In this document: piece by piece, positions 1-64,000 of the stretch | Numbering within the stretch: position 1 is the stretch's first letter | How the letters are laid out: each line of letters starts with the position of its first letter | Assembly (NCBI GenBank): GCA_004431415.1 | Contig: QPMI01000409.1 | Location: forward strand, 248,001 to 312,000 | From: Cyanophora paradoxa CCMP329 | Taxonomy: Eukaryota > Plantae > Glaucophyta | DNA: 64,000 nt | Reading direction: 5' to 3' | Made by a program: the position numbers and the translations under genes | Notes under the pieces: model-generated | What the model saw: the letters and a program-made list of their open reading frames with translations, nothing else | Told to the model about the DNA's origin: nothing | The model's database searches: none

Positions 1-479
1 TGCTCACGGCCGAGTCGGGGATGTGTGCTCGGCAACCCGCAGCGCCGGTGGGCACAGATGCCTGATATCGATGCTCTTCCGATCAGCTAATGTACTCGGT
101 AGTTCAGGCGCTCGACCGCGTTCGCGCATGCGCAGCGCCAGCGAGGACCTGCTTATCGGCTATGTTCTTCGATCGATCCAGCGCGCCGCGGGGAGCGATC
201 GGACAATCCAGAATGAGAGCTATACTTATATAAACGCGCCCGCGCCGCCGCGCCCAGAATTCAGCATCGCGATATCGATCGATATCTTGCGCTCTATGGC
301 GCTAGCCAGCATTTCGGAATGTGGCGACCTCCGCGCAATTCCCGGGTCCGAGTAACTAAGCTAAGTACCTGGCCGTGGGGGTACAGGGCACGGGGAGCAA
401 AGGGTCCTAGGCTCTTTCCTTGCTAGCCCAGCGATCGCAAGGTCGGGCGGGGTGCAGCGGCTGCAGAACGGGCTGGATG

Positions 480-3142
480 GCACGTGCTGGACGCGAATAG
501 GCAGCGCACGAACGCCGGAGAGCCGAACCGAAGCGAGTGATTGTAGCGAGTGCGGAGCGCCTCGTCCGAGATGCCCTTCGAGAATTTCCCCAGCAACTTT
601 GCGTGCTGCACTCCAGCAGTGTGCGTAGAAGTCGTTGCCGCCGTCTGCTCCGCTGCTGCCGTCGATGCACGCCCTTGACTGGCTTTTCAGGCCGCAGCCT
701 GGGAATGACGCCCTTCGACCAAAGTCTTCCATCGGCGACTATCTGGACCAGCATGTCCGAGCCAATTCCCAGGTTACAGCAGATGGCGCCCGGTTCCTCT
801 TCTCGGTGGGCTCGGAGCATGCCTCTCTGCCGCAGCCGGGTTGAGCTGACCGGCCCCGGCTTGCCTTTCGCACTTTTTGCAGATGCGACACACATTGCGG
901 GCACTTTACGTCAGCGCGAAGGACACCTCGCGTTTCCAGCAGCAGCACGAGAGCCTCTACCGGGAGTGGCGAGCTGGCGAGGAGCGTGCCCAGCAGATGG
1001 CGACGACGAACAGGTGGACATCGATGATATGCTGCCAGCCGTTCACCGGGTGCGCCGGCCTCCGCGGAGCCGTGAATTTCGTGCATGAGCTTGCCCAGGT
1101 CTCTGTGGCGACCGACCGAGCCGGAAGCGCCGGCTAGCGATGACGGCATGTCTGATTCCATGGAAGTAGACGGCGGGACGGGGATCGGGATGTCGTTGCC
1201 GGACGGGCCCCCGCAGTCGACGAGCGGCGGGCAGGCGGAGCCGACTATCAAGCTGCCGCCGGACAGCCTGACGCCGGCAGGGCTCCTCACCGTGCGTTTT
1301 GCATGCCGGGCGCGTGCCGTGCCCGTGCGCCGGGTCGAAGTGCTCGCTTCCGCAGGTCGGGCACTTGACGAACCTCAACATCCTCGTGATAGACTCGCTC
1401 CGGTGCGCTTCCGCCGCCGCGCCGCACAGTGCAGCGTATCCCTGACGTCTGACATCTCGCGCCGCCGTGCAGGCTGGACAACGCCAACCCATTCGACAGC
1501 CCCGTGCACACGCGGTACCAGGCGTGCATACGGCAGCTCTCGAACCTCACGCAGCTCCGGACGCTTTGCCTGGGCCCCAGCCTTCCGGTGCGCCCCCGCG
1601 CATCCCCGCGCCCCTCTCTCCGGCCGCCCACGCGCCCGGGCGGCGCGGGGCGCAGATCCCGGTGGCGATCCTGCGCGAGTGCCTGGCGCCGCTCGCGAGC
1701 CTCCAGACCCTCGAGTTCTCCGCCTTTGGGCCCGACGAGGTGCGCCGCCCCCGCCCCCGCCCCCTACGACTCCCACCCGACCCGATCGATCAGACGCGGG
1801 ACGTCCGGAGGCTCACGGAGGCCCTCGCTTCGATGCCGAGCCTCACGAGGTGCCCCGCCCCATGCCTCCCCTCCGCCCTCGTCCCCCCCCGGGGCCGAGC
1901 CGGGGCGGCGGCAGCATCCGGGTGGACCCGTCGCGGGTGCCGGCCCCCACGTACGCCATGTCCAAAGAGGTCCGCGAAGCTAAGCTCCAAGGCAATGCGA
2001 GCTGAGCTGAGCTGAGCTGGGCGCGGCTCACGCGGCGGGGGCGGCGGGGGCAGATCTTCCAGCAGCTCGTCAACATGAATCCGAACACGCCGCCCGGCCG
2101 CATGACTGCCCGCGACGCCGACCTCCTCGTGCGCCCGCGCACCTCCCCCGCGCGCCCGCGCGCCCGCCCACTGGAACGCCGCGCAGCCGCTGGGGCAGAT
2201 GGGGCAGCTGCGGCGGCTCTGCATCCCGGCGCTGGTGCACGGCTCGGGCTGTAGCGTGCAGTACCTGGCGGGGCTGCCTCAGGTGCGCTCGCTAGCGGGG
2301 CGGAGGGACGCGAGGGGGCGTGCGGGTGCGGGTGCGAGGAGGGGGCGGGGCGCAGCTGGAGGAGCTGGCGGTGGCGGTGGCGAAGCCGGACGAGCTCGAC
2401 TTCGCGCCGCTCGCCTCCCTGCAGGGCCTCCTCCGCCTCGAGGTCGAGGCCACCAACTCGGACGACTCCATGACCGCAGGCAACTTCCCCGCCGCCTTCA
2501 GCACCGTCCGCCCCCGCCCCCGCCCCCGCCCCCGCCCCTGGCCCCGGCCCCGCGCTCGGCTTGGGCGTGGGCGCGAGCGTGGCGGGGCGGGCGCAGCTGA
2601 AGTGCCTGCGGAGAGTGCGGCTCTCGTGCTTCTGGGAGGGGATCACGGGCTCGATCGAGAGCTTCCCGCCCCAGCTCGAGGTGCTCCGCCTCGGCTACGT
2701 GGACGGCGCCGACGCCGTGCTGCCCCGCTTCGCCGCCCTCCGCGCCCTCCGCCACCTCGAGCTCTTCCTCACCGTCCGCCCCCCCCGCCCCGCTTTGCTT
2801 TGGCTTGCCTTGCCTTGCGTTGCCCCCGGCTGAGGGGACGCCGGCGGCAGGACCGCATCCCGGACGACATCTCGGCCTTCCGCGGCCTCGCGCACCTCAA
2901 GACCCTCGCCATCCACAGTCCGCCCCCGGCCCCGCCCCCCCCCCCCCCCCCCCCCCCCCCGCCCGGCTTCTTCTCCCGGCTGACAGGCGGGCGCCCTTGC
3001 CCCGCGGCTCCTCGCAGCGCCGGCGGTGCAGGGGTCGGAGGACGACGTGCGGCGCTGCATGTCCGACCTCGAGTACATCCGCTCCGCCCTGCCCCTCACC
3101 GCCGTCGCCCTCAACCCCCCCACCGAGGACGCCTACATCTGA
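480..3142 (+). CDS. Leucine-rich-repeat protein (multi-exon; 5' end uncertain)
   Basis: Spliced exons give LRR-like units: VGHLTNLNILVI, LSNLTQLRTLCL, LASLQTLEF, LASLQGLLRLEV, FPPQLEVLRL, FRGLAHLKTLAI. The last exon ends ...PPTEDAYI-TGA at 3140-3142. Confidence 0.6.
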
Positions 3143-3746
3143 TCCCCCGCCCCGGCCCCGGCCCCCCTGACTCGCCCCGCCCCGCCGCCCTCTGGCGGGG
3201 CGGGCGGCGGCTCCATCGACCGTGTTTCACTACGGGCGCTAGTATGCATATGTATGCACCACAGCTTTGCGTGTATCCTACACCCGTCCGTACTCTTTTA
3301 CTTAGAACGACCATGAACGACTGGATCTGTTTAGCACGGATTTCAGACGTTAAAGTATTCAGTTTTCACCAGTGCCGTGCAGCCGATAGGACATGGATCA
3401 TAGCTAGATGCCCTAGTGCTTCGACAGCCAGCCGTCTCCGAGCTTTGCATTTGTGGATCGTAATCGTATTCTTAGCATCGTCTTTATCATACTACTGTAC
3501 TTGAACAAGATGCGTAATGATTGATTTGGTTGAATGTGCCCCTGCAGCTGCCATACTCGAAAAGCACCACAAGAGGCCCGGGCCCCGGCTGCCAGGCCGA
3601 TTGCATAGCCTAGTAGCAGAAATCAATTAGAATAATGCACGTATCATGATCATGAACGCCACTGGGCAGACCCCAGGAGCACAATGCGACACACGACCCC
3701 GCATACCGATCAATAAATCCTATGATAGCTCGCAGCCCGGCAGCGG

Positions 3747-4372
3747 CTAGGGCTGGGGTGCCCCCGGGGGCTTGAGGTTCTTGAAAGTCTGCTCGAACCT
3801 GCGCTTGCGGGGGTGCACGGGGCGTTCTAGTAAGGACACTGTGACATGGCGTCGAGAACTTTAGAAGATTTTCTGGCCGGCGTGGCTTCAAGAAATGCAA
3901 TGACAGGAGAGGAGCTTGGGGGGCGAAGCCGGCGTGTGGGGGCAGCGGAGCGAGAAGAAGGGGCGTGGGGCGGCGGCGCACCGCTGGACGACGGCGAGGA
4001 CCTCGGGGTCCCTGAGGTACTCCATCGCCTTCGATCTGCGCCCCGCCCGGTTGCAACGTCGAACTCGCCGAGGCACGGGGCGAGAACGCACGGGTCCTTC
4101 ATCATGTTCTGCAGGGAGGCGGAGGAAGGCGAGTCAGAGTCAGTGTGCCGCAGTGCGCGTGCCGCGCGCGGGCCCGGGGGCAATCTGGAATCCGAGCTCG
4201 ATATCGCTGATCTAGCTGCACACCTGCATGGCGCCGACGAACTTGGGGTTGCGCATCATCTCAACGAGCTTCGGATCCTTCATGATTTCCTGCAGCCGGG
4301 AAGGAGCCGATGAGCGGTGTGGGGCGTCGAACTGGCGCGTCGAACCATTTGCATCTTTGCAACGTCTTCCAT
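3747..4372 (-). CDS. Small STI1/HOP-DP-domain protein
   Basis: Spliced product MEDVAKMQM|EIMKDPKLVEMMRNPKFVGAMQ|NMMKDP|SKAMEYLRDPEVLAVVQR|FEQTFKNLKPPGAPQP*. DP/NP Met-rich helical repeats are typical of STI1 motifs. Confidence 0.7.
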
Positions 4373-4724
4373 CTTAACTCCCGGCGGTAGCGAGAAGGGG
4401 AAAGGGCCTGGCGGGGACGGCGCTGAGCGGACGTGCGCAGTGCAACTCTAGCTAAGCGCCGGCGGGCGGGCGCTCACTCTTGCCAGCTGCGCCTGATGCT
4501 GCCTCCGCTCCCGCTTTCTGTGTGCGCCGGACGATCATTGAGTCGGCGCGCGCGCGGCGGATGCGGGACGGGCACGATGCAGACCTCTGCGGCACCCTTC
4601 CCCAGGATATTGCCGATGCCAGCAAAGAACCGACCCGCCATGGCTGCTAGGCTAGCGGGGGCTACAGGCTCGAGACTCTATACCCCTAGCCGACCTGGCC
4701 AGGCTGGCCAAGATCACTTCTTCG

Positions 4725-6631
4725 ATGCAGTCCCAGGGCGCCTTCGTAGTTCCTGCATCCGCCCCTGTGCGAGGCCGCCAGATGGCCTCGTTCGCCGCGC
4801 GCGCGGCCTGCCAGGGCGCGTGCAGATCGTTCTCGTCAGCGGCCGCCTCCGAGGCCCGGGCGGCGTCTGCAGCGAAGCCTATCGTGCTGCAGCACCGTTT
4901 CGAGGTCGTCGATGCCCGCACGAGCTCGTTCCTCGGCGGCAAGATGGGCGGCGCTCGGCGCACGGGCGGCAACAGCCTCCGCCCGAAGCGCCTGCCGGCG
5001 GAGGTGGCGGAGGTGGTCGCTCAAGGGAAAGGCGAGCTTGCTCCAGGCCTGGCTCGGTGCCTGCGCCGGGCGCTGTGGAATATCTGACCACCGAGCAGGC
5101 TTTGACTCGTCGTCGGCCGCCTCGTCGACGAAAAAGAAGGCCGGCGCGGCGCTCGCCAACATCGCAAAGATAATGAGGCCCGTCAGCCTGCGGCCGGAAG
5201 GCCAGCGGGTCCGCAAGGGCGTCGTCTCCCCGCAGCTCGACGTGCCGGAGGACATCCAGCGGCCGCCGTACGCGCAGCCCAAGGGCCGCGTGCGCCGCCT
5301 CATGGGCATGAACCGCGGCATCGAGATCAAATCCGCGGAGGCCATCGCGAAGATGCGCCGCTCGGGCCGCCTTGCCGCCGAGATCCTGCAGTTCGCCGGC
5401 TCGCTCGTCAAGGTCCGGGCCCCCGCCGGTCCCGCCCGCCCTGCCGCGCAGGCGTGACCGGTGCTGCGGCAGCCCGGCGTCACGACCGACGACATCGATC
5501 GTGCCGTGCACGCGATGTGCGTCCTCAACGGGGCCTACCCCTCGCCGCTCAACTACGACGGCTTCCCCAAGGTGCCCCCCGGCCTCCGCAACCCCCTCCC
5601 CACCCCCACCGACCGTCGCGCGCTACCAGTCCGTCTGCACGAGCGTCAACGAGGTCGTCTGCCACGGCATCCCGGACAGGCCCGCCCCCTCCCGCCCAGT
5701 TCCCGTACCCCGCGCCAAAGCTCGCCTTGCGCGCGCGCAGCCGGAAGCTGGTGGACGGGGACATCTGCAACATTGACGTCACGGTGTACCTGGACGGGTA
5801 CCACGGGGACACGAACGCGACCTTCTTCTGCGGGGAGGCGGACGAGGCGAGCCGGCGGCTCGTCGAGACGACGCACAAGTGCCTGCACAGCGCCATCGCC
5901 GCCTGCCGCCCCGGCGTGCCTCTCAACAAGATCGGCGAGGTCATCAGGTGATCCGCCCCCGCCCCCGACCTGCTCTTCGTCCCCCCCCCCCTCCCCCCCT
6001 CCCCCCCCTTACTTTTTTGCCGGCAGCGACATCGCGGCGGAGGCGGGGTACGGGATCGTGGAGGAGTACTGCGGGCACGGCATCGGCTCCGAGTTCCACT
6101 GCGACCCGTCCGTCTTCCACTGCAGTGCGGCCCGCCGCCCGCCCCCGCGTCCAGTGCCGTGTACCCCGGGCGACGCCCCCGGCAGAGAACGAGGACCGGA
6201 CGAAGATGAAGGCGGGGATGACCTTCACCATCGGTGCGCCCCGTGCCCCCCTCCCCTTCCCCTCGGCCTCGCCCCCCGCCCGAGCTTCGCTGTGCAGAGC
6301 CGATGGTGAACGAGGGCGGCAAGGGGACGGCGCTGTGGGACGACCGCTGGACCGTCGTCACCCGCGACGGCGGCCGCTCCGCCCAGGCGAGCGCGCGCCG
6401 GGGCGGGCGGGGGCCAGCCGCCCGGCCGACCGCCGCAGCGAACACGCGCGCTGACGGGCGGGCAGTTTGAGCACACGATCCTGATCACGGAAGACGGCGC
6501 CGACATCCTCACCTCCCTCGGCGACGCCCCCGAGTTCAAGGTCCGCCCCGCCCGCCCCGCCCTGCCGGTGCCGCTTCTGCTGCCCGCCGGCTGTGCGAGC
6601 CGCCCCGTCGCAGATCCCGGAGAGCTGGTGA
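4725..6631 (+). CDS. MAP1: Methionine aminopeptidase type 1, organelle (probably plastid) targeted
   Basis: Motifs [12 protein letters not shown]|[48 protein letters not shown]|[20 protein letters not shown]|FEHTILIT. Ala/Ser/Arg-rich N-terminal extension MQSQGAFVV...SSFLGG. Confidence 0.92.
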
Positions 6632-6875
6632 GGCGCGCGCTTCGCCCAGCTCCAGGGCCGGATTTTGTATGAAATGTACTTGATTCTGCTTGTTCGCCCG
6701 GCGCCGGCAGCGAGGGGCCCCGGCAGCGCGCGCGCACGGGGTCAGGGCCGAGGCGAGCGAATGCGAATCACTTCAATATTAAAGCATGGGGGAGACGGGG
6801 TCCTAGCGCTAACATATACTGCACAGGGGTCAGCGGGGGCGCGCCAGCTGCTGCAGGCCACGCCAGCGCTGCGGG

Positions 6876-8410
6876 TTACACGTTGCTGCCGCCCGAGGGC
6901 TGCTCGCCGGGGGCCCCCGCCTGGGGCCGCTCCAGCGAGTTGAGGAGGGCCAGCGCGCGTTGCCTGATCGAAGCGAACATGCGGTAAAGTAGACTGCACG
7001 TTAGTGAGACGGGCCGGGGGCGCGCGGCGGCCGGCGCGCACCTCCTCCGCTCGGCGTCCTGCGGGTTGCCGCCCAGCGCCGAGCCGCCGGCCGGCGCTGC
7101 GCGGAAGTGCGTCGGCTGGCCCAGCCCGAGCGACTGGTGCACCGCCGCTGTGGGGGAGGCGCGTCAGTCAGGCGGAGAGCGCGCTCTCCGCCGGCGGGGC
7201 GCGCGCACAGCCGGTCCAGCAGCGGCAGCAGAGGAGGAAGAAGATGTTGGAGACCTGGCGCGGCGCGACGTGAGGCGGGCCCGAGGCGCGCTCGCTCGCT
7301 CCTTCCGGCGCACGGGGGTGACGACGGGCGCGAGCACGTCGGGGAAGAAGCTGGCGAAGGAGAAGGTGCTGCTGGCGTCTCCGCGCGAGCCATCCGGCTG
7401 CGCGCGAGCGGGCGCGGGCGTGGGCGGCGGCGCGCGATGCGCTGACAGCTCAGAGCGACGGACCTTCTCTTGGAAGAAGCGGAGGTATACCCAGCCAAAG
7501 ATAGTCCCAAAGACAATCCACGGCAGGTCGGCGCCTCCGGCGCCCAGCATCCAGAAGAGGACCGAGACGAGAATCCAGAGCACCGGGACCGCCTGCGCGC
7601 GGAATTCGAGGTCGGAGGAGACCGAGAAAGAAACAGCAGGCGGTCAGGAAGCTGATGAAGGCTGGCAGACCTTCGCTTTGAACTTAAACGCAAAGAGGAA
7701 ACTGATCTCATGGTTCGGGACCAGTTGCTGCGACAGCGTGACTTAAGTTCGGCGAAGCGGGAAGTTCAATGGAGGTCCAGACCTTGACGGCAACGGTGAA
7801 GGCGGAGAGTGCGCCGTAAAAGCCCGAAGTGGGGAAGATGCTGGTGTAGCGGTCAGCGGTCCGGCGAGGGCAGTTACATGCGGGGCCCGCACGCACAGGA
7901 CGAGCTCTTTCGCGCCGCCGGAGAGCGCGTACAGAGCGATGGCGGACATGAAGGTCGCGAACTGCGCAAGGGCGTTCACACGCGGCCACCGAAGCCACCG
8001 CGTACGTCCGTACCGCCGTGAGAATGTTGACGACGAAAATGAACTTCAGGAACTCCTTCGAACCCCACACAGGCTCGAGGTACTTTCCAGCGAAGACGAC
8101 GCCGAGAATGCTGAAGAGCGCGGTGAGGAGTGTCGTGCAGAAGAAGCCGGAGGTGACGAGGTTCCATATGAAGTAGCTGCCGATTGTGCGGATGGGCACG
8201 AGGGCGAGGAGCTGGACCGTGCCGGGAATCCATGAAAGCAGGTAGCCGACGCCGAGCGCCGCGGCTAGGTACTGTGTCAACCTGCGTCCGATCAGCCGTG
8301 CCGCCCAGCCGCAGGACAACCAGAACGACAGAGCGTGCGGACTTCGGCACATTCGAAAGCAGTCCGGCGAGCGGGTTCTGAAACTGCGGGACGCTCGGCT
8401 GCCCCTGCAT
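6876..8410 (-). CDS. TMEM115: TMEM115 / rhomboid-like (DUF1751) Golgi membrane protein
   Basis: FIWNLVTSGFF, GKYLEPVWGSKEFLKF, GF.G..SAFTVAVK|QQLVPNHE, GWVYLRFFQ, RGDASSTFSFASFFP and the C-terminal DAERR|RQRALALL are hallmark TMEM115 motifs. Confidence 0.88.
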
Positions 8411-8523
8411 TGCGCCAGTACCCACACCGGATCGTTCTACCGACGCAAGGCCGCACAAGCGCTCCTAATGCGAATTCTGTACCCGGGCGGCGTTCATCCC
8501 CGGCAGATTAGGAGCAGATTCCA

Positions 8524-11108
8524 ATGAGCAGTTCGTGCTTCGCCTCGCCGGCGCCGGTGGCCCGCGCGGGTCGTTGCAATGCGGCGCACCAGCTGCGGAG
8601 CTCCGCCTCGTGCCAGCAGAGCCTTGCGCAGTGCCGGCCCGCCCTAAGGGCCCAGCCGGCGGATGCAGGCCGCCTCCGCTGGCGCCTCGTCGCGCGTCCG
8701 GTCTCGTTCGCGGCCTCGGGACGCCCCGCGGCTGGCCCCAGCCCGCCGGGCCGGGCCTCGCCGCTGGACGTGCGCTGCGACGCGGCCCTGTTCGAGGACG
8801 AGGAGATCTCTACTTCGTCTGTCGGCGACCTCATCGATTGGCTCGTCGACAACGGTACGCAGCACGCTGGGAGGCGGGGCCGCAACGAACGCCTGCCGCT
8901 CCGTTGAGCGCGCGGCCGCCCCTCACGCCGCCCGGTCCCGCGCGCAGGCCTGCCGACCGAGCAGCTGGATGTGGTGTCGATTGCATTCTTCCGGGAGGCG
9001 GGGCGCGGGCTCCTCAGCAAGCGGAAGATCAAGCGGGAGGAGATGATCGTCGACGTGCCGGCCAAGCTGCTGATGAACGAGGAGACAGCGCGCGCGTCGG
9101 TCATCGGCGGCCCGCTGGAAGGCGTCGAGCTCGACGAGTTCGTTGTCATCGCCCTTCACCTCCTCCACGAGCGCAGCCTCGGCGCCGACAGGCGCGGCCC
9201 CGCCCCGCCCCGCCCCGCCCCCGCGCCCAACTCAAGGCCCCCGCAGCTTCTGGGCCCCCTACATCCGGGCACTTCCCGATTTCGTCGACGCCGCCGTGTG
9301 CGTACCTGTACCCCCGCTCGCAGTTGTGCGGACCGAGGGCTGAGCGGGGGTACAGCTTCTGGGAGGAGTCGCGGCTGGAGCGGCTCCTGAAGGGCTCCCC
9401 GGTGATCCTCGCGGCCCGGCGGCTCCGGGCGCAGGTCGAGGGCGCCTTCGCCTCCCTCGAGCGCGAGATCTTCGCCCAGGTCCCCCCCCCCCCCCCCCCT
9501 CCCCGCGTGCTGAGAGGGGCACGCGCGCGCGCAGCACCGGGACATCTTCCCCGCCGACGTCTTCAACCTCACCGAGTTCAAGTGGTGCGCGGGGCCCCCT
9601 CCTCCCTCCCCGCACCCCCCGCGCCTCACCGCTCCTCGGCGCAGGGCCTTCTCGATGATCCTGTCGCGCGCGGTGTTCATGCCGTCGACGGGCAAAGTCG
9701 CCATGGTCCCCCTCGCCGACCTCGCGTGCGGCCCCGCCCCGCCAGAGCCGGCCTCGCGCCCGCGCCGGCCACGCCGCTGACCCCGCGCGGGCAGGAACCA
9801 CACGGACACGTGCACGAGCTTCATCGACTTCGACAAGCAGGCCAAGGCCGTCCGCGTCTACGCCGACATCGGGTCCGCCCGCGCCGGCGCCCGCCCGTCC
9901 GGCCCGGGCCTCACCGCTGCGCCCCGGCCGCGCGGGCGCGCCGCCCAGGTACGAGGAAGGCGAGCAGGTCTTCGCGTGCTACGGGCAGAAGTCCAACGCC
10001 GAGCTGCTCCTCGGGTGCGCCCCCGCCCGCCCGCCCCGCCGCTGTCGCCCTCCGAGGCGCCCCGCCCCCCGCAGGTACGGCTTCGCGATCGAGGACAACG
10101 AGCACGACTGCATGGACATCACCGTCCAGGTGGGGCCCGCCCTCCCTTCTGAGCTTTCCCTCCACCCGGCGAGCCGACTCGGGTGCGGCGCCTGGGCAGC
10201 TGGACGAGAGCGACTCGGCGTACGCAGCGAAGGCGGCCGTCCTCGAGAAGGCCGGCATGAAGCCCGTCATGGTGCGCCGCGCCTGCACCGCCGAGGCTCG
10301 CGAGGCCGAGGGCGACGGGGCGGGGCGGGGGCAGACGTTCCCGCTGGCGGACGGCAAGTTCGCGCAGGAGATGTTCGCCTTCCTTCGCCTCGTGCGCCCC
10401 GCCCCGCCCCGCCCCGCCCCGGCAGCCCCGAAGAGCGCGGCGGGCGGCCTGGAGAGGAGCCGCCCGGGGCCTTGCTCAGCGCCTTACGGGGGCTCTCTGG
10501 CAGGCGGCGCTGCGGAACGACGAGGAGGCGCGGCGCCTGGGGCCCGGCATCTTCGAGGACGTCTCCCGGCCCGTGCGCCCCCGCCCCGCCCCGCCCCACC
10601 TCGTTCCACTCGCCGCTTGCTCTTCTAGACGCCCGGCGACCAGCTGCGGGCCAGGCCCTCCCTCCCCCTCTTCCGCCCCCCTCACTCCCGCCCCCGGCCC
10701 GGCCGGCCCCCTCCCGCCCCTGACCCGGCGGGCGCTGACCTTGGGGGCGGCGGCAGGTGAGCAACGCGAACGAGCGGACGATGTGCCGCTCCTTCGTGAG
10801 CCTCGTCGACTCGCTGCTCGCCGCGTACCCCAACCCCCTCCAGGAGACCCTCTCCAAGTGCGCTTTCGCCCCGCCCCCAGACCTGCGACCACCCGCTCGA
10901 GCATGCTGAGGCGCGCGGTGCAGGATGGGCGAGAAGGGCCCCGCGTCCTCGTACGCCGCCTCCCTCCGCAAGGGCGAGAAGAAGATCCTCAAGGCCCGCC
11001 CGAGCGCTTGTTCCGATGCCGATCCTGGGCCCGTTCTGAGCCGCCGGCCGGTCGCAGGTTTGCCGCAAGGAGGCGCTTCTCCGTCTGCGCCAGTTCTCCG
11101 ACGAATGA
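8524..11108 (+). CDS. SET-domain Rubisco-LSMT-like lysine methyltransferase, probably plastid targeted
   Basis: Motifs GRGLL, FWAPYIRALP, WAFSMILSRA, MVPLADL|NH, GEQVFACYGQKSNAELLLGYGF, followed by a substrate-binding-like region. N-terminus MSSSCFASPAP... resembles a transit peptide. Stop TGA at 11106-11108. Confidence 0.85.
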
Positions 11109-11984
11109 GGGGCCCCGGCGCCTTGGTCCCGGCGCGCCTCGCGCGCCGGCGCCGAGCGCCGGCTGGGCGTATATCTCGCTACCGCCTTGTCTTGCGCTTG
11201 CGCATGCGCATTCCCCATGCCACTTCCCAGCCCTTCCTGTACCGCCCGTCCAGTCGATCCCCTTATTCGCGCGAGTCCCGACGGCGCGCGTAGCCATGTG
11301 GCCAGCAGCACGCCCGGCCCAGCAAGCGGAGATTTGCGCTGTGGGGCGGCGAGGCCGTCGGATCACAAACATGGACTCTTTGTCAGTCTATCGCGGCTCT
11401 CGCACACAGCAGAGACCGGCTGGAGCAGCCGGGCTTGAATTCGAGCGCTTGCGGGCGCATAGTCTTGGTGTACCCAGGTGGCCAGCAGAACAGCTCTAAC
11501 GAGCGACCCCGCCAGCTATTTGGGAAGCTTGAAGGAGATCAATCAAGCAAGCCAGCGGCGCTGTGGTCCGAAATCGGACCGGCCGTTGTCGCGTGGCACG
11601 CGTCAATGCATTTCAGACACAGAGAGGTCGACTGTCCTCAGAGGTGAGCCGGCCGCGATCGACGTCGCTCGAACATTGCGGGAACAATCTCTAAAACAAT
11701 TTAATGCGACTAGTCTGGCTGCGGAGGCCGGCCGCACAGCGCGACCGGCACGCCCACTGTTCGCCTCGATAGGCACCACATCGAGCGCGCTTATAGTCCA
11801 ACCTATCCGTTTCTGACGCTCTACTCCCATCTGCAGCTGAGACGTCGAAACTGGTTCTCGCGCACTACGACTTGCAGCTGAAATCGCTCGCAAGGTGAGC
11901 GTGTCTCTGTCGTATTGATTCTGCGGAAGCGTGCGCTGATGAGCAGGCCAGCAGGCGTGTTTAATCCCGCTTTTTGCCGGGGAC

Positions 11985-14900
11985 ATGGACCTCGGTGGCG
12001 TGAAGCAGGAGCCACGGCCCGGCGCCGATGCATACGCATATGAAAATCATGCGACGGAGAACGGCGACGCTGCGCGCGCCCCAGCGGCAGCGTCGTCTTC
12101 TTCGGTCCATACTCGTACAGGCGCAATTTCCTTGGAGGCAGGGACCTCAAGGGCGAGCGACGGAGCCGCCGGGCCGCCCGGGTTCAACCCGCGGTTCGTC
12201 AAGCCGTACAGCAGGGACGCCATCGACCACGCGCCGGAGGAAAGGGCCCGAGCCGGCGAAGACGACGATCCGGAATCCTCGGACTCCGCCGCGGGCGATG
12301 TGAAGGCCGAGAGCGCGAGGGGCGGCAGCCTGGAGCTTGAGGAGGGCGAGGGCCCGGGGCGAGGGGAGTACAGCGAGGCGCAAGGGAGCCAGGAGCTCGC
12401 AGGGAGCCAGGAACTCGGAGCGGGCGGGAGCCAGGAGGTGTACTGGGACGCGGGATTAGAGACACAGGCCCTCGAGCCGGGTGTGCCCTTTTCTGCGGGT
12501 CGCCACGCCCCACCCCACCACCTCTGATCATGAACGCGCCTCGCAGCGCCCTCCCAGGAAGCGTTCTCCGCGGATGTACCTTCGATTGTGAATCTCCCGT
12601 TTTCTGGAGGGCCCGCTGACTCGGGCCGCGCGCAGGCGCCGGGGGTCGAGATGGCGAAGAGGTGCGCCCCAGCCCAGATTTATCATCGCGGAGAACAAGT
12701 TTGCGGGTTCCCGCCGTCGAGCCGTGCCGCCCCGCATGCGCAGGTTCCTCCCCGTGGAGGAGTTCTACGCGTTCGGGCCCCTCCAGGTGGTCGTCATGGT
12801 CGACCACGACAACGAGCAGAGCTTCGTCGTGCGCTGTAATATTGATTAATTTCGAATTCTTCGAGCCTAGCATTCTAATCTCGCCTGATATTCTCTTACA
12901 TTCGCGACCTTCGCCTCTTCCCCATATTGGCTGACGTTATGACGCCCACCTCAATGCTTGATTTTCACGCAACTGCGTCCTCGAAATCATGTCAGGGGAT
13001 GCTGCGGAAGTTCGCGGGGCAGAAGGAGCGCTTCTTCGCGGGGGTCTACGTGCTGGTGTTCCACGGGCAGGATGTGCCGACGAAGCGGGCGGTGAAGGGC
13101 GCCGAGGCCCACGAGCTCCGGCCCTTCCTCCGCTGCGTCGAGGCCCTCACCACCGCCAAGGCCCGCCCCCCTCCGCTCCCTTGACATCCAGCCAAGAGAG
13201 TGCACAGCGCGCACAGCGCGAGTGCACAGACGAGAGCATATCCACGCACAAACGAGCACATAGCATCCCAACGTTAACAGATCAAGAGTCTAAAGATGAA
13301 CGAACTTGCAATTGTAAAACTGCGCGCAGAACGCGGCCGACTCTGCGCTGGCGTTCATCTCGGGATTCCTCGCCGCCACGGGCCTTCTAGACGGCTCCGT
13401 GCGCCCTGCCCGCGCCCCTCTTTGTTTGCTCCGTTTATTCAACCTTTGAGTGGCCCCCAAAAAGAGCAAAAATACCGCCTTTCCCCGCGCCCAATCATGA
13501 CAAATCAAAACCCCCACCGTGCATTCGAGAACGTGCACCCACCAGCGCGCGCCCCCGCCGGGGCGAGTCAGGTGGAGTTCGTGATGGTCTCGGGCGACAA
13601 GTTCTACAAGGAGACCGCCCACTGGCTCCGCTGGCGGGGATACCCTGCTGCTCACCTCTCCGGTCCGGCCCGCGCGCGCGCCCAGCTTCGGGCTGCTGGC
13701 CGCACGGCTGACGCGAGCAGGCGTGGAGCTGCGGGTGGCGCTGCAGACGTTCCGGGCGGACCTGGAGGAGGAGCGGGCGCGGGTGTGGCGGGGGGAGCTG
13801 GGGGCGGGGGAGGCGCCGCTGGGGCGGAGGACGCTGCACCTGCTGCTGCGCGACGCCGTCCGCAACGCCGCCTCGGGCCACCGCGTCGACGAGCTCGAGA
13901 AGGTGCGCCGGCACGTACACGTCGCCCCCGCCCCCGGCCGGTCTCCGCCCTCGCCTCGTCGTCGTGCCCCGGCCCACCATAAGCTTCACATCGCTTGCAC
14001 AAAGAAACTCTAGATGGTAGAAAACCGCTCTTATTCTTAGCGGCCCTCTATTCTCGTGAGGGACGTAGGCGTACGGTCGCGATCGGGCGCGCGGTGGGCC
14101 CGGCCCGCTTGCCCGCACCTCGATGGAGCCGTCGCACGGCAATCACAAAGAGAGAAAGAGAGCCCCCTTTCTGACTGCCTTTAGCTGCTCCTTGAAGCGC
14201 GGGACCCCGAGCTGACTGCAGTGTCGCAAGAGAACGCGCTCCCTAGACTAGAGCGTTTGTTTTGGCTGGACGAGGAGAACTCGCGTCTTGACTGTTCCAG
14301 AGCCCTTTTCGCCTCCGATCTCGGGTTGCGCGGGCTCAAGGCGCCCGGCCCTCCGCCCCCCGCAGATCCTGGCCCGCGTCAAGGAGCGCCTGACGAGCGA
14401 GCGGGAGCCGCCCCCCGCCCGCAAGGCCTGCCCGCCCGCCCCCGGCCCTCCCCCGCCCCAGGCGGCCCTGACGCGCCGCGCGGCGGGGCTCGCAGGAGGG
14501 CCTGACGAACCTGATCCAGCACGTGATGACGAAGCGTGAGCGGGAGATCGTGAGCGCTGGGACCGTCATGGACTCCCTCATCAAGGCCCGCCCCCTCAAA
14601 TTAGAGCCGCTTTCGAGAAGCAAGCCTTTGGAATGCTTAAAGTTCTAATCCGAAATGCCCTCGAAACGAGAAACCCTTTCGGTAATTCGAATTTGAAGGC
14701 CTTCCCCTGAGGGCACGCCCGCAGACATGCTTCATCATGGTCCAGAACGGCGACGTCACGTACCGTTTCCAGTGCGGCCCCTCCTCCCGACTCCGATTTG
14801 CTTTTGAGGGCGCGGTGTCCGGCGGTCTCCGGCTCACCCCCGGCTCCCCGCAGGGACCAGAGCGCGCGGCGGCGGGGCAAGCGGGCGCGGCCCGACGGGA

Positions 14901-17900
14901 CCCTCGAGGCGCCCCTCCCCGCCTCGCCTCGCGCCCCCCCGCTCCCTTGCGCCCAGCCTCCCGCTCACAGGCCACTGCGTGCAGCCGGCACCGAAGCACC
15001 CGCGGGCCGCCCCCGGGTCACCCGGGCCCGCAGACCAGCCCCCGACTGCCGTGCCAGCCTCGGACCCAAGCAGAGGGGAGCCGGCGGCAGCACAGGCAGC
15101 GCTCGTCAAGGGGCCTCCCGAGGAAGATGCGCTTCCGGTCTGGCTCGAACTGTGCACTCATCGCCCCCCTCCTGGTCCCCCCGGGCCCCTCGTTTCGCCA
15201 ACCACTCCGCAGCAACCACGCACCTGCGCCCGACTCCCTCGACATCGCATTCTCTCAGGCACGCCGTCGCCCCCAGCAACGGCATATTCTGTTTCGGGGG
15301 GAAAAACCGAAACGAAATGCAAACTCGTCCGTTGTGCGCGGCAGGCGTCGGACGTGGAGATGCTGGAGGCGGCGCCGTCTGCGAGCCAAGAGTCGCTGCC
15401 GGCGGGGGGCGGCGAGGAGGGCGCCGCCGCCGGCCTCTCGCGCACGCAGCGCCGCAAGTGGAAGACCGTCCTCTGCCGCGAGTTCGCGGCCACCGGTGCG
15501 CCCTTTCCTGCCTCCTTTCTCTTTGTCTTGGTCCCCCTCGAGCGGGGCGGGGCGGGGCGCAGGGGAGTGCCCGAAGGGGGAGCGCTGCGGGTACGCCCAC
15601 GGGGAGCACGAGCTGCGGAAGAAGGGGCCCAAGGCCTCCTCGGCGCCCCCGCCCAAGGCCCGCCCTGCGCCCCTCCACCGCGGCCCCGGCCTGACGCCCT
15701 CGCGGCAGCAATCCGGGGGCGGCGTGGTGCCGGTGGCGGTCAGGCAGCCTCGCTACGTCCTGGCCGACGGCACTGCTGCCGCGCCGGCGCCGCCGGGCCC
15801 GGGGTCGCCTAAGACCTGCCCGCCCGCCGTGCCGCCCTCGGGCGCGCCGCCGCGAGGGGCGGCCGGGAAGGACCCCCGCGACGGCCCCGCGGAGGGGGCG
15901 GAGGCGGCGGGGCGGAGGGGCGGAGGGAGGGAGGGGCCGGCGCAGGCCCGCGCCACGCGCCGGCGGAGGGGCGGCGGCCCTCAACGACCTCCTCCTCGCC
16001 GTGCACGACGAGCTGCGCACCCGCCGGCCCGAGGTCCCCGTCGACGTGCCCCCCAAGGCGCCCCGCCCCTCCCTCCCCCGCCCTCGAGGCTGCGGCTTGA
16101 CCGGCGGCTTGTCCTTCCCTCCCCCCCCGCCGCGCAGCTGCTGGAGCCGTGGCTGACGCGGCTGGCCGGCTCCCTTGGGCTCAGCCTCGCGCTGCCGGCG
16201 GCCGGTGGCGCTGGCGGGGCGCTGGTGCCGGCGGGAGGGCCGGAGGCGGGGCGCGGGGCGGGCGGGGAAGCGGAGCAGGAGCGCGCGGCGGTGCTCCTGG
16301 ACGAGATCGTGCCCAAGCTGGGGTACCGGCTCGTGGGGCCGGGCCAGGCCGGCCCCGCCGTGCTCCCCGACCGCACCCTCCCGCCGCCCCCGCTCCCCTT
16401 CAGCCCCGAGGAGCCGACGAGGCACCAGCTCCGCCTCTTCCTCGACGCCTCCCGGGACCAGTGCGCCCCCGCGCCCCGCTCCTCCGCTGCGCTGCTCACC
16501 GCGCTCGGCCTGCAGGCGCTGGACGATAGCGCGGGAGGGCGGGGAGAAGGCGAAAGGGGGCGAGAGGCGGACGTACCTGGTGCACGGCGTGGGGCCGGCG
16601 GCGGGGCGCCTGGCGCTGGACGTGCGGGTCGTGAGGGCGGAGGGGGACGAGCTCTGGCACCCGGCGCTCGCCCTCGGCGGCCCCGCCTTCTTCTGCACCC
16701 TCCACCTCTGCCGCCAGCCCGACCTCGAGACCGAGGTCGAGGGGGCGTTGCTCCAGCAGGACGGCGCCCCCGAGGGCGACCGGGGCCCGCCGGCCGCCTG
16801 CTTCGCGCGGGGCTCCCACGTGCGCCTCCGCCCTGTCGGAGCTCAGCGCAGCTCAGCTCAGCTCAGCTCCGCCTCACGCGCGCCTCGCGCGGCAGGGGGA
16901 GGTGGTGGCGCGCTTCGAGGTGCGCGTGGCGGCGTGGCCGGAGCCGCGGGAGCCGCTCCACCTCCTCGCCCGCCTCCGCCTCCACGTCCGCCCCCCTCCG
17001 CCCCTCTCTTCAGCTCTCTCTCTCTCTGACGGGCGGGCGGCCTGCAGGGGGGCCGGGAGGTGGCGGGGGCGCTGGACGGCGCCCTGCTCCCCGTCGACTC
17101 GCTGGTGGAGATGGTGCGGCGGGGGCGCGGGGGCGCCTCGTGCAAGCCGGAGGCCCGCTCCTTCCTCCACGCCGGGCCCGCCCAGAAGTCCTTCCTCCGC
17201 CGCCTCTGGCAGCACCACCGCTGGCCCGCCGCCCCCCGCGCCCCCCATCGTCACCCCCTTCACGCCCCCCCAGGCGCTACGAGTGGGCGCGGTTCGCGGA
17301 CGACGTCAAGGAGCTCGTCCACGTTGCCAGGCGCGCCCGCCCGCTCTCGTGTTCGGCTCTAGCCGCAGCAGGCGGCCTCGCTCCTCTGTGATAGCGCCGT
17401 CCGTCGGCTAATGAAGTTCGGCGTCTACTTTAGCCCCGCTGTGTCTTGTGTGTTGCCTCGAACTGCCGCTGACCGGGGTGGCGGGGGCGCAGCCACGGGC
17501 AGCGGGGCTACCGGCGCCTCCTCGCCGCCACCCCGGAGGTGCGGGGCGCCGTGCCCCCCCGCCCTCCTCGGCCGCGCCGCCCCTGACGCCCCCGCAGATG
17601 TTCCAGTGGATCGAGGTGCGCTCGAGCTCCCGCGCGCCCCCTCTCCTCTCTCCTGTCTTGCCTTGAGGGGGCCCCCGCAGTCGGCCTTCGAGCTGCTGCG
17701 GCACGAGCCGATGCGGGAGGCCGCCGCCTCGGAGGCCGAGGGCCCCGCCCACCCGCCCCCCGCCGTGCGCCCCGCCCCGGCCCGCCGCGCCCCGCGGTGG
17801 CGCGGGCGCTGAGGGGGCGCCCCCCGCGCAGGCCGTCCCCTGGTCTGCAGTCGCGCGCCACATCGAGACCCTCTTCCCCGGTAGGCGCCGTGACCGGGGC

Positions 17901-20034
17901 GCGCCGCCGCCGCCTCCGCCAACGCGGCCGGGGCCCCGGGCAGGCTACTGCGGGATCTGGGCGGGCCCCGGGTGCCTGCCCCTGCGGGAGATCTACGCGG
18001 CGGGAGACGCCGAGGTGGAGGGCACCGACCCCGCCGCCGCCTGCCTCGGGGCGGAGGCCTGGAGCCGCCTCACCCCCAACGACGTACACTTCCTCCGCGA
18101 GCGCGGTGCGGGCACCTCCCCCCCCCCTCCCGCCAGCGGCGCCGCGTGACGCCCAGGGCGGGGCGGCAGCCTTCCGGCTGGACGCGGCGGGGGCGCCCCA
18201 GCCGCTGCCGGACCGGCCCTGCGGCGCGCCCTCGTGCGGGCACGAGGCGTGCCCCCGCCCGGGCTGGCCCGACCTCCTCGACGAGGGTGCGGGCCGCCCC
18301 GCCAGTCGCCCCCTCCCCCGCGCCCCTCACCTCACCTCCCCCGCAGAGCGCTTCCGCGAGCTCTACTCGTGGCTCTTCTTCGCGCGCCGCACCCTTGCGC
18401 TGGTCCGCCAACCCGCCCCCCTCCTCTCCTTTTTGCCGCCCGCCGAGGTGCTGGCAGGTCTCGCGGACGCTGGGGGCGCTGGCGCGGCCCGTGGCCCCTG
18501 TCCCCTTCCTCTCCCGCAACGCCGCCGAGGCCGTGCGCCGCCCACTCCTCCCCTCCACCCTCCAGGACCGCAAAGATGCTGGGGGCGGTATTAAGCAGAA
18601 TTCTCTGAGCGGCCGCGCCGCCGCCTTCGCCACGTTTCCCGCGTGCCGACTCGCCGGATGCCGCAGGCCCTCCTCGCGCGGGGCGAGCTCGGAGCCTTCT
18701 GCCTCCGCCTCTCCTCCCTCACGGTGTGCCCCGCCCCGCGCCGCGCCTCGCCTATCCAGTGACGCGCCTGCAGTGGCCGGACCCGCACACGGCGGAGCCC
18801 GTCGTCTCGGTCCTCACGGAGGAGGGCCCCGACGGCCCGGGGCCCCGCCACGTGCGCCCAAGACCGGGCCTCGCTCGGCTGCGATCTGCGCTAGACCTAG
18901 ATCGCCACGTGCGGCTGGGCCCGAGCTCGCTAGGGTCCGGCCCGCCCTCTGGTCTGGATCTAGGCTGTCACCCCGGGCCCTCTCCGCCGAGCACCGCTAG
19001 GACCTGCGCAGATCTAGATCTAGATCGAAGCACCGGGTCAAGCGAGCGGGGGCGGGCGCGCAGGTGCAGCACGTGCTGCTAGGCCCTGAGGACTACGAGA
19101 CGCCCGGGGCACTCCAGCGGGTCCTCGACCGCTGGAAGTGCCGCGCCCCGCTCGACCCCCGCGTCCGCTCTCCCCTCTCTCCCGCTCCGCTCTCTGCGTC
19201 CGTCCCTCACCGGCCGCCGGCGCCGCGCAGAGCGAGGCCCTCGGCACGCGCCTGGAGGGGCCCCACAGGCCGAGCGCCCCCGCGGACGGCCCCCGACCCG
19301 TCCCCCCTCCTCGGCCCCAGCCGCCCAGCGCGCCTCGCCCCGCCCGACCCGCCGCGGGCCGCGCCGGCCCGGCGGCTACGTCGCGCTACGTCAGCTCCAG
19401 CGGGTCGCTGCTCGCCGAGGGTCCCCGCGCCCCCGCCCCGCCGCCTCGCCGCCAGGGAAGAAGGAGGGCCCCGGGGGCCCGCCCGCCCCAGCCATCGCCC
19501 CGCAGGCAGCAGCCGCAGCTCACCTTTGCGCCGCCCTCTCGCAGGTGCGCCGCGGCCCCGCGCCCTCGCGCCGGCCGGCCGCTGACGGCCCTCGCAGGGC
19601 GCGCGGGGCGTGAAGCAGGAGCTCGCGATCGGGGCGGGGAGGCAGGTGGCGGCGCAGAAGGAGCGCCCCGGCCCGCCCAGAGCCCGCGACACGCCCCGCG
19701 GAGGGCGCGCCGGAAGCGCTGCTGCCCGCCCCCTCAAGCAGGAGCCTGGCGGCCGTCCGGGCCCCGAGGGCGGGCTCCTGGGCCCCGGCCCGCGCCCCCG
19801 CCCCCGCCCCCGCCCCCCGGCCCCTTCTCCAGGGGACAGGGGTACCACCCGTACATCGTCGCCGCCCCGCCGCCCCAGTACCACATCTCGCCTTCCCCGG
19901 CGTACGCGCCGCCCTCCGCCAACCCGTTCCTGGGCCCCCAGCAGCACCCCTTCGGGCCCCCGCCCCTGCAGTACCGCCACGCACCCCCGCCGCCCCCGCC
20001 GGGCCCTTTCTGGCCCTGGAATCCGCAGTATTAG
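11985..20034 (+). CDS. Large multi-exon protein: PIN/NYN-like nuclease + helical/wHTH-like domain + CCCH zinc finger + unknown C-terminal region (could be two genes 3' of about 16 kb)
   Basis: Exons give VVMVDHDNE (~12790), TAK|NAADSALAFISG (~13330) and FVMVSGDKFY..TAHWLRWRG (~13580), matching NYN/PIN acidic motifs. KWKTVLCREFAAT|GECPKGERCGYAHGEHELR (15455-15620) is a C-x8-C-x5-C-x3-H finger. The Pro-rich tail ends WPWNPQY*. Confidence 0.6.
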
Positions 20035-20474
20035 TCTAGGAACTCAAGGCAGTTGCGCCGCGCGTGTTTGCGCAGTTTCATCAGGACCCTGGCCTAGCCT
20101 AGTAGATGTGCACCCGGCCCTCATCATGGCATGGTCTCGATCGATACTTGACCATTAGCAATCGCATGCGCAAGCTGAAGTCTGCAAATGGATGCTCGGT
20201 ACCGGCGAAGACTGCGCCTCTAGATCTCTCGCGATCGGATCGCGCTCGCATGCATTCCGAAGTTCTGTGGTGACGCCCCTTGCCTCTGACCTGAAGCGAA
20301 CCCCCTCATCTCGCGGGCATCCGATCCAGACTAGACCCCGGGGCCGGGCCGCGCTGCCTCGCAAGAGTTACAGAGCGATTCCTATTCGGCGACACTGCGC
20401 CTGGCCGGCCCGGTTCATATGCTCCGGATGGCCGACGAGACTATCGAGGTCGCCGCGGATGCCGCGGAGGCCGC

Positions 20475-21170
20475 TTAGTCCTCGTACAGGCGGCACTCGT
20501 CGGTCTCGGGGTTCTCCTTGCAGAACTGCGGGCGGCGTCGGGGGCGCGCCCCGGGGCCGGCCGGCGGGGAGGCGGCCGCACCTCCTGCAGGGGGTCGGCC
20601 TTCGGTTGCGCCTTCTGGTGCGAGAGCTCCGCCTCGAGCTCCTGCCAGCCCCCGCATCTCAGCGGCGCCCGCCGGGGAACGGGCGGCGGCGGGCGGACCT
20701 CGACCTCGTCCCACGCGACGCGCGCCTCCTTCGACGTCGCGCCCTTCTCCTCAGCGACGGCGCGGGCTTGGCTGATCGCCTGCGACCGGTGAGAACAGGC
20801 CGGCCGCCCGCCCGGCAATCAGAGATTACCTTCTGGATGCGCTCCTGGATGCTCAGGTCGGCCGAAGCGAACACGCCGAACTGGATCTTGGGCGCGGCTG
20901 CCAGAGGGAGGTAAGATAAGACGGGCGGCCGCGAGTCAGCAACTGTCCCATGCCGTAGAAGGCGTCGACTCACCGGCAGCGAAGATGCGGGCACGGATCG
21001 GGTTCGAGGCAACGCGGGCCGAGGAGCCGAGCGACGCAGCCTGCGCGCAGATCAGCAGTATCCACGAGATATGGGGGGCCGATGAGGTGCACCGGGACGG
21101 CAACGCGCGAAGCGAACGACGGCACGGCGGCCGCGGCGAACACGGGGCAGGGAGCGACGAAGGCAGCCAT
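20475..21170 (-). CDS. CP12: CP12 Calvin-cycle regulator, copy A (6 exons, plastid transit peptide)
   Basis: MAAFVAPCPVFAAAAVPSFASRVAVP|AASLGSSARVASNPIRARIFAA|AAPKIQFGVFASADLSIQERIQK|AISQARAVAEEKGATSKEARVAWDEVE|ELEAELSHQKAQPKADPLQE|FCKENPETDECRLYED*. Contains the AWDxVEEL core and the C-terminal Cys pair. Confidence 0.95.
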
Positions 21171-21217
21171 CTTACGGGGTACAGGAGCTGAAAGGCTCCG
21201 CTGTACCCGGCAACAAT

Positions 21218-21934
21218 ATGGCCTTCGTCGCTCCTTGCCCCGTTTTTGCGGCCGCTGCGCCCTCCTTTGCGCCGGCGCGCGTCGCCGCCTCGGTATGTGT
21301 GATTTGAAGTCGCGGCGGTGGCTTCCAAAACCAAAATCTGTGCTCGCAGGCCGCCTCGCTTCGGTCGTCGGCCCGCGTGGCGTCTAACCCTATCCGTGCT
21401 CGTGTGTTCGTTGCCGGTGAGTGTGCCCCACGCCTAGCCGAAGACAGGTCGCGCTACCTGGAGTGAAAAGCCACGATGGCTTTCTGTGGAGTGACCTGTG
21501 TATCCGCGCAGCCGCCCCCAAGATCCAGTTCGGCGTGTTCGCTTCGGCCGACCTGAGCATCCAGGAGCGCATCCAGAAGGTAATCTCTGATTGCCGGGCG
21601 GGCGGCCGGCCTGTTCTCACCGGTCGCAGGCGATCAGCCAAGCCCGCGCCGTCGCTGAGGAGAAGGGCGCGACGTCGAAGGAGGCGCGCGTCGCGTGGGA
21701 CGAGGTCGAGGTCCGCCCGCCGCCGCCCGTTCCCCGGCGGGCGCCGCTGAGATGCGGGGGCTGGCAGGAGCTCGAGGCGGAGCTCTCGCACCAGAAGGCG
21801 CAACCGAAGGCCGACCCCCTGCAGGAGGTGCGGCCGCCTCCCCGCCGGCCGGCCCCGGGGCGCGCCCCCGACGCCGCCCGCAGTTCTGCAAGGAGAACCC
21901 CGAGACCGACGAGTGCCGCCTGTACGAGGACTAA
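21218..21934 (+). CDS. CP12: CP12 Calvin-cycle regulator, copy B (6 exons, plastid transit peptide)
   Basis: MAFVAPCPVFAAAAPSFAPARVAAS|AASLRSSARVASNPIRARVFVA|AAPKIQFG... with an identical mature protein. GT-AG introns are intact at homologous positions. Confidence 0.93.
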
Positions 21935-22369
21935 GCGGCCTCCGCGGCATCCGCGGCGACCTCGATAGTCTCGTCGGCCATCCGGAGCATATGAACCGGG
22001 CCGGCCAGGCGCAGTGTCGCCGAATAGGAATCGCTCTGTAACTCTTGCGAGGCAGCGCGGCCCGGCCCCGGGGTCTAGTCTGGATCGGATGCCCGCGAGA
22101 TGAGGGGGTTCGCTTCAGGTCAGAGGCAAGGGGCGTCACCACAGAACTTCGGAATGCATGCGAGCGCGATCCGATCGCGAGAGATCTAGAGGCGCAGTCT
22201 TCGCCGGTACCGAGCATCCATTTGCAGACTTCAGCTTGCGCATGCGATTGCTAATGGTCAAGTATCGATCGAGACCATGCCATGATGAGGGCCGGGTGCA
22301 CATCTACTAGGCTAGGCCAGGGTCCTGATGAAACTGCGCAAACACGCGCGGCGCAACTGCCTTGAGTTC

Positions 22370-23530
22370 CTAGACTAAGACTGCGGATTCCAGGGCCAGA
22401 AAGGGCCCGGCGGGGCGCGGGGGTGCGTGGCGGTACTGCAGGGGCGGGGGCCGAAGGGTGCTGCTGGGGCCCAGGAACGGGTTGGCGGAGGGCGGCGCGT
22501 ACGCCGGGGAAGGCGAGATGTGGTACTGGGCGGCGGGGCGGCGACGATGTACGGGTGGTACCCCTGTCCCCTGGAGAAGGGGCCGGGGGCGGGGCGGGGC
22601 GGGGGCGCGGGGCCGGGGCCCAGGAGCCCGCCCTCGGGGGGCCCGGGACGGCCGCCAGGCTCCTGCTTGAGGGGGGCGGGCAGCAGCGCTTCCGGCGCGC
22701 CCTCCGCGGGGGCGTGTCGCGGGCTCTGGGCGGGGCCGGGGCGCTCCTTCTGCGCCGCCACCTGCCTCCCCGCCCCGATCGCGAGCTCCTGCTTCACGCC
22801 CCGCGCGCCCTGCGAGGGCCGTCAGCGGCCGGCCGGCGCGAGGGCGCGGGGCCGCGGCGCACCTGCGAGAGGGCGGCGCAAAGGTGAGCTGCGGCTGCTG
22901 CCTGCGGGGCGATGGCTGGGGCGGGGCGGGCCCCCGGGGGCCCTCCTTCTTCCCTGGCGGCGAGGCGGCGGGGCGGGGCGCGGGGGACCCTCGGCGAGCA
23001 GCGACCCGCTGGAGCTGACGTAGCGCGACGTAGCCGCCGGGGCCGGCGCGGCCCGCGGCGGGTCGGGCGGGGGCGAGGCGCGCTGGGGCGGCTGGGGCCG
23101 AGGAGGGGGGACGGGTCGGGGGCCGTCCGCGGGGGCGCTCGGCCTGTGGGGCCCCTCCAGGCGCGTGCCGAGGGCCTCGCTCTGCGCGGCGCCGGCGGCC
23201 GGTGAGGGACGGACGCAGAGAGCGGAGCGGGAGAGAGGGGAGAGCGGACGCGGGGGTCGAGCGGGGCGCGGCACTTCCAGCGGTCGAGGACCCGCTGGAG
23301 CGCCCCGGGCGTCTCGTAGCTATAGTCCGTAAGCGCACGCGGGGTCCGGATCGAGGGCGACAGTCCAGATGCGCATGCAGACCGGATCCCAGCTCGAGCT
23401 CGAGCAGGGGACTTGAGCTCAGAGCTCAGGCCTGGGTGCACGTGGCGGGCCCATGGGCCGTCTGATCATGAGATCTAGAGGATCCCAAATCTAGACGACG
23501 GGCTCCGCCGTGTGCGGGTCCGGCCACTGC
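22370..23530 (-). pseudogene. Decayed duplicate of the 3' exons of the 11985-20034 gene (distal right palindrome arm)
   Basis: Reverse complement of about 18770-20040 with frameshifting indels, for example ...SANPFLGPSSTLR versus ...SANPFLGPQQHPF. Confidence 0.7.
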
Positions 23531-24235
23531 GGGTCTCGTGCATGCTTGACGAAGTAGCGGCGTGCGGCGGCGCTGTGCAGGGCCGTCAGCGGCCACCGGC
23601 CGGTGCGCGCGAGGCCTAGGGGGCCGGACGGGACCCGGCGCGCCTGCTACATGTACAGCTGCAGATGGCTGCAGATGCAGCCTTGGCTGAGAGCACGAGC
23701 GGTCAGCAATCCAACTTACTACGGTAGCTAGCCGCACGTATGCAGCGCCGCCTAACGCGTCGCCGAGCGCCGCTGGGGCGCTCCGACTGGGCAGTAGCCG
23801 CGGGGAACTGGGCATGGCCATGGGGGCGCGGCGAGAGCGGCCTTGCAACTTGCACCTTGCAGCTCGCTGCATGGGGAACCGCAGCCGTGCGGCCTGCGCA
23901 TGCCGGGCACTGCTGTGGGGGTAAGGCGAGACAACTTGGCAGGGGGGGGGTGAAAAGAGGGGGGCGAAGGTGCGGAGGGCCGGAGGCACCTTGAAGGGGC
24001 GCCGCCCTCTGTACCCCTGGGGCGCCGTTCGCCAACAAACACTGTCGAAGGGTCGCGGCTCTCGGAGGCCATCCGACGACTCATGATATGGACGCCCGGG
24101 ACTTGATCGCTGGCCTGCGCGGCGCCTCCGATCACTCACAAACGCCCTTATCTAGAGACGAGGCGCGCACCAGCCGAGGCCGAAGCCAGAGCTCGAGGCG
24201 CTTGCTGCTTCAGCGCACAGAGCTAGCACACATAA

Positions 24236-26928
24236 ATGCAGCGGCGAAGCGCAGCTGCGCTCTTCTTCGCGGTCGTGGTCGGCCTCATCGCTGCGGCGGC
24301 CGCCACGTCGTCCGCCACCGATGCCCTCGACGCGCGGATCGAGGAGATGGTGGCGAAGCGCGTCGACATGATCCTCGCGCTGCGAGGGATCCCCGCCGAC
24401 TCGCCCGCCGCCGAGTCCCACCGCCGGTGCGCCTGTTGCAGAACTTTGCGGGGCAAGGCGGCTCTTCGCTTGCGGCCTCCCTCCCGCGCTCCACGGCCAG
24501 CTAGCCCTTCGTTTCCCTTCAGACTCCGGATCCGATATATTTCCCGCGCCCGCGCGCACGCGGGGCCCTCGATTTCGCGCGCGCTGATCATGACTCGGGC
24601 GGGCCGCCGTTGCAATACAATGCCGCCCGCGTTTGAATTCTCCCTGCCCTCCTTCCTCTAATTTTTAAGCCGGAAGACTCCCATCCCCGCCGGGCCGCCG
24701 GTCGCCTGGCGTCGCGCTCCGGGCTCCAATCTTCCTAGGCCTAGGCCTCCCCGAGCCTCGATCTGACATAATCGCAGGCGCCTCTCCCAGGCTGCGGCTG
24801 CCCCTGGCCCTCCGGTCCGCTACCTGAACCCCGGCGCCGTCGTTGACGAGGCGGGCAACATCGTCGGCACCTCGATCCCTCCGCCGGACATGAACGACCC
24901 CGAGATCATCAAGCGCCTTCAGTCCAACTACGGCCTCAAGGACGAGCAGGTGCTTGCCTTCGCCGCGCTCTCGAGCTGCTCGAGCTCGAGCTCCGGCCTC
25001 AGAAACTGACCTTGTGGCGCGCGTGTACGCCAGGTCGCCGCGGGCGCCATCGATTGCTCGAGCGGTGTCACCTGCAGCATCTGGGGCGCGAACGAGTTCG
25101 TCATTACGTGCGTGCATTTATCGCTCTTTGATCTAGGTATCGATTCGACGAGCACCGACGCCCGCCCGCGCGCAGCTCGGCGGACGCGGCCGCGGCGAAC
25201 ACGCTCGGCGTTGTCAACACGGGCGACACGGCGTGGCTGCTCACCTCGACGGCCCTCGTTATGATCATGACCCCCGGCCTCGGCCTCTTCTACGCCGGCA
25301 TGGCCGGCGCCGAGAACGCCGTCAACACGGTTAGCCTTTAATCTGCCCCGCCCGCGCGGCAGACGCTGACGGCGCCTCGCGCGCGGTACGCGCAGATCAT
25401 GATGTCGTTCGTGTCGATGGGCATCGTGACGGTGCAGTGGGTCGTCATCGGCTACTCGTTCGCCTTCGGGCCGGGCACGCGCGGCTTCGGCTCGTTCCGC
25501 TGGGTGGCCCTCACCATCGTCGGGCGCCTGCCCTCGTCGATCTACGCGCCGACGAGCCCGCACTACGCCTTCGTGGCCTTCCAGTGCATGTTCGCCCAGA
25601 TCACCCCCGCCCTCATGTCCGGCGCCGTCGTCGGCCGCATGAAGTTCTCCGCCTGTGCGCCCCCGCCCCGCCCCGCTGCCCGCCTCCGCCCTCTCTGACG
25701 GCCCGCTCTCCCGGCCCGCCGCGCAGACGTCATCTTCATTCTCGCCTGGACCACCATCTGCTGTGCGCCCCGCCCCCGCGCCCTCGTCTCCATTCCGTCC
25801 CCCGCTTGACGCCCCCGCCCGCCGGCCCGCAGACGACGCGCTCGCGCACTGGGTGTGGGGCTGGGTGGAGGACGGGCTGGGCACGTCGCGGGGCTTCCTG
25901 GCGCAGCTCGGCGCCCTCGACTTCGCCGGCGGCACGGTCATCCACATCTCCTCGGGCTGGTCCTCCCTCGTCGCCGCCCTCATCGTCGGCAAGCGCCGCC
26001 ACGGCCCCACCCACGTCACCGCCCACAACGCCCCCATGTGCCTCATCGGCGCCACCCTCCTCTGGTTCGGCTGGTTCGGCTTCAACGGCGGCTCGGCCTG
26101 GAACGCCGCCGACATCGCGTCGCTCGCCTGCCTCAACACGCACATCGCCGCCGCGTCGGCCCTCTGCGCGTGGCTCCTCATCGAGGTGATCGTGGACAAG
26201 CACCCGTCGGCCGTCGGCGCCTCGGCCGGCTGCGTCGTGGGCCTCGTGTGCATCACGCCGGGCGCCGGCTTCGTGACCCCGATGGCCTCGATCGCCATCG
26301 GCGTGATCGGCGCCATCATCTCGTTCGGCGCCGTCATGCTCAAGAAGCACGTCATGAAGATCGACGACACGCTCGACGTGTGGGCGTGCCACGGCGTCGG
26401 CGGCGTGACGGGCGCCTTCCTGACGGGCCTCTTCTCGAACGAGTGGTCCAACCCGTGGAACGCGAAGGACCACGACGGCAACCTCTACTACGTCGCCAAG
26501 GGCGCCTTCTACGGCCGCGGCGTCCTCCTCGGCTACCAGGTCGCCGGCATCGTCGTCGGCATCGGCTACGCGATGGCCTGCACGGCCGTCATCCTCTTCG
26601 CGCTCAAGTACACGATCGGCCTGCGCGTCTCCGAGGCCGCCGAGAAGGAGGGCCTCGACGTCTCGGTCCACGGCAACGCCGGTGCTTAACTTGATTTCTC
26701 TCCCCGCTTTGATTGTCTCTTCCTGACCGCGCCCCGGGCCCTGCAGGGTACGACCATATGCAGCAGAACTTCGGCGCCGTCTTCGGCATGGGCGGCTCCA
26801 AGCAGGGCGGCGACCAGAACATGTGGACGGCCGGCGACGCCAAGCCGATGTCGGGCAGCAACGGCATGGTCTCCCACGTCGTACCCGTGCAGATGGGCGG
26901 CCCGGCGCCCGCCCAGCTCCACCCCTGA
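24236..26928 (+). CDS. AMT: Ammonium transporter, AmtB/AMT2-type, with signal peptide and N-terminal extension
   Basis: [68 protein letters not shown] and [15 protein letters not shown] (both pore His present). Upstream exons begin [23 protein letters not shown]. Confidence 0.93.
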
Positions 26929-28051
26929 GCTCTAGCAAGGCCTTCCACTACCTAAGCCCTCGCGATCGGGCCCGCGGCCGTAGCCGGGCGATCAACATAC
27001 ATTTCTTTCAATTATTAGCAAGACTTAGTTGCTATTGGATTCGCTACTGCTTCGCAGTTCTAGTCGCGCCCGGCTCAAGCGCTAGCTTAGACCAGCTAGA
27101 TGCTCGATCCCTAGGAAATTTCAACCCTACGTATACGAAATTCGCGCTCAATTCAATTAGAATTCGCGCATTTGCAAATACTCGTGTAAGATAGTATATA
27201 AGTAGGCCTACTCTCTAGATATTCGGATTCGCTCCTGTTGTACTCGATCTCTTTCAAGTCATGTTAATCATGAATCAATGACTAACTTTTCAAAGTTTGA
27301 AATCACGTCGCAATCTTAAGGTCCTGGATCTCCAGGGCCAGAGCTCTATAGCTAGTGAAGCATGGAGGCTGCGGCCGGGGCCCGGGCACTGCAGCTGCTT
27401 AAGCTTGAGCGTGACGGTTGCTTTTAATGGGCCCGGGAGTTGCGTTGTGATCACGCCTTAGCTTGATCTCAGTCTCATAATCCTGAGTCCGATGATCAGA
27501 GTCTGGTCGTTGCCCTCTCTGTCCGGTCCACGGGCCCCCGGGCCCCGCGGCCGGCCGCGGGGCGCGGGGCCGGGGGAGCTCGAGAGGCTAGCTATATATA
27601 TAGGCCCCCCCCTAATTCGAAATTCATCTATGTATGCATATCATTGTACGCTCGCAAAGATCTAGAGACCCATATAGCTAAATCTACGTGCACATAAACT
27701 ACAACTTGGCAATGAATGTATACGTATACGTACTAGTACTTGCAAATTACAGAAGGCTCTAGCGGTTCACACGATCGATCAGCAGGAGCTCAAAAAGAGG
27801 AAGGTTCTGCGGATCATTTCATGCCTTAGATGGGCTGATCGCATCTGCGGAAAGCGCGCGATCGACCCGAAGATTGCATGCGAAAGCGCTAGCTATGTAT
27901 TTAGCTAACAAGCTTGAAGAGATCAACCGGCTCTAGATCTAGATCTCCACGGCGGAAACACTCAGGATTCGAAGTGAAGATGGCCCAGAAAAGGGTGGAT
28001 CCGGAGCGGGGGGCGGTGCGGGGCCCGGGGCTCGGGTGGCTAGGCGGCTGG

Positions 28052-31000
28052 CTAGGCGGCCTCGGGCGGGGGCGCGCCGGCCTCGGGGGGCATGCCCAGG
28101 CACTCGCGCATGCGCCGCACCAGCGACTCCATCTTCACCGGCTGCGCCCCCGGCCCGGCCCCACCCGCGTCAGCCCTCCCCCATCCTTCGTCCCTCTCCA
28201 CCCTAGAATCGCGTGGAGGGGTTCGAGGAGGCAGAGAGAGGGCGGGGGCACCTTGGAGCAGAAGAGCTGCATGCCGGCCTTGCTGGCGGCGTCGCGGTCC
28301 TCGGCGGTGCAGTTGGCGCTGACGCCCACGATCGGCACGGGACCGGGCGCGAGCTCGCCGGCCGCCTCGAGCCGCCGTATCTCCCGCGTCGCCCCCAGCC
28401 CGTCCAGCACCGGCATCTGGGGGGGGGGGGGGGGGGGGGAGGGGGGGCTTAGGGGTGGCAGCAGGGGGTACGGGTTCGCCGCGGGCACCTGGATGTCCAT
28501 GAGGACGAGGTGGAAGGGCTCGGGCGGGCCCGCCCCCGCGTCCCACACGGCCGCCGCCCCCGCGTTCGGGCCCGGCTGCGCGGCGCGCTCAGCGGGAGGC
28601 GGCGCTCGACTACTCCCGCCCTTGGCGGCTTCTCTGAGCGGGGCGGGGCGGGGCGGGGGCGCGCCTGGGATCTGAGGAGGGCGTCGATGGCCTGCTGCCC
28701 GTCCTCAGCCATCGCGAAGCGGCACCCGATCCGCGCCAGCAGCTTCCCCAGCACCAGCCGGTTCTGCAGGAGGGGGGGGTCTCGCAAAGGGAGGAGCTCC
28801 ACCGCCCCGCGCGGGGCGGGGCGGGGCGGGCGGGCGCACGAAGGGGTTGTCCTCGGCGCAGAGCACGTTCGCCTCGGCGAGGGTGCGCGGCGGCGCGGGG
28901 CCCGGGGAGGGCGAGGCGGAGGGGAGGGCGGCGGGGCGCCCTCCTGCCCGGCGGCTGCCTCGAGGAGCGAGGCGGCGCCGGCGAGCGGCTCCGGGGCGGT
29001 CGCCGCGGCGAGCTCCGACGCCACGCTCGACGAGGCGGCGAGGCGCTGCCCCCGCTCGCCCTCCTCCCGCGCTGCGCGAGCGTGGGCGGGGCGAGTGGCG
29101 AGTCGGGAAGGGGGGAGGGAGAGGGGCGGACGGGCGCCGGCGGCGAGCTCGAGCATACGGGAGACAAGCCTCTGCAGCTCCGCGAGCTGTCGCGGGGGCG
29201 GGCCTCAGGGCGGGCGGAGAGAGGAGGGCGGGGAGAGGGGCGCGGGGGGCACGTGGAAGGGCCGCTGGAGGGAGAGGGGCGGCGGGGTCGAGGCTGGTCG
29301 GGGAGTGGGGGACGCTTGGGGGGTCATCATCAGGGCTGGCCCTGCCCCTGCCCGTGCCGCCTCCGCAGCGACGTGCTCCGCGAGCTGCGAGCGACGCGCG
29401 CTGAGGGCCCGAGGGCGGGGGGCCGGGGAGGGCGCCGCGCACGCCGGCTCCAGGGGCGACGAGGCGCGCGAGGCGGTGCCCGCGACGGACGGGCGCCGCT
29501 GGCCCCGCTGCCAACGACAATTGAGGCGGGGGAGGGGCGGGAGGGGGGCGGGGCGGGCCTGGGCGACGATGGCGAGGGGCACGACGATCTGGCGGCCCGC
29601 CGCGGTGGCCGCGGGGCGCGAGATGGGCAGCTCCCCGGCGCCCCCGAGGCCTGCCGCCCGCCCGCCCCGCCGGCGGCTCGGCACGGGGGCGGGGTGGCGG
29701 GTGCGGAGAGGGCGGCCCAGGGGCGGACCGGCGATGGATGCGGCGGAGGCGTCGGCGAAGGCGAGGAGGGTGGCGGGGGCGCCCCCGGGGCCCGCCCCCG
29801 CCCCCGCCCCCGCCTCAAGCTCCCGCTGCGCCCACGCCGTGACCTGCCAGAGCAGAGAAGGGGTGAGGGGGCGAGAGGCGGCAGAGTGGCGGGGCGGCGG
29901 GCGCCTCGTGGAGGGAGGAGAAGGTGAGGACGGCGGGGGCGGGAGGCGCCCCGGCCCCCGAGGGCGCCCAGCGCCTCCGCCAGCTGCGGCGCGCCCTCCG
30001 TCACGGCGGGGCGGGGGCGAGGGGCGAGCGGGCCCGGCGCACCGCCTCGGCGACGACGGGCGGGCGGCGACGGCGCAGCGGAGCGGGGCGGGGGCGGGGC
30101 CCAGGGCCCCGCCCCCGGCCCCGGCCCCGCGCCGGCTTCAGCGGCACCGCGAAGAGGAACTGCGGGACGGAGGGGAGGGGAGGGGGCGTGAGAGGAGGCG
30201 GAAGGAAAAGGCGGAGGCGGGGGGAAGCAGGGGGGTACGGTGGAGCCCTCGCCGAGGGCGCTCTCGACGTTGATGCGGCCGCCCATCTCCTGCACGACTG
30301 CGCCGCACAACGGAGGAGGGCGCGTCGGGGCACGCCCGCTGGGGGGAAGAGGGGCCCGGGGCGGGGCGGGGCGGGGCGGACTGGTCGAGGAGAGGGCGAG
30401 GCCGAGGCCGGTGCCGCCGTACTTGCGGGTGATGGTCGCGTCGGCCTGCACGAAGGGCTGGAAGATCGCCGCCTGCTGCTCCGGCGCCACCCCGATGCCT
30501 GCGCCGCGCCGGGGCGTCACGCGCGTCACGCTCCGCTGCGCCCGGGGGCGGGGGCGGGGCGGGGGCGGGGGCGGGCCCTCGTCGCTGACGGCGAACTCGA
30601 TGCGGTGGAGGCCGTCCCCCTCGGGCGCCCCCGCCACGAGCAGCGCCGAGCCGCCGCCGGCGCGCCTCGCCCCCGCGAGCTCGACGGCCTCCGGCGGCGC
30701 CAGGCTCCGCTCCAGCGTCTCCTCCTGCCCCGCCCCGCCGCCGCCCTTGCCACCGGGCCCCGCCGGCGGCGGCGGCGGCGAGACGCGGGCGGCGGACATG
30801 ATGAGGCCCCTGCGGGGCGGGAAGGGACGGGGCGCCGGGGCCCGCCCCGCTGGAGAGGGAGAGGGCGCGCGTGAGGCGCGAGAGGGCCGGTGTCTTCGCC
30901 GTCTGCCGCTCGCCGCCTGCGCCGGCGGCGAGGGGGCGGGGGCGGCGGTGGGCGCCGGGGCGAGGGCGGGGGGCTCGGCGGCGACGTCGGCGCCCATGAC

Positions 31001-32043
31001 CTCCTCCACCAGCGCGCTCTGCCCCCGCGCCCCGCCTCAGATCGGGCGGGGCCAGGCCGGGCGGGATGGGCGGGGGCGCCTGGGAGCGGTGGCGGGGCCG
31101 GTAGTCGGCGTTGGGGCCGGCGAGGGAGACGCGCAGGGTGACCGTGCCGCCGGGCTTGGAGAACTGCGCGGCGGCGCTCGCGTCGCGAGGCGGCGGCAGG
31201 CGGGGCGGAGGCGCTGGCGGGCCTTCACGGCGTTGGAGAGGAGGTTGAGCTGCGGGGGCGTGAGCCGGGGGCATCGCTGCGCCGGGGCCGCCGGGGCGGG
31301 GGGTACGCGCCAAGACTTGGCGGAGGCGCAGGGAGTCGGCGCAGACGCGGCGCGGGAGGCCCGGGCCCCAGCGCGTGATGACGTCCACGCCTGCGCCCCC
31401 GCGAGCTCCCCGTGAGCCCCCCGGTCCCGCGTGCTTTCTGGCCCGCCGGGGCGCACCGCGGGCGTTGGCGCCTATGACGACGAGGTCCGCCGAGTCCTCC
31501 ACCATCTGCGAGGCGCCGGCGGCAGCCGTGAGCGCGGGCTCGCCTGCGCGGGCCGGGGCGGGCCGCGCCTCACGCAGGTCGAAGTCCTCGTCGCAGAGGA
31601 TCTGCCGGGGGCCGGCCGGGGCCTCAGCGGGGTTGGCGGGGCGGGGCCGGCGGGGCGCGGGGAGGGCGGGGGGCGCGCCATGCGGCCCGACTTGATGCGC
31701 TCCCAGTCGAGGATGTCCGCTGCGGGGCGCGAGCCGCGTCGACGTCGGCCCCCGCCCCGCCGGGCCCGCGCGATGGGGGGCGGCGGGGCGGCGGGGCGCA
31801 CAGATCACGTCCACGAGAGTCCCGCTCGCCTTGCTGATGAGCTCCGCCAGCCTGCCGCGGGCCCGCTCGCCGGTGCCCAGCAGGCGGGCGGGAGGGGCGG
31901 GGGCCGGCCGGCGGGGGCGCACTCGGTCTGGTCGGGGGAGAGGCCCGTCTCGCGCAGGAGGCTCGCGCAACCGACGATCCCCTGCCCGCCGCCTTCAGGA
32001 AGCCTCCGGGGCGAGGCGGGGGCCTGGGATGGGGCGGGGCGGA

Positions 32044-32078
<35 letters not shown>

Positions 32079-35000
32079 CGGATGAAGTTGTTGCGCATGC
32101 GGAGGAGCGCCCGGGCCTCCGCGTAGTGCGCCGCCAGCCCCCGCACGATGAACTCTGCCCGCCGCGCCTCCCATGAGCGCCCCCGCGAGAGGGAGAGGAA
32201 AGGCGCCGGGCGGCTGAGGGCGCGTCTAGCAACAACGCTCTCTTTCCTTCCTTCCTTCCTTCCTTCCGTCTTTCCCCCGACGCTCGGCAGCCGCGCTCTC
32301 TAGGACGAGCTCCCTGGAGGAGGGCGGCGGGGCGCCTCGCACCGTAGAAGATGTTCTCGATCTCGAGGAGCTCCACCAGTTTGAGGCCGGCGAGGCGGCG
32401 GCGCAGGGCCGCCCACGCCCGCCCCAGCCGCGAGGGCGGCTTCTTCGAGCTCGCGGGGGCCCGGCTCGAGCGGGCCGAGGCCGGCCGCGAGGCGGCGGCC
32501 TCCAGGGGCGAGAGCTCGTCCGCGCCCCCGGCCCCGGCGGCCGCCGCGTGGCCCTCCACCGCGCTCGGCGCCGCCAGACCCTCCATCTGCGGCCGGCGGG
32601 CTCGTAAGGGAGGAGAGAGGCGGGGCGGGCGGGGGCCGGGGCGGACGCGGCGGAGAGGTGCTGGAGGGCCGGGAGACGAGGTGCGCGAGGCCGAAGGCCC
32701 CCGCAACGCCCACCAGCTGCCCCCGCCCCGCCCCCTCAGCACTCCACGCGCCGCCCCGAGGGGAGCTCCCGCGCCCCTCCCCGCCCGCCCCCGGCGCCCA
32801 GTTGCAGCACGCGCAACGGGCAGCGCGGCGCGGGCGCCCCGCCCCGCCCCGCGCACCGTGGCGGCGATTGCGATGGCGCCCGTCACGAGCGCCGTCTTCA
32901 CCGCGTTCGGCGTGAACGAGCTCTGCCCCCGGCCCCGCCCCGCCCCTGAGCGGGCTTGTTTTGGGCGGGGGGCCGGGGCGCACGCGAGCGATGGCGGAGC
33001 AGACGAGCCAGCTGGGGCCGTCGGGGAGGCTCGTCACGTCGAAGGCCTGCGCCCGCGCCCGCGCTCCGGTGAGAAGGCGCCGCAGAGGCGCCTGAGGCCG
33101 CCCTGACGGCGGGCCGGCGCGCCTGGACGATGTAGCCGCTGCCGACGCCCCCCGAGGCGTCGATCGTCCGCGCCGACGTCGGCACGGCGTCTGCGGCGAG
33201 GCGAGGCGAGCCGGGCGTCAGCGGCGCGCAGCGCGCGGGGGCGGCGCGGCGGGCGGGCGCGCCGAGGGAGCCGTAGGCGTTGAGAAGGCGCTGCGACATG
33301 GCCCGGATCACAGGGTCCACCTGCGCCCCTCTCAGGCCCCCGAACGAGAGCCCGGAGCACGCTCCGGCTGCAGCAGTTATGGGGCGGAAGGGGGGGGGGG
33401 GGGGGGGGGGGGCGGGCCTCGGGGTCGGAGGGCTTGAGGCGGCGGCTGCCGGCGGTGACGGCGCCGCGGCTCGAGGCGATGAGGACGCCCGTCTTGCGCT
33501 CCACGATGAAGCTGCGCGCCGGCGGTCAGCCCAGCGAGCCGCCCACGCACGCCCCGCCCTCCCGCATGCTCCTGCTCCCCCGCCCTCGCTGCTATCGTCC
33601 GTGTGCTGCCCGCGCAGCTGGCCGCAGAGGCGCCGGCGCCTTCGCCCCTTGCCCACGCGCGGGGCGGGGCGGGGCTGGCCTGGTGGTGTCGAGGGCGCCG
33701 AAGGAGAGGGACTCGAGGGCGGCGGTGAGCTCCTTCGTGAAGTAATGGGTGGCGACGTAAGCTGCGAAGTCCCCCTTCGAGTCGTACACGTTCGCGCACG
33801 CGATCACCGCCAGCAGGCCCCCCACCGCCGAGTCTGCGGGGCGCGCCGGCGCCGCCCGTCAAGCGGCGTCCCGCATGCGACGGCCTCTATGTAATACATC
33901 GAGCCGGAGAGATTGGAGTGATGCTGTTGCGCGCTGGATGTGCGCGCTCGTGCGGGCTAGATGTGAGGGCGGGCGGGGCGGACACTCGTCGGCCCAGGCG
34001 GTGGCGCGGTCCGCGGGGGCGAGCTCCTGGCAGGCCGCCCACCACACGAGCCGCTTCGAGTCGATCCGCGACTGGTTCCGGTACGGCCGCCCTGCCGGCG
34101 CCCCCGCCGCGTCCACGTCGTAGCTGCGCGCCGCGCGCCCCCGCCATCAGCGCCCCGGGCCCGCGAGCCTGAGCCGGCCCAGGGTCGGGCCCCGCCGCAC
34201 AAGAGCAGATCCGAGATGCCCGGCTGGGCCTTGATCACCAGGCTCCTGCGCGGCCGCGGCCCGATCCGTCGTCGGCCGGCGCCGGTTAACCCCTCGAACA
34301 GGGGCCGCGCACCACTCCGTGGTACCCCCCGAGATGCCGGAGATGTACCCCACGAACTGCCCGTTCGGAAAGGCGACGCGGACTCCACCTGGAGCCGGCC
34401 GGCCACCTCGGCGGGGGTACGCAAGATTTGGAGGCGCGGGGAAGGGGGTACGCGGACTCAAGGACTTGGAGCGGACGACGCCTAGGTAGTCCGTGAGGCG
34501 CCGCCACAGGTGCTGCCTCACGCCTGCGGCCCCGCCCGCGCGCGTGGGCCCGCGCATTCGCGCCGAGAGAGGGCGGGGTACCCCCGAGGAAGTCCTTCAG
34601 GTCGGGTATGTGGTTCTCCGCCACGTCCGTCGCCACTGCGGGCGGGCCACGCCTCGCACGAGGCGCGCGCCCGTGGCCGGCCGGCGCGGCCCGGGGGCGC
34701 GCACCGAGCATGTGGACGCTGCGGGCCGTGCGCATGAGCCGCCCCTCGATTGCGTCGCTGATGCGGGAGATGAGGCCCTGCGGGGCCCCGGGCGGCGGCA
34801 TCAGCACATCAGCATCGGCGGCGGCGAGGCGGCGGAGGCGGCGGGCGGCCCGCACCGCCTGCTCCACCTCCAGGATGTCGTCGATCACTGCGTTGAGGGC
34901 GGCGCCGGTACCGGTGAGCGGCGAGCCCCTTCCAAGCAAGCAGCGCCGCGGCGGCGGCAGCAGCGGCGGCGAGCGCACTGTTCGAGCTCATCACGAAGGA

Positions 35001-35154
35001 GGAGGCCCAAATGGCGACCGAGGTCGACCTGTTGGCGGCCGGGCCGCTCGCTCGGGGCGGCGCGGGGCGGGGCGCCGGGGCAGGGCGGGCGAGAAGCGCA
35101 CAGAACGAGGCAGGCGAGGGGCACGGTCAACGCGACCGAAAGCTTGAGCTTCAT
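28052..35154 (-). CDS. Membrane hybrid histidine kinase (TM - Cache-like sensor - TM - HisKA - HATPase - receiver)
   Basis: H-box FIRNMSHEIRTPLN, N-box NLLSNAVK|F, VSDE|GIG, IFQPFVQAD, RKYGGTGLGLALS. Receiver motifs LCAEDNP, LVLMDIQ|MPVLDG, VSAN, SK|PV. The N-terminal TM MKLKLSVALTVPLACLVL and a second TM near 32860-32900 flank an extracytoplasmic domain. Confidence 0.9.
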
Positions 35155-35711
35155 GGCGCCGCTCTCTCCTCTATGAGAGGAGGAAGGCGGCCCACGGCCC
35201 GCGGTCAGCGGCTGCGGCGCGGGAGGCCGAGTCCGCGCACCGCTTAGAATTCTGAGAACAAGCGCTTGAATGGGTCAGCGGCTGCAGCGCAGAGCCGATG
35301 TACGCCTGGCTGCCGCTCCGCGCGCCGAGCTGTCTACAGCGACAGCACGCCCCTCACGGTAGCTCTGCAAGCTGCATTCTTTGGTGCACGCTATCTGATG
35401 CTTGCAGAAGAATGCTGAAGCCGAATATCTGCGAGGCGTGTCAGCGCTCGTCCTGCGAGAGAAGCCGAACCGAGCACTGCGGGAGCTGCTGCATCCAGCA
35501 AGTACTGGTATCGCACCATAGCTTCAACTGCTGTATATGTGCAGCGTCACCGTCTGGGCATCTATACCGCCTGCGCAAAGCTCAGCGGCTCGCTGCTTGT
35601 CTCAGGCGGGTTCCGCGGCAATGTACATGCACGACTAGCTACTACGTACTAGTGCACTAGCCCCCCGCGGCCGGACTCGGCGCGGCTAGCGCTCCGGCGC
35701 GCCCGGCGGGG

Positions 35712-35761
35712 CTCGGCGAAGGCTTTGCGTCACGTTCTCGGCGAAGGCTTTGCGTCACGTT
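35712..35761. repeat. 25-bp tandem duplication inside an ACGT-rich intergenic tract
   Basis: CTCGGCGAAGGCTTTGCGTCACGTT occurs twice. Confidence 0.85.
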
Positions 35762-36264
35762 CGCGTAACGTGTAACCCCAAATCCACGTCACGGACGCAC
35801 ATCGTGGGTACGCGTACGTATGTACGCCTCCTTACGCGTACCACGCGCGGCACCGGTACCGTGGGCCATGCCGCCATGGTACGTTGTCATACCATCATGA
35901 GCGAACTGCGCATGCCGCGGATGCTAGCTGCAGAAGCTCGAGAGAAGGGCCGCGCCTGCGAGAAGCCTGCAGAAGCCTGCCAGAAGGCGCTGGGGGGGGT
36001 ACAGTCTTCATCCGCGCCAGCTCGGAGCGCGCGGGGGCTCGGAGCGAAGGGGAATGGAGTTCGTGCATGTCGTTAAGCGCGAGGATGCAATCACAGGCTA
36101 CAGCCTTGTTGGCCAGCTGGTGCGCCGTTCAAACTGTTTGCCGCCGCCCGCCGCCAGGGCATGCCAGCTCTCGGATATCGGCACCGACCCACCGCCGCCA
36201 TCGAACTTCAGTAGCGACTGGGCGAGGAGACCGCTGTGTCGAGGCCCTTAGTGATGCTGCCTAG

Positions 36265-37878
36265 ATGGACCCAGCCGCCTCGTGCCCGAACGCAGCCGGA
36301 TGGATTGACGCTGCGGTATTTGCAGGTGGGCAGTGTTTTCGGACTTATCGGCCTCGGGCTGATGCCCGTTGGAACGCGGTATGTCTCTCTCACTCTCTCT
36401 TTCTAGTGCTTCCCGCCTCCGAACATCACAAGTGCTTCACCGCATCGCATTTTCATTTCTAAATCTTCGTTCATGCCGCAGGCTGTACGAAATCCCGCTG
36501 CAGTATCTGGCATTGGGCTACTTTTGCAAAGTTTGGGGATTCGCCTCGATCTGTCTCATCGGATACGCGAGCGCAACCCGCAGCCGCACTCTCCTCCAGA
36601 TGGTGCGTTCCTCTCTTCTGCGCCTCCCGCCTTCGTCGCATGCGTCGCATCAGCACGAGTGCTTGCGTGTCTGAGTCGTCGGTCCTATCGCAGGCGGTTG
36701 GCAACGCGGCCATCCTTGCGCCCCTGACCATCTTGGCGTCTCAGCAAATAACGACGGACTCTTACGCCTGCCGGCGCTGCGTGTCGGCGAACAACGACCC
36801 CTGCGCCCCTTTCCAGGGCGTCTGCCAGGCCGGCCACGGCATCTACATGACCGGCGCCGTTCTTGCTATCATCGCTAACGTGGGCATTCGCCTCGCCGTC
36901 GCAGCCTAGCGCACGCCTTATGCTGAGCAGCACGCAGTTCGTCATGGTCGTGACGCTCGTTCTTCGTCGCGACTCGCTGAGCCCGGCTCCCTCGTCTTCG
37001 ACCTACCCGGCACCCCTCACCTCGTACACGCCTCCCCAGTCTTTCAAGCCTGCCCCCGCCCCCGTCGCTTCCAGCTACGGCTTCCCGGCCCCTCCGCGTG
37101 CGCAACCACCTTGCCTTGCCCTTTTCATTCCTTTTCGAACTCGCCCCGGGCCGCGCAGCGCAAATCCAGCAGTCGTACTCGGCCTCGCGCGGGGAGGGGC
37201 TTGCTCCTCTCGCCCCCGGCGGCGCCTTCCAGTCGGGCTTGTGGTCCGGTGCGCTCTCCGGCTGTCCTTCTGTCGTCTCGTCCGCGCCGAGCTTTTCCGT
37301 GCAGGCTTCTACGAGTACGGCAACGGGCAGAAGGACGAGATGCAGCTCGAGCTGAACATGTCCGGCGGCAAGATCCGCAGTGACGGCACCGACCCCGTCG
37401 GCCGGTGCGTTGCGCTTTCCGCCGGCCTGCTGGTCACACAGACTCGGTGCGGCGCCAACCGGCGGCGGCAGCTTCGAGATCAACGGTGAATACGACGCGA
37501 ACTCGCGAGAAGTGCGCTTCGAGAAGCGGTACATCGGCAAGCACTCCGTGGAGGTACCCCCTTCCATCCCCTGTTTTCGTACCCCGCGCCTGGCGACGCC
37601 GCCGCAGTACCACGGCTTCAGTGACGGCGTTCGCATCATCGGAGAGTGGGAGGTGCGTGCCCGGGCGTGCTCTTCTCCCTGTTGCCTTATGCACGGATTC
37701 ACAGATCAAGAACCAGCGGGGCACCCCCCTGCGCGGCAAGTTCGAGATTTGGCACTCTGTTCGTATCGCGCCCTGGCCCAACCCTGCTTCAAGCCTTCCA
37801 CGCTCACCACGTCCGCAGAGCAACAACTACCAGTCGTTGGCACAGAGCTTCCGCCCGGCCTACACCGTTGGATACTAG
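36265..37878 (+). CDS. Uncharacterised membrane protein (~4 TM, Cys-rich loop, Pro/Ser linker, C-terminal beta-rich domain)
   Basis: Hydrophobic exons at 36330-36960, then SGLWS|GFYEYGNGQKDEMQLELNMSGGKIRSDGTDPVG|FEINGEYD..EVRFEKRYIGKHSVE|YHG..IIGEWE..GKFEIWH. Ends ...AYTVGY*. Confidence 0.65.
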
Positions 37879-39108
37879 CGCACCACGTGTATAGCTTAGC
37901 TCAGCACATAGCTATAGGTAAGGAATGCGCGAGTCGCGCCCCTGCTGCGGCCGCGCTTCGGCCTCCTCGAAAACTCTCGTTCCAAGTTTTTACTGAATCG
38001 AATTACGGCACAAACCAAGACAAAATCAATTTATAATAGTTGCAGGCAACCAATTTCAGTTAATTGGCCTACAGCTGGGGCCGCGGGCTGGCGTGCGCGC
38101 GCGGCGCGCGCCGGGGTCCGGCCCGCGCAGCTCGATCGATATCGATATCATCGATATCGGATCATCGATATCGGATCATCGGATCGCCGGCGCGAGCTCG
38201 CTCGAGCTCGCGATATCGATATCGCGATCGATAGAGCTTAAATAATAAATTAACTTAGTAACTCAGTGACTTTGAACATATGCTGCAGCTGAGACTCTGA
38301 GAAGTTCACTGAGATTTGACGTTATGGCATGATGGTAACAACTGCAGCAGAGTTTACGGGTACTAGTATACTCGCAATTTACGGGTACTAGTACTAGTGC
38401 GAGCGCACTGTACCCCCGGTTGGGTCACCATCCGCCACGCGACTGGTCGTTAATGCTTGGGGCCTCGAAAAACAGTTTGACGGCGGCCTTAGCCGGCCTA
38501 TCGGATATTATATATATAATTAAAGCTGATCGATATCTTAAAAAAACTTCTTTAGAGCTGAAAAACTCTTCGCAACGGTCGATCTGTCGCAAGACTCGCA
38601 ACCTCGCTCGCGATCGAGCTCTCAACCCTGAATGCCTACACGCATGTACCCCGGTCGCGTCGACCTGACTAGCTCGAGCTCGCGATCGATCGCTGCCAGC
38701 TGGCAGCTACACGCGCACATGCGCAATTTTTAAGCGCATCGGCATCATCATCGACATCGGATCATCGGATGCACGAAAGCAGCACGCCGCTCGCAGCACG
38801 CATGCGCGCCGCGCGCATGCATCGGATCAGCTCCGAATTCGTGTAGATCGATTTATCTACAAGAGCTAGTGCGTCTCATTCTAGACCATACCGCGACAAC
38901 CGCGCCGCGCGCGTTGACATAGTGGCGCGGCGGCGGCCACGGGCGACCGTCGACTTTGATCGATTTGGACAGCTAGCGCTGTGTACGTGCCGCAGCTGCA
39001 GTGCGCGAGCATCGGAGGAAAGTTTCGACGCCGCAGGGCCAGCTGCAGTCGGTGCGGCAGTGCGGGGACTTCGGTCCGGTACCGGTGGTTATTGCTGGGG
39101 CCCCTTTC

Positions 39109-41050
39109 ATGTTCGGATCAGCGGCCTCGACCGCTTGCTGCAGTTCCAACTCCATACAAATGCATGTGGCGAAACCGCTGCGACGCGCCCTCGACGCCCC
39201 ACGCAAGACACCGGACCTGGAGGAGGCGTCGGAAGCCGAGTTCGACGGGGACCTGTCGCTGGTGAGCCCCAGCAGCTGCAGCGAGCTCGAGGAGGGCGAA
39301 TTCTTCCCCGACCCGCCAGCGCCTTCTCCCCTCAACCGCCCTTCCCTGCACCTCGCGCCCCCGGCGGGGGCCCTCGTCTCGGTGGACGCCGACGCGGAGC
39401 AGCCGCCCGGCAAGCCGCACGCGCTGCGCGGGCTCCCCCCCATCTGCGAGCACCTCGCTGAAATGGTGCGCGCCGCGGCCGCTCTCATGATCAGCGCCCT
39501 CTAAAATTGCAAAAATTGATGGAGGGGCAGATCTGGCGGGCGGCCCTGGCGACGCCCCCCGCCCCCTCCTCCAACCCCCCGGGCTCGCCCAGCCGGCCGC
39601 CCTCCGCCAGGCCGATCGCGAGCCGCCCAGTCCCGGGCCAGGCCGCCAGGCCCCGCGGAGGCGGCCCCATTCTCCTCAAGCAGGGCCCGCGCCCCCAGTC
39701 CAGGGGCTCCCCGCTTCCAGTCCCCGAAGCGCCGACGCCGCTTGTCTTGGACATGGAGCTCGACGCCACTCTTGACTACGCACATTACGAGGTGATCGCG
39801 ACCTGCTCAAATATTTTCTTAAAGTGCTCCGGGTTGAATTTCAATTTATGGAATACGCCGGCAGGCTCTGCACAATCTGCTCCACCGCTCCGTGAGCGAG
39901 GGGGCCTACTGGTCCCTCAGCGACGCTACCCGCCTCGCCAGGGTGCGCCACCGGCAGCGGAAAGCAGGGCGTACCCCTCAACGCACGCGCATGTGTCGCA
40001 GGCGAACTGGGCGATCGACTCGCGGGGGCGGGGGACGATGCGGCGGTCGGCGCTGGAGCGCTCCCTGGTGGCGCTGGCGCACGGCTGGGCGGCGAACGTC
40101 TGCAAGGTCGCGGCGACGGCCCTCTCGCTGCGGTGCCTCGCGGCCGGCGCCGGCCTCCCCGACGACCTCCCCACCGCCTTCCTCTTCGCTCTTGTCGAGG
40201 TCCGCCTCCGCCTCCTGCCCTGCCCGCCACACCGGTACCGTGGCACTCTGCCCTGAGGCGCGCCCCGCCCCGCAGGCCGTCACCACCGGCCCCGCCCCCT
40301 GGCCCGCCCTCACGGCCGCCCCCGACGTCGACGCGGCGCCCCGGCTCCAGCTGCGGCCCATCCTCGGTGCCCCTCCGGCGCAGGCGTTTGTGTGTGCTTC
40401 GAGTTCTGACGCGCGCGACCCGCAGAGGCGCCTCTCGGCGGCTGCAGCGCCCGGTCTGTAATGAGACTCTTGGGGGCGAACCAGCTGGGGCCCCGCGCCG
40501 CCCGCCCCGCAGAGGCGCCGGCGGCAGCAGCGGCGTCCCGGGGGGCGTCGCCCCGCGGCCGGCGGCCCCGGTGGCGATGGCGGGGGCCGAGGGGGCGAGG
40601 CGCTCGCGCTCCAGCGGGCGGCGCTGCACAACAGGCTGCGGGAGCTGCTGCCCGGGCCCCCGCGGCCGCCGCATCCGCTCCGAGGTCGCGTTGGCGCGCG
40701 CGGCGGCGGCCGCCTCCCCATCGGATGCCCGGAGGGCCTCCCGCGGAGCGCGACGTTCCCGCCCCGAGGGAGGCCCCGCGCCCGGGGCCGGTCTCCGCCC
40801 CGCCCTCCTCGCCGCCATCAAGGACCTCTCCTTCCGGCCGGCCGCCGCGCCCCCGCCGACCCCTCCGGCCCCCTCCCGCGCCCCCCGGTGGCGGCGCATG
40901 CGCGGGCCCCGTCCCCTCGCGATCGCTTCAGCTAGCGCCCCGCGCTCCCACGCCCGCGGCCCCGCCTGCGGCCCCGCCCGCGGCCAGAACCCGTGCTGCT
41001 GCAGCGCGCTTCTTTCTCACTATCTTGCTCATTCATTCCTTATTATAATA
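39109..41050 (+). CDS. Hypothetical multi-exon protein
   Basis: Coding-like exons with GT-AG boundaries (ELEEGEFFP..., MELDATLDYAHYE|ALHNLLHRS..., ANWAIDSRG...FLFALVE). No family recognised and both ends are uncertain. Confidence 0.45.
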
Positions 41051-42079
41051 TACGTAGCTCGATGCATGCATTTCAATACATGCATTTTTGCATTTAAATT
41101 CTTGTCGATTCGATGATCGCCTGGTTTCGACTCAACGACTTCATTTCATCTAGCTCGTTTCATAATTACTTACTGAGTTGTGCATGTGTGTATATGTATC
41201 AAAGTACTACCAGTAGTCTACTCGTAGTATTCATTACAGTGAACTTTCTGCTCCGACGCGGCTCTTCTCTCTATTTCGCCTTTCGGTCGCGCTTTCGGTC
41301 CTGGGTCTAGATCTAATTAGAGGGTTAGCCTACTTTTAATTTTGTATACGTACTGTCAGGCTGTAGTTAATTGTAAGTTTTGTAGACTCTGAGATGTGTA
41401 TACGTACAATCGATAAGTTTCCCGTGAACTTATACAATTATATATTAATTAGTGAATTACAGTGATCATGATCAGCGAGTCACTTTTTCGGTTCATTTCC
41501 CCTGTGAATTCAAAGTCGTTCTGCTACGTGACATCTGTCCTAAAGCCGCACTACCGCCGGGCCGTACGTACTACGGTATATGGCACTGCGGATTGTGAAG
41601 CCTTGCAATTGAATTCGAAGCCTGAAGATTTGTCCTCATCATGGCATCATGATCGGACTCCGGGATCATGATCGGAGTCCGACTGTCGGACGGTTCTCTC
41701 TGTCAGGCTCACTGGCTCAGCGGCTGTCACAGTGCCACGGTGTTTTGAAATTTGTAGCCTAGTAGACTCCCCGACTCCGAGGCTCGGCGAGTCAACGATC
41801 GATATCGGATCTTCATGATCACTGAGTCAAGGCTATGCACGCTGTGATCATGATTTAATTTGCATCTTGACGGGTTCACGGTTTAAAAATTCAATGATTA
41901 GTAATTGCAAGCTTGAAGTACAAGCAGGAATAAGTGCAGCAAGATCTTGAGAGTAATGCAACAAGCAAATGCAAAACGTATAAGTAGTCCGTCGGTCGAC
42001 GTCCTGGCCGCTGCCGTGGTCGCGAGTGCATGTGATCATGAGCCTCCTCGTGTGTTACCACGATCACCGTGGCGCAGCC

Positions 42080-44300
42080 TCAGCCGGTCGCGGGGCCTAG
42101 GCGTGGGGCAGCTCGAGGGCGGCGGCGGAGGCGCGCCGGCTGAGGAGGACGGCCACGCGCGAGGCGCGACGGTGCGCCTGCCGCCCCGCGACCCCCCCGC
42201 TCGCGTGCTCCCTCGAGAGCTTGAAGGGGAGGGGGGCCGGCACCTGCGCCGCCTCGGACCAGGTGCGCGGCGCCGCTCTGTCGGGCGAGCCGTCCCCGCG
42301 CAGCGCCGGCGCCGTCGCCGTCTGCGAGCCCGCGAGGGCCCTCGTGAGCGCGCGGGGGCGAGGCCCCCGCTCCGCCTCCTCGCCCCCGCACCTTGGAGAG
42401 CGGGGGCCGCTGCGGGCGCGGCGGCTCGCGCTCTGGCCCCGCTTTGGAGGGCGAGGAGGCGCCGCCCTTTGCCAGGTTGACGGGCGGCCCGGCCGGCTTC
42501 ACCAGCGGCGCCCGCTTCCGGCTCGGGGCCTTCCCGACCGCCTGCGGGGGCGGACGCCGGGGCGGGCCACGCTCAGCGGGGTCGAATCGCGGCGAGTCGG
42601 ATCGGAACTTGGCCGCGCGCGCGCGCTCGCCTTCTTTGGAGCGCGCTCGGTGGCGGCGGCGCCCGTGAAAGCGACCGCCTTGCCGCGGGGCGTGTCCCCC
42701 TCGACCTTCGCCACCTGCTGCCCCCCTCCGAGCCCCGCCTGCGCCCCCGCACCACATTAGATCGCATCGGATCGGATCGGATCGGATTAGAGCGCACGTT
42801 GCGGCGGGCGTCGAGCTTCATCTGCTCCACCTCCGTCGCCGAGAACTCCTTCGGGATGCTGCCCCGTCGCCCCCCGTCAGGCGGGCCGAGGCGGCGGGGC
42901 CGCCGCCTGCGCGCCCCAGGCGGACCTGTCGTAGACCTCGATGAAGCGGACCTCGTCGCTCTCCTTCAGCGCCGTCGTCTGCGCCCCGGGGCCCCCGGCG
43001 CCCCGCCCCCGCTCAAGGGCCCCGCCTGGATCCCCGCCCCGGGGCCTCGGGCGGGGCCGCGGGCTCCTCGACGCACCAGCGCGATCACGATCGCCTCGTA
43101 CTGCTTCCGCCGCTGCGCCGGGGCCCCGCACATCGATTCCGCGCCTCCCGGGGGCACCCGAGCGCGAGGGGGGTCCCGCCGGCACCTTCCGCGCCTCGAT
43201 CGTCGCCTTGTCGAGGTGGCTCGGGCCGTCCCCCTGCCCCCCAGTCAGCCCGGGAGCGGTACGCCTGGCGCCGAGCGGGCGGGCTGGGGCGCGCCGCCGG
43301 CTCAGGGGCTGGGCCCGAGGCCCCCCCGAAGGGCCTGCCCTGTGCCGGAGCCGCCGCCTCCGCCCGCTGCAGCCCCGCCCCTTCAGCGCGGGGCGCGGGG
43401 GGCGCGGGCCGGGAGGAGAAAGCCACCTGCTTCGCCGAGAGGGCCCGCGCGGACTGCGCGCGCGCCATGCGCGGCGAGGCGCTCTGCGGCGGCAGCGCGT
43501 CGGCCCCAAAGCGAGCTCGACAGGAGAGGAGGGGGGGGGGGGGGGGGGGGGGGAGGGAGGAAGCGGGGGCGTGCACCCGCTTCATGTTCTGGATCTCCTC
43601 GGTGCGCTCCCTGAGGAAGGCCTGCCAGGTGTCCGTCGGCTCCGCGAAGCGGCCCAGCGGCTCCGGGTGACGCGGTGGGGCGAGGCCGGCGGCGACGCCT
43701 CCCTCCCGCCCCGGACCCGGCCCCGGCCCCGCGCCGCGCTGGAGGTGCGCGGCGAGGACCTGCTGGAGGCGGGAGCGGCGGCCGGCCTGCGCCGCCGGCG
43801 CCGCGTCGCGCCCGCCACGAGCAGCAGCGCCGGCGCCGAGGCCGATGGGACGAGGGCGGGTCCGTCGCCAGGAGGGGCCGCGCGGGTGCACGTGCGCCCG
43901 CCCCGCCGCCGGAGACGGGCCCGGGGCGTCTCCCGCCAGCACAGAGCGCGCCGCCAGGCGCGGCCCGCTGTGGATCGCCTGCCCGCCGCGCGGCCCGATC
44001 GGGATCCCTGCCCCCCTCGTCAGCGAGCGCGGAGGGCGAGCGAGCGCGCCGGCCGCGGGCCGCACCGGGGACCGCCATACACCTGGCGAGGAGGGGGACC
44101 TTGGCGAGGTCGGGCATATGAGAGGCCCCCCCCCCGAAGTTCGCTGTGATGCGTTCCCTGACGACAGCAGGCAGGCTCTCCGGCTCGGCGTCCAGGCGCC
44201 TCATCAAGAAGTCCGTAAACAGCTCCGCATCCTTTGCGTGCTGCCCCGCCGGCCGCCGCACAGCTGCAGGCTGGCACAGCGGCATCTCCCAAGGGCCACA
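42080..44300 (-). CDS. Hypothetical multi-exon protein (basic, low complexity)
   Basis: Exons AELFTDFLMRRLDAE, DTWQAFLRERTEEIQNMKR, RRKQYEAIVIAL, ESDEVRFIEVYDRSAW, EVEQMKLDARRN. Both ends are uncertain. Confidence 0.45.
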
Positions 44301-44594
44301 GGCGCGCCAAGCGCTAGCTCTCCAAACGGTTAAGAATCTGCACTGCAGCGGCGCGCTTGGTGTGCTGGGCGGGCCAAACCGTGCCCGGCTGACCGATCGA
44401 CCTGGCGTGACGCGCCGAGTAGGAAAACAGCGCTCTTGTGAGCTCTGCGAGCGATGCAGTACTGCTTACTGTTGGCTGTTGGCTGCTGAGTGCGTGCCAC
44501 TGCGTGGTCGTTCGCTCTTTTCAAGCCTACCCCCCTTCTGGGGTACGCTCAAGAAGGAAGACGATCGACTTTGATCGGCGCGAAGCTCCCGGAA

Positions 44595-46385
44595 ATGGCC
44601 CCAGCGTTCGCATTGGCCCCGGCACCCTACGGACGGAACGTCCAGGCGCACTCCGTGCCGGTAACGGTGCGGACCGCCGACTGTACGCATCCGCGCCAGC
44701 GTCGACTCAATTCTCGGCAGGGCCTCTCGCTCCTTTCGTCGACGGCCGCTAGGACCAGGCCGGCGGCTCGCTCGATCAGCACTTCCGCCAGCAAGGTGCC
44801 GGAAACGACCCTCGTGCTTCCGATGACGCACTCTGCTCAGCCCGGCCGCAGGCGGTGTTCTCCGGCCGCCGCTTCTTCCTCGGCGCCGGCTCCGATGCCC
44901 TGAAGCCTACGTTCACTGCGAAGCTCCCCAGCCTGGCTTACGCCGCCCCGACCTGTTCGGCGTCTACCGGCGAAGCGGCAGCGGGCGGGTCTGCGGGCCC
45001 CTGCCAGCGCTCTATGACCTGTTCTGACGCGTGCTGTGTGTCTATCGGAGCAGGGACAAGCCGGCGCCGGCGGCGCCGAAGAAGGCGCTGCTGGAGCACT
45101 GGGAGGGCCTGCGCGGGCTCTGCGTGGCGAGCGTCGTGCTTTGCCATTACATGTACATGTTCTACCCGGCGAGCGCCGGCTTCCAGGTCGTCGAGGGCGC
45201 CCTCTCGCTCCTCTCGACGACGCCGCTCCGCGTCATTCAGGAGGGCCAGTGGGCCGTCTCCATCTTTTTCGCCCTCAGCGGCTTCTTCCTCCCCCGCCGC
45301 TTCTTCCGCACCGGCGACGCGTCGGCGCTCACGCAGAGCGCGTACAACCGCTACTTCCGCCTGGCGCTCCCGATCCTCGCCTCCTCGCTCGTCTGCTTCG
45401 CGATGGTCAAGGCGAACCTGCTGCAGTGGATCCCGGCGCTGTACGAGCGCTCGAAGTCGTGGTGGATCAACGAGATCGCGGCGCACGCGCCGGCGAGCGC
45501 GAGCCTGCTGAGCGTGGTGAAGGCCTCGATGGTCGACGTGCTCGCCAAGCCCTTCGACTACGTCCTCTTCAACGCCGTCCTCTGGATGATGAACTGGGAG
45601 TTCGTGGGCTCCTTCCTTGCCCTCGCCCTGGCCCTCGTCGCCCGCGGCGTGGAGCGCAGCTGGCTCGTGTACGCGATGAGCCTCGTCGCCTGCTTCCTCC
45701 CCGCGAACGTCACCCCCTGCCGCTTCTACATCCCCCTCATCGCCGGCGTCGCCATCTCCGACTTCGACGCCCGCAACGACAAGGCCCCCGAGGACAAGAA
45801 GTTCAAGGTCCCTCTCCTTCCTTTCCTTTCCTTTCCTTTCGATCTGAGTGGGCGGGGCAGCTCTCGGACGTGGCGACGGGCGTGCTGCTGCTGGCGTCGC
45901 TGTACATGGGCTCGTACCCCCGCTTCAACGTGGCGTCCGTGAAGCCCAAGGACAACCTGCCCGAGTTCGCCTCGATGCTCGGCCTCGGCCCCTGGCAGCC
46001 GCTGCACTGCATCGGCTCGCTCATCACCCGCCCGGACAAGGTCTTCATCGTGTGGCACTCGGTGGCGGCCGCGCTCGTCAGCTTTGCCGTCGCCTTCTCG
46101 AAGCCGCTGCAGGAGGCGCTCTCGTGGCACCCGCTCGCGGAGCTCGGCAAGCGGGCCTTCTCCATCGTGCTCCTCCACATCCCCATCATGTTCACCCTCT
46201 CCTCCTTCCTCGTCGGGCGCGCCTTCGCCTCCCTCCCCTACACCCCCGCCGTCCTCCTCTCCTCCGCCATCTCCGTCGCCGTCGGCGGGCCCCTCTGCTG
46301 GGCCTGGCACAAGTACGTGGACCAGCCCCTCGCCGGAGCCAACCGCACCCTCCTCTCCAAGATCTTCGGCTCCTTCCAGAAGTAA
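44595..46385 (+). CDS. Acyltransferase-3 (OafA/YrhL/OatA-like) multipass O-acyltransferase with a transit-peptide-like N-terminus
   Basis: EGLRGLCVASVVLCH, AVSIFFALSGF, NRYFRL, NAVLWMMNWEF, LGKRAFSIVLLH, WHKYVDQP. Upstream exons read MAPAFALAP...LSSTAARTRPAARSISTSASK|AVFSGRRFFLGAG. Confidence 0.85.
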
Positions 46386-46817
46386 CGCGGGGCGCCCGAC
46401 TCCCTTCAATTTCGCGGCCGCGCGGGTCCCCCGCTGGACCGGACCGGCCCCCTCCAATTTTGCTTTCGTGATTCGCTCCTCGCATAATTGTTTCGCACAC
46501 CGTGGGTCAGTGGCTAGAGGTTAGAGTTCTGAGCGTGGGCCTGTTCATGATCAGCGCCTTGCTGTAGTTGCGCTTCGCTTCAATGATATGATTCAAACAT
46601 TCAGTGCGGTTTGAGCGCGGATGAGTATGCGCCTCTGCATAACCGTAGAGCATTTCCATCACGCCCGTGCGCCCATCACCCCGGTGCGCACGCGCGTTTA
46701 GAACCGGTTCCAAGTTGCATTCCAACGCGCGGATCTACGAGAGAGGAGGGAGGACCGGGGCAGGGGGTAGGGGAGTGTTGACGTCGGCGGGGGGAGTGGG
46801 CGCGGGGCGGGGCGGGC

Positions 46818-49800
46818 CTAGGAGGGGGTGCCGGAGGCGGCGCGGGGCGGGGGCGGGGCCGGGGACGGGGCGGAGACGCCGCCGGAGGAGGGCTCGGCGT
46901 GCTGCCCCGCCGCCGCCTCCTCGGGATCCTCGAAGCCGAGGACCTGCGGGCGACCGACGTGCGCGTGAGAGGGGCCCGAGGGCTGCGGGAGAGGAAGGGG
47001 CGGGCGGGCGGGCGGGCCTGGTGGGCGAAGGCGGCGGGGGAGACGAGGTCGCCGTCCATCGCCTCCTCGAGGCGCTCGGCGCCGACGAGCGAGGCGAGGC
47101 ACTGGCGCAGCTCGAGGGGCGAGAGGGCCTCCCCGCTCCCCGTGAGGAGCCGCACGAGGGCGTCCCGGTCGAGGCCCTCGCCCTCGCCCGAGCCGACGCC
47201 CAGCATCGCGAACGCCTCCTCGATCTGCTCCCGCCCGATCCCCGCCAGCGGCCGGTGGTTCACGTACACTGCCCCCGGCCCCACCTCAGCCCGAGCCCCC
47301 TCTCCGCGCGCCCGCGCCCGGCCCCCGGATCGCACCGCGGATGAGGGTGTCGAGGTCGACGTGCGTGACGAGGGCGCCCGTCGCGTCGTACTCGGCGTAC
47401 TTCATCTCGTTCACGATCTCCTCCACCTCCCGCTCTGCGCAGGGGGGGAGGACACCCGCCCGTCTCAGCAGGGGCCGCGGGGGCGGGGGCGGGTGCGGGG
47501 GGGGCACCGGTGGGGTAGAAGCCGAGGGCGCGCATGAGGTTGGCGGCCTCGCTGAGGGGCACGTGCCCGGGGACCTCCCGCGGGGCCCGCGTCTCCTCCC
47601 CCTGCGCCCGCAGCTGCGCCCCGCGGCCCCCGTCAGGCCCCCGCCTCCCCTTGACGCCGGCACGAAAGCGGCGTGCCTGGGCGTAGTAGAAGTAGTCGAT
47701 GATCTCCTGGTGGAGAGGCCCTCCCTTGCCGCCCTCGATCATCGCCAGGAACGGGTCCATGCCTGCGAGCGGAGCCGCGTGAGGCGGGCGGGGGGGCAGC
47801 AGCGCGGGGGCGGCGCGGGGCGGGGCGCGCACCCTCGCCCCCCAGGGAGACGGTCGCCTCGAGGGCCGCCGCGTCCACCTGCCACACTGCCGCCCCGCCC
47901 CGTCGGCCCCCGCCCGCTCCCCCGCGGCTCAGGCGGCGGGGCGGCGGGGGCGGCGGACGCTGGAGGGTGTGGTCGGCGCCGCCGGCGGTGAGGAGGTACT
48001 TGCCGTCGTGCGAGGGCACGAGCCCCGCGACCTGCAGCGCACGCCCCGCCCCGGCTCGACGGCGAGGGGCCGGCGGGCGGGGGCACGGCGGCAGCGGGCG
48101 CGCCTGGGCGGGGTGCGCGATCATGCCCATCGCGCGGTTCGGGTTGCCGTCGAGGGGCATCTTGACGAGGCCCACGACCTTCGCCGGCCCCGCGCCTCAG
48201 CAGAGCGAGCTCGCCAGCTCCGGGCGGGCCGGGCGGCCCGGGCGGGCGGGCGGGGGCGGGGGGCACGGCGGGGCGGACCTTGTAGGCGGTGGCGTAGGCG
48301 AGGTAGGGGTTCGCCTCGTCGGGGCCCGGGAGGAGGAGGATGCGGGTGAGAGGCCCCCCGTAGGTGGGGCCCAGCAGGGTGCGGCGGCAGAGCTTGTCGC
48401 GCAGGGAGAAGAGCTTGAACTTGAACTGGTCGTTCGCCGCGATGAGGACGTCGTGCCCGTCGGCCCCCGTGGACCACGCGAGCGCCGTCGGCGTCGCGCT
48501 CTGCTCGATCTTCGTGATCTCCTTCATCAGCAGGCCTGCCGCGCGGCGCACGTCAGAGCCGGAGGCCGCGCGAGGCGAGGCGGGAGTGAGGGGGCGGGAG
48601 GGCGGGCCCTTTGTGATGGAGGAGTTCTCGAGGTCGTACTCGACGAGGGAGCGGTCGCGCCCCGCGGAGAGCAGGCACAGGCGCCCCTCCCGCGTCTTCC
48701 CGAACGTCACGTCCGAGATCGCCTTGTAGTGCCCCCGCGCCTTCCCGATGTACACCCACTCCGCCCTCGGCTTCCCGTCCGCGCCCTGTGCCGGCGCCTC
48801 GCCTTCAGGCGGGGGCGGGGGGGGGGCGGGGCCGCGCGGGGGCGCGCCTGGGCCTCCTCGAAGCGGTAGAGGACGATGCAGCGGTCCAGGTCCGCCGTCG
48901 CCAGGTACTGCCCCGGCCCGGCGCGCGGCCGGATCAGACACGGGGGGCGGAGGCGAGGGATCGGGATCGAGGTCAGGGGCAGCGCCGGCTCGCTCAGTTC
49001 CGGGAGCGAGCGAGCCTCCGAGTCGAGCGTCGCGGCGCGTCTTGCCGGGCGGGGGCGGGGCGGGGCGGGGCGCACGCGGACGTCGGGGGAGAAGAGGACG
49101 TGGGAGATTGCCTCCTTGGACTGGCGGAAGGACTGGAGCTCCTCCAGGCGGTCCCCGGGGGCCGGCCGCAGCAGCTTCAGCGTCCCGCTCGTGAAGCCCA
49201 CCGCCAGGAAGCGCGCGTTCGCGTCGAACGCCAGCGCGCTCGCGTGCAGCTTCTCGAACCGCCGGCTGCTCACCTGCCGCCGCTCCTCGTAGTCCCACAG
49301 CTGCCCCGCCCCGTCAGAGAGGAGAGCAGGGGGCTCCCGGGCCAGCGAGGCGGGGTCGGAGGGCGGACGTGGAGGGCGCCGGAGGAGCCGGCGGCGGCGA
49401 CGAGGGGCAGGAAGGGGTGCGCGGCGATGGCGTCCACCGAGCCCTCGACGCCGCGCAGCAGGAGCTCGCCGCGCCGCTCCTCGGGGTTCAGCTTCTGGAA
49501 GACGGCGGACTGCACGCGGACCACCGAGGCGCTCCCCGTCGCCACCACGAAGTCCGGCACCTCAAAGTCCTCCCCGGGCTCCCCCGCACCCCCCGCCCCG
49601 AACTCCTCCTCCCCGCCCTTCCCCGCCGGCTGCGCCGCCGCTCAGCCCCCGCCCCCGCCCACCAGCCTGCTGCCTGCCTCGCTCTGCCCTACGGGCCGCG
49701 AACCTGGGAGAAGGAGATGGAGCGGATGGGCCCCGCGTTCAGGTCCTCGAACCACGCCACGATGCGCAGCTGCGGCGCCCGCGTCAAGAGGGCTCACCCG

Positions 49801-51024
49801 CCCCCGCCCCGCCCCGCCCCGGCCTCGCATCAGTTCACGTCGCATCGAGGCTCACCTTGAAGTCGAAGAAGCGGACGAAGCCCTCCTCGCCGCCCGTCAC
49901 GACGAACTGCGCGGGGGCGTGGCGCGTCAGGCCCCCGGGGGGCGGCCCGCCCCGCGCCGCGCCGCGCCGCCCCGCGCGCCTGGTTGATGCAGGTGAGCAC
50001 GTTGATCGGCGAGTTGTGCACCCTGCCGCCCGGCCCGTCAGCATGCATGCAGGCGGCCAGGGGCGCGGGCGCGGGGCGGGCGGCACCGGACGATCTTGAC
50101 GGCCTTCTTGTCGGTCTGGCGGGCGCCCTCCTCGCCGGCGCCGACCTGGTCCCAGAGCAGGATGTCGCCGTCCTGCGTCCCTGTGCACGCCTGCTCCGTG
50201 CCCGGCAGGAAGAGCGACTGCGTGAAGAGGCCGACGGCCTGCTTGATCTCCTTGGAGGAGACGGGCGGGGAGTAGAACTTGAGGGCGGCGCCCTCGAGCT
50301 GCCAGAAGATGACGCGCTTGAGGCCGTTGGTGACGATCTGGGCCTTGTCCTCGGGGTGGATGAGCACGAAGGTCTGGAGGTCCTTGGCCGTCACCTCGGC
50401 GGTGGCGAGCGGGGCGGTCGACTCCGAGCTCCAGTCCCAGATGCTGATCTGCTGCGCGTCGCCCTCCACCTCGACCGCGCTGAGCGAGACGATCCACTGC
50501 GAGTCGGCGGAGATGTCCAGCGCGATGACCCCCGCCGGGTGCGGCTGGAAGATCGTCTTCAGCGGCGTCCCCGTGTACGAGTCCCACACCACGATCATGC
50601 TGTCCGGCCCGCTGTCCGCCGTCACGAGCCACCGCCTGTCCGCGCTCGCGCACAGGCAGGTGATCTGGTTGCACTGTGCGGGGGCGCCGGCTTAGCTATA
50701 CCGCGGCGGGTGGCGCAGGCGCGAGCGACCGACGCACGTGTCCCTGCAGCGCCTTCTGCTTATGGTTTGCGAGGTCGTAGATGATCCCTGTGTGTGCTGC
50801 TGCGTAGAACATCGCCTGCGCCCGCGTTCAGCTCTCCAGTTCGAGCGGGAGGCGTGGCGGTCCTTACTCGACGCTTCCCATCCGCGAGGTTCTGCACGCC
50901 CCCTGGGATGTCATAGTTGAAGCCGAACGACCAGCGCAAACCCTGCGCCAGTCAGGCGTATTCCGACGAGATGGGACGCCCGCGGCCGGCGCACCAGCGC
51001 CTGGTTGTCCACTGGCGCGGGCAT
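46818..51024 (-). CDS. CFAP251: Cilia/flagella-associated WD40 + EF-hand-like protein CFAP251 (WDR66)
   Basis: LRWSFGFN, QKALQGH|CNQITCLCASADRRWLVTADSGPDSMIVVWDSYTGTP, CRRTLLGPTYGGP, GLVKMPLDGNP, DYFYYAQ|LRAQGE, LMRALGFYPT|EREVEEIVNEMKY, YVNHRP. Confidence 0.92.
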
Positions 51025-51264
51025 CGTCGCTAAGCTAAAGCGTAGCTAAAGCGTGCGCGTGGTCGCGGCCAGGCCGCCGTAGCTTGTAGTTTCCGCCCTG
51101 CGGGCCTGTGCCGTCGGAAGCAGCCTCGTGCCGTGCAGCGGTCTTGCTACAGGGTTTTGCTGCGATGCCGTTCGCTCCAGAGAGCGCGGGATTTCGAGTT
51201 CTCCTTTCGTCGCGTCTCGGGTGTACCCCTCGGCGAAGCCGCAAACCCCGCCAGTCGACTCCGC

Positions 51265-52407
51265 ATGCCGGGCTCCGCGGCGCCCGCTGATTCGGGGCAT
51301 CTGGGCGGCATGCTTCACGGCGGCGCTGCCCCCGGCGAGCAGACGTCGGATGGGCTCGCGCTGGAAGTCTGCAAGCTCGCCGCCGTGCGCGAACCGCTTT
51401 CTGTCCCCCGTTCTCCGCTTCACTGACCCCGGCGCACGCGCCGCTCAAGCGCAGGCCGGCAATTACCAGCGCCAGCTCTCTTTCTATGTCAACGGCGTCC
51501 AGAAGACGGTCCAGCAGCCGGAGCCCGAGCAGACGCTGCTCAGTTACCTGCGCAATATCCTTCGACCGCTAGCGCCCGCCCTGCGCTCAGATGCAAGGGA
51601 CACCCCTTGACCGCGCGGGCACCGAGCGGTTTGACAGGATCGAAGCTCGGATGCGGTGAAGGCGGCTGCGGGGCGTGCACGGTGATGGTCAGCCACTTTG
51701 ATTCCAAGCTCGGCAAGCCTGTGTACGCAAGCCGGCCGGGCGCGCGCGGCGCGGCATGCACGACGTTCTGAGGCGGCGCGCGCAACCGCGGGGCGTGCAG
51801 GCACCGGGCTGTGAACGCGTGCCTCGCTCCGCTGTGCTCCGTCGACGGGATGGCGGTGACGACCGTCGAGGGCATCGGCAGCACGCTCCGCGGGCTCCAC
51901 CCCGTCCAGGCGCGCGCCCCGCGCCGCCCCGCCCGCCGCCTCGAGCGCCCCGCAGGAGCGGATGGCGAACGCGCACGGGAGCCAATGCGGCTTCTGCACG
52001 CCGGGCATCGTCATGGCGATGTACACTCTCCTGCGGAACAACCCGCGCCCCACGCGCGCCCAGATCGAGGGCGCCCTCGACGGTGCGGCCTTCGAATTCG
52101 ATGCGGGGCGCTCGGGTGGGGGGCGCTGAGGGGGCGGCAGGGAACCTGTGCCGGTGCACGGGGTACCGGCCCATCCTGGACGCCTTCAAGTCCTTCGCGG
52201 TGGACGGCCCCGGCGAGCCGCAGCAGGGGGAAGAGAGGGGCGAGGGGCCCGCCTGCGGCCGCCCCGGCGGCTGCTGCGGGGGAGGCGGCCCCGGGCCGCA
52301 GACCCTCGGCAAGGGCGAGGAGGCGTGGGCCGCCTCGCGCCCCGGCGTCGCCCCGCCGGGCGTCAAGATCTGCCCCAGCACCGGCCGCCCCTGCGACTGC
52401 GGAGCCC

Positions 52408-52442
<35 letters not shown>

Positions 52443-52895
52443 CCGGAAGAGGTAGCCGCCCCGGCCCCCCGCTCACCGAAACGCCGGCTCACCGAGCCGC
52501 CCGCGGGGCCAGGTGCCGAACGCGGAGCCAATCTTCCCGCCGGCGCTGGTGCGGGCGGCGCCGCGGGCGCTGCTGCTGCGGGGCCGGCGCGCGGCCTGGC
52601 TCCGGCCCCTCTCCCTCCGCGACCTGCTCGCCATCAAGGCCCGCCCCGCCCTCCCCCGTTCTCCTCCTCCCTCTCTCACGCGCGCCCGGGGGGGGCGATG
52701 AGCAGAAGGCGCACCCGACGGCGCGCATCGTCTGCGGGAACACCGAGGCGCGCCCCCGCTCCCCTGGCCCTCGGCCTCCAGACGCGACCCCCGCCGCGCA
52801 GGTGGGGGTCGAGCAGAAGTTCAAGGGGACGGTGTACCCCCTCCACGTCGCCGCCACGCACGTCCCCGAGCTCTGCGAGGTTCTACCCCCTCTCA

Positions 52896-52929
<34 letters not shown>

Positions 52930-55900
52930 ACCGGGCGGGGTGGCAGATCGAGGAGGAGGAGGGCGGGGCGGCCGTGCGGTTCGGCGCCTCCGTGACCCTC
53001 TCCCAGGTGCCCCCGCGCACCCCCCCTCCCAGATCAATTCGGCCGTAGGCGCTTCTCCAGCTCGCCGGCCGGCTGAGCGCCGGCGGCGCCTGCGCCTCGC
53101 TCGCAGCTGGAGCACTTCCTCCAGGGCTTCGTCGCGCGCCGCCCCGTCCGCCCCCCTCCTCCCCCCTCCCCCCCTCCCCCCCTCCTAAAGGAGCGTACGG
53201 GCAGGCGGGGGAGGGGTGGACGGCGCTGGCGGTGCTGGAGCAGCTGCGCTGGTTCGCCTCCACCCAGATCCGCAACGGTCCGCAGCGCGCGCCCCCGCGC
53301 CCCGCCTCCGCTCTGCTGGTCGCCTCCGACGGCGGGTGCCGGGGCGGGGCAGTGGCGTCGGTGGCGGGGAACGTGGTGACGGCGTCGCCCATCTCCGACC
53401 TCAACCCCGTCTACGTCGCTGCCGTGCGCTGCAGGCCCCGCGCGAGTTTCGTCCGAGCGCGAGCGCCCCACCCTCGCTCGCTGGCGGCAGGGGGCGACCT
53501 TCCGCGTGGCCTCGCTCGACGGCGGCGAGCGCGAGGTCCCCGCCGCCCCCGCCGGCCCCGCCGCCCCCGCCGCCCCCTCCTCCTCTTAAGCTAAGCTAAG
53601 CTCCGCCCCCCCCGGGCGGCAGGTGCCGGCGGGGGAGTTCTTCACGGGGTACCGGACGACGGCGCTGCGGCCCGACGAGCTCCTCCTCTCCGTCCGCCTG
53701 CCGGCCTCCCGCCCCGGCGAGTTCTTCGCCGCCTACAAGCAGGCCCGCCGCAGGGTCCGCCCCCCTTTCTTGTCCTCCTCCACTCGCCCCCTCTCAGCGC
53801 GGGGCGGCGCAGGACGACGACATCGCGATCGTGACCGCCGCATTCCGCGTCCGCCTCTCCCCGCCGGATCCGAGGGGCGGGGCGGGGGGCCCCTGGGTCG
53901 TCGCCGAGCTCTGCGCCTCGTACGGCGGGATGGCCCCGCGCACGGTCGCCGCCCCGCGGCTCGCGGCGGCGCTGCGGGGCCGGCCGTGGGACGAGCGGGC
54001 GCTGGAGGCGGGGCTGGCGGCCATCCCCCTCGACCTGCCCCTCCCCGAGGGCGCCCCGGGGGGCATGGTCGAGTACCGCCGCTCCCTCGCCACCTCCTTC
54101 TTCTTCAAGGTCTCCCGTCGCTATTACGAACTTGTTGCTTCTGCTTGCCGGTAAAGCTGCGCGCAGTTCTTCTGGACGGCGGCGGCGCGGCTCGGGGAGG
54201 GGGCCCCCGGGGCGACCGTGGCCCCCGCGCCGCCCGCGGAGCTGCGGTCGGCCCTCGAGCCCCTGACGCGGCCCCCGACCTCGGGCCTCCAGCACTACGA
54301 CGCCTCCAGGCGCGCCGCGCCGCCTGCTCTCCTGCGCTCGCTCCCTCCCCTCCCTCCCGAAGCCGCCCCTCTTTCGCCTCAGCGGGGAGAGCGCGGTGGG
54401 GAAGCCGACGAAGCACGCGGCGGCGGAGCTGCACGTGACGGGCGAGGCGCAGTACGCCGTGCGCCCGGCCCGCCCCGCGCCCGACCCCGCCCGGCCCGAG
54501 CCGCAGGGCGCCCGCCCCCCGCCCTCGCCTGACCGGAACGGCCCCCCGGCCTCCTGCTGCAGGACGACATCCCGAACCCGCCGGGCGGCCTCTACGGCGC
54601 CCTCGTCCTCAGCACCCGCGCACACGCCCGCATCCTGTGCGCCCCCAACCACGCGCCCGATCGCCCCGGCGCGGCGCGGTGACGGCGGGGGCGGGGGCGG
54701 GCAGGCGCGTGGACGCGGCGGAGGCGCTGGCGATGCCGGGCGTGGCCGCCTACTTCGGCGCCGCCGACGTCCCGGGCTCCAACAGGCGCCCTCCGAGCCG
54801 GCCTGAGCCGACCCGAGCTGACCTGAGCCGGGGCCGGGCAGGATGGGCCCCGTCGAGGAGGACGAGGAGGTCTTTGCCTCCGAGGAGGTCCACTGCCACG
54901 GTACCCCCGCTCCCCGGCCCGGCCGCGCGGCGCCCTCAGGCCGGCGGCAGGGCAGGTGGTCGGGGTGGTGGCGGCGGGGACGGCGGAGGAGGCGGCGGCG
55001 GCGGCGCGGGCCGTGCGGGTCGAGTACGAGGACCTCCCCGCCCTCCTCTCCATCGAGGCGCGCCCCGCAGGCGGCGGCGCAGCGAGCGGGGTCGAGGCCG
55101 CCTCGGGCCTGACGCCGCGGCGGCGGGCGGGGGCGCGCAGGAGGCGATCGCGGCGGGCTCGTGGCTGACGCCGGAGAAGCGCATCGAGCGGGGCGACGTC
55201 GCCGCCGCCCTCGCCGCCGCCCACCGCGTCATCGAGGGTGCCCACGCGCCCGCCCCCGCCGGATGCGTCGCATCCCCGCCGGCGGTCCTGTGCGAGCTGC
55301 TCGCGCCTCACCGCCCGCCTCGCGCCCGGGGCGCGCAGGGGAGGTGCGGATCGGGGGCCAGGAGCACTTCTACCTCGAGACGCAGGCCCGCCCTCGCGGC
55401 GCGGCGCAGAGCGGGCGGCTCGGGTGTGCCGGCGGCGTGCCCTGACGGGCGGCCGCGCAGGCGACGCTGGCGGTGCCGGGGGAGTCGCGCGAGATGACCC
55501 TCGTCTCCTCCACCCAGAACCCCTCCAAGACCCAGGCGCGCCCCGCCGGGCCGGGCGGGGCGGTAGCCGCCACCGCCGCAGCCGCCGCTGAGATCTAGGG
55601 GGGCGCAGTTCATGGTGGCGAAGGTGCTGGGGGTGCCCGACAACCGAGTCGTCTGCAAGGTCAAGCGCATGGGCGGCGGCTTCGGCGGCAAGGGTCCGCT
55701 ACCCCCCCGCGCGCGCCCCGCCCCTCCTCGCTGCCCCCGCCGCGCGGCCGAGTTGCCTCTGCGCGCGTAACGCACCGCGGCGGGGCGGGGGCAGAGACGC
55801 GGAGCATCTTCGTGGCGGCGGCGGCGGCGGTGGCGGCGGCGCGGCTGCGGCGGCCCGTCCGCATCGCCCTCGACCGCGACGTCGACATGGCCACCTCCGG

Positions 55901-58900
55901 TCCGCCCCGCCCCGCCCCGCCGCCCCCGGCCCGGCCCCGCCCCGCCTTCGCCCGCCGAAGGAGAGCACGCCCATTGAAATAGATCTCGAGGCATTCCTCG
56001 TCTAAATTCTAGAAGAGCGGAAGCGCCGGGGGCCCGGTGTGCGTCGTCGGCTGATGCGGGAGGGACGGACGGGCGCAGGGACGCGGCACCCGTTCCTGGG
56101 GCGGTACCGGCTGGGGGTGGCGGCGGACGGGCGCGTGCTCGCCTTCGACGTCGCCCTCTTCAGGCGCGCGGGAGCCTTGGAGGGGATGGCGGGCGCGCCC
56201 AGCCCTCGCGCTGACGCGGCGGCGCGGCGCCCCCCGCAGCAACGGCGGCTGCTCCGCGGACCTCTCCTCCTCCGTCCTCGAGGCGCGCCCGCCCGAGCCC
56301 GAGGCCTCCCGCGCGCCCGGGCCGGCGCTGAAGTGCCGGGGCGGGGCGGGGCGGCAGCGTGCGATGTTCCACGTGGAGAACTCGTACAACATCCCCAACC
56401 TGCGCGTTGTCGGCCGCGGTCCGCCTCGCCCCGACCCGCCCTGCCCCGGCGGGCCCCTCTTGATGGGGAGCGGGGCGGGGGGCAGGGTGCCGGACGAACC
56501 TGCCCTCGAACACGGCCTTCCGGGGCTTCGGCGGCCCGCAGGTCCCCCACCGCCCCGCCCCGCTCTCTCCCCTCGCCCACCCCCGCCGCCCCCGCCACCC
56601 CCGCCGCCGCCGCCGCCGCAGGGGATGTTCGTGTGCGAGGCGGCGATGGACCGCGCCGCGCACGCCCTCGGCCTCGACCCCGCCGCCTTCCGCGTCCGCC
56701 CGCCCCCTCGCCCTCCCGAGCGCGCGATCACGGCCTCGGCGCGAGCGCAGGAGGCGAACCTGTACCGGGAGGGGGACCGCACGCACTACGGGATGGCCCT
56801 CGAGGGCTGCCACGCCCCCCGCATCTGGGCCGACCTCAAGGTTCGTACCCCGGAGCCGCGGCGGCCGGCCCAGGAGACGGCTAGATCTAGAGGGGCGCGT
56901 TGGGCGGGCGCGCTGGGCGGGCGCTGGGTGGGGCCTCGGATTGCCTCTCCGGCACCCCGCCCCTCGCTCGCGCCCTCCCGCCGACCATCCAGCTCCTTCG
57001 CCCCGCAGGCCTCGTCGGACTACGAGGCGCGCCGCGCCGCCGCCGCCGCCTTCAACGCCGCCAACAGGTGCCTCCGCCCCCGCCCCCGCCCCGCTGTGCT
57101 GAGCTCGGGCGAGCCCCGGCTGAGCGTCTGCGCCCAGGTACCGCAAGCGGGGGGTCTACATGCTCCCCGTCAAGTTCGGCATGTCGTTCACCTTCCGCAC
57201 CCTCAACCAGGCGCCCCTCCCGCCCCAGCCGGCCCCACCGGCCGCGTCTGAAAGCCTAGGCGTTCTCCCTCCTCAGGCGGGTGCGCTGGTGCACGTGTAC
57301 CTGGACGGCACGGTCCTCGTCACGCACGCCGGCACCGAGATGGGCCAGGGCCTCCACACCAAGGCGCCCGGCCCCTCCCCCCGCGCCTCGCCGCCCGCTC
57401 GGGTCGCGGTCGCCGAGGGCGCGGCCCGCGGGGGGCAGGTGTGCCAGGTGGCGGCGGACGCGCTGGGCGTGCCCCTCGCCTCCGTCTACATCGCCGAGAC
57501 CTCCACCGACAAGGCCCGCCCCGCGCCGGAGCAGCGCCGCCTTGCGCCTGACGCTCGCGCAGGTCCCCAACACGTCCCCGACCGCCGCCTCTGTCGGCTC
57601 CGGTGCGCCCCGCCCCGCCCCGCCCCGCCCCGCCCCGCCACCCCCGCCAAAGCCCAAAACCCGAAGCTCAAGCCCCTCCTCACGGGCTCTCCCCGCAGAC
57701 ATGAACGGGATGGCCGTGCTCGACGCCTGCCGCCAGGTGCCGCAAGGCCGACAGCCCCCGCCCCCTCGCCGGCCAGGCTCGGCTCCGGGCTCACCGCGCG
57801 GGCCGGCGGCCGCCTGCCCGGGCAGATCAAGGAGCGGCTGGCGCCCATCGCCGCGGCCCGCCCCGGGGCCTCCTGGCAGGAGGTGCCGCCCCGCCCCTGC
57901 CTCCCCGCTGCCTCGACGTGACCAACCCCGGCCCTCTGCTTCGCCCCCTGGAACCAGATCGTGCACGCGGCGTGGCTGGAGCGGGTGGACCTCAGCGCCC
58001 ACGGCTTCTACCGCACCCCGGACATCGGCTACGGTCCGGATCCGCCCCCCGGCCCGCCTGCGCCGCGGCCGCGGGGGGCCGACGGTCGACGCTGGGCGCG
58101 TGGGCAGACTGGGCGACGAACACGGGGAACCCGTTCTACTACTTCTGCTACGGGGCGGCCGTCGCCGAGGTCGAGCTCGACGCCCTCACCGGTGCCCCCC
58201 CGAGCCCTCCGCCGCCCCCGCCCCCGCCCTCACCGGTACCCCGCAGGGGAGCACGCTGTGCTGCGGGCGGACGTGCTGCACGACGTGGGGGCCTCGCTCA
58301 ACCCCGCCATCGACGTCGGCCAGGTCGAGGGCGCCTTCGTCCAGGGCTACGGCCTCTTCGCCCTCGAGCAGACCCTCTGGCTCCCCACCGGCGCCGCCTT
58401 CACCCGCGGCGTCCGTCGCCCCCGCCCCGCCCCCGCCCGCCCCCGCCCGCCCCGCCCCCCACCTAGAGGGAAGATCTAGACGAGCGTGAGGGGAGACCAC
58501 TCCCTACGCTCCAAGCGATGATGAGGCCTAGGCCTGGGGTTTCTGACGAACACCTGGGGCCGGGCAGCCGTCGACGTACAAGATCCCGGCCTTCCGGGAC
58601 GTCCCCGCCGACTTCCGCGTCGCCCTCCTCAAGGCCCGCACGCGCACCCCCCGCCCCGCACCCTTCCCCCCAACGCGACTCTCTCGCGCAGGGGGCGCCG
58701 CACCCGCGGGTCGTCGGGTGCTCGAAGGGCGTCGGGGAGCCGCCCCTCTTCCTCGCCGCCTCCGTCTTCTTCGCTCTGAAGGAGGCGGTGCGGGCGGCGC
58801 GGGCGGAGGCGGGGTTCGAGGACGGGGACGGCGGGCGCTTCGAGTTCGACGCGCCGGCGACCTGCGAGGCCCTCGCCCTCGCCTGCTCCCGCCCCGCGCC

Positions 58901-58922
58901 CCGCCGCAGCGCCTGCTTCTGA
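51265..58922 (+). CDS. XDH: Xanthine dehydrogenase (2x[2Fe-2S], FAD and Moco domains), about 45 introns
   Basis: [68 protein letters not shown] (Glu802 equivalent), [11 protein letters not shown] (Arg880 equivalent), [11 protein letters not shown] and [12 protein letters not shown] (catalytic Glu). Confidence 0.95.
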
Positions 58923-59190
58923 GGCCCGATACCGATCGCGACGAGGCCCCCCGAAGCCCCGAGGAGGCCCGAGGCCTCCCGAGGCGTGTACATTTCTGTA
59001 CCATAATGAAAATAACACAGACCATGATCACCGACACGGCGAGGGTCCGGGCTGCGGATTCGATGATTCGGAAATTCGAACTGCGCATATGCATGCAGGG
59101 GATGGGGCCAGGGGAGTAGTACGGTAGACGCAGCGGACCTGCTGAGTGGGTCAACGAAAGACGCAGCTTCGAATTCCGATCCAGCTCCGC

Positions 59191-59376
59191 TTACTGGGCT
59201 CGCGCGTGTGCTACCGCCTCATCCTCCGCGTCGCCTCCGTCTCGTCCCGGCCCTGCCCGGCCCGTCGCCTCTTCGAATTCGATCGCGAACCGGTACCGTC
59301 GCCGCAGCTGCTCGACCTCCGCCTCGTGCGCCCGGCTCACGGCGACCAGCTCACCGGCGATATCGATGGATGAGCA
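59191..59376 (-). pseudogene. Orphan coding-like 3' gene fragment truncated by the adjacent repeat
   Basis: ...DIAGELVAVSRAHEAEVEQLRRRYRFAIEFEEATG...AQ* has host-like codon use, but the upstream sequence is the 150-bp repeat rather than further exons. Confidence 0.3.
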
Positions 59377-60690
59377 CCTAACGCGCAGGGTTTTCAGCAG
59401 CGGGACAAGAGCCGCAGATCTAGAGTGGCCTGCAAGCGGGGCACGGCCTGCAAGCGGCAGAGCGGCAGAGCACGAGTTCGAGCGGCTCAGGCGGTCGGGC
59501 AGAGCGGCAGAGCACGAGCTCGAGCGGCTCATGTGTTAAATTTGCATTAGCACAACCGTACAACACTGAAGTCGTAACGGCGACCATACCCTCACTGAAA
59601 ACTATATCCAGGAAGAGAATATGAGGACTCTCGTGTGCTGTGCCTAAACATCTACCTATATAACTAGCTATTCATCTAACTCTACCCCTGGGCTAGTCCT
59701 ATGCTAATAGGTGGGGATGGAGCGAGGGTGGTAAAGCTGGTGGGGTGGTACTGCCTGAGTGGAGAGGTGAGGAGCTTGGTGCCTCCGGTCCCGCTAGGGC
59801 CGGGGGTTCAGAGAGGATTAGGCCTCCACTTTGGCTGGGCACTCCCGCTCCGTTGCTCCCGGACTCCAGCTGTCCGCCCCCTCCCAAGTCTACCCCCCTC
59901 TCCCCCCCCGGCATGGGCCCTCCCTCCCCTGCCTGTACGCACAAATTGCCAGTGTCCTTCACACTAGCACATAAAATCCTCGAGGCCTCTCTAGCCTTTA
60001 GCTGCGGCCTGGCTGCTGGGCTGCAAGCATGGCGCCAAAATACATCGCCTGCGCCTGGTTCATCTGCATCTGCTGTGCCACCTGCTGCGGTGTCTGCTGC
60101 ATCATAAATCCCGGGAACCCCCCCGGGAGCTGGGGGGAGAGAATGGGGATCGGGGGCTGAGGCGCCGCCACCTCCACCGGAGTGTGTCCTCCGCGCCCGC
60201 CGTGGGGTCCGCCGCGTCCGCGCGTCCCGCGGCCCCGCGAGTTGCGGCCACGGGTATCGTTGCTGCTCAGCGCCGGCGCCGCTGACGTCACTGCTGTCGA
60301 GTCTATGCCCAGCTGCAGCGGCGGCCAGGATGCTGCGGGGACGCCGGCCACGACGGCAAAGAGGTCGGTCGGCGTTGCGCTGCTGCCGCCCCAGGCTGGC
60401 GCTGGCGGGGCCGTGGGAGGTACAAATGGCTGCAGCACCCGAGGGCGCTTGGCCTCCTTGGGGAAGAAAGTCTCGCGGGGGTCCGCCTCTTCCTGGTCGC
60501 GCTTGCTCCCGCGCCCGCGCCCAGCGTTCGCTGCTGCGCCGCCTAACGCGCAGGGTTTTCAGCAGCGGGACAAGAGCCGCAGAGTGGCCTGCAAGCGGGG
60601 CACGGCCTGCAAGCGGCAGAGCGGCAGAGCACGAGTTCGAGCGGCTCAGGCGGTCGGGCAGAGCGGCAGAGCACGAGCTCGAGCGGCTCA
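59377..60690. mobile_element. ~150-bp direct repeats (59377-59531 and 60542-60690) flanking ~1 kb with a low-complexity ORF; possible TE remnant
   Basis: The repeats are near identical, each with an internal ~42-bp tandem unit. The minus-strand intronless ORF 59998-60438 has an RG-rich tract. No RT, integrase or transposase is visible. Confidence 0.4.
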
Positions 60691-61019
60691 GGCGGTCGCA
60701 CGGTCAGGCGCCCGGGTACGAGAATTCGAACTCGATTCGTAGGTCTAGCTATAGGGACCCGGGAATCGTAGCCCCGACCCGATACTATGATATCGATATA
60801 TATCGATGTCCATATCGATACGTATACCGCGCACAGCTGCAGCGTGCGCAAACTGCAGCTAGACTGCACGAGTCACGAGTGACAGTATTGCGCATGCATG
60901 CATGGCCATGGGCTCTTCATTCAACTCCGCTTTTGACAAATCACATTCAAGATTACAGAGCATTACTGAGGGACAGGTAGCTCTCTGCAAGAACCAGAAG
61001 CTCATCAACACGCTGTTGT

Positions 61020-63181
61020 TTACCTGCACGAACCAGTGAGAACCAGAACTAGCAATTGCCAGAGCTGCAACAACTTACCATCTCTGTCCTTTAGCGCTGC
61101 AACACCTTGCCCCTGGCATCCCTTCGTTAGAAGCAACACACACGAGAAACGAGGAATGAAAAATCGGGCAACCTTGTACTCCTGTAACTTTGCAATGACA
61201 GCCTGCAGCTGCGAGACAGCACCTAGAACCTGGGCTTCTGCTGCGCCCATCATAGCCTGCAAACAGAAGGGAGTCAAGCGGATCGTGACAAAGCAAATGG
61301 AAGATCCGGCACCTCTCCGATGGCCTTCTGACCCTGTTCCAGAACACGAAGGATGGGGCCAAGACCAGGCCGGACAGACCCAGGAGGCTCTACTGCAGAA
61401 GAGGCATCAGATGATGGTGCTGCCTGGTCTGCTGAAGGCGCAAGGGATTCAGATCCGCCGGGCTGGGCAGCTCCAGGGAGACTTGTTGGTAGCTGTGGTA
61501 GCTGTGAGGCAGCAGCAGAATCACTTTCACCAGAAGACTTTGTTGGCCACGCGTTCGGAACAGTGGCCGCATTGGGCGCTGCTGAAGTTTGCTGGCCATA
61601 GAAATCTGCCAACGTGGACGCACTTCCAGGCGCCTCAACCTGTGTGGAATGGTCAAGGGAAGTGCAACATGGGGTAAATGTGATAACCTCGATCTGATCC
61701 AGACGGGGTCCAGTATATGCCTGGCGCTGTGCAGATGCGAAGGCCTCTGCTTGGCGCATGGCAGCCTCAATCGCAGCCTGGGCTTCGCCCGGAAGTCGCT
61801 CTGCGGGTTACGGAACATGTCGATCATAGATGGAATAATCTAAAGCCAGCGAAACAAAAAAGACCTGCTCGCAGAATAGCCTCAATAGCTGTCTTAGCAG
61901 ATGCAAGCGTGTCTGCAGCAGCAGCTTTGAACTTCCCTGACTGCATCAGGAGTCTCATCAGGACCGGTGCAATCAGAAAGACGGCGAGGTTCGGATTGCA
62001 CCTCACGATCGAGGATTCCCGCATATCTCTGGCTGTCAGCTTCAGATCCTGTCACACCTGTCTCGCCACTGCAATGGATTAGGAGATGATCATCAAGTGA
62101 GAATTGAGCACTTACGAAGTTGGCTGATCTTGGGGATCATCAGAACCAAGGAGGCTAGACTCAGCAGCTGCAGACGCTGCAGATGCAAGTCCTTGCACTG
62201 CACTGCGGTACAAGGATCGAAGCGCCTCGCCTCCAGCACCACCCTTCGATGCTCGTTTGACTCGCAAGCTCTGATCCATTGCCTGCAGCTCCTGACTGCT
62301 TGACCATCAGGATTTGTTCCTTAGAGGTTGCAGAAGACACTCACTTTTTTCGTGCACGGTACTTCCGAAGGTCGTGTGCTATGGCCTCCCGGAAGCGCAC
62401 CACCTCCCGCTCTTTCCGATCTCGTAGTAAGCTGTCAGCAACCTCTTCTAGCTGTTCAAGTCGCTCAGCGAGTCCACCTGCACACACAAGCATTCGAAAG
62501 GTGCCTCATGACAGAAGATGGCACACAAAACACACCCAGCTGCTCTCGCGCTGCGGCAAGCGAAGCACTGACGGCCGGGACCGCTTGTAGTTCGTTCTGA
62601 AGCTCTTGCCATGCCACTGCAGATTGTGCGCACTTCTCCTCAAGGGTCTGCACTTGGTGCAGTGTAATCTGCACATCTTTTCATTACAAACGAATTTCGC
62701 CTGAATTAATATAAAAACTAGAGAGCTTCGTTTCTTAGCCAGTATTCGTATTATGCTCATCTTGAAACCCGTATATCGCACAAAGAGCAGAATTCGTCTG
62801 CAAGCATGTCCAACACAACAAGCGTAAAACACAGGTCTCACCGGTAGGCGCGAAACCAAGGCATGGTTGTTCGCCTTCATCTTGCCACTGAAAGCCTCGT
62901 ATCTGAAAGAAGACGTTTGGTAACGAATGGCTCTTTGGCAGCAAATGGCAGCGCACTTCTGAGAGAATGGCACGCCCGCAGAGAAGTCCACGCATCGCTC
63001 GGACGTACTCCGCGCATCAGTCTGCGTCTGAGTCGGGCCATCCTGCTGACGCGTCGCCGGCTCGCCGGCAGGGTCCCGCTTCAACTTCGCGTCGATGCTG
63101 CGGGTTGCGCGCGCGGTCAGATTCGAGGCTGCAGGCAGCGACGAACAGGACAAACCCCTTGATCAAATCCTTGAACCACAT
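61020..63181 (-). CDS. Coiled-coil protein, possibly golgin-like (multi-exon, lower GC)
   Basis: Start MWFKDLIK|ASNLTARATRSIDAKL. Heptad exons LEEKCAQSAVAWQELQNELQ, LAERLEQLEEVADSLLRDRKERE and VSQLQAVIAKLQEYK. Confidence 0.5.
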
Positions 63182-63704
63182 CGTCGCTGTAGTACGACCG
63201 CTGCGGTGGTACTCCGTCCGCTTCGCGTTTCCGTCTGCCGACGCCGCTGTCGCCGCTCGCGTTCTTTTCGCCGCCCTCGCGTCGCCGCTAACGCCGGCTA
63301 GAAAGCGGTCTGAAGGCGGCTGAGAGCGCCCAAAGAGCCGTCTGACGGGGTACGACGCCAAAACAACGAGAGCGCGCCCAGCCCGCCCATACCAACGCAG
63401 CGCGCGCTTTGGCGCATCGGAGCCGTCCAGGCGAGCGCATTGCGCCAGGCTGGCCAGGCTGGACAGCGCAGTGGCAACTTGCAACGCTCAGCGGCTAGCG
63501 CCAGCGCGCGCTGGCTGGCGCTAGCGCTGGCGCCCGGCGCTAGCGCTATCGCTTGCAGATCGGTCACGAGTCATTGGATACAGATGCAAGAGAACAAGAC
63601 ACGCACAAGAATAAAGCAGTGCGTGATATATCGACATCATGAAACATTAGTCTGGAGGTCTCCAGGTGCCGCGACTTTCCTAGCCTACCGGTACCACCTC
63701 ATGA

Positions 63705-64000
63705 TCAGGACCCTCCTGAAATCGAAGGAGGGGGCGCGGCGGGTGGGCCGGGCTCGCCGGCACGGGCGTGGAGGCGGGCGAGGACGCGGCGCGCAGCGGC
63801 AGCCTCGGGGGAGGCGGCCCGGCGAGCCGCCTCGCAGGCTCGCAGGCCGCCCTCCAGCAGCGGGCGGGCCCCCTCGACGTCCCCCGCCTCCATACGAGCC
63901 TGCCACGCGTACGATGACCACTATGGTCAGTCACTCGGCGGGCGAGCGGGGCCTGGATTCAACCTCGCACCTCGCCCAGGGCGAGCATCGTGGCGGCGGT
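63705..64000 (-). CDS. 3' end of a TPR-like protein (runs off the window)
   Basis: TAATMLALGE|ARMEAGDVEGARPLLEGGLRACEA...AARRVLARLH resembles TPR helix pairs. Confidence 0.5.

Follow-up and report, generated by a model that had tools for sequence, protein, structure and literature searches.

A head-to-head CP12 palindrome with uniform arms and diverged ends in Cyanophora paradoxa

Arm-to-arm gene conversion reportedly acts on the ampliconic palindromes of mammalian sex chromosomes, as Rozen et al. are said to have described in 2003. These palindromes have gene-bearing inverted arms that are more than 99.9% identical, non-coding DNA included, that are far older than their identity suggests and that undergo intrachromosomal conversion. 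Small nuclear families for plastid proteins, such as RBCS, show concerted evolution, mostly in tandem, with uniform parts coding for the mature protein and different parts coding for the transit peptide. In the human inverted duplication PMS2/PMS2CL, sequence exchange is confined to the 3' exons (PMC3398144). There, a gene and its inverted partial copy have a homogenised 3' part and a remainder that is diverged or absent.

Here we describe a palindrome of about 4.8 kb with two head-to-head copies of CP12, whose product regulates the Calvin cycle. The window analysed is a stretch of 64,000 nucleotides from Cyanophora paradoxa contig tig00020554, and both CP12 genes were already in the public annotation (g10879 and g10880). 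Like the sex-chromosome palindromes, the locus has gene-bearing arms that are identical through non-coding DNA and an origin older than the arm identity implies. It is about 1000 times smaller (1.8-kb arms), its outer-end homology has decayed, and its age follows from divergence within the locus, not from other species. The spacer is foreign in the sex-chromosome palindromes, whereas here it is the palindrome's own decayed innermost part and carries the 5' exons of both genes. The PMS2/PMS2CL arrangement fits the gene on the left flank and its pseudogene fragment in the opposite arm; the CP12 locus departs from it in having two functional genes, placed directly head to head, as its chief passengers, and in a uniform tract that also takes in intergenic DNA. 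With RBCS-type families the locus shares the contrast between mature protein and transit peptide, but it is a true palindrome, with identity through introns and flanks and with base-sharp borders. It is a very clean instance of a known process, and no new kind of system. Feature coordinates are collected in Table 1.

Table 1 Features of the CP12 palindrome (positions in the window)
Feature	Position	Strand	Basis or content
Left outer diverged remnant	18728-19092	+	inside functional left-flank gene; holds exon 18774-18851
Left-flank gene, last exons, proline-rich	19064-20034	+	RNA contigs join left-specific exons to arm
Left-flank gene, exons	19064-19162, 19231 to ~19544, ~19598-20034; stop TAG 20032-20034	+	RNA contigs, translations
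Left arm, near-identical inverted repeat	19093-20901		arm alignment; short-read contigs 19831-20735 and 20708-20892 at ~2x depth
Left CP12 gene tig00020554_g10879, 134 aa	20475-21170	-	public model and RNA joints
Left CP12 exons	21170-21093, 21040-20974, 20897-20830, 20779-20699, 20641-20582, 20525-20475	-	spliced model
Diverged centre, 606 bp	20902-21507		both copies' exons 1-2 and introns 1-2, with the 47-bp spacer
Spacer between both start codons, 47 bp	21171-21217		symmetry axis near 21192
Right CP12 gene tig00020554_g10880, 133 aa	21218-21934	+	public model and RNA joints
Right CP12 exons	21218-21292, 21350-21416, 21512-21579, 21630-21710, 21768-21827, 21884-21934	+	spliced model
Right arm, near-identical inverted repeat	21508-23319		arm alignment; short-read contig 22628-23300
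Mirror copy of left-flank gene's last exons, pseudogene fragment	22375-23319	-	within conversion tract
Right outer diverged remnant	23320-23573	-	decayed copy of exon 18774-18851

Both CP12 genes were found to be intact, as the preliminary description of this DNA had claimed from the letters. Their reading frames are uninterrupted, their introns are GT-AG, and joints in RNA contigs support every copy-specific intron (21039/21092, 20897/20974 and 20778/20829 on the left; 21291/21349, 21415/21511, 21708/21766 and 21825/21882 on the right). Copy-specific spliced RNA contigs were deep, at 736 for the left gene and 462-503 for the right. The mature CP12 is the same for the two genes and the transit peptides are different. 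Their spliced models equal the database proteins EP00741_Cyanophora_paradoxa_P011261 and P011262, with the left model identical to database protein P0003 and the right to P0001. Exons were joined for translation and dN/dS alone. Full-length protein searches used the database records, which were reached through an uninterrupted genomic open reading frame that runs from exon 4 into exon 5 by way of intron 4, which stays in frame.

Both proteins matched the Pfam CP12 family (PF02672) over model positions 1-70 of 70, with E-values of 3.7e-27 (left) and 3.4e-27 (right) and 95 bits against a cut-off of 22.7; exon 4 alone scored 29.6 bits. The core motif of CP12, defined as AWD_VEEL (PMC9406205), is present in both as AWDEVEEL, with intron 4 splitting it between exons 4 and 5, and the C-terminal cysteine pair (CxxxPxxxxC) is present in exon 6 of both copies as CKENPETDEC. 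The full-length domain, this core and the C-x3-P-x4-C element are the points of likeness to canonical CP12. Two differences were seen: no cysteine precedes the C-terminal pair in the mature part, so that the N-terminal pair of canonical CP12 is missing, and the precursor starts with a transit peptide of the glaucophyte MAFV/MAAFV type (PMC4510345). The missing N-terminal pair is a known variant within the family, described for C. paradoxa CP12 and likewise for Galdieria and Synechococcus PCC 7942 (PMC9406205). A word-based search with the full-length database CP12 returned only the cluster of the window itself and three distant CP12s of plant-like type, none of them from another glaucophyte. 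A contig search for records encoding either CP12 protein found none. Scanning the window's long open reading frames against Pfam gave nothing useful, since random frames are long at 70-80% GC.

The divergence between the two copies changes abruptly along the palindrome. Exons 1-2 are 74-79% identical and saturated at synonymous sites (pS 0.56, dS 1.05, dN 0.068, dN/dS 0.065), with one run of nine consecutive codons in which every third base differs. Identity is 44% in intron 1 and 54% in intron 2, compared with 48-49% for shuffled sequences. In exons 3-6, by contrast, dS is 0.018, from one synonymous difference. Identity starts at codon 3 of exon 3, takes in introns 3-5 and continues over the 3' UTR and the spacer beyond it into the neighbouring gene's last exons; between the arms it is 100% for introns 3-5, for 440 bp of 3' UTR and intergenic DNA, and for the pseudogene fragment. 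At each border, the step from saturated to identical takes place over a few bases. The diverged centre at the transit-peptide exons and first two introns, and the identical mid-arms beside it, were thus both found where the preliminary description had placed them. The duplication is considered old on account of saturation at the synonymous sites of exons 1-2 and in introns 1-2, and of the decay seen in the outer remnants. Gene conversion between the mid-arms, also suggested earlier, is favoured because introns, UTR and intergenic DNA share in the identity, as does a pseudogene fragment, and selection is no explanation for this.

In the window letters as assembled, the arms (19093-20901 versus 23319-21508) are 98.6% identical over 1822 aligned columns, and a stretch of 908 nt (19994-20901 / 21508-22415) is 100% identical. 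The arms differ by two substitutions and 22 indel events (23 bases), each of one or two bases, and the indels had been read as light decay of the distal arms. All 22 sit in C or G homopolymer runs. At the sites they cover, short-read contigs take the longer run in six of six cases of a short right-arm run and in about 11 of 11 cases of a short left-arm run, and supply two further bases on top of these corrections; an RNA contig anchored in left-specific exons has right-arm-like run lengths. Since the longer run is the one seen in short-read and RNA contigs wherever they cover a site, the apparent distal decay is homopolymer error of the PacBio-based assembly, not biology. The published assembly was made from PacBio RSII reads with Quiver polishing and majority-rule Illumina correction (PMC6704402). 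With these artefacts removed, the arms are uniform from 19112 to 20892 and in the mirror out to 23300, a tract of about 1.78 kb in which 1781 bp contain a single difference, a count from which rare arm-arm differences could be hidden because bubbles are popped in the Logan contigs. An instance of such a possibly hidden difference is position 20030, with A in the left arm and C in the right, where the X1 contig reads A and the X14 contig reads C.

The genomic presence of the structure was examined in Logan short-read contigs of two samples sequenced in 2024, together with RNA contigs; the evidence covers one genome lineage. A single 684-nt contig at 1x depth spans 20863-21546 without a difference in both samples, and the outer junctions are spanned by contigs 18778-19141 and 23271-23522. 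Unique contigs crossing the outer junctions end exactly 30 nt (k-1) beyond the outermost arm difference, and contig depth in the arms (196 and 167) is about twice that of unique sequence (73-98). The four junctions and the centre are reproduced in the two independent short-read data sets and in RNA. An assembly artefact, in which a fold-back chimera was built or distinct loci or arms were made identical by collapsed polishing, might be suspected, as the assembly is demonstrably unreliable at homopolymers within the palindrome. Against this, short-read graphs from two samples reproduce the centre and the inner and outer junctions exactly, with the arms at 2x; both genes have copy-specific spliced transcripts; and both window ends are over 19 kb away from the locus. 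We give such an artefact next to no credence, in agreement with the earlier argument against a fold-back read chimera. Across the whole window, the share of 31-mers seen in 14 DNA runs was 0.85, compared with roughly 0.90 expected from the identified error sites; about 5% were absent from all 14 runs beyond those sites, so that the agreement is a rough one.

The palindrome also reaches further than first described. It had been given as 4.2 kb between 19089 and 23328; it is real, but diverged remnants extend it to 18728 and 23573. Over 151 nt, the left outer remnant matches the right one at 23573-23424 with about 70% identity (E 2.7e-16), and a core of 41 nt within it reaches 98%. Candidate homology beyond 18728 and 23573 was rejected, as only low-identity compositional matches (57-65%) were obtained there.

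What had been called the 3' flank of CP12 is indeed identical between the arms, but is really the 3' end of a transcribed neighbouring gene on the left, mirrored on the right by a pseudogene fragment. Pieces of RNA contig align in the left flank at 18667-18722, 18773-18851 and 19064-19162. In the window letters the frame of this gene is broken by homopolymer errors; when the longer run is taken at each site and two read-supported insertions are made, the last exon forms one frame with high third-position GC. From the exon at 19064 to the stop, the repaired gene is still one base off, a partial frame support, and the residual errors, common to both arms, probably lie in the (CCCCG)n repeat at 19776-19830, which is crossed by no contig. 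The mirror copy has no homologous upstream exons past 23573, and its copy of the next exon is broken by an in-frame TAG after '...AEPVV' and holds an inserted block rich in AGATCT/TCTAGA. An RNA loose end was observed at 18610, whose 30 upstream letters are absent from the window; these letters probably come from another GC-rich transcript.

At the inner end, the 606-bp centre is no unique, non-homologous spacer between the arms, but a degraded palindrome that still folds strongly. A strong hairpin is predicted for the innermost 146 nt (-57 versus -32 kcal/mol for shuffles, z = -8). The exact centre forms a 13-bp imperfect stem with a 4-nt loop, a shape that an ODIRA-like fold-back or template switch would leave at its junction and that any old palindrome would have too; the outer junction is too decayed to be read. 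The idea that central asymmetry stabilises the palindrome found no evidence, the innermost sequence still folding in this way.

Taken together, an old, nearly spacer-less inverted duplication kept uniform by recurrent gene conversion, except at both ends, appears to us the likely history of the locus. In this proposal, a nuclear segment of about 2.4 kb would long ago have gained an inverted duplicate, set almost directly against it about an axis near 21192, perhaps by fold-back or template switching. The segment would have comprised the whole of CP12, starting some 22 bp before its ATG, together with the spacer downstream and the neighbour's last exons. Both CP12 copies would have remained functional, and the second copy of the neighbour's 3' end would have become a pseudogene. 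Recurrent intrachromosomal conversion between the arms would keep 1.78 kb per arm identical (19112-20892 and its mirror), while the two ends of the homology, namely the centre with exons 1-2 and introns 1-2 and the outer ~360 bp, would have escaped conversion and become saturated since. Divergence of these ends may now bar conversion tracts, which would produce the sharp borders. The outcome is two expressed genes for one mature CP12 with two different, selectively maintained transit peptides.

Recurrence of the conversion is suggested because homologous repair needs flanking identity, and non-coding arms, once diverged, would be unalignable in the manner of introns 1-2. The same dependence bears on a single late event, in which the paralogues diverged over their whole length before one conversion or replacement copied 1.8 kb from arm to arm. 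The one difference in 1781 bp is an end state in which separate events are not counted, and to this extent it accommodates a single event; introns, UTR, spacer and pseudogene at shuffle level, however, would leave no homology for an in-register 1.8-kb tract, and we regard this history as unlikely. A recent inverted duplication could also look old if its centre mutated far faster, for example through hairpin-provoked repair, and palindrome centres are known fragile sites. Yet the outer ends, some 2 kb from the axis, are equally diverged, and conservation within the centre is highest in its innermost 60 nt. Saturated sites with a dN/dS of 0.065 beside 1.78 kb with one difference would moreover need a rate step of more than 1000-fold within a few bases, which makes a recent origin very improbable.

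A further and rather doubtful suggestion concerns the promoters. Each copy would have kept about 22 bp of upstream DNA of its own from the founding duplication, yet both are highly expressed. The promoter and 5' UTR of each gene may lie inside the first exon and intron of its partner, and the two would form a bidirectional promoter that is palindromic and self-contained. Synonymous divergence in exons 1-2 might then have been partly selected to weaken a 5' hairpin or double-stranded RNA from overlapping divergent transcripts. If true, this would explain why conversion is barred from the centre and not from the arms.

The locus offers a compact natural example of a conversion domain shrinking from both ends inside a single pair of small expressed genes; the alga branches early and is probably haploid. 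Homopolymer errors are numerous in the GC-rich repeated DNA of the public assembly, where they shift the frame of the neighbouring gene model, and apparent decay of repeat copies in the C. paradoxa genome should be compared with reads before it is interpreted. For Cyanophora itself, CP12 dosage comes from two genes encoding one mature protein, which matters for knock-out and expression work on how the Calvin cycle is regulated in glaucophytes.

A single large inverted repeat was present in the window, and no other repeats of at least 150 nt were found in the 64 kb. BLAST and global alignment of its arms, which are 98.6% identical over 1822 columns, confirmed the palindrome coordinates and layout of the preliminary description. 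The arms are 100% complementary across 908 nt (19994-20901 and 21508-22415), and the centre is itself a degraded palindrome. Moving away from the axis, each arm first carries CP12 exons 3-6 together with introns 3-5, then about 440 bp of 3' UTR and spacer, and finally a stretch of about 940 bp corresponding to the last exons of the plus-strand, proline-rich left-flank gene; the arm border at 19093 falls within an exon of this gene (19064-19162). Beyond the arms, decayed homology links 18728-18869 with 23573-23424 (about 70% identity, E 2.7e-16), including a 41-nt core at 98% identity, and none was found upstream of these remnants. The remnant at 18728-18869 corresponds to the neighbour's exon 18774-18851. 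In the right-hand copy of that exon, an in-frame TAG directly follows the conserved part, and beyond it comes an inserted block rich in AGATCT and TCTAGA; with this stop and no homology further upstream, the right-hand neighbour copy is a truncated pseudogene. The founding duplication spanned about 18730-21192 (roughly 2.4 kb) and produced a palindrome of about 4.85 kb.

Coordinates of the palindrome, its CP12 genes and the neighbouring gene
Feature	Position	Strand	Remark
Left arm	19093-20901
Centre	20902-21507		606 bp
Right arm	23319-21508
Left-flank gene, stop codon	20032-20034	+	end of exons in left arm
Mirrored neighbour exons	22375-23319		right arm
Left CP12, start codon	21170	-	47 bp from the right start
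Right CP12, start codon	21218	+	47 bp from the left start
Left CP12, protein			P011261 = g10879.t1, 134 aa, letter-identical to left gene model
Right CP12, protein			P011262 = tig00020554_g10880.t1, 133 aa, letter-identical to right gene model

The short palindromic words AGATCT, TCTAGA and GAGCTC cluster in the diverged outer flanks (18880-19030 and 23380-23500), and one such block splits the right-hand pseudo-exon. RNA contigs from two runs match the window from 18610 onward; the 30 letters before this point are found nowhere in the window and probably come from another GC-rich transcript with a short common stretch. An 884-aa plus-strand ORF lies upstream, at 14737-17391, with only a weak zf-CCCH match (E 0.63).

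Each palindrome half carries one six-exon CP12 gene, the two arranged head to head, with GT-AG at every intron of both copies. RNA contigs of run X15 contained the left-copy splice junctions 21039/21092 and 20897/20974, the right-copy junctions 21291/21349 and 21415/21511, and the junctions common to both. The k-mer depth of copy-specific spliced contigs was 736 for the left copy and 462-503 for the right, compared with about 18-23 for the neighbouring gene, which shows that both CP12 genes are transcribed and spliced. Exon 4 by itself gave a Pfam CP12 match of 29.6 bits. A protein database query with the unbroken genomic ORF through exon 4, in-frame intron 4 and exon 5 returned a single cluster, comprising EP00741_Cyanophora_paradoxa_P011262, P011261 and an 85-aa mature CP12. 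Both genes are already in the public annotation, and both proteins contain a full CP12 domain (Pfam, E about 3e-27). They carry the AWDEVEEL core and the C-terminal CxxxPxxxxC, and the N-terminal cysteine pair is absent from both, as previously reported for C. paradoxa CP12 (PMC9406205). The precursors start with MAFVAPCP and MAAFVAPCP, a phenylalanine-bearing transit-peptide start being typical of C. paradoxa (PMC4510345). Mature CP12 is identical between copies; the differences, six substitutions and three one-residue indels, are confined to the transit peptides. Gene models, copy-specific junctions and database proteins thus bear out the proposal of two intact genes with differently coded transit peptides.

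To check the reality of the structure, short-read contigs were placed on the window from two of 14 DNA runs of 2024. The 14 runs have separate sample and study codes, and each contains 0.84-0.85 of the window's words. In both samples, one 684-nt contig covered 20863-21546 with zero differences, taking in the complete centre and, on either side, exactly 30 nt (k-1) of arm. The outer junctions were crossed by contigs 18778-19141 and 23271-23522, which end exactly 30 nt beyond the outermost arm difference (19111/23301), and arm contigs had depths of 196 and 167 versus 73-98 for unique contigs. Such ends and depths are what a de Bruijn graph yields for a unique centre flanked by one sequence that occurs twice, in opposite orientation. 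A fold-back chimera, rejected from the outset, and collapsed polishing are excluded by the centre and junction contigs and the arm depth in two samples; with centre and outer junctions reproduced in both, an assembly artefact of any kind is scarcely credible.

Exons 1-2 showed 23.5 synonymous differences over 41.7 sites (pS 0.56, dS 1.05, dN 0.068), which we infer to be close to saturation for the local base composition, and introns 1 and 2 were 44% and 54% identical, against 48-49% for shuffles. Exons 3-6, in contrast, differed only once, by a synonymous change in the second complete codon of exon 3, and introns 3-5, 3' UTR and spacer were 100% identical between arms, so that the originally described pattern of diverged centre and identical mid-arms holds. 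The change from saturated to identical occurs within nine bases at the intron 2 acceptor (20893-20901) on the inner side and within 19 bases (19093-19111) on the outer. In the converted exons 3-6, third-position GC was 0.95; in the unconverted exons 1-2 it was 0.83 for the left copy and 0.72 for the right. The difference, from a small sample, would be in line with GC-biased conversion or with stronger codon bias. About 15 nt upstream of both starts are alike and the first nine codons (21218-21250, 21137-21170) are almost identical, with two third-base changes; in each of the nine aligned codons that follow, the third base differs. Such a pattern may reflect nucleotide-level constraint (translation start, partner-gene promoter element) or a short patch converted long ago.

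Three substitutions separate the arms, at 19111, at 20030 and, on the inner border, at 20893 (synonymous); the other differences are 22 indel events (23 bases), every one in a C or G run. Of the 13 indel sites in 19323-19788, 12 have the shorter run in the left arm; in 19801-19993 the run is shorter in the right arm at all nine. Short-read contig 19831-20735 agreed with the left, longer version without a gap; contig 22628-23300 agreed with the right, longer version and, in both samples, had one further G at each of 22870 and 22974. An RNA contig from the left-specific exons 18667-18722, 18773-18851 and 19064-19162 continued with right-arm run lengths, not the window's left-arm lengths. The published assembly used PacBio RSII reads with Canu and Quiver, then majority-rule Illumina correction (PMC6704402). 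Such a route leaves homopolymer errors in repeated DNA of 80% GC, and the light decay previously ascribed to the distal arms is assembly error. When the longer run is chosen at each site, the neighbour's last exon reads in a single frame whose third-position GC is high. Across all exons of that gene a one-base frame offset persists, which means that further errors remain. Error sites account for most, not all, of the missing 15% of the window's words. After correction, the arms are identical over 19112-20892, with the possible exception of 20030 (22379 on the right), the sole substitution inside this tract, where the flank gene's last codon is TAT (left) or TCT (right). The collapsed contig here reads A in DNA sample X1 and C in X14; the discrepancy is either a popped bubble or a between-sample difference, possibly fresh conversion. 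At least 24 homopolymer-length errors (19323-19993, 22416-23088, plus 22870 and 22974) frameshift the left-flank gene's proline-rich 3' exons, where public gene models are probably wrong. No short-read contig crossed the (CCCCG)n stretch at 19776-19830 and 22573-22627.

Because identity extends across introns, intergenic DNA and the pseudogene, selection cannot account for it, and it must result from copying. Saturated divergence at both the axis and the outer ends, 2 kb away, indicates an old duplication; it also makes a fast-mutating centre very improbable, since the outer ends lie far from any such centre. A single late conversion event is unlikely: recombination requires flanking homology, and an in-register 1.8-kb tract is implausible between arms as diverged as introns 1-2. 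By the same requirement, the arms would never have been free to diverge, implying recurrent conversion, and the convertible domain would be eroding inward from both ends. An old inverted duplication with arms homogenised by recurrent conversion is thus the reading we hold with good confidence, and the saturated ends and identical non-coding arms support the original proposal to this effect, the recurrence being argued from the homology requirement. The origin was nearly spacer-less: upstream homology extends as far as a 13-bp imperfect stem and its 4-nt loop at about 21192. A fold-back or template-switch event would fit. The idea that central asymmetry stabilises the palindrome found no support: the inner 146 nt still fold at -57 kcal/mol versus -32 for shuffles (z = -8), and most of the asymmetry resides in the two introns.

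This behaviour matches that of sex-chromosome palindromes and of the PMS2/PMS2CL inverted duplication (PMC3398144). What chiefly sets the present locus apart is its spacer, which is the palindrome's own decayed inner part and bears both genes' 5' exons. The words 'gene conversion' and 'inverted' are absent from the C. paradoxa genome paper (PMC6704402), so the structure appears undescribed, although both genes are annotated. Although no more than about 22 bp of its original upstream DNA stayed with each copy, transcripts of both are abundant. Across the entire centre the depth of RNA contigs is about 290 per bin, and copy-specific spliced contigs stop at 21121 and 21237. Given this coverage and the short distance between the ATGs, the CP12 transcripts may overlap divergently, and their promoters must be located either inside the partner gene or in the 47-bp spacer (21171-21217).
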